Counted from the stretch's first letter, positions 1-64,000 are shown. The stretch: 64,000 nucleotides of DNA from Chloroflexota bacterium (GCA_965221905.1 OZ244922.1:576001-640000); one strand, 5' to 3'. Translations and numbers: made by a program. Notes: a model not told the origin generated them from the sequence alone.

Positions 1-1272
1 GAAGGCGATACCGCCGCCGGGCACAACGCCTTCTTCAAGTGCGGCACGCACTGCCAGCATGGCGTCGTCGGCGCGCAGCTTCTTCTCTTTCATTTCGCCT
101 TCGGTAAACCCGCCGACTTTCAGGATCGCGATGCCGCCGCTGAGCTTTCCCATGCGCTCGCGCATCTTGTTGCGTTCGAAATCATTCTTTTCGTCGGGCA
201 GGAGCTTCTTGACTTCCTGAATTCGCCGCCGGATCGCAACCTCGCTACCCATACCGCCAACGATAGTAAAGAAGTCGCGGTTTGACCAGATGCGCCGGGC
301 GCGTCCCAGGTCGGCCGCGGTAATGTCTTCAGTCGTATCTCCGGAGTCATCGGAGACGAAGGTGCCGCCGGTCATGATGGCAATGTCTTCGAGGATGTGC
401 ACCATGCGGTTGCCGGCCCCTGGGGCCTTAATGGCAAGTGTCTGGATTTCCCCTTCTTGCTTGTTCACCACCAACGTGGCGAGTGCTTCGGCTTCTACGG
501 TGTTTGCAAAGACGACGAGGCTCTTGCCGCCGACGGACTTCACCGCTTCGAGCGCCGGTATTACTTCGTCAGCGCGCTTGAGTTGGCGGTCGGTTACCAG
601 GACGAAGGGCGATTCTATGGTGCAATCCATGCGATCGGGATTCGTGATGAAATAGGGCGACAAGTACCCTTTGTCCCACTGCATGCCTTCCACGTACTCG
701 CGGTCGACCCGATTCATGCTTCGGGACTCTTCGACCATGATTATGGCGTCACGCCCCAGGGTTTCGACAATTTCGCCAATCAAGGCGCCCATGTATTCAT
801 CGAGACAGACCACACTCGCAAGCCGCTTAATCTCATCGCGGGTCTCTAGCGTCGTGGTCAGCGCGGTTATCTCTTCCAGCATGACTCTGGCTCCACGCTC
901 GATACCTCTGCGCAATGCCATGGGATTGAAACCAGCAGCCATGGCTTTGTAGGCTTGATCGAGAATGGACTGAGCGATCACGGCGGTCGTAGTGGTGCCG
1001 TCTCCGGCCTGCTCGCCTACGTGCCACGCCAAATGGCGTATGAGCATCGCGCCCATGTTTTCAAAGCGGTCCGGCAACTCGACGATGCGACGCGCAATGG
1101 TGGCGCCGTCATTCATGATTTCAGGCGCGGCTGTGCGCTGGGACATGCTCTCGAGGGCTACGGTACGGGCTTTGGGCCCCAGTGTGACCCGCAGCACGTT
1201 GGCCATAGTGTCAAAGCCGCGCTTGAAGGCTTCGCGAGCTTCCGGTTCCAGTAGCAAGCGTTGTTGTGGCAT
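1..1272 (-). CDS. groEL: Chaperonin GroEL, divergent paralog; 3' part runs off the window
   Basis: Not in the ORF track (no stop in window). Manual translation from ATG 1272 gives MPQQRLLLEPEAREAFKRG...TLGPKART...NDGATIAR...AGDGTTT...GYLSPYF...KAPGAG...EEGVVPGGG, all GroEL motifs; lies downstream of groES. Confidence 0.93.
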   Translation of the reverse strand, partial: MPQQRLLLEPEAREAFKRGFDTMANVLRVTLGPKARTVALESMSQRTAAPEIMNDGATIARRIVELPDRFENMGAMLIRHLAWHVGEQAGDGTTTTAVIAQSILDQAYKAMAAGFNPMALRRGIERGARVMLEEITALTTTLETRDEIKRLASVVCLDEYMGALIGEIVETLGRDAIIMVEESRSMNRVDREYVEGMQWDKGYLSPYFITNPDRMDCTIESPFVLVTDRQLKRADEVIPALEAVKSVGGKSLVVFANTVEAEALATLVVNKQEGEIQTLAIKAPGAGNRMVHILEDIAIMTGGTFVSDDSGDTTEDITAADLGRARRIWSNRDFFTIVGGMGSEVAIRRRIQEVKKLLPDEKNDFERNKMRERMGKLSGGIAILKVGGFTEGEMKEKKLRADDAMLAVRAALEEGVVPGGGIAF

Positions 1273-1430
1273 TAATCGCTGTCTCCCCAATCATCTGTTG
1301 ATTGTGATGTTTTCCGCCATCGCCACAGCGTACTACGGAGATGGTTCATTACTAATTGCATATTTACCCTATAGAAAGGGTCACGTATGTACGATACACA
1401 AGAGAAGCGGCTATCCGCAAGGGGATAGAG

Positions 1431-1487
1431 AAAGAAGAACCGGGGAACCAGCGCTCTTTCGATAGTTGCTGCGCTTTATCCCCGGTT
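1431..1487 (-). terminator. Probable intrinsic terminator after groES
   Basis: AACCGGGGA (1438-1446) pairs with TCCCCGGTT (1479-1487), inner AGCGC/GCGCT pair; followed on the minus strand by CTTCTTTCTCT. Confidence 0.5.
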
Positions 1488-1606
1488 ACTTGGACGGATA
1501 GACCGCGCGCGTGAGCACGATCCTCTCGCTTAGCTGCTTGCCTCTACATGCGCGTTGCCCCGTCTATGCGCTCCGTTACGCACGCAACGGCAAGCTAGAG
1601 CACCGG

Positions 1607-1912
1607 CTATTCCAGAATTGCCAGTACGTCCTTTTCGCTGAGGATCAAATACTCATCGTCGCCCAGCTTGATCTCGGTGCCGGCATACTTGGCGAAGAGA
1701 ATGCGCTGACCCGGCTCAACCGACACAGCTACCTTTTCGCCGCTGTCAAGCGTGCGGCCTTCGCCTGTTGCTACCACCTCACCCTCTTGGGGCTTCTCTT
1801 TGGCGGTATCAGGAAGCACGATCCCGCTTCGTGTCTTCTCTTCTAGTTCAAGTGCTTTTACAACCACGCGATCACCCAGAGGGGTAATCTTGGTACTCAT
1901 CGCTGTTGCCAT
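1607..1912 (-). CDS. groES: Co-chaperonin GroES
   Basis: [10 protein letters not shown]...[20 protein letters not shown]...FAKYAGTE motifs; GGAGG RBS upstream of ATG 1912. Confidence 0.97.
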
Positions 1913-2011
1913 CCGTAACAATCCTCCCGATTCATCCGAAAAAATACAACCAACGTTTCACACTACTAGCGCGCAATTAATTATTCCACTCCGCGACCAG
2001 GTGTTAATGTC

Positions 2012-2040
2012 ATTATACTGAGCGCCCCGCGCGCGGTCAA
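2012..2040 (-). promoter_or_regulatory. Sigma70-type promoter of groES
   Basis: Minus strand reads TTGACC-N17-TATAAT. Confidence 0.75.
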
Positions 2041-2128
2041 GGCATCACACCCTCGATGAGCCATAGACCTAGAGTTACAGACCCATTAGCCGTGCATAGG
2101 TTTGCAAAACACCGGGAACAGGGGAACA

Positions 2129-3328
2129 CTAGGTAGCTCTCAGTTGGACGAGGGCCGCCACGCGCTCGAGGACTAAGGCGCCGACTTCAGACTTGGGCAA
2201 CACGGGCAGTGATTCAGGCGGGTCGTCTTTGCTTAGGATCACGACCTGATTCGTATCCGCACCGAACCCGCTGTCGGGTTGGGAAACGTCATTTGCCACG
2301 ATCAGGTCCGCGTTCTTCCGATCAAGTTTGAGCGCCGCGTACTTAATCACGTTCTCGGTTTCGGCGGCAAAGCCCACCTTGACGAGGGTGTGCGGGACTT
2401 GAGCGAGAATGTCCTCATTCTCAACCAGGGTCAGCGTAAGGGGTTCTCCCGTGCGTTTCGCTTTCTGACTGCGGGAAGTCTCCGGACGGTAGTCCGCTAC
2501 CGCCGCAGCCATGATGAGCGCATCCGCGTGGGCGGAGTGCTCATTTACGGCGCCGAGCATCTCAGCGGCGGTCGTTGCAGGCACGATGGGGATGCCGTGC
2601 GGCGGCGGCTCTGTGGTGGCGCCCATAATCAGGATCACGCGCGCGCCGCAGTCCCGCGCCGCCTCAGCGAGCGCGAATCCCATCTTGCCGCTGGAGCGGT
2701 TGCCGATGTACCGCACGGGGTCGAGCGGCTCTTGCGTGCCCCCCGCGGTGACTACCACAGTCTTGCCCGCCAGCGGCCCGCTCTTGCCGAGCAGCGTGCG
2801 CATCTCCGCCATGAGCGCATCCACTTCAGGCATGCGTCCTTTGGCAACAAGCCCCGACGCGAGCCTTCCTTCCAGCGGCTCGACGACGTGAACTCCCCGC
2901 ATTTTCAACGCGGCGAGATTCTGTTGTGTGGCGGCGTTGGTGTACATGCCGCCGTCCATGGCAGGCGCTACAAGCACGGGAGCCTGGGTGCTGAGATAGG
3001 TACAGGTCAAGAGATCGTCGGAGAGTCCCTGCGCCATGCGGCCCAGCGTGTGGGCGGTGGCCGGCACTACGGCCAGCAGGTCGGCCTCTTCCGCGAGGGC
3101 GATGTGCAGGATGCGGCCGGGATCAGGCGTGAACAGGTCGATGTATGCCGGCCGCTGCGTCACGCTGGTGAACGAGAGCGGCGTGACAAAACGCGCGGCA
3201 TCTTTGGTAAGGATAGTCGTGACTTCTGCCTTTGCCTGGGTGAGTTGACTGGCGAGCGCCACCGCCTTGAACGCGGCAATACTCCCGCAAACCCCAAGCA
3301 GGATTCTCTTTCCACGTAGAACGCTCAT
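2129..3328 (-). CDS. coaBC: Bifunctional phosphopantothenoylcysteine decarboxylase/synthetase
   Basis: GVCGSIAAFK, PATA, APAMDGGMY, VTAGGTQEPLDPVRYIGNRSSGKMG, AAAVADY, GFAAET, IVANDV. Confidence 0.97.
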   Translation of the reverse strand: MSVLRGKRILLGVCGSIAAFKAVALASQLTQAKAEVTTILTKDAARFVTPLSFTSVTQRPAYIDLFTPDPGRILHIALAEEADLLAVVPATAHTLGRMAQGLSDDLLTCTYLSTQAPVLVAPAMDGGMYTNAATQQNLAALKMRGVHVVEPLEGRLASGLVAKGRMPEVDALMAEMRTLLGKSGPLAGKTVVVTAGGTQEPLDPVRYIGNRSSGKMGFALAEAARDCGARVILIMGATTEPPPHGIPIVPATTAAEMLGAVNEHSAHADALIMAAAVADYRPETSRSQKAKRTGEPLTLTLVENEDILAQVPHTLVKVGFAAETENVIKYAALKLDRKNADLIVANDVSQPDSGFGADTNQVVILSKDDPPESLPVLPKSEVGALVLERVAALVQLRAT

Positions 3329-3570
3329 CTGGATTTGGTCCTCGTGCCGTCACCTTGTTCGCTTTCCACTGTACACGAGCGCTCCGGCGGTTGGTAGAGC
3401 TTAAATTAATGGAAAGAGAGTTGGATGCGCAGACGTGCCGAGCGGATGCTCAGAGAACCGCTGTCGCCCTGCAATTTAGCATTGGACTGAGAGTTCTAAG
3501 CCCGATGAGGTAAAGTCTGAAGTCTCAATAGACCGGTTAGAAAAAGTAGCAGACCTACGACCTACAGTCG

Positions 3571-4347
3571 CTAGGCGAGGGACTCTTCAAGGTATCGTGC
3601 TATGCGATCCTTGTTTGCTGCCAATGTAGAGAACTGCTTCTCGCAGACATCACTAAAGCGTGCAAGCACCTTGCGGTTGATGTCTTCCTGGTTTTCGAAT
3701 ACAGCCACCGTATGCTGCGGTCGCGCGTACCACTTCTCAAACTGCAGCAGCGCAATAGTAACGTCTCGGACCTTATCGTCGTTCGGCAAAGCGTAGACCA
3801 ACAGCGGCTGATCTCGGTGATTAATTCTGCAGTCCACAGCGTACATTCCTTCAGGATCATGAACCACGTCGCGCCAGTCGAAGATACGATGCTCCTCTGG
3901 CACATGCTCTGCTACGAACGCTTGGAAATCTTCCATAAACGTGGAACGTACGCGCTCTTGCGTCAAGTAGGTAACGTCGGCAATTTTAAGGAGCGCCTGA
4001 ATAAAACTGTAGAGTGCGTCGCCGAACTTCCCATCGGGCACACGCAGAATCAGCTCCCCATCTCGGTCTTCGACCGCAAATGCCGCTAACGCATTGGCTA
4101 TTACCCTTGCTCGAGTCCCTTGTTGCAGGTATCGTTCTTCCAAATCGTACGATAGGTGCATGAATGTGTGGCCCTCGTCGCCGAAGACCCATTGACCTTC
4201 ATGAAGACGCAAAACAATCGCTAAGTTGTCTCCATCTTCGAATATGAAGGGAGAAAACACACGAAATCGGTCAATGCCCTCGGGTTCAACCCTAATGGCA
4301 GCGCAGACTTTATTCTTGAATTCTTGCTCTATTGCCTGAACTCTCAT
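3571..4347 (-). CDS. DUF1828/DUF1829-like protein
   Basis: N-terminal SPF..DGD.....GDEGHT pattern resembles DUF1828 (recognised from memory); lower GC than flanks; 6 bp from upstream gene. Confidence 0.7.
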   Translation of the reverse strand: MRVQAIEQEFKNKVCAAIRVEPEGIDRFRVFSPFIFEDGDNLAIVLRLHEGQWVFGDEGHTFMHLSYDLEERYLQQGTRARVIANALAAFAVEDRDGELILRVPDGKFGDALYSFIQALLKIADVTYLTQERVRSTFMEDFQAFVAEHVPEEHRIFDWRDVVHDPEGMYAVDCRINHRDQPLLVYALPNDDKVRDVTIALLQFEKWYARPQHTVAVFENQEDINRKVLARFSDVCEKQFSTLAANKDRIARYLEESLA

Positions 4348-4353
4348 TGCTCG

Positions 4354-4839
4354 TCACCAGTCCAATCCAGGGATTGTCAATTGGGGATCACTTGGCAACG
4401 CAAAGGCGCAGTCTTGAACCATGCAGTTGACAGCGCCTTCAAAACTCGAAAACTGGTCTGTTGGCTCGGCGAACGCATCTTCACGAAGTCCCGAGCGCTG
4501 GTAACGCTCTGTAGCCTGATGGATGTGGAAACCATAAAATGTCAGTCGTTCAATTACATTGGTGTGCTCGTGATCCTTACCGTTGTACCTTCGTAAACGG
4601 AAAAGTTGATTTGTCGTTGCAGGACAATACGCCAAAATTACTGAGAATCCAAGCGGATTTGCAATCGATTCACGCAGAATAACCCTAAACTGCGAGCCGT
4701 GGACACCGGTGACATCAAACTCACGCTCTTTGTGCCCATGTTTTGGCTTCAGTGTGAATCTCCTTTGCCAATCTTGAGGTAGTTGCTTGGATTCATGGAT
4801 CAATGCATCAATTTCAGAATCAGTCAGAACCGTTGCCAT
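4354..4839 (-). CDS. Hypothetical His-motif protein (DUF6978-like)
   Basis: 161-aa ORF with GGAG RBS and RYNGKDHEHTN...FHIH motif; operonic with the DUF1828-like gene. Confidence 0.6.
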   Translation of the reverse strand: MATVLTDSEIDALIHESKQLPQDWQRRFTLKPKHGHKEREFDVTGVHGSQFRVILRESIANPLGFSVILAYCPATTNQLFRLRRYNGKDHEHTNVIERLTFYGFHIHQATERYQRSGLREDAFAEPTDQFSSFEGAVNCMVQDCAFALPSDPQLTIPGLDW

Positions 4840-5092
4840 CGCACTCCTTGAAGCTCGTTTGCCACAATCACAAAGTCAAATCTAAGATGCCCCCTACCAC
4901 TAATGTTAACATCATGGCCGGCATCCTTCGGCAATAGCCCCCTTGGAAGCTAAACAGAGCGCCGTGAATTAGAGTTTCTTGCCTGAGCGGACTAGAGACA
5001 TAACTGCTGAGAGTATAATATCAAACCTTTAGCAGTTTAGCCGCCATGGCGGGCTCTTACTAATCAACGCAGTTAAGAGCTTGGCGGATGCC

Positions 5093-5866
5093 TTAGCGCC
5101 GCCCATTCTTCAAGCGCTCGTAGATGATACGCAGACCTTCCAGTGTCAAGTTGGGGTCTACAGCGTCTATCACAGTCGTGTGTTTAGAAAAGAGCTGGGC
5201 AAAGCCGCCGGTAGCGATCACTTTGCACGCGCCAATCTCACCATGAAAGCGTTGGATCATGCCTTCGACCAGCGAGAGGTAGCCCAGCATGATGCCGGAC
5301 TGCATGGCGTGGATGGTGCTCTTGCCCACCACCGTTGCCGGCGGCACATATTCCACACGGTAGAGGCGGGAGGCATGGGCCGCGAGCGCCTCCGCGGCCA
5401 GGCCCAAACCCGGCGCAATCGCGCCGCCGGCGTAATTACCCTCCGCAGAGACCACGTCGAAAGTCGTCGCGGTGCCAAAGTCGATTACGATGCAAGGGCC
5501 GCCGTGCCGCACAAACGCCGCCGCCGTATTCACCACCCGGTCGGCGCCAACCTCTTCCGGCCGGTCGACTTCCACGGCCACGCCGGGCACCTGCCGCGGA
5601 TTGATCAGGATTGGGGTATGGCCGAGGTATTTTGTCCCGATATCGTGGATCGCACGGGCCAAGGGCGGCACGACGCTAGAAACAACAACGTCTTTACATT
5701 GGCCGACGTTCAGCCCGGCATGCTGCAGGAAGCCGGCAATCTGCACACCGTACTCGTCGCTCGTCTTCCCGATTTCCGTATTGAGGCGCCAGGAGCCTTT
5801 GAGTTCGTTACCTGTAAAAGCTCCTACTGCGATATTTGTGTTACCGACGTCAACCACGAGAAGCAC
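5093..5866 (-). CDS. coaX: Type III pantothenate kinase
   Basis: VDVGNTN, SSVVP, VGADR, IDFGTATT, GGAIAPG, ATGG motifs; GTG start. Confidence 0.96.
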   Translation of the reverse strand: MLLVVDVGNTNIAVGAFTGNELKGSWRLNTEIGKTSDEYGVQIAGFLQHAGLNVGQCKDVVVSSVVPPLARAIHDIGTKYLGHTPILINPRQVPGVAVEVDRPEEVGADRVVNTAAAFVRHGGPCIVIDFGTATTFDVVSAEGNYAGGAIAPGLGLAAEALAAHASRLYRVEYVPPATVVGKSTIHAMQSGIMLGYLSLVEGMIQRFHGEIGACKVIATGGFAQLFSKHTTVIDAVDPNLTLEGLRIIYERLKNGRR

Positions 5867-6043
5867 GAAACTCTGTCCTCTTGATCAAGGCGCGGAGTGC
5901 GCCTCTACGGAAACGCCCCGGCCCGATAGTGAGTTTAGGCAGTCAATCCACGAGCTGAACATCCATCACACGCTCAGGGAAGCAGAGACGAAGGTGGTGG
6001 TCAGCCTCCCACTAGTCTCACCTTGCCCAAGTGAATTCACTCC

Positions 6044-6156
6044 AGCGCAGGTTTGCAACCTGCGTCTCCAGTAGCGTAGAGTTGCAACCTGCGTCCGGTG
6101 GCCGGAGTCCACAAGGCGCAGAGAAGATGGATTCCCGCGTGCGCGGGAATGACGGG
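6044..6156. repeat. REP-like cluster
   Basis: Two copies of TTGCAACCTGCGTC (first within hairpin GCGCAGGTTTGCAACCTGCG) plus GGATTCCCGCGTGCGCGGGAATGACG palindrome. Confidence 0.7.
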
Positions 6157-6231
6157 CCGCAGCTCGTCTCTCTCCATGACAATTGTCCGGCTCTGCCTAA
6201 CCATTGCTACGACTAACCGTCCCCATGAAGT

Positions 6232-7248
6232 CTATCGAGTCTTGCCCTCCTCGCTGTCAATGCTAATCTGCTCGTCCGTATGCTCTTCTTCCGTTGTCCC
6301 GGTACTCACGGCGGAAGTGCTTTCCTGCTCGCGATTTCGCCGGAAGAGGCCAAATAATCTCCCGAGCAGACGCTGCGTGTGGGTGCCGCTGCTGGGGCGC
6401 AGATGGTGAGCCGCGGCCTCCAGATACGGCTGGCTGATGCGCTGCAGGTAGGCCGGTACGCCTTCGGTGCGGATTGTGCTCAGGGAGTCACGATAGAAGG
6501 AAAAGAGGTGCACGTTGCCAAGCTGTATGCCCGCCTGAATTGCGCCGGCGGCGACCAGCGATGAAACGACGAGCAGCGAGCGGTCCTGTTCGGCTGCCGC
6601 TTTATTCATTTCCGTGAATATCTGAGTGAGGCGGCGCGGATCGGGCAGCGCTTCTGCATTCTGTCGAAACTGACTGAGACTGGTGCGCATCTCATTGAGG
6701 GCCAGCGGCGGAATGTCAATCGTGTCGGCCATTTGGCCGGACGTGCCTCCCAGCGCTGCCAGCAAGTCATCAACGGAGGAGACGTCCGCGTCCGCTGCCA
6801 ATACGCCCGAGCTCTGAAGCTCTTTGACAAAGGTGTCCAAGTAAGCGCGCGTGCCGCCGGTAACGTCGGCAGCCGCCGCCAAAAGCCACAGGGGCGACCA
6901 GCCCACCGCCACCACGCTCGCCAACTCCACGGCGTTGCCCGCCAGCTTGCGCACGGCGAGGTCTTTCACCGCCAGCGAATCGGCAGACTCCTCGCCTGCG
7001 ACACCGCCCACAAACTCGATGACAATACGCAGCATGCGGCCAATGGTTGATTGATAGAGCTGGGAGCGCCGCAACGGCGGCGGCAATATGAACTCCGAGG
7101 TCTCGTGCACCAGCCCGCCCGCGCCGACTGCGGCGGTGCGCACCAGCCGCTCCGGCAATGTTGCCGCATACTTACCGGCGTCTAGTGTGCCTTCCTGCAA
7201 GCGCTCCGCGACCGTTGGCCCGGGAGTTGGTTCCGGTGATGCATTCAT
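6232..7248 (-). CDS. Hypothetical protein, alpha-helical
   Basis: Long ORF with host-like codon usage; no recognisable motif; start chosen at MNASPEP. Confidence 0.7.
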   Translation of the reverse strand: MNASPEPTPGPTVAERLQEGTLDAGKYAATLPERLVRTAAVGAGGLVHETSEFILPPPLRRSQLYQSTIGRMLRIVIEFVGGVAGEESADSLAVKDLAVRKLAGNAVELASVVAVGWSPLWLLAAAADVTGGTRAYLDTFVKELQSSGVLAADADVSSVDDLLAALGGTSGQMADTIDIPPLALNEMRTSLSQFRQNAEALPDPRRLTQIFTEMNKAAAEQDRSLLVVSSLVAAGAIQAGIQLGNVHLFSFYRDSLSTIRTEGVPAYLQRISQPYLEAAAHHLRPSSGTHTQRLLGRLFGLFRRNREQESTSAVSTGTTEEEHTDEQISIDSEEGKTR

Positions 7249-7959
7249 CTCTTCAACCTGCCCTTTGCAATGCTGGCGCCTTATTGGTCTTCCCCACATC
7301 GGTTCCCGTCTATACACTAATTATCCTACCACGAGCGGAACGCGGAGCCGATTGGGTCTTACATTAGGCAATTGCATGTGAGGGTTCTATTGACCTGTGC
7401 ATCCGTAGGAGCGGATTCGATTGATGTCATTTGGTGTCACCTGGTGTCATTCCTGTAGGTGTCAGGTAATACGATGGCAGATTTTCAATAAAGAGAAGAT
7501 AAGCGAAGCGTCGTGCATGCCTTGTACACGTGTCATTCCGAACGGAGCGCAGCGCAGAGAGGAATCTAAAGTGCTGAGCCTATTGGACTAGGTGAGACAT
7601 GGACTCCAGATCCCGCCCCGTGTTTCGCACGGGGCCGCTGCCCGCTCGTAATGACATAACCGGTCAACGCTGCCTGGTGGAAAGCGAGTTCTGTCAACGA
7701 ATTATTCAACATTTACAATTCCGAGAGCAGAGAGGGATTTACAATATCTTGCCCATAAGCAATTCCGCATGCTTGGAGATAGCATAAGGCCCCCTTTTCA
7801 ATTCAAGTACCATACAAGCGTCGACAGTGAGGCGCAATGCCGTTCGTGCTTAGCACAGGCTTGCCGCAGCATGAACGGCCGTTCCGCCCGGCAATGTATA
7901 ATCGTAGACAGAAATCCATAGAATCCAGCCGCATTACAGCAAAAAAGAGGTAGGCCGCT

Positions 7960-8781
7960 ATGGCAGCAGGCGCCGCTAGCCACACCGCAACCACACAGTC
8001 GCTCCGCGAGCAAGGGCTCGACGGTACCCCGCTACACGGTACGGTGGTGATCGATAACCACTGTCACATCGGTCCCGCGCCGCACTTCTACCAGACCTTC
8101 AACGACGCCGCGGGCATGGTGCGCACCATGGACCGCGTGGGCATGGACCAGGCGTGTATTTTTTCCTCCATGGCTATCTTGCTCGACATGCGCGGGGGAA
8201 ACGACATCAGCCTGGATGCCGCCCGGCAGTTCCCCGATCGGCTCCTGGCCTACGGCGTGCCGGACCCCCACGAGGCGGACTTGGTCAGGGACGAGTTGCA
8301 GCGCTGCCTGGATGCGGGCGCGGTGGGCATCAAGCTGCATACGGGCACCGCCAACTATCCCTTCGACGGCCCCGGCTATCTGCCCGCGTTCGAACTGGCC
8401 GACGCCCACCGTCTGCCGCTCATCAGCCACGGCGTGGGTACGCCCGATACGCTGCGCCGCATCGCGCGAGATTACCCTGGCGGTCACTACATCGTGGCCC
8501 ACGCAGGCGGCGGCAGCCCCAGCAAGAGCAGGGACTTGGTGCAAGTGGCGGCTGAGGAACCGAACGTCTACCTGGATACGGCAGCTTCCGTAGGCTACCT
8601 CGGCGACTTCACCGAAATGGTGCACATCACCGGCGCGAACAAAATCCTCTACGGCTCCGATATGCCCTGGACCTGCGCCACCTACCAACTCGGCCGCGTT
8701 CTCCTATCCCCCATCACCGACGACGCGAAGCGGCGCATCCTCGGCGAGAACTTGGCGGAACTATTCAAGACCAAGTGCTAG
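7960..8781 (+). CDS. Amidohydrolase-family metal-dependent hydrolase
   Basis: IDNHCH, GIKLH, IVAHAGG, VYLDT, LYGSDMP, ILGEN motifs. Confidence 0.9.
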   Translation: MAAGAASHTATTQSLREQGLDGTPLHGTVVIDNHCHIGPAPHFYQTFNDAAGMVRTMDRVGMDQACIFSSMAILLDMRGGNDISLDAARQFPDRLLAYGVPDPHEADLVRDELQRCLDAGAVGIKLHTGTANYPFDGPGYLPAFELADAHRLPLISHGVGTPDTLRRIARDYPGGHYIVAHAGGGSPSKSRDLVQVAAEEPNVYLDTAASVGYLGDFTEMVHITGANKILYGSDMPWTCATYQLGRVLLSPITDDAKRRILGENLAELFKTKC

Positions 8782-8898
8782 GAAGATGTGTATTCTACGC
8801 AGAGCACTCCATACTTCTATTGGTGTCCTTTGTACCCGACATAGGTTGTTAGGAGCCTTCAAGTGCTGCAAAGTGCGGGCTAAAGCACTGACTCGAAT

Positions 8899-10017
8899 TC
8901 ATATTGCATGGGCCTCAATGCTCATTGCTGTAAGTATTGGACACTCAGCCCAAGCCCTTTCGAGTGTGACGATGTCTGTAATTACGCGTGGTAGGCCTCG
9001 TCCAACCCTGGGTAATGAATTAGTGAGTTCAAAGGACTCGGTATAGCCATCGGCACCCGGCAAGAGTAGCATATAGTCAAAAACACGAAGCTGACGTTCT
9101 CGCAAGACTAGTACTGGCGGCGCTTTTGGATACCCCAGACCTGTTGCCGCTCCGAATTCGATTTTCGGGTTCTTGTTGCTAGGACTATAGACGCATGGCC
9201 GTACCTCAACAGAGGATCGTGCACCATCTTTCCCAACTTGAGAAAGGTAAACCCGCTGCGCCTCGTAGTTCGAAATGCGGAAGTAATCTCGAACGACGTT
9301 AGCGTTGAAGTGAACCTGAGACCAGCGGGCACCCGCGCGTGGGACCTGGGCAATGAGGATGCGGTCCAAAACTGCCATACCATCTGTGCGGGGCAAAGGC
9401 GGAGGTCTTAGGCGCCGAGATGGCATTGTAAAAGAAACGTTCCCTGCTCGTTTCCCATGATTAATCCGTCTGATTAGGTTTTGCTCAGCTCGCTCCAATG
9501 CCTGACTATCAATCGACCTAATTGCCTCCGTATGTCGTGCAAAAAACTCATCAAGCGCTGAAACATCGATAGCTTCTCCCTGTGCTCCAGAGATAATCGT
9601 GTAGCCTTCAATGTTGTTCATTAGCCCGCCCGGCGTAAGGTTCCCCGATCCAACGATTAGCCTCCGGCCTCCACCTGGGTATGTGAAATCGGATATCTTT
9701 GGGTGAAACAGAGAGACAATTTCGTTCCAGAACACTCTTGGTCTAAAGTGCTTGTGGAGCTTCTCCAATGCTTGAAGACGTTCCAATGTTTGTCGGTTTG
9801 TAATTGCATCTAGACCTACAAGGAGGTCAACTTGCCCATCGCCGTGCAAAATTTGCTTGATGATTGGATCCTCAAACAGCCAGTTTACTCCATCTTGTGA
9901 TGCAAACGCGTACACACCTCGCCAAGCAGTTGCACCCTTTGCAGCCTCAACTATGGCTTCATAGAGATAGGTGGTGTCAGTGTATGTTGGGTCTTGAATG
10001 CAGAACTCGATTTTCAT
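8899..10017 (-). CDS. Phospholipase D-family restriction endonuclease (BfiI/NgoFVII-like)
   Basis: AFAS..G, single FHPK...VGSGNLTPGGL..N.E PLD-nuclease motif; adjacent to two DNA methyltransferases. Confidence 0.8.
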   Translation of the reverse strand: MKIEFCIQDPTYTDTTYLYEAIVEAAKGATAWRGVYAFASQDGVNWLFEDPIIKQILHGDGQVDLLVGLDAITNRQTLERLQALEKLHKHFRPRVFWNEIVSLFHPKISDFTYPGGGRRLIVGSGNLTPGGLMNNIEGYTIISGAQGEAIDVSALDEFFARHTEAIRSIDSQALERAEQNLIRRINHGKRAGNVSFTMPSRRLRPPPLPRTDGMAVLDRILIAQVPRAGARWSQVHFNANVVRDYFRISNYEAQRVYLSQVGKDGARSSVEVRPCVYSPSNKNPKIEFGAATGLGYPKAPPVLVLRERQLRVFDYMLLLPGADGYTESFELTNSLPRVGRGLPRVITDIVTLERAWAECPILTAMSIEAHAI

Positions 10018-10055
10018 ACCTTGCTCTTCGCAGCAGTACTGGGAGTTACGTAATG

Positions 10056-10964
10056 TCAGTCCGTGTCAAAGTCTGTATGATTGTTCAAGTTGACTACTTG
10101 CTCAATGCCCGCCGTTAATTCACTATACACCTTGGCTTTTTGCCCCTTCGGTCTCATATTGCCCGGTTTGGCGAACACCAAGACGTACTCATGTACGTTC
10201 TTGAATAGGAAGTTAGGAGGATACGGATAGCTCCCAAATATCGGCCTCTGTGAACCATGTGAACCCCACCTGCCTCCAGATCCGTCCTTAGACCATATGA
10301 TCTCGGTTATCATTAGGAACCCAATGTCACGCAACAAGATTGCGAAGTCCGTGGACAAAGGGAAGGTCAATAGACCATGGTCTGTGTACTGATTGACATT
10401 AGCAATAACTACGCAGATTTTGCGACCTGGCATCAAGACACGAAAGCATTCCTCAAAGACTAGGCGAACGTTTTGGAGAAACAATGCGTAGTTGTCTATG
10501 TCTCCAAGGTTACTGCTAGATTGTCCGTAGTCGGCCTTATTCCAGTAAGGAGGACTTGTCACGACAAGTCCTATACTACCGTCATCAATAAAGCTTAGAT
10601 TGCGGCTGTCCCAGGTCACCGCTTCAAGTACTGTTGAGTTGTGAACACAGTCCCGCTGTAAATCCTCACAGTCCCTGACAATTGTTTCCACGTAATCTGG
10701 GTTTTGATCTATGCAGATCGCATTTCGCCCTATGGGGATAACAGCTCGCGCAGTAGTGCCTGTTCCAGCGAATGGGTCCAATATCGTCTCTCCGTGGAAA
10801 CTAAACAACCTAGCCAAACGATACGGTATCTCCACGGGGAATACAGCCGGGTGCTCATCGCTTCTTGTATTCGCTATAGTCCAAACAGTCTTTGTGTACT
10901 CTCTCCATTCTGCTTTGGTCAGCTTGCTCTTTTCCTTGATGAAATGGTTGGGTCGATTCGTCAT
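10056..10964 (-). CDS. N4-cytosine/N6-adenine DNA methyltransferase
   Basis: HPAVFP, LDPFAGTGTT (motif I), VTSPPYW (motif IV). Confidence 0.9.
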   Translation of the reverse strand: MTNRPNHFIKEKSKLTKAEWREYTKTVWTIANTRSDEHPAVFPVEIPYRLARLFSFHGETILDPFAGTGTTARAVIPIGRNAICIDQNPDYVETIVRDCEDLQRDCVHNSTVLEAVTWDSRNLSFIDDGSIGLVVTSPPYWNKADYGQSSSNLGDIDNYALFLQNVRLVFEECFRVLMPGRKICVVIANVNQYTDHGLLTFPLSTDFAILLRDIGFLMITEIIWSKDGSGGRWGSHGSQRPIFGSYPYPPNFLFKNVHEYVLVFAKPGNMRPKGQKAKVYSELTAGIEQVVNLNNHTDFDTD

Positions 10965-10974
10965 CTTTGGGCCC

Positions 10975-13014
10975 TTATTCTAAAGACTCTGGGGCAGTGT
11001 TGTTTCGGAGTCTAGCTGCTACCGTATACTCAGTGAATTGTTGGAGTTCGTCGACGAAATTGCCGCTTAGCCCTGCAATATCGATTAGCACCTTGTCCGC
11101 AGATCGCCGCATGTCAGTATACCAATTCGAATTGTAGGCAAGTGAAGTGCGGCCACGATTAAGGCTCAGCGTCGGATTGGACTTCATAGCAGACCAGAGT
11201 CTGGTACCACTTCCAGATAGCAGGTCAATGTGTGGCTGGTCCAACATGTCGTTACCATAAGGAAAGTGAGCGATGAACCGCTTCAAGACATGGAAGCCAT
11301 CGCCGTGTGTGTGCCACCACCAATATGCGAGATTGCTGGTCAGAATTGCAAATACTGCGAATGCAACTTTGGAAGTTGCACACATTACAGCGTGCAATTG
11401 GCTTTCGGAGAGTTGCCGCTCGCTCTCGAGTACTCTTGGCGGAGGGCTTAGAAAAACATTAATGAAATTGTACGCGGTAGGGCCAACAAAGACGATGTTG
11501 TTTGCAGCAAGAGTGGTATCGGCCAACCTGTAACGCCCAATGCCACAAACTGCATGTTTAAGGCGATGCCATCTAGCGTTAAGGGTGGCTAAAGCGGATG
11601 CTTGCTGTAAACCTTCAACTCTCGGTATGCCTGCTGTTATTTCACTGGGTATTGGAGTAAACTCAATTCTCTGAAACAATGTTGACCGGCTTTCCCCTCG
11701 CCACCTCCTTAGCGGCCCGCTAGCGATCACTGGTTTCGTGCTCAACACATCCTTGTCCCAGAAAACAATAGCATTTCGGGTTTTGACGTCTTCTCCGAAT
11801 AATGCTTGGGGTTCCCGGTCGAAGAACGCAAAGCGCCATCGACCCATAGTTTGCTGAATCAAGCTTCGCGCAGCGACGAACTGAGGCCCAATGCTAGAAG
11901 CTATTGAAATTGGCAGGACGAGCGACGCGGCGCATTTATCTTTGTTAGCCAGACGTATCATCTGCTCTATGAAGGCAACGTAGACTTGTGCGTTGGGTTG
12001 GGGTTTGGCCTCAAGTGTCTTGAATGTTTGTTCTAAGTTTCTTTGATCAGAACGCTCTCCAACATCCGCGTATGGAGGATTCCCAACGATGACAGTTGGC
12101 GCGTCCTCTATCGCTGGAAACAAATCACTCAAGGAAACTCTGTCATCGCCGACTGAGCTCTTCTCACAGTTGTCTGCTTCGTTCTTGATCGGATCCACTA
12201 GAAGGGCGTCCACGCAGCCTAGGTTTAATCCCAGTCTCCGCCACTGGTCTATGGGCCTAGTCTGTTCTCCTTCTCCATAGATCAGAATATCCGCGAGCAA
12301 AACAAAAGCAGAAGCATGCAGAGGCCACAGAGCTATGTCCGTGCCGTATATACGTTCTCTAGCCAAAGTAGACGCGCTAGCCTCAGTTTGGCGTCTTAGC
12401 AATTCTCTCAGAGCTGCCCTTAGAAAGACTCCGGTGCCGCATGCAGGGTCGTACACTACCGGCGCATCACAATCTTCAAAGCAATCCAGGCAGCCCTTAA
12501 CCATGTATTCGGCAATGTCGGCCGGCGTATAAAAGGCCCCATCTGCACGCTTTTGTGCTCTTGCTCTGCTAGTTGTAGGGTCACGTCTTACGCTGCGTCT
12601 GCTACCCGGACCGTATGGATCAAGAAGATAGGGAAGCAGTTCTTTACAGACGCTCAAGTCCATCGCTCTTGGGAGGAATCTTTCAGCTTCACAGAGCTGC
12701 TTTGCAGACAACAAGCTCGTTGATCTGGAATGGCCCCGCCCACCAACAAACCATTCCTCAGCTTCTCTTAGTGTCGCCTTAGTATGAAGGCGTTTTGTCA
12801 CCACACCAGTAAGCCACATGGACACAATTCCCCATGCAGCCAACTCTATATCCTTTCGAGCTGGAGCAAATGCCGAATTGGAATGACGAGATGGCAGCAG
12901 TACCTCGCTCTGCCAGCATTGCTCTTCTCGCCCAAGCGGTTCGGACAATGCACGGACAGCTTTGCGAATGGATTCACTATATCTACTTGCGTCTGAAGTC
13001 ACCGCACCTTTCAT
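10975..13014 (-). CDS. N6-adenine DNA methyltransferase, gamma class, with C-terminal target-recognition region
   Basis: GAFYTP, YDPACGTGVFL, IYGTDI, VGNPPY. Confidence 0.88.
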   Translation of the reverse strand: MKGAVTSDASRYSESIRKAVRALSEPLGREEQCWQSEVLLPSRHSNSAFAPARKDIELAAWGIVSMWLTGVVTKRLHTKATLREAEEWFVGGRGHSRSTSLLSAKQLCEAERFLPRAMDLSVCKELLPYLLDPYGPGSRRSVRRDPTTSRARAQKRADGAFYTPADIAEYMVKGCLDCFEDCDAPVVYDPACGTGVFLRAALRELLRRQTEASASTLARERIYGTDIALWPLHASAFVLLADILIYGEGEQTRPIDQWRRLGLNLGCVDALLVDPIKNEADNCEKSSVGDDRVSLSDLFPAIEDAPTVIVGNPPYADVGERSDQRNLEQTFKTLEAKPQPNAQVYVAFIEQMIRLANKDKCAASLVLPISIASSIGPQFVAARSLIQQTMGRWRFAFFDREPQALFGEDVKTRNAIVFWDKDVLSTKPVIASGPLRRWRGESRSTLFQRIEFTPIPSEITAGIPRVEGLQQASALATLNARWHRLKHAVCGIGRYRLADTTLAANNIVFVGPTAYNFINVFLSPPPRVLESERQLSESQLHAVMCATSKVAFAVFAILTSNLAYWWWHTHGDGFHVLKRFIAHFPYGNDMLDQPHIDLLSGSGTRLWSAMKSNPTLSLNRGRTSLAYNSNWYTDMRRSADKVLIDIAGLSGNFVDELQQFTEYTVAARLRNNTAPESLE

Positions 13015-13630
13015 AAATACAACCCTTCAAGAGATTGACACGGTTCGACCTGAATTCTTTGAATGAAGTTTGGTGCTAATCAATTGGCTTTCGACAACTG
13101 GAATTTGATGCCTGTACCATAATAATAGAATAGAGGAGTCTGCGTTGGCTAAGGTCAGGCGCGAACTTGGTCTCTGCACCGCAGCTCTGCCTAGCGACTG
13201 AATATTGGGAGTAGCTGAGCCCCGGAGTAGCGAGGGGCGGTGATAGAGATTCTGTTGCCCAAAAATGATTTAGACTTCTATGCGCTCTACTCACTGTCTC
13301 GCGCTTCTTGGGCAAATTGGCTTTGGGAAGTGTTACCTAACCAATGCTAGCCATAGTAGCTTAGAGCGACAAGCACGGGTAATTCTTGGAATCCCACTGA
13401 TTTGAATAGTGCATTCTCCAAAGTCGAGTCTGATTCACATCTTTGGGAATGTGTTCTGAGTTGATGGGTTTCTTCAACGCCACATTCCGTGCTGCCAGAG
13501 GCACCTATGGCGAAGCCTTTGGTGTGTGGTTGGGGCATTAGCTCATTGTCGTCATAGAGTTCGCGAGCTATGTGGCAGTGCGCCATGCCATGAGACAAAT
13601 CGGTCCTCAACCGCAGTAAGGTAGTGAAGT

Positions 13631-13861
13631 ATGGGATTGAAGAACATAGACTTAAGCGCTAACGAGCTCTTGATCGAGGCCGCCATAAGTCGGGCTGCGG
13701 CGGAGGGGACGAGCTTGGACGCGCTGTTTCGGCAGTGGCTTGCGGAGTATGTTGGGCGCGAGCGGCAGGCGGATGCGGCAATGGCGGCTATGCGTGAGTT
13801 ACGCGAGGACATTGCCACTGGAGGACGCACGTTCACGCGGGATGAGATGAACGAGCGCTAG
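13631..13861 (+). CDS. Putative antitoxin of the type usually preceding a PIN/VapC toxin
   Basis: KNIDLSA..LIE.A..RA..EGTSL..LFR.WL N-terminus and FTRDEMNER C-terminus; start may be the TTG two codons in. Confidence 0.6.
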   Translation: MGLKNIDLSANELLIEAAISRAAAEGTSLDALFRQWLAEYVGRERQADAAMAAMRELREDIATGGRTFTRDEMNER

Positions 13862-14044
13862 TGATTGAACAGGCATAAACGCGTTAGTCTGCCGTTCAAG
13901 AATAAGGCCGGTCAAAGAGAAGATAGATTCCCGCGAAAGCGGGAATGACGGATTCATAGGGTCTATTCTTCAAACCCCTGTAGAATCCTATTCTCGGGAG
14001 TTACAATGCAAGACACGTGTTCAACTATTCGACAGGAGCATTTC

Positions 14045-14416
14045 ATGGAACTCGGGGCGTTTTCGGTTAGTTTAGCGGTGGCGGATATTGAGGCTTCGCG
14101 GGGGTTTTATGCGAAGTTTGGGTTTGAGGTGGTGGGAGGTGATGCGGCGCAGAATTGGCTGATCCTCAGGAATGGTACAACCACCATCGGTCTCTTTCAG
14201 GGCATGTTCGAGCAGAACATTCTCACCTTCAATCCGGGGTGGGACGGCCAGGCGCAACCGCTGGAGTCGTTCACGGACGTGCGCGAGTTGCAGCGGCAGC
14301 TCAAGGCGCAGGGCGTGACCCTCATGAACGAGGCCGACGAGGATACCACCGGCCCGGCAAGCTTCGTGGCAGTAGACCCGGACGGCAATGCCATTCTGGT
14401 GGACCAGCACGTGTAA
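14045..14416 (+). CDS. VOC/glyoxalase family protein
   Basis: [19 protein letters not shown] and [12 protein letters not shown]; GGAG RBS. Confidence 0.9.
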
Positions 14417-14541
14417 GGTCCTGCACGGTCCAAACAATTCTTTGGCGCAGTGAGGCAATGATTAACAAATATCGGCCTTGCCCCCGTATCAAGTACGGGG
14501 CAGGCTCGGACTATGCAAATTGACTCTTAAGGGACCCTACC

Positions 14542-15600
14542 TCAGGAAAGCACGAATGCCAAGTAGACCTGCGCATGCCCCGATATGTCGGAGGTGTAGA
14601 CCACAGCGCGGCCATCGGGGGTGAATGACGGGTGGGGGTGCGACCACTGGGGGCCGTAGGCGTCGTCGGGCGCGGTCTCGCCTGCGTATGGCTCCGGTTC
14701 CGACCACTGGAAGCCTTGCGAGGAAGCCTGCGGGTGGCAGAGCGTCTTGCGCGCGCCGGTTGTCGGATCGATGAGTTGCAGTCCCACGTCGGGCAGGGTG
14801 GTATCGCACACGATCTGCGCTCCGTCGCGGCGGGGCGCGGGATGCCAGCAGTTGAACGCCGCTACGTCCCGTTCGCCGCTGCCGTCGCGCCGGATGGCTT
14901 TCAGCGCGTGGGGCCAATAGGTGAAGATTATCTCGTCGTTCGACAGCCAAGCCTCGTGGGTGATCCACTCCTGACGGGTCTGCGCGCGCAGCGGTCGCGC
15001 GTTGGAACCGTCGACTTCTACCAGCCACATGCGCGGCATGTCCGAGGAGAAGAGCACCGTGCGTCCATCGGGACTCCACTGTGCGTGAGCCACAAATTGA
15101 TCGGTGGCAAACAGCACACGTTCGCCGCCGCCATCGGTGCGCACCGCCAGGATAATGTTCTTGCCGTCCTTCTGGGCGGCCAGCAGGATTTCCGAGCCGT
15201 CGGGGCTGATCGAGCAGTTGCCGAGCCACGACGAGGGGGGCAGGTTCGTGAGCACCGTTTCTTGCAGGGTGGTGGTGTCAACAGCGCGTAACTGCGTGGC
15301 AGCGGCGTAGTACACGTGCCTGCCGTCGGGTGATACGCACGCCGACCACGCGGAAACGTCGCCGCTTGTCGTAAGCTGCCGCAACGTGCCGTCAGGCAAC
15401 TGGATGCCGTAGAGATTGGGCGCGCCGGCGCGGTACGACGTGATGATGAGCATGTCGTGGTTCGCGCCAGCCCAGGCCGGATTGAGAAAGTACGGCGCGT
15501 GATTCACACAGGGCGCGTTGGTCAATTGCCAGATAGCGGCGCCGGTTTGCTTATCTTGGAGTACCCGCTTTTCGGTGGGTAATTGCGTGGCTATGCTCAT
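14542..15600 (-). CDS. TolB-like beta-propeller protein (oligogalacturonate lyase-like)
   Basis: Repeated SPDG motifs, D..TGA.IWQLT N-terminus, HPHPSFTPDG..VVYTSD C-terminus. Confidence 0.8.
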   Translation of the reverse strand: MSIATQLPTEKRVLQDKQTGAAIWQLTNAPCVNHAPYFLNPAWAGANHDMLIITSYRAGAPNLYGIQLPDGTLRQLTTSGDVSAWSACVSPDGRHVYYAAATQLRAVDTTTLQETVLTNLPPSSWLGNCSISPDGSEILLAAQKDGKNIILAVRTDGGGERVLFATDQFVAHAQWSPDGRTVLFSSDMPRMWLVEVDGSNARPLRAQTRQEWITHEAWLSNDEIIFTYWPHALKAIRRDGSGERDVAAFNCWHPAPRRDGAQIVCDTTLPDVGLQLIDPTTGARKTLCHPQASSQGFQWSEPEPYAGETAPDDAYGPQWSHPHPSFTPDGRAVVYTSDISGHAQVYLAFVLS

Positions 15601-15708
15601 GTTCACTCCTCTTTTGTTTCTTTCCTGGTTCGTAGTTGCCAATGCAAGAGATTACCCTTGCGCGACATTGTCTAACAGGCGGGATGAGACTTGGGTCGGC
15701 CAAGAGGT

Positions 15709-16055
15709 GCCCTCACCCCGGCCCTCTCCCACGGGGAGAGGGTGCAATCGGTTCCTCTGAAGCGGCCAATTCGCTGAATTCAGACTTACTGTAACTTTTT
15801 TGGTAGATGACATTTTTGTGTCCCTGCCGAACCGTTGGAGTGTTGGGGAGATCGACTAAAGTCACCCTCACCCCGGCCCTCTCCCAGCGGGAGAGGGAGC
15901 TATCGGTGCCTCTGAAGCGGCCAATTCGCTGAATTCAGACTTGCTGTCACTTTTCTGGTAGATGACCCTTTCGTGTCCCTGCCGAACCGTTGGAGTGTTG
16001 GGGAGATCGACTAAAGTCACCCTCACCCCGGCCCTCTCCCAGCGGGGAGAGGGAG
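15709..16055. repeat. Tandem ~155-bp repeat (two units) punctuated by three CCCTCACCCCGGCCCTCTCCC REP hairpins
   Basis: CCTCTGAAGCGGCCAATTCGCTGAATTCAGACTT...GGAGATCGACTAAAGTCA occurs twice, nearly identical. Confidence 0.9.
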
Positions 16056-16154
16056 TTTAAAGTCCCACTCCGAAGGGAGTATCCGTGCGCAATCTTGGTA
16101 AGGGAACGGCCTTTGACGGAGGATGGATCCTAATGGAAATGCCTTCACTTGGAA

Positions 16155-17384
16155 CTAAGAATACACTGCCTGCAGTTGGTCCACGTTTCGTTGTACTTTG
16201 GCGATTGCGGCCGCAATATCATCCATGGCGGGATTCTCGGCGAGGAGTGCGGTTTGGCCGATCCAAGCTGCCTGCTCGTGGCAAAGCCGCTCAGTTTCAG
16301 GACATGGAAGAGAGCGGAAACTGCCGATAGCGCCTTTTACCGAACCATCAGACTTATCGAACATCGGGTTGTCATACAGCGCCCACGGATAGCCGCTGGA
16401 CATACCGACGCCCTCCGCCTGCACCGCCTGGAGGAAGGTCTCGCGGTCGGCGCCGAACTCCTCAGCGTTGAGGCGGATGGGGTAGATATGGTACCCGTGC
16501 TGGGTAACCTCCGGCTCAAGCTGCTGCACGGTGATGCCGGGGACCTCTGAGAGCATGCCGGAGAGATACGCCGCATTACGGTTGCGCCGCTTTGTATGCT
16601 CGTCCAGGCGTTCCAATTGCGGGAGGCAGACGGCGGCTTGGAACTCGTTCATGGGGTAGGCCTGGCCGAGTTCGTGGTGCTCGTACCAGGGCCGGCCGTT
16701 CTTGCGACCAAAGCACGCCAGAGTATAGAAGCAGCGCTCCCAGATGTCCTCGTTGTCCGTAGTCGCCAGGCCGCCCTCGCCGCAGGTCATGTTCTTGGCT
16801 TGGTTGAAGCTATACGAATTGAGGTCGCCCCAGCCTCCTACCTTCTTGCCCGCCCACTTGGTGCCGTGGGCGTGGGCGCAATCGACGATTACGGCTAAGT
16901 CATGTGCCTTCGCGAGCGCGCCAAGCTCGTCCACTTGCGCCGGATAACCGCCGAAGTGCACGGGCACGATGGCGCGGGTGCGCGGGGTGATGGCCTCGGC
17001 CACGCTCGCCGGATCGAGGCAGAGCGAGTTGGGGTCAACGTCCGCAAAGACCACGTCCGCTCCCACGAGCAAGGGCGCAAAGGCCGTGGCCATGAACGTG
17101 AAGGCCGGCACGATCACTTCGTCGCCCGGCCCAATGTCGAACGCGCGCAGGCCGATGTCGAGGCCCGCCGTGCAGCTCGTGAGCGGAATGCCAAACGCGG
17201 CGTCGTGGTAGTCGCAGAAGCGCGCATTTAGTTCCATCACCATGGGCCCGTGTCCGGTACCGCCCCAGCGGCTGCTCTCCAGCACCTGATGCAAGAGTTC
17301 CTTCTCCCGCTCATCGTGCTGAGGCCAGGAAGGAAACTTCGTCGTACACACAGGCGTGCCGCCGCGAATCGCTAGTTTCTCCAT
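16155..17384 (-). CDS. DegT/DnrJ/EryC1/StrS PLP aminotransferase
   Basis: GPGDEVIVPAFTF, PVHFGG, DCAHAHG, SFNQAKNMTCGEGG (PLP lysine). Confidence 0.93.
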   Translation of the reverse strand: MEKLAIRGGTPVCTTKFPSWPQHDEREKELLHQVLESSRWGGTGHGPMVMELNARFCDYHDAAFGIPLTSCTAGLDIGLRAFDIGPGDEVIVPAFTFMATAFAPLLVGADVVFADVDPNSLCLDPASVAEAITPRTRAIVPVHFGGYPAQVDELGALAKAHDLAVIVDCAHAHGTKWAGKKVGGWGDLNSYSFNQAKNMTCGEGGLATTDNEDIWERCFYTLACFGRKNGRPWYEHHELGQAYPMNEFQAAVCLPQLERLDEHTKRRNRNAAYLSGMLSEVPGITVQQLEPEVTQHGYHIYPIRLNAEEFGADRETFLQAVQAEGVGMSSGYPWALYDNPMFDKSDGSVKGAIGSFRSLPCPETERLCHEQAAWIGQTALLAENPAMDDIAAAIAKVQRNVDQLQAVYS

Positions 17385-17684
17385 AGCCAGCTTCCTCCTG
17401 AGTGTCAATACTTACTGCTCGTGGGTCTGCCACATGCCTCGCGGATAGCTAAAGACCATAGACCAGGCCATCGTGGATCGAACACGCCGCCAGCGAGAAG
17501 AGTTTCATCCTCGCCACTCTCTTGATTGTTACCCTATCTTAGCCTATCTACGTTTTGCAAACGAAACCACGCTCTATGGGCGCGTACCTGCGTTCGCGCC
17601 TTTGCCGGAGTTCCCTCTCGCAATTTGGCCCCTGCCTGTCCCCGTTGGGAGACCTCTGCACATCTCAGCGCAGCAGCCGAAAAG

Positions 17685-18312
17685 ACCCTCTCTCCCTGGG
17701 GAGAACTTTGCAAGACTCTTGCCGAGGCGAGAGAGAGTTAGAGCCTGCCCGTACTCGATACCGGGGGTGAGAGTGAGTCCCCGCAATCGGGGTCATTTTC
17801 ACCGATTCTTGCAAATTTGCTCTTAGCTATTTCAGGTAGGAAGGGCAGAATATGCAGGAAGCCCCTCACCCCGGCCCTCTCCCCAGGAGGCTGTCTCATA
17901 AGTCGACTCGATAAACAAAATCGTGCTTCGATCCTTCGACAAGCTCAGGACAGGCAAGCTCAGAACGAACGGGATTTGCCTATTTCGTTCGCCCTGAGCC
18001 TGTCGAAGGGCAAGTCTACACTGAGCAACGCACTTTTGAGACAAGCACCCAGGGAGAGAGAGTGATTGTTGCGCCTCCGGCTGAAGTTACGCAATGGTCT
18101 GATGGGGAGAAGGCTAGGGAGACGGGAAAGCCTCACCGTTTCGGCCTCGTTCCTCGTGTCCGTCAGAGTTATGCAGAGTTCTCCTTTGGGAAGGTAGGCG
18201 GTAAGAATCCGATCCGTACGCCTCCTTTGATGTTCCCATTTGCGCCAAGGAGCGGAGGACAAGCCCCCGCGCTACGAAGGAGATGTCATTCCGAGCGGAG
18301 CGAGGAATCTAC
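17685..18312. repeat. Dense cluster of several REP-like palindrome families
   Basis: CCCTCTC/GAGAG hairpins, CTTCGACAAGCTCAG and CCCTGAGCCTGTCGAAGG, GGACAAGCCCCCGCGCTAC, GTCATTCCGAGCGGAGCGAGGAATCT. Confidence 0.8.
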
Positions 18313-18498
18313 GATGGTTCCCTGCAAGAAACCCTGTTATTTGGAGAAGGAGTATACTACCTTTTCTTTGCAGGCTGATCAGTTAAAGACCCTGCAAGAT
18401 CAGGCGTGAGAGGTTGAGCGCAAGGCTGATAAAGGTCTACGATAGGAATGAGCTTTCTTATTGCGTCTCGAGGTCTAATCGCGAAGAGGCACACCGTC

Positions 18499-19215
18499 AT
18501 GGCAACCAAGATAGGCATTATTACCGACGTACACGGCAATGCGCCTGCGCTGCGTGCCGTGCTGGCAGAGCTGGCGCGTGAGGATGATTTATCATGCGTC
18601 TATGGCGCGGGCGACCTCATTGGCATTGGTCCCGACACGAATGAAGTGCTGGATCTGCTCTTCGGTCTCCCTGGCTTTGCGAGTGTTGCCGGTAATCATG
18701 AGGATTGCATCCTGGCGCTGCTAGCGGGTGATTCGCCGGGAAGCCCTCCAGGAATTGAAGAACATCACCAGTGGATTGCGGACGAACTCGACCGCAGATT
18801 CCTGCCGCATCTCACTGCTATGCCGCGAGTACTGTCGCCGCAGCATGGGGATCTACAGCAATTCATCGCCCACTATCATCTGGATGCGGAGCAGCAACTC
18901 CTGCCGATTGACCCAGAACCCAGTTTAGAAAAGCTCGACGCGCACTACAGCGGGCACGCCGACGCCATTCTCACCGGCCACCATCACGACGGTCATTACT
19001 TTCAAACGCAGAACCGCGTCTATTTGAACCCAGGTGCATTGGGCTGTGGCCCGCGTCCGGTGGCGCGGTATGCCCTGCTTACATTCAGAGACAGCGGTAT
19101 TGACGTTCAGCGGCGCGGAATTCCCTATGATAGGGAGCACTTTCTGCGTACATATAGTAAACGCAATGTGCCAGACCGGGAGTTTATTCTGCAGCGCTTT
19201 CACGGGCAAGGGTGA
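18499..19215 (+). CDS. Metallophosphoesterase (calcineurin-like)
   Basis: TDVHGN, GDLI, GNHE, GHHH, NPG motifs. Confidence 0.92.
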   Translation: MATKIGIITDVHGNAPALRAVLAELAREDDLSCVYGAGDLIGIGPDTNEVLDLLFGLPGFASVAGNHEDCILALLAGDSPGSPPGIEEHHQWIADELDRRFLPHLTAMPRVLSPQHGDLQQFIAHYHLDAEQQLLPIDPEPSLEKLDAHYSGHADAILTGHHHDGHYFQTQNRVYLNPGALGCGPRPVARYALLTFRDSGIDVQRRGIPYDREHFLRTYSKRNVPDREFILQRFHGQG

Positions 19216-19390
19216 AGGGCCGGAGGCGAATCTTGAGGTGAGGTTGTAAGCGCCTGAGGCAGCATGTTTTCTGGACGCAAGCCATCCATAGAGAGATGGA
19301 ATTGGCGCCCGGTCACACGAGAGGCAATTCCGCGCTAGCGCAATTTCGAGACCTCTGCCTACCGGTTGGAGTCCGAATGGCTAAGAGAAG

Positions 19391-19551
19391 ATGGATTCCG
19401 CGCCCCCGCGCGGGGGCGAGCTTTCGCGGGAATGACGGTCAGACATGCGGGAATGATGGTCAGACGTGCGGGAATGGCGGTTGGGCGTGTGAGATCAGCG
19501 GTTGGAAGTGCGGGGATGATCGTCGGACGCGCGGGAATGACGGGCTGCGTA
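19391..19551. repeat. REP hairpin followed by six degenerate 21-bp tandem units (GCGGGAATGA-N11)
   Basis: Units start at 19426, 19447, 19468, 19489, 19510, 19531. Confidence 0.8.
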
Positions 19552-19637
19552 GCATCTCTTTTGCATGTAATGCTGTGAAACGTCGAACACACTCTGGCAA
19601 TAGCGGTAACGGGTTGCAGTAGACGAAAGGACTGTAT

Positions 19638-21053
19638 ATGGCGACGACGGAGACTCGCACCGAGCGCGATTCGATGGGCGAGATGGAGGTACCCGCCGAC
19701 GCATATTATGGGGCCTCTACGCAGCGGGCGGTGTTGAATTTTCCCATTAGCGACCTGCGCTTTCCGCGCCGGTTCATCCAAGCGCTCGGCTTGATCAAGC
19801 AAAAAGCGGCGGAGGCGAACAGAGAGCTCGGCCTGCTCGACGACGGTCTGGCTATTGCGATTATCCAGGCGGCGCAGGAAGTGGCGGACGGCACGCTGGA
19901 TGATGAATTCGTGCTCGATATCTTTCAGACCGGCTCCGGCACCTCAACCAACATGAACGCCAACGAGGTCATCGCCAACCGCGCCGTGGAAATTCTCGGC
20001 GAAGCGCGCGGGTCGCGCACGGTGCATCCGAACGACCACGTGAACATCTGCCAGTCGTCCAACGACGTGATTCCGGCGGCTATGCATCTGTCGGCGCTCT
20101 TGAGCATACGGCAAGACCTGATACCGGCGTTGGCGAAACTTCAGCGGGCACTGGTTGGCAAAGCTGAAGAATTCATGCCCATCATCAAGACCGGGCGTAC
20201 GCACCTGCAGGATGCGACGCCTATCCGCCTGGGGCAGGAGTTCCAGGGTTACGCCGGACAGATCGAGCGGGCTATCAAACACTTGCGCCACGCCGAGGAC
20301 TGGCTGGGCGAATTGGCGCTGGGCGGCACGGCGGTCGGCACGGGCATCAACGCCCATCCCGCGTTCGCGCGTCTCGTCTGCGCCAAGCTGCGCGCGGCGA
20401 CGGGTTACCACATCCGCGAGACGGAGAATCACTTTCAGGCCCAGAGCGCGATTGACACGCTCGTGATGACGAGCGGCATGCTCAATACAGTGGCCGTGGC
20501 ACTGCTCAAGATCGCCAATGACATTCGTTGGTTGGGCTCCGGTCCCCGCGCGGGGCTCGGCGAACTGCTGCTGCCGGAAGTGCAGCCAGGCAGTAGCATC
20601 ATGCCCGGCAAGGTGAATCCCGTCATTCCCGAATCGGTAATCCAGGTCTGCGCGCAGGCGATGGGCAACCACCATGTGGTGACCATTTCCGGCCAGTGGG
20701 GATTCTTCGAGTTGAATACAATGCTGCCGGTGGCAGCGTACAATGTCTTGCGGCCGATAGCACTGCTCAGCAAAGCGGCGGCGAATTTTGCCGAACAGTG
20801 CGTGAGCGGCATCCAAGCTACGGAGCACGGCCCCGCCACAGTCGAACGCGGCCTCATGACTGCCACGGCTCTGGCGCCCTTGGTGGGCTACGACCAGGCT
20901 GCCGTGATTGCCAAGACTGCCCACGCCGAGAACAAGACCGTCCGTGAGATTGCCAAAGTCCTCACCAACCTTACCGACGAGCAATTGGACGAAGCGCTCG
21001 ACCCGGCAAAGATGGTACAACCGGGACTGAGCGGCATCGCGGCAGGGGGATGA
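19638..21053 (+). CDS. fumC: Class II fumarate hydratase
   Basis: RTERDSMGE, QTGSGTSTNMNANEV, GRTHLQDA, GSSIMPGKVNP. Confidence 0.95.
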   Translation: MATTETRTERDSMGEMEVPADAYYGASTQRAVLNFPISDLRFPRRFIQALGLIKQKAAEANRELGLLDDGLAIAIIQAAQEVADGTLDDEFVLDIFQTGSGTSTNMNANEVIANRAVEILGEARGSRTVHPNDHVNICQSSNDVIPAAMHLSALLSIRQDLIPALAKLQRALVGKAEEFMPIIKTGRTHLQDATPIRLGQEFQGYAGQIERAIKHLRHAEDWLGELALGGTAVGTGINAHPAFARLVCAKLRAATGYHIRETENHFQAQSAIDTLVMTSGMLNTVAVALLKIANDIRWLGSGPRAGLGELLLPEVQPGSSIMPGKVNPVIPESVIQVCAQAMGNHHVVTISGQWGFFELNTMLPVAAYNVLRPIALLSKAAANFAEQCVSGIQATEHGPATVERGLMTATALAPLVGYDQAAVIAKTAHAENKTVREIAKVLTNLTDEQLDEALDPAKMVQPGLSGIAAGG

Positions 21054-21150
21054 CCCGCGCGTGAAAGCACTGGGCGTGCAGTCCGGTCATGCTGACTGAA
21101 ATAGCTCAGCAGGAGCGAATTGAGGGGAATTGGAGCGGCCATAAGCCTGT

Positions 21151-21252
21151 CCGTTCGCCCTGAGCTTGTCGAAGGGTGAACGGGGTAGAAAAGCGGATTG
21201 ACGGTCTCGTTACTCCCTCCCACCTGTGCTTCGACAGGCTCAGCACGAACGG
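21151..21252. repeat. Inverted pair of REP elements, same family as the IS110 target
   Basis: CCGTTCGCCCTGAGCTTGTCGAAGGG and CTTCGACAGGCTCAGCACGAACGG. Confidence 0.8.
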
Positions 21253-21332
21253 ATCAAGGGGGGAAAGAGGAGCGTGGCGTGTCCCCCGCATAGCATGTAC
21301 TCGTTGCTCAATGAAACAGGAGGTTCTGCAGC

Positions 21333-22496
21333 ATGGCCTACTACGACGATTGGCCGGTACTCGGTAGCGAGGACGTGAATCCTCGACAACAGCGATTGTT
21401 CGAGCAGTACGAGGAGTATCTGCTGCGCTACATCAAGGAGCGCTACGAGACGCGAGGGCGCTTTTGGAATCGCGATTACTCCGGCCTGGATGCATACGAG
21501 CATTCGGTGGAGCCCAATCGACAGCACTTCTTAGACAGTCTTGGCGGCTGGCCGTGGGACCGGCAGGACTTGCACCTGCGCTTCGAGCCGCTGGCAACAA
21601 ACTTGGACTTTCGCGTCGAGCGGGTGTACTACCGCGTTTTCGATGGCGTGGAGAGCGATGCGCTCTTGCTGACGCCGCTCGGCAGGGGGCCTCACCCGGG
21701 GATCGTCCTGCAGATCGGCATCTACGGCGTGCCGGAGACGGCCTGTGGCTTCACTGAGACGGAACACGCGGGGATCGATAGTTCGTACCACCGCATCGGC
21801 GGGCGGCTGGCGATGCACGGCTATACCGTGCTCGCCACGCGCATGGTGACCGGGTTTGAACCGGATAAGCTGGCGGGGCGGTTCGCCCCGAAGCTGCAAG
21901 AGCTCAAGAGTGCGCAACCGCACGCCCGCATGTACCTCAACCGCCTCTGCCGCACCATCGGCATGGACCTCTTTGGGCTTGAGATGTTTGCCCTCTCGCG
22001 GGGCGTGGATCTGCTGGAGAGTCTACCGCAAGTGGATAGCGATCGGATCGGCTTCTATGGCAAGTCGCAGGGCGGACAGTCGGGTCTCTGGCTCGGCGCC
22101 TTGGAAACCCGCCTGCAAGCAGTGGTAAGCACGGCGTGGTTCAACGAGCGCTACCAAAAACAGGTGATCCCCTCTGAGCACTACCGGCCCTTTGCGCTCA
22201 CGGTGGAAGAGGACAAGACCTACCCCCATCTGCGCGAATTCGCCGATAGCGACATCGCCTCGTTGATTTGTCCGCGCGCGTTCATGGTGGAGGAGGGCAA
22301 GCACGACGGCGCGGTCTACTGGAAGTTAGCCGAGCAGGCCTTTGCCGAGGTCAAGGCGATTTACGAGCGCCTCGGCATCGGAGAGAAGTGCGAGATTCAC
22401 GTCCACGAGGGCGGCCACGAAGTCGAGCCGGAAGAGGAGACGGCGCGGATGCACTCGGTGCAGTTCTTAGACCGCTGGTTGAAGGGTGGGGCGTAA
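21333..22496 (+). CDS. Alpha/beta hydrolase (dienelactone hydrolase/acetyl-xylan esterase-like)
   Basis: VDSDRIGFYGKSQGG nucleophile elbow, ASLICPR, HEGGHE. Confidence 0.82.
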   Translation: MAYYDDWPVLGSEDVNPRQQRLFEQYEEYLLRYIKERYETRGRFWNRDYSGLDAYEHSVEPNRQHFLDSLGGWPWDRQDLHLRFEPLATNLDFRVERVYYRVFDGVESDALLLTPLGRGPHPGIVLQIGIYGVPETACGFTETEHAGIDSSYHRIGGRLAMHGYTVLATRMVTGFEPDKLAGRFAPKLQELKSAQPHARMYLNRLCRTIGMDLFGLEMFALSRGVDLLESLPQVDSDRIGFYGKSQGGQSGLWLGALETRLQAVVSTAWFNERYQKQVIPSEHYRPFALTVEEDKTYPHLREFADSDIASLICPRAFMVEEGKHDGAVYWKLAEQAFAEVKAIYERLGIGEKCEIHVHEGGHEVEPEEETARMHSVQFLDRWLKGGA

Positions 22497-22591
22497 AGCC
22501 GGGCAGTCAAAAGCCGAGCGGCATCCATCATTGGCTGCAAGAACGAAGTTCGCCAAACCTGCGCGGGCACACACACTGAGTTAGCTAATCG

Positions 22592-23350
22592 CTATTCCCC
22601 ATTGCTCGCGGGAGCAGGGCGGATGAGCTTCCACTGCGCGGTCTCGCTGAGCACCGAGGCCTCTTGATACGAGACGATGAAGGCGTAGCGCGCATGGTCG
22701 GTGCTGTTGCCTTTGGAATGGTGCCACAGCATACCGTGGAAGAGCAGCATCGAACCCGCCGGCAGCGGGACGGGAATGGCATGCTCGTTGGCGTATTCCT
22801 CAGGGGTGAGCTTGCGAATGCAAGCCCCATAGTCCACGATTTCGTAGTCCTGCAGACCCCAGCGATGGCTGCCCGGTACCACCCACATGCAGCCGTTGGC
22901 TTCGGTGGCGTCCTGGAGCGGCACCCAGATAGACATCCGCGTCTTACTATGCGTCTTAGGATCGTCGGGTTTCGTGTAGAAGGCCTCGTCCTGGTGCCAG
23001 TGGCAGATGATGTCGGATTGGGGCACTTTGGTAACCAACTTCGCTGAGTGCACGGCGATGCCGGGGCGGACGATATCTTCGATCAGGGAGAGGATGCGTT
23101 CATCGCGGGCAAAGCTGCTGATGAGCTTGGAGCGTAGGCCTATTTGAAGTATCCATCCGGGTCGGTTCGCCGTCGTGTCGCCGTGCTCCGGCATGAGGCG
23201 CTTGATCTCGTTGTTGAGGGCCGTCACGTCTGCCGGCGGAAAGACGTTATCAAGGATGAGGAATCCCTGCTCGTCGTAGGTCTGAAGCTCCGACGCGCTC
23301 AACGCGCGCAACTGCTGCGTTTGCTCCTCTAACGCCACTACCTTCGCCAT
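22592..23350 (-). CDS. Phytanoyl-CoA dioxygenase (PhyH) family 2OG-Fe(II) oxygenase
   Basis: WHQD, WVPLQDA..NGC..VVPGSH, WHHS..N....R. Confidence 0.92.
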   Translation of the reverse strand: MAKVVALEEQTQQLRALSASELQTYDEQGFLILDNVFPPADVTALNNEIKRLMPEHGDTTANRPGWILQIGLRSKLISSFARDERILSLIEDIVRPGIAVHSAKLVTKVPQSDIICHWHQDEAFYTKPDDPKTHSKTRMSIWVPLQDATEANGCMWVVPGSHRWGLQDYEIVDYGACIRKLTPEEYANEHAIPVPLPAGSMLLFHGMLWHHSKGNSTDHARYAFIVSYQEASVLSETAQWKLIRPAPASNGE

Positions 23351-23607
23351 GTTGCACTTCCTTCGTGAATCTACGCATCGTGCTGCTCTACGAGCTTTCT
23401 GCCGCTTCGTCCACCCTTGAGTGGCTCCGCCCGCTGCAACCTCGGGCCCGCAAGCGGAAGTCCCAGGCGAAGCGGTGACTTAACGTAATGTACAGGCGAT
23501 CACCCCTTTGCTATACGCAGTATTATACTGAATTGCCAACTTTTTGTGCTAGACGTTGCGTTTTCGCCGGGGAAGTGAACCACTATTAGCGCCTACCTAC
23601 CTTACGG

Positions 23608-23645
23608 AAGAGCGGGGAGCCCACCACCGAGCTCCCCGCTCTTTT
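23608..23645. terminator. GC-rich hairpin, terminator-like
   Basis: 13-bp stem AAGAGCGGGGAGC/GCTCCCCGCTCTT with TTTT at its 3' end on the plus strand. Confidence 0.6.
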
Positions 23646-23762
23646 GCATGCACGGAATCTTGTCTTGCTCCCATGCTTGGGCCCAAGTGCTTCATACGGT
23701 TGACAACTCCCAGAGAAGCACGGAGTGGAGCACAGCCGGTACGCACAGTCATGGCAAGCAGG

Positions 23763-25683
23763 CTAATTCGGTCTCTTAAAATGATATTCGCTTAGCCACT
23801 CATGCCGCGAGCGCGTGATGTCATACTGGCCGGTTCTGATGTATGCGATGGCATAGTCCGGCAATTCGCGCGACACGACACAGGACTCGCCTACATACCA
23901 ATCTTTCCCTTCGATGAAGCTGAAGTCCATGTTGTGGAGTTCGTTGCCGTCAATAACACTCTTGTCCACGGGAAACACGTGCAAAATGAACCGTTTGGCG
24001 GCGTCATCTCGAGCGCACACAGTCTTTACGTAGGTTAGGGTCCTGCCATCCAGGTAGACATCATAGCCGGAGCGAATGATCAACCGATCTTCTTCAGGTG
24101 CTGCAATCTCGACATTGTTGTGCCTAAGAGCGTAAATAGTGAAAGATGGCGTAGAATCGACGGCCAAGTAGCTCGCCTCGACAAAGTCGAAGAGAGGCTG
24201 AAAGTCATCCGGATCGTTTTTCCATCTTCCAGTGGAATGCCATGATTCGCGTTCAGCAGGTGCCAAAGGCGGCAAGCGAGAACGCCTCATGTCGATAATC
24301 AGTCTTGGCATTTGCTCCTCTACATCAGAGAAGAACTCTTCGCGAATTGATTGAGTTGTGTAGTTTGGCTTGGTCAGCGGAAGTTCATAGAAGAATCGTG
24401 TGGGCGCGTCACGATCGGAAAAGAGGTATAGCCAGGCACCCCTTCCCCAAACGAGAATAGGATCGTCACGCGCAGTTGCTCCTTGGATCAGGTCGCGGAG
24501 GCGAACTGAAATGGGCGAGTTCCTTTGAATGACAGACGTGCCGTTCTGCCCATATTTGTCGACAAGCCGTTCGAAATTTGAGAGCGGCGAAGCATAGTAG
24601 CCCGCAGCAAACAATAGCGCGAAAGAGAGAAGCCAGGGAGCGATCAGTCGTTGTTCAAGGACGAACCAAACAAATAAAGCGAGAAGTAGTATGGAAACGG
24701 GGAGGGCGGTGAGGAAGTAATGCCGGTATCCAAATCCTGACAGTGAAAGGCTAACGACCTCAAGTGGGAGCAGAATCAAAGCAACTAGCAAGAGTCCTTT
24801 GAATCGCTCAACTTGCACGCGTGTCCTTATGAGACAAGAGACACCGAGAAACCAGCTCGCAATAACCAGCAAAGAGATTGGCAGCATCTGAGTGAGTAGG
24901 TACTGTACCACCCCAAGTCTTTCCTGAAGCGAGGCACCGCTTTGTGCGAAATTGAAGACGAATACTGCATCCCAGAACGCATCTAACGCGCCCATAATCA
25001 GGAAGAGGCCCGCAACAGTGATGAGCACACTCCCACCGCCGAACACGGCCCAGGCAAGCTTGCGCAGGGAATTGTCTCTCACGAAAAGCCAATAGAGACC
25101 GATAACGATCCACAGTGCGACGAGATTTGGTCTGAGCAAGAAAGATGCAGCGCCGAGGACGCCGATGCCAAGATGCAACGAAGCGAAGTGAGGTGGGGAG
25201 ACGTTGGGCTTGGCCTGTTCTTCGCTACGGACAAAGAGATAGAGGGTGAGGAATTGAAAGAGCAGACCATACTGCTCTGTGAAGTTACCGGATGGAGTGA
25301 ATCTGGTGAAAAAGGCTAGGAAGAGCGCGAGAGCGAGCAGTGCAGGGATGGTGCCAAAACTGTTCCTTAGTGCTGCGAAGGCAAAATAGCATGCACCTAG
25401 TAAGAAAAGGGCTTGTATGAGCAAGCCCCCGAAGCCCTCGTGAATAATCAGGCCGATAGAATTTAGAAAGTAAAGCAGCGGGCCTTTGTTATCCCAGCGG
25501 TCGAGATATGGGATGTCACCTTGCAGGATACCCTTGGCTACGTAAATGAAAATGCAGGAATTGTATGCGCAGTCAGTTACAAATGAGTCCGACGGCAAGT
25601 ATAAGCAGGTAGGCAAGAACAATTACCCAACCGACGCCAAGCAGGCGATTGGTCACAACGGTGGGCGCAAACGAAAGCTTCAT
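23763..25683 (-). pseudogene. GT-C-like membrane glycosyltransferase paralog 1, with +1 frameshift near the 5' end
   Basis: ATG 25683 gives MKLSFAPTVVTNRLLGVGWVIVLAYLLILAV, homologous to the paralog 2 N-terminus, then a stop; removing one base at 25589-25590 joins it to the long frame DSFVT...PYLDRWDNKGP. Confidence 0.72.
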
Positions 25684-25768
25684 GGTTTGAGAGTTGAATT
25701 GGCGATTGTGGTTGTTTCAGTTGCAGTTACTGGTTGGCTCAGCCTATGACGGGGCGAAAGCTACGGTT

Positions 25769-25797
25769 AGTCTACAGCCAACAGCGGGGGCTTTCAA
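25769..25797 (-). promoter_or_regulatory. Putative sigma70 promoter of paralog 1
   Basis: TTGAAA-N17-TAGACT; a homologous element precedes paralog 2. Confidence 0.5.
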
Positions 25798-25870
25798 AAG
25801 AATGCACATCAGGCGGTTGCCGCACGTAATGTGTGTGAGGCCGCTATTGCCTTTGGTCGCGACAACAGAA

Positions 25871-27802
25871 TCACTGCAATTCGGTGAAATGATACTCGTT
25901 CAACCAGTCATGGGCGCTCTCGGATGCGTTGTACTGACCGGTCCTGATGAAGGCAATGGGATAGTTCGGCAGGTCGCGAGAGACGACGCAGGCCTCGCCA
26001 ACGTGCCAATCTTTCCCTTCCATAAAGGAGAAGTCCAAGGTCTCTTGGGATCTTCCTTCAATGACGCTTGTTTCATTCGGGATCACGTGCAGAATAAAGC
26101 GATTGCCGGCGTCATCGTGGCCGCACAGGCTCTTTACGTAGGTTAGGGTCTTGCCATCCAGGTAGATATCGTAAGTAGAGCTGATGATCAATTCGCCTTT
26201 GGGCGGTGGTTGCATTTCGGAGTCCCTCAGTCTGAGGGCGTAGAAGGTGAAAGGCCAGTTCGTTTCGATCGCTACATAATTGGCTTCGACGAAGTCAAAG
26301 AAGGGACCAAAGTCTGCCGGGTTGTGCATGTACCTTTCATGAGGTTGCCAACCAGCGCGTTCCGATCTATTCAAGGGAGCAAACCAATCGTATCGCGAAT
26401 CAATGATCAATACCGGCATATCACTCTTTAGATCAAGTACAAACTCGTCACGCATAGATTGAGTGGTGAAATGCGGCTTGACCAGCGCATGGTGCCAGAA
26501 GAAACGAGTCGACGCATTACGATCGGCAAGCAGATATATCCGAGCAGCCTTTCCCCATACCAGAATTCGATCGCCAGGTTCTGTAGCCTCTCGGACACGG
26601 GCGGCCACCAGCGATTCTCTATCCTCCACGATTAGACTATCGGCTGTGTATTTCTCTGCAAGCCGCGGGAAGTTAGATAAGGGCAAGGAAAAGTAGAACG
26701 CTCCCAGCAGAAGCGCGGCCGTGAGTAGTGTGGGGGCTATGAAGTTTTGCTTGAGGGTAAGCCATACCAGGAATGCCAGCAGAAGTGAGACGACCGGAAG
26801 TGAAGTCAGGAAATAATGTGCAAAATCAAAGCCTGAAAGAGAGGCAATAATGAATTCAAGCGGAAGAAGTATCAAACCGAGTGCTAACAGGCCTCTTACG
26901 GGCTCTTGTTGCACGTGATTTCCTACGAAAAGGCGAAGGCCGATTAGCCAACTTGCTACAACTAAGGGAGATGCTGGGAAAAGTCCTGCGGCTAGACTTC
27001 GGAGTACGTGAAGTCTTTGCAGAAGCGAGGTATTGCTGTGAGCGAAGTTGTAGAGGAAGACGGCATCCCAGAGTGCCCCCAAGGCACCAAGTGCCGCAAA
27101 GAGGGTTGCTACGAAAATGAGCACACTCCCTCCTCCAATAACTGCCCAAGCAAGCTTGCGCGGGGAATTACCCCTGATGAAAAGCCAATAGAGACCGATT
27201 ACGATCCAGAGAGCAACGAGGTTGGGTCTAAGAAGGAAGCAGGCGGCACCGAGCACGCCAATGCTCAAGTGCAGCAAGGCGAATTGTGCCCGGGAAGGTT
27301 CGGAAGAGGCTTGCTTTTGGCTGCGGGCGAATAGGTAAAGGGTGAGAAACTGAAAGAGAAGACCGTACTGCTCCGTATAGTTGCCTGGCGGTGCAAATCT
27401 CTTGTAATAAGCGAGGAATACTGCGAGAGCGAACAGGGCGGGGAGGACGCCCAATGTCCTCCAAAGCAGCAGAAAGGCCAGACTGGCTGCTCCAAGCAGG
27501 AAGAGGCCTTGAACGACCCAGATCCCCCACGTTTCGTCAATGACCAGGCCGATGAGGTTCAGGACGTAGAACAACGGACCTTTGTTGTCCCAGCGATCGA
27601 GATACGGGACTTCTCCTTCCAGAATGCCCTGCGCGACATATAGGTATATCGCTGAATCCCCGCCGGGTGTAGTGATGAACGAGTCAAAGGCAATGACAAA
27701 GAGCAGCGCCAGTAAGATTGCCCAACCGATGCCTAGCAGGCGATTGGTCACTAGTGCAGGCACTAACCGAGAATTCATTCTTTGAAAGTCCATCCGGCGC
27801 AT
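25871..27802 (-). CDS. GT-C-like (PMT/ArnT-type) membrane glycosyltransferase paralog 2 with C-terminal soluble domain
   Basis: DSAIYLYVAQGIL.G..PYLDRWDNKGP loop, many TM segments, TEQY, HYF, ILVWG, RFF motifs; start uncertain. Confidence 0.8.
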   Translation of the reverse strand: MRRMDFQRMNSRLVPALVTNRLLGIGWAILLALLFVIAFDSFITTPGGDSAIYLYVAQGILEGEVPYLDRWDNKGPLFYVLNLIGLVIDETWGIWVVQGLFLLGAASLAFLLLWRTLGVLPALFALAVFLAYYKRFAPPGNYTEQYGLLFQFLTLYLFARSQKQASSEPSRAQFALLHLSIGVLGAACFLLRPNLVALWIVIGLYWLFIRGNSPRKLAWAVIGGGSVLIFVATLFAALGALGALWDAVFLYNFAHSNTSLLQRLHVLRSLAAGLFPASPLVVASWLIGLRLFVGNHVQQEPVRGLLALGLILLPLEFIIASLSGFDFAHYFLTSLPVVSLLLAFLVWLTLKQNFIAPTLLTAALLLGAFYFSLPLSNFPRLAEKYTADSLIVEDRESLVAARVREATEPGDRILVWGKAARIYLLADRNASTRFFWHHALVKPHFTTQSMRDEFVLDLKSDMPVLIIDSRYDWFAPLNRSERAGWQPHERYMHNPADFGPFFDFVEANYVAIETNWPFTFYALRLRDSEMQPPPKGELIISSTYDIYLDGKTLTYVKSLCGHDDAGNRFILHVIPNETSVIEGRSQETLDFSFMEGKDWHVGEACVVSRDLPNYPIAFIRTGQYNASESAHDWLNEYHFTELQ

Positions 27803-27862
27803 GAAGATGTTTCAGTTTCAGTTGCTCGTTGACAGAGGCTCAGGCTCCGTAAGAGCTCCAGT

Positions 27863-27890
27863 AATTTACAGCCAACGACGGGGCATTCAA
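27863..27890 (-). promoter_or_regulatory. Putative sigma70 promoter of paralog 2
   Basis: TTGAAT-N16-TAAATT, spacer similar to 25769-25797. Confidence 0.45.
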
Positions 27891-27963
27891 AAAAGCGCAT
27901 TGGCGGACGTCGTCGCTAACAAGGTGTTCGGGACCGCCAAATCCTTCAGTTACGGTACGAGAG

Positions 27964-29886
27964 TCACTTTGGCTCTGAAAAGTAATGCTCACTTAGCCAA
28001 TCATGGGCCGTTCCAGACTCGTTGTACTGACCGGTCCTGATAGATGCTATGGGATATTCAGGTAGCACTTGCGAAACGATGCATCCTTCGCCTACCTTCC
28101 AATTCAAGCCTTCCACAAAGATGAAGTCCAAGCTGGCGTGCTCGTTACCGCCAATGACACTCTTGTCGACGGGAATGACGTGAAGGATGAAGCGTTTGGC
28201 GGCGTCATCCTGGGTGCAAGGGGTTTTCGCATACGTGAGGGTACGGCCATCAAGGTACACGTCATAGGTGGAGCGGATAATCAACTCGCCCTGAGCAGTC
28301 ATGGATTCTGCGCTGTCCTCGCTCCTAAGGCCGTAAACTACGTAGGATGCGAATTCGCCGAAAACAACGTAATTCGCCTCGACAAATTCAAAAAATGGCT
28401 TGAAGTCTTCCAAATCGTGCGCGTATCTGTCATGGGGCTTCCAACCAGCGCGTTCTTCACTATCTAAGGGCGCAAACCAGGAGAAGTGCGTGTCGACAAT
28501 TAGCACTGGCATTTCCCGCTTAACAGCGGAAAAGAACTCTTCACGAATTGTTTGATCGGTAAAGTTCGGCTTGACCAACGGGTGATGATAGAAGAAGCGA
28601 CTAGGGGCGTCGCGCTCAGATAGCAAATGTATCCTAGCGCCCTTTCCCCAAACCAGAATACGATCTTCAGGTCCGGTTAAACCCCCAATACGTCTGACTA
28701 GACGTGCCTCGGCGTCCTCGGCAAATAAGTTGCCACGCGTGTACTTGCCGGCAATTTGAGCGAAGTCGGATGCATGCAAGGAAAAGTACGCTGCGCTGAA
28801 GAGTATCAAAGTAGCGGTCAATGCGTGGGTGATAGGTAGGAATTCCAGAGCGGTCCACGCCAGCAAAGCTAGAAGTAGTGCGATTACCGGTAGTGCAGCC
28901 AGGTAATAGTGCAGGTATGAAAATCCGGAAAGAGAGAAACTCACGACTTCAAGCGGGAGCAGAATCAGGGTAAGCACTAACGTGCTTCTGAAGTGCCCAT
29001 CTTGCGCCCGTCTTTGAATGAGAATTAAACCACTGATGCACCAAGCAGCAATTACGAGTAGAGAGATTGGGAACGATTGTTCAAAAAGGCGTCTTACAAC
29101 CCCTAGTCTGTCTTCAAGTGAGGCTGTACTTTGAGCAAAGCTGAATTCGAAGACGGCTTCCCAGAGCGCACCAAGAGCGCCGACGGCCGCGAAGAGAGCA
29201 GCAACGGCGAGGAGAATGGCTGCGCCCCCGATGACGGCCCAGGCGAGCTTACGCAGTGAAGATCCTCTGAGGAAGAGCCAGTAGAGGCCGATAGCGATCC
29301 AAAGGCCAACGAGATTAGGTCTAAGTAAGAAAGAAGCAGCGCCGAGTGCGCCGATGGCGAGGTGTAGGGAAGCGAAGCGGGCCTGGGAGGGGGCGGGGTT
29401 AGGTAGTTCATGGCTGCGGAGGAAGAGGTAGAGGGTGAGGAACTGGAAGAGGAGGCCGTACTGTTCGGTGAAGTTGCCTGATTGGACAAACCTAGCAAAG
29501 AAGGCAAGGAAGAGGGCGAGAGCGAAGAGGGCGGGGAGAGTGCCGAAGGGTTTTCGTAGGGCGAGGAATGCGAACGTAGATGCGCCAAGCAAGAAGAGGC
29601 CCTGAACGAGCCAGAGGCCCCAGGTGTCATGAATGAGGAGGCCGAAGAGGTTGAGGAGGTAGAGCAGAGGGCCTTTGTTATCCCAGCGATGGAGGTAGGG
29701 AATGTCCCCTTCCAAGATGCCTTTGGCGACGTAGATGAAGATGCTCGAATCCCCTCCGGGTTTAGAAATGATTGAGTCGACGGCAAGAACAAAGAGGATT
29801 ACAAGCAGCAGAGCCCAAGCGGCTAAGAGCAGATGGTTGATATGGATGCGTGAGAGATTCACGGGCTTCAAGTTGGCAGCGTTCAA
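27964..29886 (-). CDS. GT-C-like membrane glycosyltransferase paralog 3
   Basis: Same motifs (GGDSSIFIYVAKG, WDNKGP, NFTEQY, IRTGQY); start uncertain (TTG/GTG). Confidence 0.8.
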   Translation of the reverse strand: MNAANLKPVNLSRIHINHLLLAAWALLLVILFVLAVDSIISKPGGDSSIFIYVAKGILEGDIPYLHRWDNKGPLLYLLNLFGLLIHDTWGLWLVQGLFLLGASTFAFLALRKPFGTLPALFALALFLAFFARFVQSGNFTEQYGLLFQFLTLYLFLRSHELPNPAPSQARFASLHLAIGALGAASFLLRPNLVGLWIAIGLYWLFLRGSSLRKLAWAVIGGAAILLAVAALFAAVGALGALWEAVFEFSFAQSTASLEDRLGVVRRLFEQSFPISLLVIAAWCISGLILIQRRAQDGHFRSTLVLTLILLPLEVVSFSLSGFSYLHYYLAALPVIALLLALLAWTALEFLPITHALTATLILFSAAYFSLHASDFAQIAGKYTRGNLFAEDAEARLVRRIGGLTGPEDRILVWGKGARIHLLSERDAPSRFFYHHPLVKPNFTDQTIREEFFSAVKREMPVLIVDTHFSWFAPLDSEERAGWKPHDRYAHDLEDFKPFFEFVEANYVVFGEFASYVVYGLRSEDSAESMTAQGELIIRSTYDVYLDGRTLTYAKTPCTQDDAAKRFILHVIPVDKSVIGGNEHASLDFIFVEGLNWKVGEGCIVSQVLPEYPIASIRTGQYNESGTAHDWLSEHYFSEPK

Positions 29887-30082
29887 TTGATGGTCCGACC
29901 GTCTATTGGCAACGGTGCATCCCGGTTTGAAGACGCAGTGCGGCTGCGCTGCTTGGGCAAGGCAAGTTCAATCTCACCACTCGGCCTCGTTCTCACCCTT
30001 GGTGCCATAGGGCGAGCGGCTTGGCTTTCCACTTGCTCTTTGTGTGCCTGCTGTTCTCGCTTCGCAATAAGCAGGCGCCCGA

Positions 30083-31063
30083 TCAAAGCACCGAGTGGTA
30101 GATGCTATCCACGAGTTCCATGGTTTTGGTAGCGTCGGCGAAGTTCGTGTCGGGCTGGCGGCCGGTCTTGATGCAGTCGATGAAGTGGCGGCTCTCGCCA
30201 AAGAACCCATAGGCGTGGTAGCGCGCGTCGTTGCCGGCGACCGTGTTGACGTCCAATATCGTCGGCTCGTCGTTGCCGTCTGTGTAAACCTTGGCGGTAT
30301 CGTCCGGGTCGATATAGGCGGTGATGCCCTTGCCGTGAATCTCGAATATGTGGCGTCGGGTACCGGCCACCCAGTTCGCTTGCAGGAAGCCGACGCAGCC
30401 GTTCTCAAAGCGCATGAGGGCGTTGAAGATGTTCGGATAGTCGGCATATGCTTCGCGCACATCGCTGGCCACTGCCGCCACGTCGCTGCCGCCCAGCCAA
30501 CGGCATACGTCTACCGCATGGACCGCGTCACAACTAAGGATGTCGGTCGCGCCGCCGTAATAGGGCAGGTCGCCGGGTGTCGTGAACTGGTGCTTGAGAA
30601 AGACCGATTGAAACTGGAGGATGGGCCCGCGGGCCTCGACTTGGCGGCGCACTTCCTGCATGAGGGGAATGAAGCGGCGATTGAAGGCCGTCATCGTGAG
30701 CGCGCCGTACTTGGCGGCGGTTTTGGCCATGCTGCTGGTTTGAAACGCGTTGAGTCCGGGCGGCTTCTCCACGAAGAGGTGGTGTCCGCGCTGCAACACA
30801 TTGATTGAGATGTCGTAGAGGTGGTGGGGCGGCATCAGACAATAGACGCCGTCCGGTTTCTCCGTATCGAGCATCTCGCGATAGTCGGAGTAGGTCTTGG
30901 CAATGTTGAAGCGCGCGGCCGTCTGCTGTCGCCGGGTTTCATCAAGATCGCAGATGGCCGCAATCTCGACGTCCTCCATTTCACTCAAGGACGGATAGTG
31001 CATGGCGTTGGCAAGACTGCCCGCGCCGATCATGCAGATGCGGACTTTATCCAGGCGAGGCAT
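30083..31063 (-). CDS. Gfo/Idh/MocA oxidoreductase
   Basis: IGAG, VEKPP, FNRRF, HAVD. Confidence 0.92.
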   Translation of the reverse strand: MPRLDKVRICMIGAGSLANAMHYPSLSEMEDVEIAAICDLDETRRQQTAARFNIAKTYSDYREMLDTEKPDGVYCLMPPHHLYDISINVLQRGHHLFVEKPPGLNAFQTSSMAKTAAKYGALTMTAFNRRFIPLMQEVRRQVEARGPILQFQSVFLKHQFTTPGDLPYYGGATDILSCDAVHAVDVCRWLGGSDVAAVASDVREAYADYPNIFNALMRFENGCVGFLQANWVAGTRRHIFEIHGKGITAYIDPDDTAKVYTDGNDEPTILDVNTVAGNDARYHAYGFFGESRHFIDCIKTGRQPDTNFADATKTMELVDSIYHSVL

Positions 31064-31269
31064 CGGTTCCTCCGTGTTTGTGAAATTGTCACTTACCGCT
31101 TGCGCACCATGATAGAAGCCGTTCGGGCGAAACACAAGCGATTGCTGGTGTGGCAGGTGTGCCGAGTGCGCGCACAGAAAGGATGGCTTTTTAGTGTCGG
31201 CACCCCTGTAGAAGAAATTTGCGAAACTAGAACTTGCGAGCGGGACTGGGCTGGACTAACGAAGTCTCA

Positions 31270-31579
31270 CCCTCACCCCGGCCCTGCTTGTATAGACCGG
31301 GTACATGGGTTACACATGTTCGGGGAGAGGGTGTAACACCTATTCACCGGGACCTAGTTACGCAAAGGCCTCCTCCAGGGGGAGGGCACAGAATACGGAC
31401 CTTGGAGAACGCGGAGAAGCTCCGGTTCCCTCTCCTGGGGGAGAGGGTTAGGGTGAGGGGGTCTTCTCACCAAAGGGACTGAGTTTTGCAAAGGTCTCCA
31501 TCAAGGGAGAGGGGATGCCGAGACTCTGATTCAAGCTTAGCACTGGTTGGAGTAGGGGCACGACATGTCGTGCCCCTAC
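31270..31579. repeat. REP cluster (CCCTCACCC-type hairpins and a GTAG palindrome)
   Basis: CCCTCACCCCGGCCCT at 31270, inverted copy near 31428-31460, GTAGGGGCACGACATGTCGTGCCCCTAC at 31551. Confidence 0.75.
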
Positions 31580-31709
31580 GGCCGGTGCAAATCGAGACTC
31601 GAAGAGAATTCGGCAAGCGTAGCGTTCGCCTGAAGGGTGCTATAGAGTCTATTATCAGTGGTAGTCGGACAAAAGCACGCAAAGAGAGTCGAAAGGGAGA
31701 AGCGCTATC

Positions 31710-32588
31710 GTGAATACCACGCCGGAGCTCTTGGTCGATCAGCACGCGCTTGTGGGCGAGGGGCCGCTGTGGGATGAAGCAAAGCAGGTGCTCTACTGGG
31801 TGGACATCCTCAGTTCCAAACTCTTCATCTATAACCCGGCCACCGGCGAGAACGAGGAAATCGACGTCGGCCGGCACGTCGGTACCGTGGTGACACGCGA
31901 TTCCGGCGGGCTGATGCTGGCAGTGCGAGAGGGCTTTGCGTCATTTGACCTGGAAACCCAGGAGCTAACGCTTATCGCCAATCCGGAAGCGCACATAACC
32001 GGCAATCGCTTCAACGACGGCAAATGCGATCCGGCCGGCCGTTTCTGGGCAGGTACCATGGCCTACGAGAATCCCAAGGACTCAGGCAGCCTCTACCGCC
32101 TCGATACCGACCTCAGCGTCCATAAGATATTCGGCGACGTTGCAATCTCGAACGGCATCATCTGGAGTCTCGACCACACGACGATGTACTACATCGATAC
32201 CCTGCGCAAGAACGTGCGTGCGTTCGATTACGCTGACGACACCGGCGACATTTCTAACGAGCGGGTCATTATCAAAGTGCCTGAGGAAATCGGGATGCCG
32301 GACGGGATGGCCATAGATAGCGAAGGGATGCTCTGGGTGGCGCACTACGGCGGATCGTGCGTGAGCCGCTGGAATCCCAATACCGCCCAGCACTTGGAGA
32401 AAATCGACTTGCCCGTTACCCAGGTGACCGCCTGCGCATTTGGCGGGCCGAATTTGGACATCCTCTTCATTACCTCGGCTGCCCAGGAACTGGACGCCGC
32501 GGAGCTTGCGCGCCAGCCGCTTGCCGGCGGGCTCTTTTCTATCAAGACGCCGTACCAGGGAGTCCCCTCTTTCAGGTTTGGCGGCTAG
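31710..32588 (+). CDS. SMP-30/gluconolactonase/LRE family protein
   Basis: GEGPLWD, RFNDGKCDPAGRFWAGTM, SNG, PDGM.ID.EG, AFGG. Confidence 0.94.
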   Translation: MNTTPELLVDQHALVGEGPLWDEAKQVLYWVDILSSKLFIYNPATGENEEIDVGRHVGTVVTRDSGGLMLAVREGFASFDLETQELTLIANPEAHITGNRFNDGKCDPAGRFWAGTMAYENPKDSGSLYRLDTDLSVHKIFGDVAISNGIIWSLDHTTMYYIDTLRKNVRAFDYADDTGDISNERVIIKVPEEIGMPDGMAIDSEGMLWVAHYGGSCVSRWNPNTAQHLEKIDLPVTQVTACAFGGPNLDILFITSAAQELDAAELARQPLAGGLFSIKTPYQGVPSFRFGG

Positions 32589-32675
32589 AGGCAGACTGAA
32601 CGCATGAGTTGCGGCACCACCCAAAGAACGCATATGGCCGTTGTTGCCTTCTGTGTTTAGGAAAGGAACTGACAA

Positions 32676-33803
32676 TTGGATTCGCTCGCGCCACGGCAGG
32701 ACTTTATTGGAGTGGAAGATGCGACCTATCTCTATACCGGCGCGGAATCGGCGCCGCTGAAATCGCAGGCACAGGCCCTGGAGCGCTACTTGCAGGAACG
32801 GTCACGCGCCGAGGCCGGGCGGGCGGAGCATATAGAAACAGAAAAACGGTGCAAGCTGCGAGTCTCTCACCTCATGGGATGCGCTGCGGATGACATCGGC
32901 CTAGTGGGCAGCGCTTCTGAAGCCATTGTGCTAATTGCCAGCGGCATCGACTTCAAGCCCGGCGACAACATCGTGACCAACGACCTGGAATTTCCCAGCA
33001 CCGTGTTGCCCTGGCTGCAGATGAAAGAACACGGTATCGAGGTGCGCTTGGTGCGCAGTCGGGACTGGCAATTCACGCCCGAGGAAGTTACTGAGCAGAT
33101 CGACGGGCGCACGCGCCTGGTGGCCGTGAGCCACGTGAGTTACCTCTCCGGGCTGCGGCTCGACCTTGATCCCATTGCCCACGCCGCCCACTCCCACGGC
33201 GCGCTACTGTTGGCGGACGTTACCCAGTCGCTCGGCGTCGTGCCAGTTGATGTGAGCGCGTATGACTTTGCGGTGGCGAGCACCTATAAATGGCTGCTCG
33301 GTATCCACGGCAGCGGCGTGCTCTACTGGAATCGCGTGCGGCTACCGGAATTTGCCCCAGGCGCGGTGGGTTGGTTTTCGGTGGATAATTTCATAAGTCC
33401 GGACCGATTCGAGAGATTTACGTGGAAGCCGACCGCCGAGCGCTTCGAACTGGGCATGCCGGCGCATGCGGCAATTTACGCCTTGGAGAACGGTGTGCGC
33501 TACCTCCAACAGTTCGGCGCCGACCGCATCGGCGTGCACGTGGAAGCGCTCGGTGAAGAACTCATCGACGGTCTGCGCGCCCAGGGCTGGACGGTGATGA
33601 CGCCCCAGGAGCGGGCGCGCCGCGCGGGCAACATTGCCGTGGCGTGCGATGACGCGGTCACTGTCCGCGACGCCCTCATAGAGCAGAACGTGCATGTTTG
33701 GGGCGGCGATGGGCGCGTGCGCGGGTCGCTTCACTTATACAACGATAGCGCGGACGTTGCCGCCTATCTTGCCGCGCTGCAGCCCTTTGCCCCCGGCCGC
33801 TGA
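32676..33803 (+). CDS. Class V PLP-dependent aminotransferase-like enzyme
   Basis: EFPS, SHVSY.SG, DVTQSLG, STYKWLLG, R.SLHLYN; no catalytic Cys loop of cysteine desulfurases seen. Confidence 0.88.
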   Translation: MDSLAPRQDFIGVEDATYLYTGAESAPLKSQAQALERYLQERSRAEAGRAEHIETEKRCKLRVSHLMGCAADDIGLVGSASEAIVLIASGIDFKPGDNIVTNDLEFPSTVLPWLQMKEHGIEVRLVRSRDWQFTPEEVTEQIDGRTRLVAVSHVSYLSGLRLDLDPIAHAAHSHGALLLADVTQSLGVVPVDVSAYDFAVASTYKWLLGIHGSGVLYWNRVRLPEFAPGAVGWFSVDNFISPDRFERFTWKPTAERFELGMPAHAAIYALENGVRYLQQFGADRIGVHVEALGEELIDGLRAQGWTVMTPQERARRAGNIAVACDDAVTVRDALIEQNVHVWGGDGRVRGSLHLYNDSADVAAYLAALQPFAPGR

Positions 33804-34240
33804 TGGCGTTTACCCACGAGTTTACGATCGCGGCTCCACGAAAGAGGGTGGTGAGTTTTCACCGCAAAAGGCAGAGTCTCGCAGCCATCACGCCGCCGCC
33901 ACTGATCGTGCGGATTCAACACGGCCCGGAGCTACTTTCCTCGGGTGACGAACTCCGTTTTACGCTGTGGCTCGGCCCATTCCCCATCCGCTGGCACGCC
34001 GTGATCGAATCCATGAGCAACAGTGGGTTTGCAGACAGACAGATTGCAGGCCCGTTCGCGCATTGGGTCCACCGGCATACATTCTTGGATAGCGGGAAAG
34101 GCATCACCACGGTGCGCGACGAGATCAAGTACGTCTACCGTCGTGATCTCGTTTGGGGGCCGGTGGGTCGGCTCTTCGTCTTGGGACTGCCGCCGCTCTT
34201 TGCCTACCGCGCCTGGCGCACCCGGCGGATGTTGGAATAG
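33803..34240 (+). CDS. SRPBCC/START-fold protein
   Basis: L..ITPP, F.D.Q..GPF..W.HRH.F, RDEI.Y pattern; overlaps upstream stop. Confidence 0.82.
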   Translation: MAFTHEFTIAAPRKRVVSFHRKRQSLAAITPPPLIVRIQHGPELLSSGDELRFTLWLGPFPIRWHAVIESMSNSGFADRQIAGPFAHWVHRHTFLDSGKGITTVRDEIKYVYRRDLVWGPVGRLFVLGLPPLFAYRAWRTRRMLE

Positions 34241-34334
34241 CGTGATACTAGGCTGGAAAATTGACCGAAGCCTAGGGGCATTTGGCTTGCGATCTGCTAG
34301 CAGAAAGGATCGACCTACCAAGTGCTGAGGACCA

Positions 34335-34520
34335 TCAGGAAGTTGGCAGAAGTGCAATCACCTGCAAAACAGCGGACACCGCTACCACGGCAGTTAGGCC
34401 CAGGCCTAGCATCCACTTCATGGCACGGACTTCACTGCGCAGTTCGGCAATATCTGCTTTTGTTGCCAAGTGTTCGTAGCCTCCCTCGATGCGAGCGACC
34501 CGCTCATCTATAGAGGCCAT
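34335..34520 (-). CDS. Small coiled-coil protein with C-terminal TM helix (DUF1640/CCDC90-like)
   Basis: HLATKADIAELRSEV..MKWM motif, hydrophobic tail, GGAG RBS. Confidence 0.7.
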   Translation of the reverse strand: MASIDERVARIEGGYEHLATKADIAELRSEVRAMKWMLGLGLTAVVAVSAVLQVIALLPTS

Positions 34521-34656
34521 CCAAGTACACTCCTAAATTGCTGCCTTACTAGGTAATAGTATACAACAGCCGAAGGTTTGGGAACACCTTGTAACATGCC
34601 TGAATCTTCTCCGTGTCTCGGGCTTTTATTCGTTCGCGGTAACAATAAGGACCCAA

Positions 34657-36090
34657 CTAACCCAAACGAGAAGACCGGGTTGTCTTAGACCCTTTCTCTT
34701 GCCGTGTACGTGCCGCATTGAAATCCATTAGAGGATAGGGGCTGCCTGGATGTTGGCCGGGGAGGCGGGCCGGTAGGGGTTCGCCGAGGAAGCCTTCCAG
34801 ACGGGCGCGTTGCCGGGCGACGACGTCCGGGTGTTGGGCGGCCACGTCGGTGAAATTATCGCGGTCTGCGTCGATGCGATAGAGTTTCCACTGCGGATCG
34901 GATTCCTGGATATTCACCACTGCGTTCCAGGTGTGGTCGCGGACGCTCGCCTCGTAGGCCCAGACCGTGAGCGACCAATCGCGCAGCGAATCGCGCTCAC
35001 CGGTGGCGACCGGCCACATGTTTTCCCCGTCCAGGCGGTCGTGGGGCACTTCCAACCAGTCTAAGATCGTAGGCGCAACGTCGATGTGCTGCACGAATGG
35101 TGTGACTACGGTGTCTTGCGGCCCCTGCGGATGGCGCACGAGCATATTTACGCGTGTGTTGTAGGCATTCATGTGGCGCTGGCTCTTGCCGAACTCGCCG
35201 TGCTCATTCATCTGCGTGCCGTGGTCGGAGGTAAAGACGATGATGGTCTCATCCAGCAGCCCGCTGTCGGCGAGGTGATTGAGGAGCACGCCGATCCACT
35301 TGTCAATGAACGTAATCGACCCGTAGTACAACGCTTTGACCCGTTCCTGCTCCGCCGCGGTCAGCGGCTCGCCGCGCGGCTGTATCGGTTCGATGCCCGA
35401 CCACGGCTCATCCATGTAGGCGTCGGCATAGGAGAAGGGCGGGTGCCAGGGCTCGTGGGCTTCAAACGAGTCGACCCAGAGAAAGAACGGATGCTGGTCG
35501 CGGCTGTCATCGATGAATTGAATGGCCCGGCGCATGCACTTGGCGAAAGTGAAATCCTCTTCCGTCTTGCGGTCTTTCACGTTCCAGAGCCACTGGCGCA
35601 GCCCGAACGGTACATTGCCTGGATCGTGCGTATAGCGTTCGGCCTGGAGTTCCGCCTCGGTGCCTAAGCGGTAAGGGTCAGCCTCCTGGCCGCGAAAGAA
35701 TTCCCAGTTCATGAAGCCGCGCGTAAAGTTCATGGTCGGTTTGAAGAGGTGGTAGGTATCGGCTACGAGGCCCGTGGCATAGCCCGCGCGGGAGAGCCGC
35801 TCGGCCAGGGTCTGTTGGTGCGGCGGCACGCCGTGCCAGCCGGGCATCCCCGGCGCGCCCGGCGATGAGCCGGTGGTGCTAATAGTCCACCGCCAGGGGA
35901 AGCCGCGTATGCCGGTGAAGAGCGAGCGCCGCGCGGGGACCGTCGGCAACGCTTCGGCAAACGCGTTCTCAAACCAGACCCCGTCCCGCGCCATGGCGTC
36001 CAGGGTTGGCGTCTGCATGCCTGCATGAGCGCCCAGGTGGCGGATGCAGTCAGCGCGGAAGGTGTCGAGACAGATGACGATGCAGTTCAC
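34657..36090 (-). CDS. Sulfatase-like alkaline phosphatase superfamily hydrolase
   Basis: DTFRAD, TP.LD.MA..G..FENA, TVPAR..LFTG, HEPW, FTSDHG, DVAPT. Confidence 0.9.
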   Translation of the reverse strand: MNCIVICLDTFRADCIRHLGAHAGMQTPTLDAMARDGVWFENAFAEALPTVPARRSLFTGIRGFPWRWTISTTGSSPGAPGMPGWHGVPPHQQTLAERLSRAGYATGLVADTYHLFKPTMNFTRGFMNWEFFRGQEADPYRLGTEAELQAERYTHDPGNVPFGLRQWLWNVKDRKTEEDFTFAKCMRRAIQFIDDSRDQHPFFLWVDSFEAHEPWHPPFSYADAYMDEPWSGIEPIQPRGEPLTAAEQERVKALYYGSITFIDKWIGVLLNHLADSGLLDETIIVFTSDHGTQMNEHGEFGKSQRHMNAYNTRVNMLVRHPQGPQDTVVTPFVQHIDVAPTILDWLEVPHDRLDGENMWPVATGERDSLRDWSLTVWAYEASVRDHTWNAVVNIQESDPQWKLYRIDADRDNFTDVAAQHPDVVARQRARLEGFLGEPLPARLPGQHPGSPYPLMDFNAARTRQEKGSKTTRSSRLG

Positions 36091-36241
36091 GGGGGATTCT
36101 CCCTATTCGGAATTGAATAATGGGATGCCGGGCCTACTCTTGACGGCTATACGTTTGGCCATTTGTACAGTTGGCATTGTAGGAGAGTTTGTAAAGGGCA
36201 AAGGGCTATGGCCTAGTAAGCGGTCGGCAAAACGCTCTCTA

Positions 36242-36460
36242 TCATTCCTCGCTTGGTTTACCAACGTCCTTTGGCCTGTCGGCAGCGCCCTCAATCCGAG
36301 ACACGCGCTGATATATCTCAAACATGTGGTTGCGCATGTCACGGTTGTCTTCCCTGATTGCGTTCTCGCCTTGCCGGATAAACGCAATTATGGCAATTCC
36401 TACGCTGATGGCAACCAGAATAATGGCAAGAGTTGAAATCAGGAGGCCGTAATCTTCCAA
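36242..36460 (-). CDS. Small protein with N-terminal TM helix and coiled coil
   Basis: TTG start 36460 after GGAGGGAG; hydrophobic N-terminus and RVSRIEG motif. Confidence 0.6.
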   Translation of the reverse strand: MEDYGLLISTLAIILVAISVGIAIIAFIRQGENAIREDNRDMRNHMFEIYQRVSRIEGAADRPKDVGKPSEE

Positions 36461-36471
36461 TTGTCTCCCTC

Positions 36472-36798
36472 CTACCACTGCTTATTCGCTGGAGGATGGA
36501 GTGCTGCTATCAAGTCACGTTCCTCCAAGTACCTGTTTACTGTGCTGCCATTCACGTGGGCCAAGACATGTGATGGCTCATAGCGCATGATTTCTTGATT
36601 GCTTCTTTGTGCACTCAACCTATCGTTGAAGTTCTCGGTCTCGCCAACATAGATAATCGCCCAACCTGAAGGCTCACTTAGTTTTGCCAATGCGTAGTTG
36701 CCCGGCTCTTTACTGCCTACCCAATCAATGGGAAAGATCCAATAGGTGTATGATACGCCGGACGACCCGGCCAAGCTCATTGTTGGCCGAAGATCCAC
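36472..36798 (-). CDS. Small GIY-YIG-like protein
   Basis: PGNYAL...IIYVGET..F..RL, then E..LI....P..N, the GIY-YIG layout; GGAG RBS. Confidence 0.6.
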   Translation of the reverse strand: MDLRPTMSLAGSSGVSYTYWIFPIDWVGSKEPGNYALAKLSEPSGWAIIYVGETENFNDRLSAQRSNQEIMRYEPSHVLAHVNGSTVNRYLEERDLIAALHPPANKQW

Positions 36799-36891
36799 TA
36801 TATGTGTCCTCTCCTAATTGCTCCCTGGGCATGCGCGCGTGCATTTAGTATACAACAGGGCTTATTCCGGTAAACTAGATCAATCACAAGG

Positions 36892-37761
36892 TCATGCCCG
36901 CCTTTGCGTCCGCAGTGCGAGATAGATACCCAGCAGGACCAAAGCCCCACCCGCGACCTGGAGCACCGTCAAGTGCTCATCCAGGATGAAGTACGCCAGA
37001 ATGCTTGCGCCCACGGGCTCGCCGAGGATCGCCACCGCCACTACGGCGGCGGAGACGTAGCGCAGGGTCCAATTGTAAGCGGTGTGGCCGAGCAGTTGCG
37101 GTCCAAACGCCAACAGAATCATGACCAGGTACGTCGCAGGTGCATAGCCGGTGAAGGACTGTTGGGTCGCTACAGCCGCGATCAGCACTAACAGCGCCGC
37201 CATGCCGTAGACCACCGTGATATACGGCAGCAGATCGAGCCGCTGCCGCAGGCGCTGTCCCAGCAGCAGGTAGCCGGAATGCATCACCGCTCCCAGCAGC
37301 GCCAGCAGGTCCCCCCAAAGGGCTTGTCCTTGCACCTGAAAGTCGCTGTAGCCGATCAGGATGCCGCCCGTGACGGAGAGGGCGATACCCCATACCAGCA
37401 GCGGGTGGAGCCGCTCGCGGAAGATGATTACCATGCCGAGGCCCACGAAAATTGGATTGATCGTAACGAGCACGACGGAACTGGCGACCGACGTATACTC
37501 CAACGACGCGATCCAGGCGATGAAGTGCAGACCCAGAAAGCTGCCCGCAATTGCCGCGTGCAGCCAATCGCGGCCGCTCAGGGCAATGAGGTGCGATCTG
37601 CGTAACGTGAGTGCGAGCGGCGCCAGCACCAGCGCGGCAATGCCGAGCCGATAGGCGGCAATAATGAGCACCGGCGCGTGCGCGAGCTTGATGAGGATCG
37701 AGGCGCTGCTAATGATCGCCACGGAGGCGCTCAGGGCGAGGATGACACGGAAGTACGGCAT
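36892..37761 (-). CDS. EamA/DMT family transporter
   Basis: Multiple TM segments, SLEYTSVA, GDLLAL, LGEPVGA. Confidence 0.9.
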   Translation of the reverse strand: MPYFRVILALSASVAIISSASILIKLAHAPVLIIAAYRLGIAALVLAPLALTLRRSHLIALSGRDWLHAAIAGSFLGLHFIAWIASLEYTSVASSVVLVTINPIFVGLGMVIIFRERLHPLLVWGIALSVTGGILIGYSDFQVQGQALWGDLLALLGAVMHSGYLLLGQRLRQRLDLLPYITVVYGMAALLVLIAAVATQQSFTGYAPATYLVMILLAFGPQLLGHTAYNWTLRYVSAAVVAVAILGEPVGASILAYFILDEHLTVLQVAGGALVLLGIYLALRTQRRA

Positions 37762-38306
37762 GCAGACTTGGAAACTCCTGTGGTACGCCACTGTTGCAGA
37801 ATAGTCGTCCGCGCGCATGGAGAGCAAGCCCGCACTGGTCATTCTCAAAGACGATACTAGTACCCGATTTCGTCTTTCCCGCGCAAGCGGGAAACCATCG
37901 TTGCCGCACTCTAGGCATCGGGTCTTGTCGTGAGTGCAGGGAAAAATGTTCTGACGCAGCGACGAGGCGGTTACACTGAGGGTAGGGGCGCGACATGCCG
38001 TGCCCCAACGTGTCAAGCAAGGATTACCCGAACACTGTATTTGGTGTTAGGTATGCAGACCGGCACGGCGCGTGGCGGCTGCAAGTGCCCGAAAATCAGC
38101 TGGCTTTTCCTTCAGGTAGACAAATCGCCGCCCATTTGGTCAAATAGGTAAAGCTTGGATCGGGACTCAGAATGAGACAGTCCCAAATCCGGCGGGAAAA
38201 TCTTACAGGCCACTCTGCTTTAAAGATGCCCCAAACGGTGAACAGTCGTACATCAGACTGATCTTGTACCGCCTAACAGGTATTTCGTAGAGGACTATCA
38301 CGCAGT

Positions 38307-39185
38307 ATGCGACTTCAGAATCACGTAGCCATTGTCACCGGCGCCGCCAATAATATCGGCCGCGCGATTGCGCGGAGCTTTGCGGCGGAGGGCGCTAAAG
38401 TCCTCATTGCCGATATCCAGGACGAAGCGGGCGAGGCAGTGGCGGAGTCGATACGCGGCAATGGCGGCGAGGCGTCGTTCTATCACGCCGACATCGGTAC
38501 TGACGCCGGCAATCGCGGCATGGTGGCAGCGGCAGTGGAACGGTACGGCGGAGTGACGATTCTTGTGAATAATGCGCATTGGGAGCGGCGGGGTTCGATC
38601 GAAGAGTTGAGCGAGGAAGATTGGGACGCGAGTTTTGCCGTGTTGCTCAAGGCGCCTTTTCTCGCCAGCAAGTATGCCGTGCCGCACATGCGCGCGGCGG
38701 GCGGCGGCGCCATTCTAAACCTCAGCTCGGTGCACGGTTTCCAAGTGAGCCCCGGGTATCCCACGTACGAGACGGCTAAGGCCGCGCTCATCCAGCTTAC
38801 AAAGCAGATGGCCCTCGACTTGGGCAATGACGGCATCCGCGTCAACGCAATTGCTCCCGGAGCCATTCCGTCAGACGAGATGCGAGAAGAAAACGCCCAC
38901 GATCCAATTTGGCACGAACGCAATATACTCTGGAATGTTCTCCCCACCATTGGTCGCGCTGAGGACATCGCCCAGGGGGCGCTCTATCTCTGTTCAGAGG
39001 AGGCGCGTTTCGTTACGGGGCATACCTTGCTCATCGACGGCGGCTTTTTGCTCGGCTTCAAGGGCCTGGGCGGCACGCGCGTGCAGGAGTTCCTGCAGCG
39101 GCACCCGGAGCTCTTGGAGTACGATCTCTCGCGTCCGCTTGGTCCGGCGGCGCACATTCGCGATAAAGATACTGCAAAGCAGTAG
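38307..39185 (+). CDS. SDR family oxidoreductase
   Basis: VTGAANNIG, NNA, SS, YETAK, IRVNAIAPG, DGG. Confidence 0.94.
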   Translation: MRLQNHVAIVTGAANNIGRAIARSFAAEGAKVLIADIQDEAGEAVAESIRGNGGEASFYHADIGTDAGNRGMVAAAVERYGGVTILVNNAHWERRGSIEELSEEDWDASFAVLLKAPFLASKYAVPHMRAAGGGAILNLSSVHGFQVSPGYPTYETAKAALIQLTKQMALDLGNDGIRVNAIAPGAIPSDEMREENAHDPIWHERNILWNVLPTIGRAEDIAQGALYLCSEEARFVTGHTLLIDGGFLLGFKGLGGTRVQEFLQRHPELLEYDLSRPLGPAAHIRDKDTAKQ

Positions 39186-39251
39186 CACCCGACCAACCCA
39201 TGCCTGCGTGTGGCAGCGCGTTACGTTTCCTAGGAGAAAGGATGCTTTCGC

Positions 39252-40076
39252 ATGAAAACCGACGCTCGTCCTATACTGGTAGCCGACGGCTTTGGCTTTC
39301 CTGAAGGCCCTTCATTCGACCGCGAAGGCAACTTCTACGTCATGGAGTGCGATGCGGGCCGCATTAGCAAGGTCACGCAAGACGGTCACGTGGAACTCTT
39401 TGCAGAGACGGGCGGCGTACCGTGCGGCTCGCGCCTGCACCGGAGCGGCCACCTGTTCGTGGCGGAGAACGGCTTAGCGAAAATACTCGACTTTGCACCC
39501 GATGGATCGTGGACGGTGGTGGCGGAGTCGTTTAACAATAAGCCCTTTCGGGGGCCGAACGACCTGATTCTCGATAGACACGGCAATTGCTATTTCTCCG
39601 ATCCCAAGGGGTCAGACCTGGAGAAGCCGGTGGGGCGCGTGTTTCGTGTGGGAGCGGATGGGTCGATTTCCGTTTTTGCCGTGGGTCTAGCGTTTCCCAA
39701 TGGTATCTGTCTCTCCGCGGATGAAGAAACGCTCTATGTGGCGGAGACCTTCACTCGTCGCATTCATGCCTTTACCCTAAATCCCGATGGAAGTGCAAAC
39801 CACCGCAGCCTGTTTGCGCAAATGGAGGGCGGCGTTGGGCCGGACGGCATGGACTTTGGCGCGGACGGCAACCTCTACGTCGCTCACTACGGCAAAGGTG
39901 CGGTGGCGGTGATTGCGCCCAACGGCGAGGTGATAGCAGAGCTGCCGGTGCCGGGGAAGAATCCCACGAACGTGGACTTCTGGGAAGACTCGCTCTACGT
40001 TACGGAGACGGAGACCGGCGCGGTATATCGCCTCGAAATCGGCGTGGAGGGCCAGCCGCTCTTCGGATTGCGGTAA
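39252..40076 (+). CDS. SMP-30/gluconolactonase family protein
   Basis: FPEGP, GPNDL, FPNGI.LS.DE, GPDGM..G.DGNLYVA. Confidence 0.92.
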   Translation: MKTDARPILVADGFGFPEGPSFDREGNFYVMECDAGRISKVTQDGHVELFAETGGVPCGSRLHRSGHLFVAENGLAKILDFAPDGSWTVVAESFNNKPFRGPNDLILDRHGNCYFSDPKGSDLEKPVGRVFRVGADGSISVFAVGLAFPNGICLSADEETLYVAETFTRRIHAFTLNPDGSANHRSLFAQMEGGVGPDGMDFGADGNLYVAHYGKGAVAVIAPNGEVIAELPVPGKNPTNVDFWEDSLYVTETETGAVYRLEIGVEGQPLFGLR

Positions 40077-40286
40077 GCAACCTCTTGCCGGCGAGTGTCA
40101 TTCTGTGCCGAAGGGCGTATCGTGCACGTTAGCCATACGTGGTGAATTAACGACTGGTAAGCTGAGATTCACGAGCTTCTTCTCTCCACATAGTGCGGGG
40201 GCTTGTCCCCCGTTTCCTTACCGGCACAGCATCAAATGCCGCAAGTCTTTCAGCCTCTGCAATTCGCCGAGGAGGACAGCACCTCA

Positions 40287-41501
40287 ATGCAGCGGAAGCA
40301 ACTCGACGTAGCCTTTATCGGCGGGCCGCAGTACGACGCGCTCTACACACGGTTGCCGCAATTCGAGAAAGAGACCGGCTATACGGTTAACGTCCGCGTG
40401 CAACTGCCGCATCCGGCGCTTAACGCGCACATCGACGAGATGTACTCCACCGGCGCGGCCCGCTACGACGTGATCTCTACCCACGTTAAGTACGCTCCTG
40501 CGCAGCAAGAATGGCTGCTGCCGCTCGATGGGCGGTTTTCCGATAAAGAGCTGTCGGCTTTTTCGCCTGCGCTGCTCAAGCTTGCACGGGTTGATGGCGC
40601 GCTGGTGCAGATACCGCGCAACGTAGACGCCCGCGTTCTTTTCTATCGCAAAGATCTGTTTACGGATTCGGCAGAGCAGGCGCGGTTTCAACGCCAATAC
40701 GGCCGTGCGCTGCGCGTGCCGCAGACGTGGGATGAGGTGCGGGACCTCGCCACCTTCTTCACGCGTCCGCCCGGCATGTTTGGATTTGCCTTCCCCGGTC
40801 ACTCATCGGGCCTGTTCGGCACGTTCTTCGAGTTGGCAGTCATGGCGGGCGGGACTCTTTTCGATGCGCAGCTTAGGCCATCGTTCAATACGCGCGCCGG
40901 TCGCTGGGCGCTCGGATTCCTGGCCGATCTCTACCAGCAGGGGCTGACGCCGCGCGACCTGCAGGCGACCTACTTTGATGAGGTCTCGCAGCTCTTTCGC
41001 GAAGGAACGTGCGCGCTGGTTGCCGATTGGCCCGCTTACTACGGCCTGCTGACAGACCCGCAAACCAGCGCGGTTGCAGACGCGTTCGGCGTGGCGCTCT
41101 ATCCGGTGGGTCCGGCAGGCAAACGCGCCGTGTATGCGGGCGGCCACTCGTTTGCCATCCCCACGTCTGTGAAGGACATGGAGGGCGCACTGACCCTGGT
41201 GCGGTTTCTCACCTCTGCGGAAAGCCAGTACTTGGAGGCACAGGCCGGCGCAGTCGTCCCGAGGAGTGGTGTAATGGCCCGTTTGCGCGCCGAGACGCCC
41301 CCCGGCACGATGCACGCAAAGCGACTGGCACTCCTAGATGAGACGATCCAGCACTATATGCTGACATTTCCGCAATTTGCCGCGTACCCGCAGGTGGAAG
41401 AAGTGTGCGCTGAAATACTGCAAGCGGCAATTCGGGGTCAGGTGATGCTGCCGCGGGCGCTAGAATACCTCGAAGAGCAAGTGCGTGCGCTTCTGAAGTG
41501 A
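40287..41501 (+). CDS. Sugar-binding (SBP_bac_1-like) protein without evident signal peptide
   Basis: FEKETG..V, YRKDLF, PQTWDE, GG.SFAIP; GAGGAGG RBS. Confidence 0.82.
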   Translation: MQRKQLDVAFIGGPQYDALYTRLPQFEKETGYTVNVRVQLPHPALNAHIDEMYSTGAARYDVISTHVKYAPAQQEWLLPLDGRFSDKELSAFSPALLKLARVDGALVQIPRNVDARVLFYRKDLFTDSAEQARFQRQYGRALRVPQTWDEVRDLATFFTRPPGMFGFAFPGHSSGLFGTFFELAVMAGGTLFDAQLRPSFNTRAGRWALGFLADLYQQGLTPRDLQATYFDEVSQLFREGTCALVADWPAYYGLLTDPQTSAVADAFGVALYPVGPAGKRAVYAGGHSFAIPTSVKDMEGALTLVRFLTSAESQYLEAQAGAVVPRSGVMARLRAETPPGTMHAKRLALLDETIQHYMLTFPQFAAYPQVEEVCAEILQAAIRGQVMLPRALEYLEEQVRALLK

Positions 41502-41569
41502 CAGTCAGGTGGGCGTGGTATCATGGCAGCGCGGTCGTGGTATTGTGCGAGGCGGCGCCGGCGCGCTTT

Positions 41570-41733
41570 GTCATTCCGAGCGAAGCGAGGAATCTAGAGG
41601 CAAACGTCTTGCTACTTAGTCACAATTTTCCTCCAGACACGCGCCAATAGTAGTATGCGGAGGCCTATCCTCCCTGGCAATCGAAGGCCTGGGGCACAGA
41701 GAAGATGGATTCCGGCTTTCGCCGGAATGACGG
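41570..41733. repeat. Inverted pair of GTCATTCC/GGAATGAC REP elements
   Basis: GTCATTCCGAGCGAAGCGAGGAATCT and GGATTCCGGCTTTCGCCGGAATGACGG. Confidence 0.75.
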
Positions 41734-41812
41734 TATTATTTGATATTGACAGTTTGATTCAACTGGAACTTGAGATAAAGTGAGCGGGTAGTCTTGGAAG
41801 AAAGGTATTGCC

Positions 41813-42664
41813 ATGGCTGATATCAAGGTTGGCGTGCGGCTTATCTGCTTGCGTACGCCCGGTCCGGAAGGGCTGGAGACGGCGGCGCAGATTGGCGCTG
41901 ACAGCGTTCAGTTGACCGTAGGGCAAGGGGAGTACGCGCCGGAAGGGATCACGGCGGCCGGTATTAGGGAACTGCAGCAGCGCGTGCAAGACTTGGGCAT
42001 GGTGATCTCGGCCACAGACGGCGGTTTGGACGATTTCGGCGACGCCGAAACGGTCGCGGAACAGGTCGCCCGCACCAAACATCTCCTCGACCATACTCGC
42101 GATCTTGGCGCGCCGGCGCTCACCAGCCACATCGGCATCGTTCCCAAGGATGCCAGTGCCCCCCGACGCCAGGTTTTTCACGAAGCAATGGAGCAGATTG
42201 GGAAGTACGCCGAGGAAATAGGCATGTACTTCGGCATCGAGACCGGCCCGGAGCCGGCCACCGTGCTGCTGGAGCTTATAGAGTCTATCGATACCGACGG
42301 CATCAAGATCAATCTGGACCCGGCCAACTTCATCACGTGGGCGGCGCGCATCGCCAAACAGGAGGGACGCCCCTACGATCGCGCGGCGGCGTTTGCCGAG
42401 TCCGACCCCCACGAAGCGGTCTACATCCTGCGGGACCACATTATACATACTCACATCAAGGATTCCGCTGTGGAGGACGATTCCGGCCGCCATGAGACGC
42501 CGGTGGGTCAAGGCTGGATCGAGTGGCCGCGCTACCTCAAGTCGTACCAGGACATCGGATTCACGGGCTACCACTGCATTGAGCGCGAGGCGGGAGAGAA
42601 CCGCGTGGCGGAAACCCGCGACGCCATTGCCTTCGTGCGCGAGATCGCGCAGCAGTTGGATTAG
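41813..42664 (+). CDS. Sugar phosphate isomerase/epimerase (xylose isomerase-like TIM barrel)
   Basis: IETGPE, NLDPAN, HTHIKD, G.G.I.W, IERE. Confidence 0.9.
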   Translation: MADIKVGVRLICLRTPGPEGLETAAQIGADSVQLTVGQGEYAPEGITAAGIRELQQRVQDLGMVISATDGGLDDFGDAETVAEQVARTKHLLDHTRDLGAPALTSHIGIVPKDASAPRRQVFHEAMEQIGKYAEEIGMYFGIETGPEPATVLLELIESIDTDGIKINLDPANFITWAARIAKQEGRPYDRAAAFAESDPHEAVYILRDHIIHTHIKDSAVEDDSGRHETPVGQGWIEWPRYLKSYQDIGFTGYHCIEREAGENRVAETRDAIAFVREIAQQLD

Positions 42665-42676
42665 CAGTTGCGTTGA

Positions 42677-44170
42677 ATGGACGTACTCACGGCCATATTG
42701 GTACTGGGTGGCGCTGCCGGGCTAACGATGCTGCTGAGTGCGGTCTTGGGTCGCCTCTTGCCGCAGTTCACTTCCCGTCACGTCAAGCCGGTCGTGCAGA
42801 GCAAAGACCATGAAGACTTGCCGAGCCTGCGCCTGCCCAACGTCGGTGGTATGGCGCTAGTCATTGTGCTCTGGTGTCTTGGCGGAGTCTGGTGGGTAGT
42901 ATGGCCTCAGACGGGTACGATTCTCCTGCTGCTCATAGCGCTTACCACGCTCTTCTTTGCGCTCGGCTTCATCGATGATTGGTTAAAGTGGCGGCGGGGC
43001 ACCGGCATCGGTGAGCGCACGTATTTGCTCGGTCACGCCTTCATGGCGCTCGCCACTGTGGCGTCACTGTATTGGCTGGTAGGAGACTTTGCGCAGTCGG
43101 CAATACAGGGAGGCCGCGTGTTGCAGGCCCTCAACGTCGTCGGCAGCATTGGACTTGGACTGACTCTCTTCTGGCTCTTCTTGCTCACCTTCGGTACGGC
43201 GTTTTCGGTCGCCGTGAGTGACGGCATCGACGGCCTGACCGCCGGCATGGCGAGTATAGCCGGTGGCGGCATGCTTCTATCACTCATAGTCCGTGAGGCA
43301 AACAGTGAATTAATTGCATTTGGGGCCGCTCTCCTGGGTGTGTGCATTGGGCTGCTCCTCTTCAATCAGCCTTCGGACTGGTCTTCCACGGGTAGCGTAA
43401 AGCGACGCTCGCGCATCTATCTGGGCGATAGCGGCGCCGTGGCGTTGGGCGGGGCTTTCGCGGCGCTGGCGCTCTATAGCGGTGCGGACGCCGTATGGCT
43501 TTTCGTCGGCGGCGTTTTCCTGCTGGACGGCGGTTCCGGCTTCCTGCAAGCTAAAATCGTGACACCGTTCTGCCGCCACTTCGTCCGCTTGCGGCGCTAC
43601 GCCAAGACACCGCACTTCGTGCCCCATACGGAGTTTCCACTGCCGTTTACGGCCACGCCGCTGCACCACCACTTCGAGATGCTCGGCATCGGCCGGCTCA
43701 GTGTGGTGTGGCTCTTCTGGTCGTGCAGCGTCTTGGCGGCAATCAGCGGCATCATAGTAGCGGCATTTCCGCGGTTTCACGTTGTAACGGTTGGGAGCGC
43801 GTTGCTATTCTACGCAGTATTAATTGGCGGCGCAATGTGGATGACGGGGCGCTTTCTCGGTGCGATGGAAGGGGCGAATGGTACTGCGGTGCTGACGGTC
43901 TGCGCCGGCAGGCCTTACACATTGTTTGGTCGTCACCTGTATCGTGTCGTCGAACTTACCGCTACGTCTCTACCGTCTCCAAGAGACCAGCAAATGATCG
44001 CTCTTTGGCAGCCGTGCAACCGCTGGGACGTGCTGGCAAACCTCGCCTACGTCCAAGCCCTCGCGGGAGACCGGAAGACAGCCCAAGAGACGTGGCAGCG
44101 CATCCCTGAGGCGAACCGTAGATTGCGCCCTGATCACCCGGTTGTGGCAACGCTGGGCAATTTAACGTAG
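42677..44170 (+). CDS. MraY/WecA-like (glycosyltransferase family 4) polyprenyl-phosphate sugar-1-phosphate transferase, divergent
   Basis: PNVGG, GFIDD, SDGIDGL, YLGDSG, PLHHHFE motifs. Confidence 0.82.
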   Translation: MDVLTAILVLGGAAGLTMLLSAVLGRLLPQFTSRHVKPVVQSKDHEDLPSLRLPNVGGMALVIVLWCLGGVWWVVWPQTGTILLLLIALTTLFFALGFIDDWLKWRRGTGIGERTYLLGHAFMALATVASLYWLVGDFAQSAIQGGRVLQALNVVGSIGLGLTLFWLFLLTFGTAFSVAVSDGIDGLTAGMASIAGGGMLLSLIVREANSELIAFGAALLGVCIGLLLFNQPSDWSSTGSVKRRSRIYLGDSGAVALGGAFAALALYSGADAVWLFVGGVFLLDGGSGFLQAKIVTPFCRHFVRLRRYAKTPHFVPHTEFPLPFTATPLHHHFEMLGIGRLSVVWLFWSCSVLAAISGIIVAAFPRFHVVTVGSALLFYAVLIGGAMWMTGRFLGAMEGANGTAVLTVCAGRPYTLFGRHLYRVVELTATSLPSPRDQQMIALWQPCNRWDVLANLAYVQALAGDRKTAQETWQRIPEANRRLRPDHPVVATLGNLT

Positions 44171-44474
44171 AGCGGGGGCTTGTCCCCCGCCTCTTGCCAC
44201 AGCAAATGAACGCATTCTGACCTACTGCTCGAATTCTTCGTCGGCGGGGCGTGTCCTGTGTTCGCCAAAGGGCTTCTCAGAATAATGATTGAGGAGTTTG
44301 GGGCACGTGTGGGATCATAGTACGTATCACAAGTCCGTACCTCCAAAGCTCCAGGCTGCGTATTCCATTCAGCATTGGCAGCGCAATGGACCCAATTTGC
44401 CCGTAGAGAAGAGTCTCCCGTTCCATTGCGCCCATCTTCGCGGCGTGGTCTTATAGGAACAGGGGCAAATTCGC

Positions 44475-45920
44475 ATGATCAGCGCCGTGACCGACAGGAC
44501 GATTTCGCCGCGAATCCAGCAACTGCCGAAGGCCATCGAGCCGCATGCGGTGGCGTCTGCGTTTGCCCATTTGCCGGGATTGGCGCTCTTGGAGAGCAGC
44601 CAGCCGGGAGCGCTCGGACGGAATTCCTACCTCACCGCCGATCCGTTTCTGCGCGTTGAGAGCGTCGGCGACCGGATTACCTTGCAGTGGCGGGACTGCA
44701 GTCCGCAAAGCGAAGTACGGTATGGTCAGCCGTTCGCGGTGCTGCGTACGCTGCTGGCGGAATATGCGGCGACGCCCACACTGGAAGGTCCGCCCTTTCA
44801 AGGCGGTGCAGTGGGCGCATTTGCCTATGATCTGGGGCGTCAGCTTGAAGAGCTGCCGTCGCAGGCCCGCAATGACGTGCCTACCCCTGAGTTGAGCTTG
44901 GGATTTTACGATTGGGTACTGGCGCACGACCACCAAACGGGAACTTCCTGGCTGGTGACCACCGGCCTGCCCGACCGCACGGAAGAGTGCGCCTTGGCAC
45001 GGCAGGCACAGGTCATAGAAATACTCACAGCTTGGCAGGCGCGCAGCGGCGACCGGGAACATGCCGCCGGACGCTTTCGCCTGACCACTCCCTTAGAATC
45101 GAACATGACCCGCGAGCAGTACCTTGCCATGGTGCGGCGGGCGCAGGATTATATCGCGGCCGGCGACGTCTACCAGGTGAACCTCTCGCAGCGGTTTGCC
45201 GCCGGATGGGAGGGATCGCCGTGGGCACTCTACCGGAGCCTACAGCGAGAGAGTCCGGTGCCGTTTGGGGCCTTTCTCGATCTCGGCGATAGCTGGGTAG
45301 TTTCAGCTTCCCCGGAACGATTCTTGCACGTGCGCAATGGGGTTGTAGAATCGCGACCGATTAAGGGCACGCGGCCGCGCGGGGACACTCCGGCGTTGGA
45401 CTCCGCGCTGGCGGACGAGCTGCGCACGAGCGAGAAGGACCGCGCTGAGAACCTCATGATCGTGGACCTGCTGCGCAACGACTTGGGCAAGGTCTGTCAG
45501 CTTGGCTCAGTGCGTGTGCCCGCGCTGTGGCAAATAGAGGGCTATAGCAACGTCTGGCAGCTTGTCAGCGCGGTTACGGGCGAGTTGCGTCCCGGAGCCG
45601 ATGCCGTTGCGGTGCTTGAAGCTGCTTTTCCCGGCGGCTCCGTAACCGGCTGTCCCAAGATTCGGGCGATGGAGATCATCGAGGAGTTGGAACCGGTGCG
45701 GCGGGGCTTCTACTGCGGCGCGATTGGCTATCTTGGCTTTGATGGCTCGATGGATACGAGCATTGTGATCCGTACGGTGGTGCTGACGCGCGACCGGCTC
45801 TACTTACAAGTAGGCGGCGCAGTGGTGGCGGATTCCGATCCCCAAGCGGAGTATGAAGAGACTCTCGTGAAAGCCCAAGCCGCGCGGCATGTGCTGGAGG
45901 GAACGGACCCGCAGCAGTGA
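44475..45920 (+). CDS. pabB: Aminodeoxychorismate synthase component I
   Basis: LLES, GDVYQVNL, SASPERF, RPIKGT, KDRAENLMIVDLLRND, FPGGSVTGCPK. Confidence 0.92.
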   Translation: MISAVTDRTISPRIQQLPKAIEPHAVASAFAHLPGLALLESSQPGALGRNSYLTADPFLRVESVGDRITLQWRDCSPQSEVRYGQPFAVLRTLLAEYAATPTLEGPPFQGGAVGAFAYDLGRQLEELPSQARNDVPTPELSLGFYDWVLAHDHQTGTSWLVTTGLPDRTEECALARQAQVIEILTAWQARSGDREHAAGRFRLTTPLESNMTREQYLAMVRRAQDYIAAGDVYQVNLSQRFAAGWEGSPWALYRSLQRESPVPFGAFLDLGDSWVVSASPERFLHVRNGVVESRPIKGTRPRGDTPALDSALADELRTSEKDRAENLMIVDLLRNDLGKVCQLGSVRVPALWQIEGYSNVWQLVSAVTGELRPGADAVAVLEAAFPGGSVTGCPKIRAMEIIEELEPVRRGFYCGAIGYLGFDGSMDTSIVIRTVVLTRDRLYLQVGGAVVADSDPQAEYEETLVKAQAARHVLEGTDPQQ

Positions 45921-45941
45921 AGCCCAGCACGCTATGGTTGT

Positions 45942-46850
45942 GTGCATTATGTGCGGGAGGAACGGCATATCGGCAGCAAAGCCATCTGCTATGTAGACGG
46001 GCAACTCGTACCGGAGAGCGCGGGCGTAATCTCTGTTCGCGATCGTGGGTTGCTGCTCGGCGACGGGCTGTTCGAGACGATGCGTGTCGTGGGAGGCCGC
46101 GTACTCCAATGGCAGCGGCATTGGGAGCGCCTGCACAATGGGGCGGGCGTGATCCGTCTGACGTTGCAGTGGACGGCGGACGAACTGCATGAAGCGGTGA
46201 GACGCACTCTCCGCGCCAACGAATTGCGCGAGGCAACCGTCCGACTCACCGTGACGCGGGGAAGCAGCGCCGCGCGCGGCCTGCTGCCGCCTGCCGACGC
46301 GCTGCCGATGCTTCTCATCCGCGCGACGCCGTTTGTGCCCTACCCGGACCGCCTCTATCGAAACGGCATGCAGGTGTTCGTCAGCCGAACTGTCCGCCGT
46401 AACGAGTACTCACCGCTCTCCCGTGTAAAGTCGCTGAACTATCTCGACAACGTTGTAGCCCGCCAAGAAGCGGCGGAAAGAGGGGCTGATGAGGCACTGC
46501 TGCTCAATACGCAAGGCCATGTAGCGTGCGCGACCACAGCAAACATATTCAGTGTGCACGCAGGCCGCTTGCTCACGCCGCCGTTGGAAGCCGGTGCGCT
46601 GCCGGGAACCGTGCGGGCGCTCATTATCGAAGAACTCGCGCAAGAAGCCAATTGCCTCGTTGGCATCACACATCTCCGCGAGGAGGCACTACGTGACGCC
46701 GACGAGCTTTTCCTCACAAACGCGCTCATGGGCATCATGCCGGTGACAACTCTAGACGGTCAGCCTATCGGCGACGGCAAACCCGGGCCGCTCACACAAG
46801 GACTCCGCACCGCGTACGAGAAGTGGTTGTTGTCGGCTGGGGAGCGGTAG
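45942..46850 (+). CDS. Class IV aminotransferase, probably 4-amino-4-deoxychorismate lyase
   Basis: DRGLLLGDGLFETMR, KSLNY, LPGTVR, FLTNA; directly after pabB. Confidence 0.88.
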   Translation: MHYVREERHIGSKAICYVDGQLVPESAGVISVRDRGLLLGDGLFETMRVVGGRVLQWQRHWERLHNGAGVIRLTLQWTADELHEAVRRTLRANELREATVRLTVTRGSSAARGLLPPADALPMLLIRATPFVPYPDRLYRNGMQVFVSRTVRRNEYSPLSRVKSLNYLDNVVARQEAAERGADEALLLNTQGHVACATTANIFSVHAGRLLTPPLEAGALPGTVRALIIEELAQEANCLVGITHLREEALRDADELFLTNALMGIMPVTTLDGQPIGDGKPGPLTQGLRTAYEKWLLSAGER

Positions 46851-47004
46851 CCTGAGATGAGGACCGAAATCGCTTGCCGGGAATGTTTAGACAGATTTCC
46901 CGGTTCCTACGTGCGCTCCAGTTAGCAGGAGACACTCACTGTTCTTGCCGAAGGGGTGACGGGCTGCCGTCAGCAGGCGAGCAAGGAATTGCCTGTGCGG
47001 GTCT

Positions 47005-47052
47005 AAGAAAAACATAGGGAGGAGGGTGACAACCTTGTCAACCTCCTCCCTA
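47005..47052 (-). terminator. Intrinsic terminator downstream of the dksA-like gene
   Basis: TAGGGAGGAGG/CCTCCTCCCTA stem followed on the minus strand by TGTTTTTCTT. Confidence 0.75.
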
Positions 47053-47124
47053 CGGAGTGAGAGGGTAAGAGACAGCAGGTAGAATTCTGCTTAGTACGCT
47101 GAGCAATCAGCGTGCGCCGACTGC

Positions 47125-47511
47125 TCAGCGAGCGCCGAACCAGGCGCGTTCGCGTCGGGCCTGGCACGCCACGCAGAGCGTGGCTTCCGGCACAAACTCA
47201 AGACGTTCTGCAGAGATACCCTCCCCGCAGTCTTCGCAGACCCCATAGGTGCCTGCTTCGGCTTTCTGCCAGGCCTGATCGAAGGCTCTCAGATCACGTC
47301 GTAAGACATCCAGCACTGCTTCACGATCCTCTTGGATGGCGACGTCCTGCGCCAGGTCCACGAAGTCGTCGTCGTTAGCCGAACCATCGGTCCCACGCGC
47401 ACGTTCCTGCAAATCGGTCGCTACTGAGTTTGCGAGGAGCGCTGCCAAGGCATCTCTTGCCTCTTGCAACCGCTGCACGCGGTCGACTCGTTGTTCTAGC
47501 TCTCTGGCCAT
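47125..47511 (-). CDS. DksA/TraR C4 zinc-finger protein
   Basis: DFVDLA (DxxDxA tip), GTYGVCEDCG..I..ERL...P....CVAC; AAGGAGG RBS. Confidence 0.9.
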   Translation of the reverse strand: MARELEQRVDRVQRLQEARDALAALLANSVATDLQERARGTDGSANDDDFVDLAQDVAIQEDREAVLDVLRRDLRAFDQAWQKAEAGTYGVCEDCGEGISAERLEFVPEATLCVACQARRERAWFGAR

Positions 47512-47685
47512 GGGTTGTACCTCCTTCACCGCACTTTGTCCGCCACATTGGCGGGGCCGGTGCCGTGCCATGATGTGGGCTGGGTGGGCGCGCAGTGTAA
47601 CTTCTTTGTTACGTCTCATCGGCCCACCGGGTTGCAACGAGCTATTTCTGCCAGCATACCACCGGATATAAAGACTGTGAAGCGA

Positions 47686-47736
47686 TTCTAAGGAACTTCT
47701 TAGGATATTTGCCAATTATTAAGGATATTCTAAGAA
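47686..47736. promoter_or_regulatory. Candidate regulator-binding direct repeats
   Basis: TTCTAAGGA/TTCTTAGGA and TATTAAGGA/TTCTAAGAA, each pair with 11-bp period, in an AT-rich divergent intergenic region. Confidence 0.45.
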
Positions 47737-48015
47737 ACAAGCTTCTATTCTAATAACTATAGTCTTTATAGTATAGGCTGAAGGGCAATAAATCGAGAGA
47801 TTCTATTAGGTTCCCGCTACAAGGGTTGCAGTCTCAGTGAAGAAGGCTTAAGAATAGTTATGCTCGGCAGTGCTCTTAGTTAGCGCAGTTTGTACCTCGC
47901 GGTCCCCGCCGAGGACACGAAGCAGCGCTAGCAGTGTACTATATGCAATGCCGTTTGGCAGTGCAAGACGCAACGTGGCACAATTACCAACACTATCTGC
48001 GGAGTACCTATTCTG

Positions 48016-49074
48016 ATGAAGATGTATACGCTAGCGGTAGCCGGTCTCGGTTCCTTTACGCAACGTGTCCTGCTGCCCGGCCTGCTTGCCTGTGACCGTG
48101 TGCGCGTGGTTGGCGCGTTTACGCGGAGTCAAGAGCGTGCTGCAGAGATGCAGTCTCAGCACTCCGATCTGCCGATCTTTACGGACTACACGCAATTGCT
48201 GGACGCCGCCGCGCCGGAAATCGTATTGATCGGCACGCCTAATGCCTCGCACGCGTCCATGACGATTGAGGCCGCCCAACGCGGCTGCCACGTCATTTGC
48301 GAGAAACCCCTTGCGCCGACATTGCAGGGAGCCGAGGCGATGGCGGCTGCTGTACAGGATGCGGGCATCCGCACTGCCGTCAACTTCACCTTTCGCTCCA
48401 TAGGCGCCGCACGCTACGCCAAGCACCTTTTGGATGAGGGGCGCTTGGGGCGCATCACACACGTAGTTCTCTTATACTTGCAGGACATTCGTCAGGGCGC
48501 GGATCGCCCCAAAGTGTGGCGCATGGATGGTGAAATAGCTGGCGCCGGCGCGCTGGGCGACCTAGGCAGCCACGCCATCGATTTGGTGCGGTGGTGGTGC
48601 GGTGACTTTGCCACGGTTACGGGACACACCTACACACACAACGTGGAGCGGCAGGGGGGTGCGGTCACCAACGACGATACCGCAGTCTTGCTCGCGCGGC
48701 TTACGTCCGGTTTACCGGTGACGCTGCATATCAGTCAGGCGGCCGCGGGGCGCTCCAACTCGTTGCGCGTAGAGGTTTACGGGGAAGCAGCAAGCCTCGT
48801 CTTCACTACAGAGCGCGGCACGGAGCCCACAGTGCAGATCGCCAGCCCCGGTGAGATTGGCTTTACGCAGTTGCCGATTCCCGATGAGTTTACGGTCGCG
48901 TATGAGGCATTTCCAGCATACTGCGCCGGTCGGCTAGTGAACACTATTCTCGGTACGGACTTCGTTGCGGACTTTGCCGACGGCCTCGCGGCCCAGCGGG
49001 TGATCGATGCAGTCCAACGAGCTGCGGCGAATAGCATCTGGGTACCGCTTCCACGCGTCGAAAAGACAACGTAG
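48016..49074 (+). CDS. Gfo/Idh/MocA oxidoreductase
   Basis: GLG, TPNASH, CEKPLA, GALGDLGSHAID. Confidence 0.93.
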   Translation: MKMYTLAVAGLGSFTQRVLLPGLLACDRVRVVGAFTRSQERAAEMQSQHSDLPIFTDYTQLLDAAAPEIVLIGTPNASHASMTIEAAQRGCHVICEKPLAPTLQGAEAMAAAVQDAGIRTAVNFTFRSIGAARYAKHLLDEGRLGRITHVVLLYLQDIRQGADRPKVWRMDGEIAGAGALGDLGSHAIDLVRWWCGDFATVTGHTYTHNVERQGGAVTNDDTAVLLARLTSGLPVTLHISQAAAGRSNSLRVEVYGEAASLVFTTERGTEPTVQIASPGEIGFTQLPIPDEFTVAYEAFPAYCAGRLVNTILGTDFVADFADGLAAQRVIDAVQRAAANSIWVPLPRVEKTT

Positions 49075-49138
49075 GCTGCTCATCGGTGAGGCTTCAGTCT
49101 CGGACGGTGGAGTGCCTTCGGGAGATACGCTCGCGGCA

Positions 49139-50263
49139 CTAATTGGGCCCATCGTTCTGCGGCGGCGGATCCTCATCTCCATCATCTAATGGTTCATCCT
49201 CTGTCTCCAATTGAGCGATGAGCCACGGCACGAAGAGGCGCATCACCAGCACCTGCATCGCTGCCACGAGGGGCACGGCAATCACGATGCCAAGTATTCC
49301 ATACAGCACGCCTCCTGCCAGCACGCCAACCATTACGAGGATGGGATGCAGGCCAACGGCGCGTTCCATAATCTTGGGTACAAGTATGTTGTTCTCTAAC
49401 TGTTGAATGACCACGTACAGGATCGCCGTGGCCAACGCGAGCCACGGTGAGTCGGTAAACGCCACGAGTATCGCCGGTATGGCTCCAAGAAACGGCCCGA
49501 TTATTGGGATGATTTCCATAAGACTGGCCCAGGTCGCCAGGGCAACCGGATAGGGAATTCCCAACGCAAAGAGGCCGATGAACGTCACCGTGCCGATAAA
49601 GGCCATGAGGATGATCTGGCCGCGCACCCAGCCCCCGGCACGTTGCGAGAGTTCGGCGGCAAGGCTGCGGACCGCCTCCGCGCGTTTTGGCGGCAAGAGC
49701 GCGATCACGGAACTATTCAGCCTTTCAGTGGCGCTCATCCAGAAGAAGCCAATTACGAGCACAGAGACTACGCCGAACAAGAACCCCAGAACCTGGAACG
49801 GTACGGCAGCCAAGGTACCGACGAGCTGCGTCATGGTTGTGGTAAGGTTCGTGCCAAGGTCGCGCAACTGGTCGTCGTCGAAGCCCAGCTCTACTGATGT
49901 CTCGTAGAGTCGCGGTAACTCTGCTTTAACCCTTTCAATTAGAATTGGCGTCAATTCGTCGAAGCCACGGACCTGCACCACCAGCGGTGGGACAATGAGC
50001 AGACCAACGCCCGTTAGAACGAGGGCCAGCAGCAGATAGACGATCATTACGGCGACGCCGCGGGGTATCTTCCAAGTTTGTAGCTTATTGGCGATGGGCC
50101 GTATTGACTCCGCCAGGAGGATGCCGAGGAAGAGCAGCACCAGCACGCTCACGATGCGCGTGGCAATGATGCCGATGAAGAGCACAAGCAAAACCACGCC
50201 CGCACCGAGCAGAAAGCTCATGGGCGTGATTCTAATTATGCGTGGTTCAGGAAGGTTGTCCAT
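49139..50263 (-). CDS. AI-2E (PerM) family transporter
   Basis: RGQ, IPIIGP, QQLENNILVPKIM...VGLHP, AVP. Confidence 0.92.
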   Translation of the reverse strand: MDNLPEPRIIRITPMSFLLGAGVVLLVLFIGIIATRIVSVLVLLFLGILLAESIRPIANKLQTWKIPRGVAVMIVYLLLALVLTGVGLLIVPPLVVQVRGFDELTPILIERVKAELPRLYETSVELGFDDDQLRDLGTNLTTTMTQLVGTLAAVPFQVLGFLFGVVSVLVIGFFWMSATERLNSSVIALLPPKRAEAVRSLAAELSQRAGGWVRGQIILMAFIGTVTFIGLFALGIPYPVALATWASLMEIIPIIGPFLGAIPAILVAFTDSPWLALATAILYVVIQQLENNILVPKIMERAVGLHPILVMVGVLAGGVLYGILGIVIAVPLVAAMQVLVMRLFVPWLIAQLETEDEPLDDGDEDPPPQNDGPN

Positions 50264-50790
50264 AGAAATACCGGATTCCAGAGTAGCACGCCGCTCATCT
50301 CAATGGCAATTGATTGCATGCATGGCCGTAAGCTATCCGATCAGAGGGATCGTGTGAGTCGGCATGGCTGCAATCCACTTGGCGCAGTATCTCCGTATTT
50401 CGTCTGCCCTTCAGATCACGGGCACACTCCTTAGCTTGCGATAGTGAGCAAACCACTCCCTCCGCCTGCGCGCTCCAGCGGGTTGCCACTGGCACGGAAT
50501 TCGGGATTGTGGCGAAAACAATACATATGTGCTGACTTTAAAGTATTATAGAAAACGCAAGTATAACAGCGAGAGAAAGTAGAGTCGCATCCAATCTGCG
50601 CTAAGGTATGGTGAAGTGAAGCGCCGGAGCTGCGAAGAATTGGGTCTCTGCATCCGGGCAGCTCTTTACGCATAGGCGAAAACGCTCGGCCCACACAACC
50701 AAGCAGTGGGCGCATTGCGAACCTCCGTGTTTGCGCCGATGTAGGGCGATTCCTTACGGTGGCCGGGCGCAACGTGCTAGGTGCATGTGC

Positions 50791-51435
50791 ATGCGCGACT
50801 TGCCGGAGATCGAGGCGGTGTTAGACGAAAAACAACAGCCATTAGCGGGTCAAGGCACAGGTGAATCTGCAGATTCACTCCCATGGCTTGAGCGAAATCG
50901 CTTGGGCATTGTGCTTCTGCTGGTCGTGCTCACTGCTATCGCGCTGGGATTGTATGCGCTGCAGTTGCGCAACACGGCGCCAATCAGCATCACGCCGGTG
51001 CAAACGGAATTGCGCGACATAAGAGTGTACATAACCGGTGCTGTGGCGCAACCGGGAGTTTACGCAGCCAGTTCCGGGGAGCGTGTGGGCGACGTGGTGG
51101 CACGCGCCGGCGGTCTGACGGCAGCAGCCGATCCCGTGGCCATTAATCTGGCGCGGCGGACGCAGGACGAGATGCACATTCATGTTCCTGCAAAAGGTGA
51201 ATCCGGGCAGGCAGCCGCTTCGAATACAGCCTCTTCGCCGCTGGCCCCGCTAAATGTTAATACGGCAACGCAAAGAGACCTGGAAGCGCTGCCCGGCATC
51301 GGGGAGGTGACGGCGCGCAGAATTCTCGCCTCGCGCGAGGCCGACGGCCCGTTTGCGAGCGTGGACGATTTGAGCCGCGCCGGAGTGCGCCCCACGATCA
51401 TCGAGCAGATTCGGAGCATGGTCGTTGCTGAGTAG
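50791..51435 (+). CDS. comEA: ComEA-family DNA-binding protein (TM, SLBB, HhH)
   Basis: VYITGAVAQPGVY, INLA, NVNTAT..DLEALPGIGEVTA.RI..R...GPF.SVDDL. Confidence 0.88.
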   Translation: MRDLPEIEAVLDEKQQPLAGQGTGESADSLPWLERNRLGIVLLLVVLTAIALGLYALQLRNTAPISITPVQTELRDIRVYITGAVAQPGVYAASSGERVGDVVARAGGLTAAADPVAINLARRTQDEMHIHVPAKGESGQAAASNTASSPLAPLNVNTATQRDLEALPGIGEVTARRILASREADGPFASVDDLSRAGVRPTIIEQIRSMVVAE

Positions 51436-51691
51436 GTAAACAAGGCGCCTTTCTTAGCGAGCACGGTCTTAGCGAGCATGGGCGCGAGCCTGATGGCACG
51501 CTGTACGGGGTTGCGAGACCAAGCGCCAGCTTCTTTATGATGAGCACAGGTTTCAAACCTGTGCTACTCTCTTTGATGAAAGAGCCGCAAATGAAACTAC
51601 TACAGTCATTTGCCGCGCGAAGCTGTGATATGAGACACACGCAGAGCCGCAAAGGCGCGCACACAGATTAAGCAGCAACGAGAAACCGCAC

Positions 51692-52867
51692 ATGGATGAA
51701 ATACGCATCGGTATTGTCGGACTAGGTCATCGCGGGCTGCACTGGCTGCGCATGCTCGAGCGGATAGAAGGCTACCGCATTACGGCCTTGTGCGATCCGA
51801 TTGTGGCGCTGCACGAGCGGGCTTTGGCGGAACTGCACCAGCGTGACGGCGTGACGGCCTACGCAAGCTATGAGGACATGCTGGGCGACCCGATCGTGGA
51901 CGCGGTGGCCGTTACCGTGCGCTGCAAGGAGCAGGGCGAACTGGCGGCCATGGCGCTGGAAGCCGGCAAGCACGTGAATACTGAGGTGCCGGCGGCGCAC
52001 ACCATTGCGGACTGCTGGCGCATCGTGCTGGCGCAGGAGCGGTCGGGCCTGGTCTACCAGCTTGGCGAGCAGACGCGCTTCTGGGGCTATATCGACGCCT
52101 GGCGCGATCTGGTGCAGTCGGGCAAGTTGGGACAGATCACGTTCTGCGAGGGGCAGTACATCGGCTATTACGGCACGCGCCAGTTTTTTCAAGACCCTGA
52201 TTCAGGAGAGTTTGCCGCAGTAGAAGAGCTCTATGAAAAACCCGGGGCGCAGCCGACCTGGCTGCACACCATGCCGCCGATTCACTACCTGCCCCATGAG
52301 TTAAGCCCGCTGCTGAAAGTGCTCGACGACCGGGTGGTGAACGTGACCGCTATGAGCACCGGCGCGCCCAGTTACTCGCACCCCGAAATCGGCCAGCCGG
52401 ACGTGCAGGTGGCGCTGATGAAGACGGAGAAAGACGCGATTCTGCGGTTGGTCTGTGGCTTTACCCAGCCGGTCTCCCACGGCATGGGACACCACTGGTT
52501 CCACATCAGCGGCACGGGCGGCGTGCTGGAATGGAAGCGCAGCGGCCAAGGCAAGCCGCTCATGTGGCTGGCCGACGGCCAGATGCACGACCCGGCGGAG
52601 ATGGACTGGGGCCACGCCCGCACCGACGCGCCAGCCGAGGCCCGCGGCAGCGGTCACGGCGACGCCGACTACTACGTCCACGTCTCGTTCCGCGATGCCG
52701 TGCTCGGCAAAACACCCCTGGAGTTCGACGTCTACCAAGCTATGGATACCGCCGCCCCCGCCATCCTCGCCGCCGATTCCATCGACCAAGGGACTGCACT
52801 TCTCCAAGTCCCCAACTTCCGCCCGGGACCTGAGAGACAAAAGAGCGAACCGCCAGACCTCGGGTGA
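51692..52867 (+). CDS. Gfo/Idh/MocA oxidoreductase
   Basis: IGIVGLGHRG, AGKHVNTEVPAA, GHGDAD. Confidence 0.9.
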   Translation: MDEIRIGIVGLGHRGLHWLRMLERIEGYRITALCDPIVALHERALAELHQRDGVTAYASYEDMLGDPIVDAVAVTVRCKEQGELAAMALEAGKHVNTEVPAAHTIADCWRIVLAQERSGLVYQLGEQTRFWGYIDAWRDLVQSGKLGQITFCEGQYIGYYGTRQFFQDPDSGEFAAVEELYEKPGAQPTWLHTMPPIHYLPHELSPLLKVLDDRVVNVTAMSTGAPSYSHPEIGQPDVQVALMKTEKDAILRLVCGFTQPVSHGMGHHWFHISGTGGVLEWKRSGQGKPLMWLADGQMHDPAEMDWGHARTDAPAEARGSGHGDADYYVHVSFRDAVLGKTPLEFDVYQAMDTAAPAILAADSIDQGTALLQVPNFRPGPERQKSEPPDLG

Positions 52868-53004
52868 CAAAGACTAGATGCCTAATGGCCAAGTTAGTGC
52901 ATTAGGTAGTCTAGACGCTTTCGCCAAGCATCTTGATTCTATTGACTCACTGTGACCCCCAGAATGCCATTCGCTACGCCGCAACAGATGAGGTGAAGTG
53001 ATTC

Positions 53005-55341
53005 ATGAAGTCACGCATTGCAGGCCTGGCACTTGAATTCCTGCGGCGTTTTCGCTCAAAGCGACTTTGCAGGTCGGGCCTCGAGTTGTGCCATGCAGGT
53101 CGGTTCAGAGAGGCAAGAGAGCAATTCAATAAAGTAGTCTCAATTGATCCAGAGCATGTCTCCGGATACTACTATCGTGCCATTTGCCACGCGGAACTGA
53201 ATAACCACCTAGCAGCAATTGAGGACTATGGCAAGGCCCTTGTCCTACGTCCGAATCTTGCCAATGCCTACTATGATCGTGGCCATTCGCTCCTAAAACT
53301 AGGGAACCACATAGAAGCGGTAGACGACTTCGATAAGGCATTGGATCTTGAGATATCGATCGAGTTCGAGGCTGAGGACGCCGAAGCCTACTACCGTCGC
53401 GCGATTGAATCATACGAAGAGCGAGACTGCAGGAAATCGCTAACGGACTTAGACAGGGCTGTCATTATCAGACCACACCACGCAGGAACTTATCTCTTGC
53501 GTGGAGTTTGTCACAGTTTTGTTGGCAGCTACGTAGAAGCAGCGGATGACTATGACCGGGCACTTGCGCTTGATCCATCCCTTGAACTCGAGCCTAAGTG
53601 TGCAGAAGCGTATCTGCAGCGGGGACTGTCCCGCGCGCAAGCAGGTGGACATAGGAGTGCCATAGCAGATATCGAAAGGGTTCTTGAACTCGAACCAAGA
53701 TGTGCTGAAGCGTATCTTCAAAGGGGCTCTTGTCATAGCGAACTAGGCAACCACGTAGAGGCGGCGGATGATTATGACCGCGCACTTGCGCTTGATCCAT
53801 CCCTTGAACTCGAGCCTAAGTGTGCTGAAGCGTATCTTCAAAGGGGCTCTTGTCATAGCGAACTAGGCAACCATGCAGAGGCGGCGGATGATTATGACCG
53901 CGCGCTTACACTTGATCCATCTCTTGTACTCAAGCATAAGTGTGCAGAAGCGTATCGGTTCCGTGGCATCTACCAAAGTGAACAAGGCAACTATGTAGAA
54001 GCGGCTGGCGACTATGACCGCGCGCTTGCACTTGATCCATCCATTGAACTTGAGGCTAAGTGTGCAGAAGCGTATCGGTTCCGTGGCATCTACCAAAGTG
54101 AACAAGGCAACTATGTAGAAGCGGCGGAAGACTACGACAGAGCGCTTATGTTTGATCCCTCGATTGAATTAGAAGAATCGGCTGCTGTGGCCTTTCATGG
54201 CAGAGGTTCTCGCCGCGCCGACTGTGGAAAGCACGTAGATGCAATAGCGGACTTTGGTAAGGCTCATGAACTTAATCCAAGGTTTGCTACAGCTATTCTT
54301 GACCGCGGAGTTTCGCGTACGGCATTGGGTTTATACGTGAAAGCTATAGGAGACTTCAGCAAAGCAGGCGAGCTTGAACCAGAGAATGGAGCAGCATTCT
54401 ACAACCGTGGCGTTGCCAATTTGATACTGGACGATTACAGGATTGCAATAAGGGACTTCGATAGAGCGATAGAACTTGATCCTAAATGCGCTGAAGCTCT
54501 ATTGAATCGTGGCTTCGCTTTCAGTCGGCTAGGACAACAGGAGAAAGCGATAGATGACTTTGTTAACTGCATTGCGCTCGAGCGTAGTAATGGCGCAGCC
54601 AGCTACTTCTGCGGAGTCTCCTGCATTCGCAGCGACCGCCTGATGAGGGCATCGGAGCACTTTGACAATGCTCTAATACTTAATCCGGATTTAGAACTTA
54701 CTCCAAAGGATACTATTGCCTACTACTATCGTGGCAAAGACGAAATGAGCCGCGGGAGGTTCGAGGAAGCCGCACGTTATTTTAGCAGGGCGATCAAGTA
54801 CAGGCCAACTAGACGTATAGCAGCTCGTTGCCATTACCTTCGCGGTGTATCCTACAGGAATTTGCGCGTCAATAGAGATATCGCAGCAGATTTTGATAGA
54901 GTTATTATTCTCGACCCAGCAATAAAGCTTGCACCAGAAGATGCCCAGGCCTGGCTAGGTCGTAGCATTCGCCACATGAGACTGGGGCAGCACAGCCAAG
55001 CTAAATCAGACTTCTGGCAGGCGTTGGCAGTCAGCCGTGAACACGTTTCCGAATATTGTTCTAACAAGATTTGCTTTGAAGGGCCCTTGAGAAACTACCG
55101 CGACTTTCGAGAAGCAGTTGAGAAGCACCTTGATATTGAAATTGAGAAATACCTTGAAACCATACCAGGATATATCTTCGCTTCCAACACGCGCGGGTTC
55201 TACGGGAGAGCGAATGAGTATAGGCGGGAGGTAATGGAGGCTCTTGAAAATGGAGAGCCTATTCCAGATCCCTCCACTATGTTTTCTCCGACTTGGCCGA
55301 TACCTGCCAGCAAGAGGGGGAAACGAAGAAGCCTAAGATAG
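53005..55341 (+). CDS. Tetratricopeptide-repeat protein
   Basis: Numerous AY..RG......G....A..DYD.AL.LDP repeats; lower GC than flanks. Confidence 0.92.
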   Translation: MKSRIAGLALEFLRRFRSKRLCRSGLELCHAGRFREAREQFNKVVSIDPEHVSGYYYRAICHAELNNHLAAIEDYGKALVLRPNLANAYYDRGHSLLKLGNHIEAVDDFDKALDLEISIEFEAEDAEAYYRRAIESYEERDCRKSLTDLDRAVIIRPHHAGTYLLRGVCHSFVGSYVEAADDYDRALALDPSLELEPKCAEAYLQRGLSRAQAGGHRSAIADIERVLELEPRCAEAYLQRGSCHSELGNHVEAADDYDRALALDPSLELEPKCAEAYLQRGSCHSELGNHAEAADDYDRALTLDPSLVLKHKCAEAYRFRGIYQSEQGNYVEAAGDYDRALALDPSIELEAKCAEAYRFRGIYQSEQGNYVEAAEDYDRALMFDPSIELEESAAVAFHGRGSRRADCGKHVDAIADFGKAHELNPRFATAILDRGVSRTALGLYVKAIGDFSKAGELEPENGAAFYNRGVANLILDDYRIAIRDFDRAIELDPKCAEALLNRGFAFSRLGQQEKAIDDFVNCIALERSNGAASYFCGVSCIRSDRLMRASEHFDNALILNPDLELTPKDTIAYYYRGKDEMSRGRFEEAARYFSRAIKYRPTRRIAARCHYLRGVSYRNLRVNRDIAADFDRVIILDPAIKLAPEDAQAWLGRSIRHMRLGQHSQAKSDFWQALAVSREHVSEYCSNKICFEGPLRNYRDFREAVEKHLDIEIEKYLETIPGYIFASNTRGFYGRANEYRREVMEALENGEPIPDPSTMFSPTWPIPASKRGKRRSLR
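53701..54180 (+). repeat. Four in-frame 120-bp tandem repeats inside the TPR gene
   Basis: TGTGCWGAAGCGTATC starts at 53701, 53821, 53941, 54061. Confidence 0.92.
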
Positions 55342-55459
55342 GCTAGGTCTAACAAATCTAGATGCCTTAGACTGTGGCTCATTGTGTCCAAAATGTTTGG
55401 TATCCCTAAAGTTCTCTACACTCTCCAAGACTTCAAAGGCATTGAGACATTTGAGCCAA

Positions 55460-56677
55460 CTACTCTTCGATCAACCTGCCGAATTTCCGCTTGCCGACTT
55501 GGAAGATTTGGCCCGGCTTTGCATCGAATGGCGCGTTGGTGTCGGTGATGCGGGTGTTGTCCAGGCGGACGCCGCCTTGTTTGACGAGGCGACGGGCCTC
55601 TGACTTGCTGCTAGCGAGGTTGGCGGCGATGAGGGCGTCCACGATGGTCTTTGCATCCCGTAGTGCGTCATTGAGAGCAATTATAGGAATATCGGTTGGG
55701 AGTGCGCCCTGGCGGAACATGCGCACGAACTCGGCCTCGGCAGCGTGAGCGGACGCTTCGTCATGGAACTGGGTCACGATCTCGCGGGCGAGGAGGGCCT
55801 TAACGTCGCGGGGATTGCGCCGCTCGGCGGCCATGTCGGCAAACGTCTCTTCCAACGTCGGCGTCGGAATATCCGTTAGCGTTTCAAAATAGTCGCGCAT
55901 TACGGCATCGGTGAGCGACATCACCTTGCCGTACATATCGTTCGGCTCGTCGGTGATAGCCACGTAGTTGTCGTAGCTCTTGCTCATCTTGCGCGTGCCG
56001 TCGGTGCCGACCAGCAGCGGCCACGTGAGAAACTGCTGCGGCGGCAGGCCGTGGGCCGACATGATGTCGCGGGCCACCTGGAAATTGAAGTACTGGTCGG
56101 TGCCGCCGAGCTCCACGTCGGCTTCGATGGCAACCGAATCGTACGCCTGGAGCAGCGGGTAGAGAAACTCCACCACCGAAACGGCCTGACCGCCCCGGTA
56201 GCGCGTGGAGAAGTCGTCGCGGTCGAGCATGCGGTTCACGGTGTACTTGGCGCAGAGGCGCACCACGTCTTCCAGCGCGAAATCCTCGAACCAGGAAGTT
56301 TGCCAGGCAACCTCGATCTTGTCCACGTCCACGATCTTGCCCATCTGGTCGAGGTAGGTCTGGGCATTGGCCTGCACTTCCTCGGCGCTGAGCATCTGGC
56401 GCGTGGCGGAGCGACCCGACGGATCGCCGATGCGGGCGGTCCAGTCGCCGATAATTATGATCACGCGGTGCCCCAACTCCTGGAACTGCCGGATTTTGCG
56501 GAAGCCCACCGCATGGCCCAGGTGAAGGTCGGGCCGGCTGGGGTCCACGCCGAACTTGATGCGCAGCGGTTTGTCCGCCCGCAGCATTTTTTCCAGGTCA
56601 GCCCGCACCACCGCGTCCACCACGCCCCGGTTTAGCAGCGTTTGCAGCGCTTCTTCTGACGTTTGTACCGTCGCCAT
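55460..56677 (-). CDS. tyrS: Tyrosine--tRNA ligase
   Basis: KFGVDPS...LHLGH (HIGH), YPLLQAYD, GGTDQ, KMSKS, C-terminal S4 domain with VGKRKF. Confidence 0.97.
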   Translation of the reverse strand: MATVQTSEEALQTLLNRGVVDAVVRADLEKMLRADKPLRIKFGVDPSRPDLHLGHAVGFRKIRQFQELGHRVIIIIGDWTARIGDPSGRSATRQMLSAEEVQANAQTYLDQMGKIVDVDKIEVAWQTSWFEDFALEDVVRLCAKYTVNRMLDRDDFSTRYRGGQAVSVVEFLYPLLQAYDSVAIEADVELGGTDQYFNFQVARDIMSAHGLPPQQFLTWPLLVGTDGTRKMSKSYDNYVAITDEPNDMYGKVMSLTDAVMRDYFETLTDIPTPTLEETFADMAAERRNPRDVKALLAREIVTQFHDEASAHAAEAEFVRMFRQGALPTDIPIIALNDALRDAKTIVDALIAANLASSKSEARRLVKQGGVRLDNTRITDTNAPFDAKPGQIFQVGKRKFGRLIEE

Positions 56678-57010
56678 CACCTGCTCCTCTGGTCTCGAAA
56701 TTGGTAAAGGACTTCAATTGCTGTGAAGGTTTCACAAGCGATTATATACTGCGGGCAAAGATTGGATGCTCCAGCCCCTGGCAAGAGTTAAAAAAAACGC
56801 TGACGGAATGGATGCATGAAATTACAAGAAGCAACGGCTAGGTTTCGACTGCCGGAACAACTAGGTAGCGCTGAAACGCGCCGTGAGTGCACTTGTCAAG
56901 GACAGACGTCCTGAGCGGCGCTTGAAACGTCATTCTTGTGCGTGTTGACTAATTCGTTGACAGTTCAATAATTACAATTGAAACCATGGCTGGCAGAAGA
57001 CGTGCAACTC

Positions 57011-57344
57011 CGTCATTCCGGCGCAAGCCGGAATCCATCTTCGCTGCACCCCCTGGACTCCGGCCCCGTATCAAGTACGGGGCAGGCTTTTCGCCGGAGT
57101 GACGGTTCTCCTGCCGCCTGCCATGTTCGTCTCTGATGCATGTGCAAACACTTCTCGTGCTTGGAGCAACCTATCGCGTAAGACAGCCAATACTAGGACA
57201 TCATCTCCTGTTGTTTGAAGTTCCACTACTGTCAGCGAATTACCTGACATTTACAATTCCGGCGAAATCCCTGCCCGTGCTTGTTGCGGGGCCGATGTCC
57301 AGGCATAGAGCAAAGATGGATTCCCGCTTTCGCGGGAATGACGG
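57011..57344. repeat. REP cluster of the GTCATTCC/GGAATGAC family
   Basis: CGTCATTCCGGCGCAAGCCGGAATCCA, a composite copy near 57050-57105, GGATTCCCGCTTTCGCGGGAATGACGG. Confidence 0.75.
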
Positions 57345-57468
57345 CATTGAACGTCTTCTCCATTCCAGGTATGCGCTGAGTTCACGAATCTGTCAACGAA
57401 GTAGCCTGTACTTTCACGAATGACTTCTGACTCAATCGGAGAAGTGGATTAGACTGAGCTCGAACATC

Positions 57469-57882
57469 CTAACTCACATGTCGAGCGCGCTTCGCCGCAA
57501 GGCCGCCAAGAAAAGTGGAAACCAGAAACGCAACGAGCATGCCGATGGGGAACCATAATTTTGCGGGATAAAAGACATAGAATGAGTAAACGCCCCAAAG
57601 GGATAGCAGTCCGCCGATGGCGCTGGTGACGGCAAGAGCGCTCCCCTTTGCCACCTTGGCCCCAATAAAGCCGCCCACCAGTCCACCCAGGGCAGCGGCA
57701 AGTATCACCAGCATCAGGCCGTTCGTCTCAGCGGCAGCTACCCGCAACGCCGTGGCTTCAGGCGTTTGGGGGTCCATCAATTCCGGTGGCGTGGGATAGA
57801 ACCGGTCTGCCGCGACGCTTCCAAGAAAGAAGACAACGTTGGCGACAAGCACGCCGAGGACAACAGCAAGGATTTTCCGCAT
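57469..57882 (-). CDS. Hypothetical membrane protein (about four TM helices)
   Basis: Hydrophobic 137-aa ORF with GAGG RBS. Confidence 0.75.
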   Translation of the reverse strand: MRKILAVVLGVLVANVVFFLGSVAADRFYPTPPELMDPQTPEATALRVAAAETNGLMLVILAAALGGLVGGFIGAKVAKGSALAVTSAIGGLLSLWGVYSFYVFYPAKLWFPIGMLVAFLVSTFLGGLAAKRARHVS

Positions 57883-58351
57883 GAGTGCCTCTCTTTCGGT
57901 TGCGGGGGTACTACTTCCATTATATCCGCCGGAGTTGCCGGACCTAAAGGCAGAGCGGTCACTGGGATGGGGAGTAGAGTGGCGGACGGTTGATGAGTTG
58001 CCGCCGTAAACCAGAGGCTGCGCCGTTCGCGGGAGGGGCTGGATTCAACAGCATGCAGGGAAGATGGGTTCCCGTTTTCGCGGGAATGACGGAGTCGACG
58101 GAATCGACGAGAGATGACGGAGTTGAGGCGCTGTATGAGGGAATGAACGGGTGGCGCATTCTCAATGCAAAGTGGCAGACTCTGCCTTACGGTACCAAGA
58201 AGTCAATCGAGTTAGTATTCTTACCCAACTACTTGGGGCATTGGACGCAGGTTACAAACCTGCCCTACCGGAGACGAATAGCCCAATTCGACACACCTAT
58301 CTTTCGTGTGGGGCCTGTGCCACTCTTCGCCAAGAGAAAACTGAGACTGCC

Positions 58352-59422
58352 TTACATGCCGCGCAGAGCCTGCACCACGGCGTCGGTGACCTCTTGGGTG
58401 GTGGCGGTTCCCCCCAAGTCGGGAGTACGCACGCCGCCGCTTGCCGTTACCGCTTCCATGGCATTCATGACGAGTTCTCCCGCTTCGTGCTCGCCCAGGT
58501 AGTCCAGCATCATGGCGCCTGCCCAGATAGCCGCCAGCGGATTGGCAATGTTCTTGCCATAAATATCCGGCGCGGAGCCGTGCACCGGCTCGAACATGCC
58601 CGGGTAACGTCGGGTAGGATCGATATTGGCGCTGGGCGGCAGACCCAAGCTCCCCTGCAGCGCGCCGCCAAGGTCGGTGAGGATGTCAGCAAAGAGATTC
58701 GAGGCGACCACTACGTCGAATGATTCAGGACTGGTCACGAACCGGGCAGCAGCAGCGTCTACGTGGTACTTACTGGTTGCAATGTCAGGATAATCCTGTG
58801 CCACAGACAAGAAAACCTCGTCCCAGAAGACCATGTTGTACTGCATGGCGTTGGACTTGGTGATGCTCGTGACGCCGGTGCGCCCGTGGGTTTGGGCATA
58901 GTCGAAGGCGTAGCGAATGATGCGCTCCACGGCAGTGCGCGTAAAGACGATGGACTGCAACGCCACTTCGTGATCGGTGCCCACGTGCACACGGCCGCCT
59001 ACGCCGGAGTACTCGCCCTCAGTGTTTTCTCTCACGCAGACGAAGTCGACATCTTCAGGCCCCTTGTCGCGCAGAGGGCCGTTAATACCACGAAGCAGCT
59101 TGATGGGACGCAGGTTGACGTATTGCCGAAAGGCCTTGCGAATCGGGAGCAGCAAGCCCCAGAGCGAAATGTGATCGGGTACCGTGGGGAAGCCCACCGC
59201 GCCGAGATAGATCGCTCGGAACTGTTCCAGCGTCTGCAGCGCGTCCGCCGGCATCATGAGGTCATGCTGCAGATAGTATTCGCAGCCCCATGGAAAGTCG
59301 GTGTAGTTGAGCCAGTAACTACCGGTTAAGGCACCGGCGGCGTCGAGCACCTGTTTCCCCGAGGCGATGACGTCCGGTCCGATTCCGTCGCCGCCAATTT
59401 CGGCAATCTCATACGTCTGCAT
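58352..59422 (-). CDS. Tartrate dehydrogenase / D-malate dehydrogenase (isocitrate/isopropylmalate dehydrogenase family)
   Basis: GDGIGP, VPDHISLWGLL..IR..F.QYVNLRP, RENTEGEY, TKSN, FEPVHGSAPDI. Confidence 0.9.
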   Translation of the reverse strand: MQTYEIAEIGGDGIGPDVIASGKQVLDAAGALTGSYWLNYTDFPWGCEYYLQHDLMMPADALQTLEQFRAIYLGAVGFPTVPDHISLWGLLLPIRKAFRQYVNLRPIKLLRGINGPLRDKGPEDVDFVCVRENTEGEYSGVGGRVHVGTDHEVALQSIVFTRTAVERIIRYAFDYAQTHGRTGVTSITKSNAMQYNMVFWDEVFLSVAQDYPDIATSKYHVDAAAARFVTSPESFDVVVASNLFADILTDLGGALQGSLGLPPSANIDPTRRYPGMFEPVHGSAPDIYGKNIANPLAAIWAGAMMLDYLGEHEAGELVMNAMEAVTASGGVRTPDLGGTATTQEVTDAVVQALRGM

Positions 59423-59656
59423 GCGGGTTTGTCCTCCTCAATCGATAGTAAAACGTTGTTACGAAGCTATGTGCTGAATTGCGCAAGCGATGGCGTTTGC
59501 CTCCCGAATGGCTGTGGTTGATGCTTTTCGTCAGAAACCTCGCGAAAATCGTTACTCCACAGCTCAGCGTCGATGAGCGATGTCCATGCTATTCTATACG
59601 GGATGTCTTGCCTCGAGCTCTTGCCAGACTTGATTACAATTGAAACTGCGTGGCCC

Positions 59657-60334
59657 ATGGATAAGCACACACCCTATTATGAACTCTTAGAGGCGATCCG
59701 CCAGCCGGCGTGTCCCGTCTGCCGCTTGGCTATCCGCAGCGGCGACCGCTTTCTGGAGACATATTCCTACGAGCACGTCAACGACATCGAGATCCGGGAG
59801 CTGGTGCGGGCGGCAAAGGGCTTCTGCCATCATCATACCTGGCGACTCTTCCACGAACACAGCCCGTTGGGCACTGCTCTGACCTACTTCGACATTCTCG
59901 GCGAGGCGTCCCAGCAAATCGCCTCCTCTAAAGATCAGCAGGGCTTCTTGCGCAGCCTGGCTGCGCGTGCGCGCAAGCGGCTTACGCCTCAGGGCACGTG
60001 CCTGGGCTGTGATGCGCAGAGCAATGCCGAGCAGCGCTATCTAGGATTGTTGGTCGAGACCCTGCGCGGCGATCGTGAGGCTCAGGAAGCCTATACAGAT
60101 TCGGACGGCCTTTGCTTGCTCCACTTGCGCGCCGCTCTGGTTTCGCGACCCTCGCGCGACGCGACAGACCTGCTATTGCGTGTGCAGGAGAAACGCATCG
60201 CTGCTGTACGCGAGCAGATGAGCGAGATCGTGCGCAAGGCCGACTATCGGGTGAAGGACCGCGTGACTCCGGAAGACATCGACAGCTTGCCCGCGGCGCT
60301 GGCGCAGGTAGTGGGACAAGAAGCGCTGGACTAA
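59657..60334 (+). CDS. DUF6062-like protein with duplicated CxxC...CxxH motifs
   Basis: CPVC...GFCHHH and CLGC...GLCLLH. Confidence 0.72.
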   Translation: MDKHTPYYELLEAIRQPACPVCRLAIRSGDRFLETYSYEHVNDIEIRELVRAAKGFCHHHTWRLFHEHSPLGTALTYFDILGEASQQIASSKDQQGFLRSLAARARKRLTPQGTCLGCDAQSNAEQRYLGLLVETLRGDREAQEAYTDSDGLCLLHLRAALVSRPSRDATDLLLRVQEKRIAAVREQMSEIVRKADYRVKDRVTPEDIDSLPAALAQVVGQEALD

Positions 60335-60371
60335 GCCAACTGGGGGCGTGTACCAAGAGGGAAGGTGGCCC

Positions 60372-61061
60372 ATGAAGTATGAGCGGATGCTGCCGGCGGA
60401 GATCGAACAGCAATTGCAGACGCGGCCCATCGCCATTCTGCCTTGGGGCGCATTAGAGTGGCACGGCTACCACCTGGCGGTCGGACAAGACGCGTTGAAA
60501 GCGCAGGGCATCGCCGACCGCTGCGCCGAGGCGGCTGGTGCAATCTCGCTGCCGGTGGTGTGGTGCGGCTTTCAGACCATGAAGCCCCACGCGGGTTTTA
60601 AGCACACGCTGGAGTTCCGCGATGAGACCGTGCGCACGTTGGCGCGCGAGTACTTGGAGCAACTGGACGATGAAGGCTTCAAGGTCATCGTCATCATCAC
60701 CGGGCACTACGGACCTCTGCACGTGCGCGCGCTCAAGGAGGTGGGCGAGTGGTATCAGCAGCAGCATCCCCACCTACAGGTCTGGGTGCTGGCGGAGTAT
60801 GAGGTGGTGAAAGACCTCGGGTACACGGGCGATCATGCCGCGAAATGGGAGACCTCGATCTTCTGGCACCTGCATCCTGAACTCACCGACATCAGCCGCT
60901 ACCGCACGGACCTCACCATGAAAGAGCAAGGCGTCGGCGGTGAAGACCCGTCTGTGCACGCTTCACCCGAGCTCGGTGAGATGATTGTGAATGCAATCGC
61001 TGAGCGGGTGGCCGCGCGCTGCGGCGAGTTGCTGGCTGAGGTGCAGAGAGTTGCTAGCTGA
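60372..61061 (+). CDS. Creatininase family protein
   Basis: P.GALEWHG.HL..G.D, GHYG, DHAAKWETS. Confidence 0.9.
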   Translation: MKYERMLPAEIEQQLQTRPIAILPWGALEWHGYHLAVGQDALKAQGIADRCAEAAGAISLPVVWCGFQTMKPHAGFKHTLEFRDETVRTLAREYLEQLDDEGFKVIVIITGHYGPLHVRALKEVGEWYQQQHPHLQVWVLAEYEVVKDLGYTGDHAAKWETSIFWHLHPELTDISRYRTDLTMKEQGVGGEDPSVHASPELGEMIVNAIAERVAARCGELLAEVQRVAS

Positions 61062-61199
61062 CGTGCAGATTCCGGAAGGTGAAGCGATCTCGCGTAGAGT
61101 GGGAAGACGCGGATGAGAGAACCTGGCGGTGAATTCTAAGGGTGCGGGATTAACTAGGCTCCGTTCATCCTTCGACAGGCTCAGAAACTGTCTTGGGTG

Positions 61200-62153
<954 letters not shown>

Positions 62154-62164
62154 CTATGGCTGGC

Positions 62165-62320
62165 GCTCCCATGCAGTCCCTGCCTTACGGATACGGACTT
62201 CGTGTCCCGGTAACTGTTCGGGCTCTGGGGGAGCTCGGCAGGTGTGGCGACCACTCTGAGCCACGGTCTGCCAGACCTAGGACGAACCGGTCTGCCACGC
62301 CTGCTCCCATTCTATCTCCC
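62165..62320 (-). ncRNA. IS110 bridge RNA with target- and donor-binding loops (ends approximate)
   Basis: Stem 62238-62248/62294-62304 encloses guides matching both target arms; a second stem-loop holds guides matching the donor junction. Confidence 0.82.
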
Positions 62321-62367
62321 TTTTCCAAGATATAAGGACGAACGGAGTCTGGTTCTCCTGGAAGGCT

Positions 62368-62505
62368 GTAGGGGCGGTTCGCGAACCGCCCCTACAGCCT
62401 TCCAATTTTCACCTAATGGGGTGTAAATTTATTGGGGTGTATATTGGTCCGTTTGTGGTGAGCGCTTCGATTAGCTCAGCAAAGGCTTGTCGAACCATGA
62501 ACGGC
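62368..62505. repeat. REP elements beside the IS110
   Basis: GTAGGGGCGGTTCGCGAACCGCCCCTAC palindrome and a CCGTTTGTGGTGAGC...GTCGAACCATGAACGG copy. Confidence 0.75.
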
Positions 62506-62617
62506 AATTGGGTTCTAATTGCTCGCGCACGCATTCAGGGGCTATTCATTCAAAGGAAATACGTGGCGGGCCGGACGAGGGTTTGCTGCATTCCCCGCGT
62601 TACTATCTGAAGCCAAG

Positions 62618-63142
62618 CTACAGCCCGCCCCCGCAGGTGTTGGCGGCCCACAGCCCTCGTCCTACGGCGCGCGCCTCTGCCTCCGCCGCTTGGAACATCT
62701 GCTGGTACCGGTACGGCACACTGTACGTGAACTCCCGCGCGTAGCCCTGGCGAACCATCCACTCGTTGAAGAGCACGTCGCCCACCCACACGAACGCCAG
62801 CAGCCGGTCGTAACGATCGCGCCGGCCTTGCGACGCGTCGAATTCCAAGCGCACCGCCTTTCCAGCGAGCAACTCCTTGGCCTTGGCGCTGGCTTCAGGG
62901 CCAAAGCACTGTACGGGCCTCCCCGGCGCATTCGTTTCCGGCGCGTCTATGCCGATCAAGCGCACAGACTCGACTACGCCACGCATGCGTACTTTGATAG
63001 TATCGCCGTCCACAACCGAGACAATGGGGGAGGTACCGTCTGGATTGCCACACGTCCGCTGCGCTACAACAGCAATGAGTAGCGCGATAGTGAGAAGGAC
63101 AAGAGTGCGCCCGCGCAAAATGCCCCTCACGCGCCTCCTCAT
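62618..63142 (-). CDS. Thermonuclease (SNase-like) with N-terminal membrane/signal segment
   Basis: VVDGDTI, VRLIGIDAPE, DRYDRLLA.V, GRGLW. Confidence 0.92.
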   Translation of the reverse strand: MRRRVRGILRGRTLVLLTIALLIAVVAQRTCGNPDGTSPIVSVVDGDTIKVRMRGVVESVRLIGIDAPETNAPGRPVQCFGPEASAKAKELLAGKAVRLEFDASQGRRDRYDRLLAFVWVGDVLFNEWMVRQGYAREFTYSVPYRYQQMFQAAEAEARAVGRGLWAANTCGGGL

Positions 63143-63829
63143 ATAACGCCGCCTGCGTGCCTTCAGCAACTTTCAAGCCTCCCACCACAGATATTCAATT
63201 GCCAATAGTAGCAGCAATGTGCAGAAGTGGCATGAATGGGCACCGCAAGCCCCGGTTAGATTCACCATCTGTGGAAAGGGAGTTGCAAACGAGGGCACCG
63301 ACCCCGCGCAAGCCCCGCCACTGGTCGAGTGTACTCCGCATCCTGTGGAAACGCTGGTGTAGCCGCCCACTCGCCTTATGCCATGAGATAGGGCCTCGAG
63401 CTTTATACTTCAGTTGAGAATCCCTACTGGCAGTCTCTAGAGTCTTGCCATGCCAAGAAGCCCAGTACGCCGGCGAGACTTTACACCGCGATTTCCAAAG
63501 TGCTACCGTAAAGATTGAGCAATACTACAACAAATGAAGTAATGCGGCGGCGTCACAGGCGGGAGTCGGCGTGGCGCGCCGCAAGGGACGGGGCTCTTGG
63601 CTTTCCCAATGGATACCTTTGCACAACTTGGGTCGAATGTGCAGAGTCCCCTCTCCCTCAATGGAAAGGGCTAGAGCCTGCCCCGTACTTGATACGGGGG
63701 TGAGGATGGACTCTATCCATTACCCTTCGATCCTGCCCGCTTAGTTGAGATGTGCAAAGGTCGCCAAAGAGACTGTTTCCCACCAGTATCATACTTTCGG
63801 CAAGTACAAGAATTGAGAGGCTTTAGAAC

Positions 63830-64000
63830 ATGGCTGTAAACGGAACCCCCCAGACTGACGACTTGGTTAACGCGCTGCGCGTTGTGCAGGACCCCGATCT
63901 GCATAAAGACATCGTTACGCTGAACATGGTGCGTGAAATGACCTACGAGAAAGGCACGGCGGCCTTTCAGTTAGTATTGACTACCCCCGCGTGCCCGATG
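63830..64000 (+). CDS. Mrp/NBP35 (ApbC)-type Fe-S carrier protein, N-terminal part only
   Basis: Manual translation MAVNGTPQTDDLVNALRVVQDPDLHKDIVTLNMV...LVLTTPACPM matches the N-terminal FeS-assembly domain. Confidence 0.8.
   Translation, partial: MAVNGTPQTDDLVNALRVVQDPDLHKDIVTLNMVREMTYEKGTAAFQLVLTTPACPM

Follow-up and report, generated by a model that had tools for sequence, protein, structure and literature searches.

The 64,000-nucleotide stretch of a Chloroflexota genome analysed here (referred to as the window; positions are counted from its first letter) contains an insertion sequence (IS) lodged inside a hairpin-forming repeat, and the question it raises is how that site was chosen. 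Insertion sequences of the IS110 class that use a bridge RNA have been known since 2024. The explanation favoured here, with a probability of roughly 0.9, is that the window carries a recently active IS110-group element that would choose its insertion site via a bridge RNA that its own left end encodes. This reading is drawn from the observed anatomy of the element, the homology of its protein, the occupancy of sites in its genome, and the covariation of guides with flanks and of helices among relatives.

Anatomy of the Element and Its Recombinase

The main features of the element are listed below.

61183-62336, minus strand: whole IS110-group element, with the CT core at each end (62336-62335 and 61184-61183)
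62136-62334, minus strand: left end, predicted bridge-RNA region, 199 nt, non-coding
62138-62147, minus strand: purine-rich AGGAGGGAGG, adjoining the start of the recombinase gene
61200-62135, minus strand: recombinase gene, 311 aa, the element's one open reading frame (ORF)
61185-61199, minus strand: right non-coding end, from stop codon to core, 15 nt

Counted with one core, the element is a unit of 1152 bp. Six copies were found in the genome, which are 100% identical across the element save for one base in a single copy, and their identity stops exactly at the 61183/62336 boundaries. All six carry CT at both ends, empty sites have a single CT, and a longer target duplication is absent. Furthermore, the left non-coding end (199 nt) is far longer than the right one (15 nt) and is the end that holds the structured RNA, an arrangement reported to distinguish the IS110 group from IS1111 (PMC11208160). 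One contig from a DNA sequencing run fuses 61182 to 62335, skipping 1152 bases with two letters shared; one of its sides is only 20 letters long, and it possibly represents another empty copy of the REP repeat. The IS itself occupies an intergenic repeat between a 183-aa ORF that adjoins the insertion (62618-63169, minus strand) and a 237-aa ORF on its other side (60348-61061, plus strand).

The single gene product matches both domains of this recombinase family, DEDD_Tnp_IS110 (PF01548; 2.7e-21, 76.4 bits, cut-off 29) and Transposase_20 (PF02371; 1.7e-19, 70.4 bits, cut-off 21.3). A search against solved structures returned two matches only, ISCro4 (PDB 9t56, 1.6e-44) and IS621 (8wt6, 2.4e-42), both aligned over residues 4-305. 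The N-terminal part is a RuvC-like DEDD domain with its D, E, D and D residues in place, and S232-G233 stands opposite S241-G242 of IS621, at the position of the catalytic serine. Altogether D8, E52, D94, D97 and S232 align with D11, E60, D102, D105 and S241 of IS621, which are reported to form a composite active site in which mutation of any one residue abolishes recombination (PMC11208158). The earlier note had described an intact, compact recombinase of 311 aa. An open reading frame with all catalytic residues agrees with the first adjective; the second hardly applies, the protein being just ~15 residues shorter than IS621 (326). The exact protein is present in public collections in a 13-member cluster, of which no member (0/13) carries a name. 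By every sequence-level feature examined, the element is a member of the IS110 group.

Predicted Bridge RNA and Its Scaffold

Two stem-loops were identified in the left end, each with a pair of guide-like strings.

62238-62304, minus strand: target-binding stem-loop, with an 11-pair outer stem, bulged A, 4-bp inner stem, internal loop and top hairpin
62279-62287, minus strand: left target guide GUUCGUCCU (DNA GTTCGTCCT), equal to left target plus core in the top-strand sense, 9/9 match to the flank
62265-62277, minus strand: small hairpin GGTCT-GGC-AGACC between the target guides
62256-62262, minus strand: right target guide GGCUCAG (DNA GGCTCAG), reverse complement of CT+GAGCC, 7/7
62175-62224, minus strand: donor-binding stem-loop, with stem AGCCC/GGG-CU, internal loop and top hairpin (62207-62195)
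62210-62217, minus strand: left donor guide ACAGUUAC (DNA ACAGTTAC), facing the right-end terminus ACAGTTT-CT
62184-62188, minus strand: right donor guide GUAAG (DNA GTAAG), facing CT-TAT of the left-end terminus; five positions, one G-T wobble

Every string named in the earlier note was recovered on the minus strand at its position, and the 11-pair stem it had placed around the target guides is formed by GCAGGCGTGGC (62304-62294) and GCCACACCTGC (62248-62238) with one C-A mismatch, followed inwards by the bulged A and the 4-bp stem GACC/GGTC. The left donor guide agrees with its terminus at 7/8 positions (six contiguous), the mismatch falling at left-donor position 7; together with the G-T wobble of the right donor guide, this reproduces the imperfect donor-junction match previously claimed. 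The two-loop layout with a CT core in each guide, as described for IS621, is likewise present: the 5' sides of the two internal loops are sense, and the 3' sides complementary, to the target or donor junction, core included. In IS621, the reported pairing partner of the left guides is the bottom strand and that of the right guides the top strand, with the core in all four pairings (PMC11208160). The chance expectation in a 199-nt end is ~7e-4 for the exact 9-mer and ~0.012 for the 7-mer (our own arithmetic, assuming uniform bases).

Folding 62136-62334 had been proposed as a check, and as a single sequence the region did not fold better than its shuffles (z = -1.44; 20 of 200 shuffles folded at least as well). 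In the minimum free energy fold, the two target guides partly pair with each other across the small hairpin, and the two donor guides do likewise. Given that the single-sequence fold is not significant, the RNA structure rests on comparative evidence. A covariance model was built from the window and its relative L008 (82% protein identity) using a structure drawn by us. This model (R1) matches the window's minus strand at 62171-62304 with 169.4 bits, and in distant loci it matches RNA upstream of the recombinase gene. Matches were found in 31 of 61 related genomes, the window's own included, and in 8 of 16 other genomes of the same genus, where copies per genome range from 0 to 17.

The scaffold was then assessed in an alignment of 31 rows, one locus per genome, in which 93.1% of 883 cells are standard pairs and 16 of the 29 pairs have changed on both sides; these counts lean towards the structure, since the alignments were fitted to our own model and the rows are related rather than independent. 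Helices 1-3 of the target loop are paired at 96.2%, 96.8% and 89.7% (both-side changes in 11 of 20 pairs), and helices 4 and 5 of the donor loop at 84.6% and 95.0%. On four of five measures, none of 500 shuffles reached the observed value, and the fifth (further pair types) was reached by 69 of 500; controls with slid partners gave 32-49% pairing. Six distant rows alone had 165 of 170 cells paired and compensatory changes at 19 of 29 pairs, the slid controls giving 27-48%.

Other alignments were set aside in whole or in part. When 15 orthologues were aligned with plain MAFFT, RNAalifold returned only nine pairs (-2.15 kcal/mol), because MAFFT had misaligned the 3' strands, and a second MAFFT alignment was equally faulty. 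Alignment A4 included five spurious rows (three antisense matches to the target loop, an unrelated match at window 35814-35896, and one in L033) and aligned its Acidobacteriaceae rows inconsistently, and only six of its rows were used.

Target Site and Its Occupancy

The target is split by the element into two halves of a REP-like hairpin.

62337-62343, minus strand: left target half GTTCGTC, part of CCGTTCGTCCT (62345-62335), which belongs to the 5' arm of the REP-like hairpin
61161-61182, minus strand: right target half GAGCC (61182-61178) and the remainder of the REP-like hairpin, TGTCGAAGGATGAACGG

On the element strand, the left flank reads CCGTTCGTC-CT and is followed by TATAT inside the element, while the right element end reads ACAGTTT-CT and is followed by GAGCC, the right flank being GAGCCTGTCGAAGGATGAACGG. 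Joined together, CCGTTCGTCCT and GAGCCTGTCGAAGGATGAACGG make an imperfect palindrome of 33 nt. With DNA parameters it folds at -8.6 kcal/mol into a stem of 11 bp that closes a loop of 11 nt, and the CT core forms the final two bases of the 5' stem arm, i.e., the stem/loop junction. The empty target given in the earlier note exists in the genome: uninterrupted CCGTTCGTCCTGAGCCTGTCGAAGGATGAA.. copies adjoin two of the six insertions. The exact 14-mer GTTCGTCCTGAGCC has 10 uninterrupted occurrences against 0.04 expected from base composition, and it belongs to a large repeat family, with 335 uninterrupted sites at two differences or fewer and 767 at three or fewer.

A natural specificity for a host REP family had been proposed, with copies at unrelated sites named as the observation that would count against it. 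In the genome (a single contig of 3.52 Mb) all six copies sit in the predicted site, within one hairpin and in identical register. Four lie in GTTCGTC-CT-GAGCC and two in a variant with T>C, where an rU:dG wobble would result. Compared over 1166 bases, the copies show two kinds of difference, namely the flank base T/C at left-target position 6 (two copies) and one C>T in a single copy, at the equivalent of window 62202, a loop base of the top hairpin in the donor stem-loop. The outer flanks differ among copies, which indicates separate insertions. Occupancy was counted by site class; totals include the occupied sites, and the wobble classes follow our own rule.

Perfect match: 4 occupied, 14 in total
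One wobble-compatible difference: 2 occupied, 62 in total
One true mismatch: 0 occupied, 71 in total
Two to three differences: 0 occupied, 626 in total

Perfect sites differ in occupancy from all others (Fisher, p = 1e-6), as do perfect and wobble sites together from true mismatches (Fisher, p = 1.2e-5). The commonest variant, GTTCGTGCTGAGCC, which places C opposite C in the guide, is present in 52 copies and holds zero insertions. If the guide reading is true, a target variant beginning GTTCGTGCT is expected to show no recombination.

The same six copies could be old, left by an element that is a bridge-RNA IS by descent and has lost its mobility in its own genome. The imperfect pairing of the donor guides with the junction would fit such a loss, and no circle junction is listed among the contigs of four sequencing runs, a contig-level result that is not evidence of absence. 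Yet the copies are identical over 1152 bp save one base, the reading frame is open with its catalytic residues complete, and copy number varies from 0 to 17 across genomes of the same genus. The donor mismatch at position 7 occurs in all five guide pairs of the subfamily, including that of the 17-copy genome, and is thus compatible with spread. Loss of mobility is therefore considered very improbable, and a recently active element is preferred.

Covariation of Guides and Flanks in Relatives

A protein-based scan with one genome per species gave 43 loci. The best were in two Chloroflexota metagenome-assembled genomes (MAGs; 99% and 82% protein identity), followed by a Burkholderiales MAG (56%), a Planctomycetota MAG (53%), a Tepidisphaeraceae MAG (44%) and many Acidobacteriaceae (34-41%). 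Guides and flanks in individual loci are given below.

L008: left guide GTTCGCCCT, left flank GTTCGCCCT; T>C relative to the window on both sides
L009: left guide and flank ATTCCCCT; right CTCCTGC
L010: left guide and flank CATCCT; right CTACCG
L011: left guide and flank GTGCCT; right CTCCGTG
Acidobacteriaceae group: left guide and flank TCATCCT; right CTGAGCG
L047: left guide and flank GCCTGTCCT; right end outside the locus

Close to the window, L008 (82% identity) and L057 have the left guide GUUCGCCCU beside a GTTCGCCCT flank, and L060 combines the right guide AGCUCAG (G>A) with a CT-GAGCT flank (GAGCC>GAGCT). At greater distance (34-56% identity), the guides of L009, L010, L011, L047 and the Acidobacteriaceae group fit their own, quite different flanks and termini; within that last group, L037 and L040 have TCATTCT in guide and flank alike. 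Clear compensatory cases with unrelated targets are L061, L065, L073, L081, L082 and L085. The left flank fits poorly in L074, L076, L077, L079 and L084 (2-5/9 positions) and in L069 (5/9).

The covariation check suggested in the earlier note was carried out with guides taken from fixed alignment columns and element ends located by conserved terminal motifs, independently of the guides. Both ends were present in 21 of the 31 rows, and removal of three duplicate guide pairs left 18. The ten rows left out were L064, L069, L072, L076, L077, L078, L083, L084, a second match in L080 and a truncated second match in L067; rows with probably wrong boundaries (L066 and the first L080 match) were retained, which biases against the result. 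With 12 non-core positions each, the 18 distinct guide pairs are identical to their own flanks at 171 of 216 positions. Permuted pairings gave 91.3 +/- 8.5 with a maximum of 131, and none of 20,000 reached 171. At least 10 different target sequences are represented among the 18 pairs. The column-fixed test replaced a position-free table of longest common substrings, which was noisy and whose best matches lay partly outside the guide positions (L010, L011, L016).

Donor guides behave in a similar manner. The left donor guides ACAGTTG, ACAGGTG, ACAATTG and ACCGTTG of relatives each have an identical right-end terminus, and the right donor guide is GUAAG opposite CT-TAT, and GCAAG or ACAAG opposite CT-TGT (left end TGTAT). 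In the subfamily of the window, ACAGTTA is always opposite ACAGTTT, an A/T mismatch in 5/5 guide pairs; the affected left-donor position 7 is reported to be the donor position of IS621 that tolerates mismatches best (PMC11208160).

It could be argued that the guide-like strings are passive, either as remnants of captured targets or as terminal sites that the protein recognises in the DNA itself, unaided by an RNA guide. Recombinases that read a DNA site directly are common, the strings are short (9, 7, 8 and 5 nt), and contigs of the RNA libraries (contigs only) show no left-end RNA. This account is the least probable of those weighed. A captured site is not expected to have one arm sense and the other antisense with a conserved hairpin between them, and the strings occupy internal loops of helices maintained by compensatory changes. 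They also co-vary with unrelated targets across the 18 guide pairs, and the homologous IS621 has been reported to be RNA-guided on experimental grounds (PMC11208160, PMC11208158). Guidance by a bridge RNA is the reading retained.

Promoter, Transcription and Strand

A predicted promoter is divided between the two ends of the element.

61198-61203, minus strand: TTGACA, predicted -35, located in the right end; it overlaps the stop codon and precedes the end of the core by 15 nt
62327-62332, minus strand: TATCTT, predicted -10, two bases into the left end

The sequence TTGACA-N17-TATCTT is complete only across the circle junction, where the right end meets the left end, and the integrated context (61100-62450) has no sigma-70-like site on either strand. 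Among the 11 distinct ortholog ends listed, eight have TTGACA, TTGACT, TTGAAA or TTGACC at the equal offset; the -35-like hexamer is one base off in L013 and L015 and absent in L009. Excision of IS621 is reported to reconstitute a sigma-70 promoter across the junction that drives an RNA of ~177 nt (PMC11208160).

A mechanism can thus be proposed for the element in the window. On excision, the two ends of the element would meet at the CT core, and the circle junction would complete the TTGACA-N17-TATCTT promoter, from which the left end would be transcribed in the same sense as the recombinase gene. The RNA would fold into two stem-loops, each with an internal loop; both guides of the first (target) loop would take in the CT core, and those of the second, ACAGUUAC and GUAAG, would hold the circle junction ACAGTTT-CT-TATAT likewise. 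A tetramer of the 311-aa DEDD/Ser recombinase would then exchange strands at CT, and the element would come to lie where the 5' stem arm of the REP-like hairpin meets its loop, with CCGTTCGTCCT on one side and GAGCCTGTCGAAGGATGAACGG on the other. For transcription, the strand and ends of the RNA, its binding to the protein and the chemistry, this scheme is modelled on IS621 by homology.

Two metatranscriptome runs contain 0.35-0.40 of the sampled words. RNA-library contigs fall on 61199-61537 and 61700-62095 (parts of the ORF at depth 3-5, possibly DNA carry-over) and on a palindrome at ~62362-62398. None covers 62136-62334, a contig-level result that speaks for neither the presence nor the absence of RNA.

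The strand of the RNA deserves separate attention, given that no Rfam family reaches its threshold for the left end and that the only notable match, sX15 (RF02234), lies on the plus strand. At 62158-62313 it spans the whole model (E = 1.6e-5), although its 43.9 bits fall below the gathering score of 55, and in score and strand the left end does not qualify as a member of sX15. The functional RNA could accordingly be an sX15-like transcript of the plus strand, antisense to the recombinase gene, with guides that pair with the opposite DNA strands or with a role as an antisense regulator. The reverse complement preserves every helix and guide complementarity, and northern blots in Xanthomonas are reported to detect both sX15 and its complement asX7 (PMC3300014). 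Counts of G-U against A-C cells (22 and 28 over all helices, 22 and 18 without helix 4) favour neither strand, and the assignment instead follows from how IS621 is laid out and from which way the junction promoter points. The order known from IS621, in which the target loop precedes the donor loop and the left guide, ending in CU, precedes the top hairpin, occurs only on the minus strand. The junction promoter is directed along the minus strand, and the integrated state has no promoter-like site on either strand. Moreover, in our reading, the sX15 consensus has AG right after its hairpin and CU some bases before it, as the complement of a bridge RNA would be expected to have. A plus-strand RNA is therefore regarded as very improbable, and a bridge RNA in the sense of the recombinase gene is preferred.

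Relation to Known Systems

The element resembles IS621 of Escherichia coli in many respects. The recombinases align over their full length (E = 2.4e-42) and share five catalytic residues; the core is CT, the 14-bp target has the format 7+2+5 and the natural target is a REP hairpin; the target loop precedes the donor loop in the left end; the donor termini are similar (ACAG..-CT-T.TAT); and the promoter is predicted to be completed at the circle junction. Natural targets also appear to tolerate one wobble position in both, rG:dT being the one reported for IS621 (PMC11208160). Unlike IS621, the element resides in another phylum, with Chloroflexota MAGs as its nearest named records, and is known from sequence alone. 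Its protein is 311 rather than 326 aa long, its target sequence is different, its left end (199 nt) lacks a 5' stem-loop of appreciable size before the target loop, and its mismatch at left-donor position 7 is conserved. ISCro4 (PDB 9t56), compared by protein sequence only, is the best solved-structure match (1.6e-44, residues 4-305).

Several IS110 copies all placed in one REP or intergenic stem-loop are also reported for ISPpu9 and ISPpu10 of Pseudomonas putida (PMC12288879; 10.64898/2026.03.19.712850), and for ISPpu10 the target stem-loop is reported to add specificity beyond base pairing (10.64898/2026.03.19.712850). In contrast to these, the hairpin targeted by the window element has the core where its own stem passes into its loop. 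A similarity in shape links the element to sX15 (RF02234), a small RNA of Xanthomonadaceae, which shares the two-hairpin form and many conserved scaffold bases and aligns over its whole model, although the match falls short of the gathering score and runs antisense to the recombinase gene. The sX15/asX7 pair is described as plasmid-borne, with 10 homologues in Stenotrophomonas maltophilia K279a (PMC3300014), which suggests a mobile element; sX15 would then appear to be the complement of an IS110 bridge RNA.

REP-targeting bridge-RNA elements of the IS110 group are the founding examples of the class, and the window element adds no new mechanism. In the literature on IS110, Chloroflexota and bridge RNA, no description of such an element in this phylum was found, and one preprint (10.64898/2026.10.21.760802) mentions Chloroflexota once; the orthologue tables of PMC11208160, which list thousands, may already include it. 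What makes it valuable is the unusual completeness of the natural data that it offers on a system now under development as a genome-editing tool. The orthologue (311 aa) is intact and comes from a phylum distant from those characterised so far, and it is accompanied by a known 14-bp native target, by close relatives with a shared scaffold and different guides, and by an in-genome specificity profile in which perfect sites are favoured over wobble sites and mismatched sites have no insertions. Such data could be used to select and benchmark new bridge recombinases and to follow how IS110 elements track REP families in their hosts.

A further suggestion, offered as a tentative one that is more doubtful than probable, is that one and the same bridge-RNA scaffold has repeatedly been redirected in nature to different genomic repeats within one genus and class (apparently Chloroflexota), and that the REP subfamily with its rU:dG variant, the position-7 mismatch and a tandem repeat in the L080 relative are possibly functional features of the lineage. 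If true, the lineage is a natural experiment on the co-evolution of guides, host repeats and half-match events.

Further Observations

The tandem in question was seen in the relative G025 (L080, reverse complement, ~446-541), where the first 48 nt of the left end are duplicated. The 48-nt unit runs from the terminus to the end of the left target guide CAATCCCCT, and the second unit begins right after the CT of the guide in the first. It looks like recombination into guide-encoding DNA that matched the left half of the target only, i.e., a natural product of half-site recombination, and would fit the "half-match" events reported in 10.64898/2026.08.31.748434.

A second guide variant co-occurs in the sample of DNA run X5. 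In that run, a 99-base contig (depth 8.5) covering window 62223-62321 carries a variant target loop, with T>C in the left guide at 62282 (element strand), G>A in the right guide at 62262 and GGC>GCA in the loop at 62270-62271. These are the guides of a relative of the G006/L060 type, whose sites read GTTCGCC-CT-GAGCT.

Apart from the six copies, the genome of the element has no intact IS110-family gene, and the RNA model matches no solo copy of the bridge RNA. A degenerate IS110-family fragment (37.9 bits, two in-frame TGA codons) lies outside the window at G000:C1:352624-352932, and no match to the RNA model occurs beside it. Outside the window, a 168-aa open frame at G000:C1:3327899-3328216 has a Y1_Tnp match (PF01797) above the cut-off, and this gene could be a REP-associated tyrosine transposase that maintains the repeat family targeted by the IS.

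Just beyond the element, window 62362-62402 is a GC-rich near-perfect palindrome, GGCTGTAGGGGCGGTTCGCGAACCGCCCCTACAGCC, whose 20-base centre occurs 11 times in the genome and which gave spurious matches to microRNA families in Rfam. Contigs of all four runs pile up on it to a very high summed depth, which points to a second repeat family. A further hairpin-type repeat, running from CCGTTCATGGTTCGACAAGCC to GAAGCGCTCACCACAAACGG with arms related to the target repeat, lies at window 62450-62505 on the minus strand, and a copy similar to it adjoins the insertion at G000:1011496-1012661.
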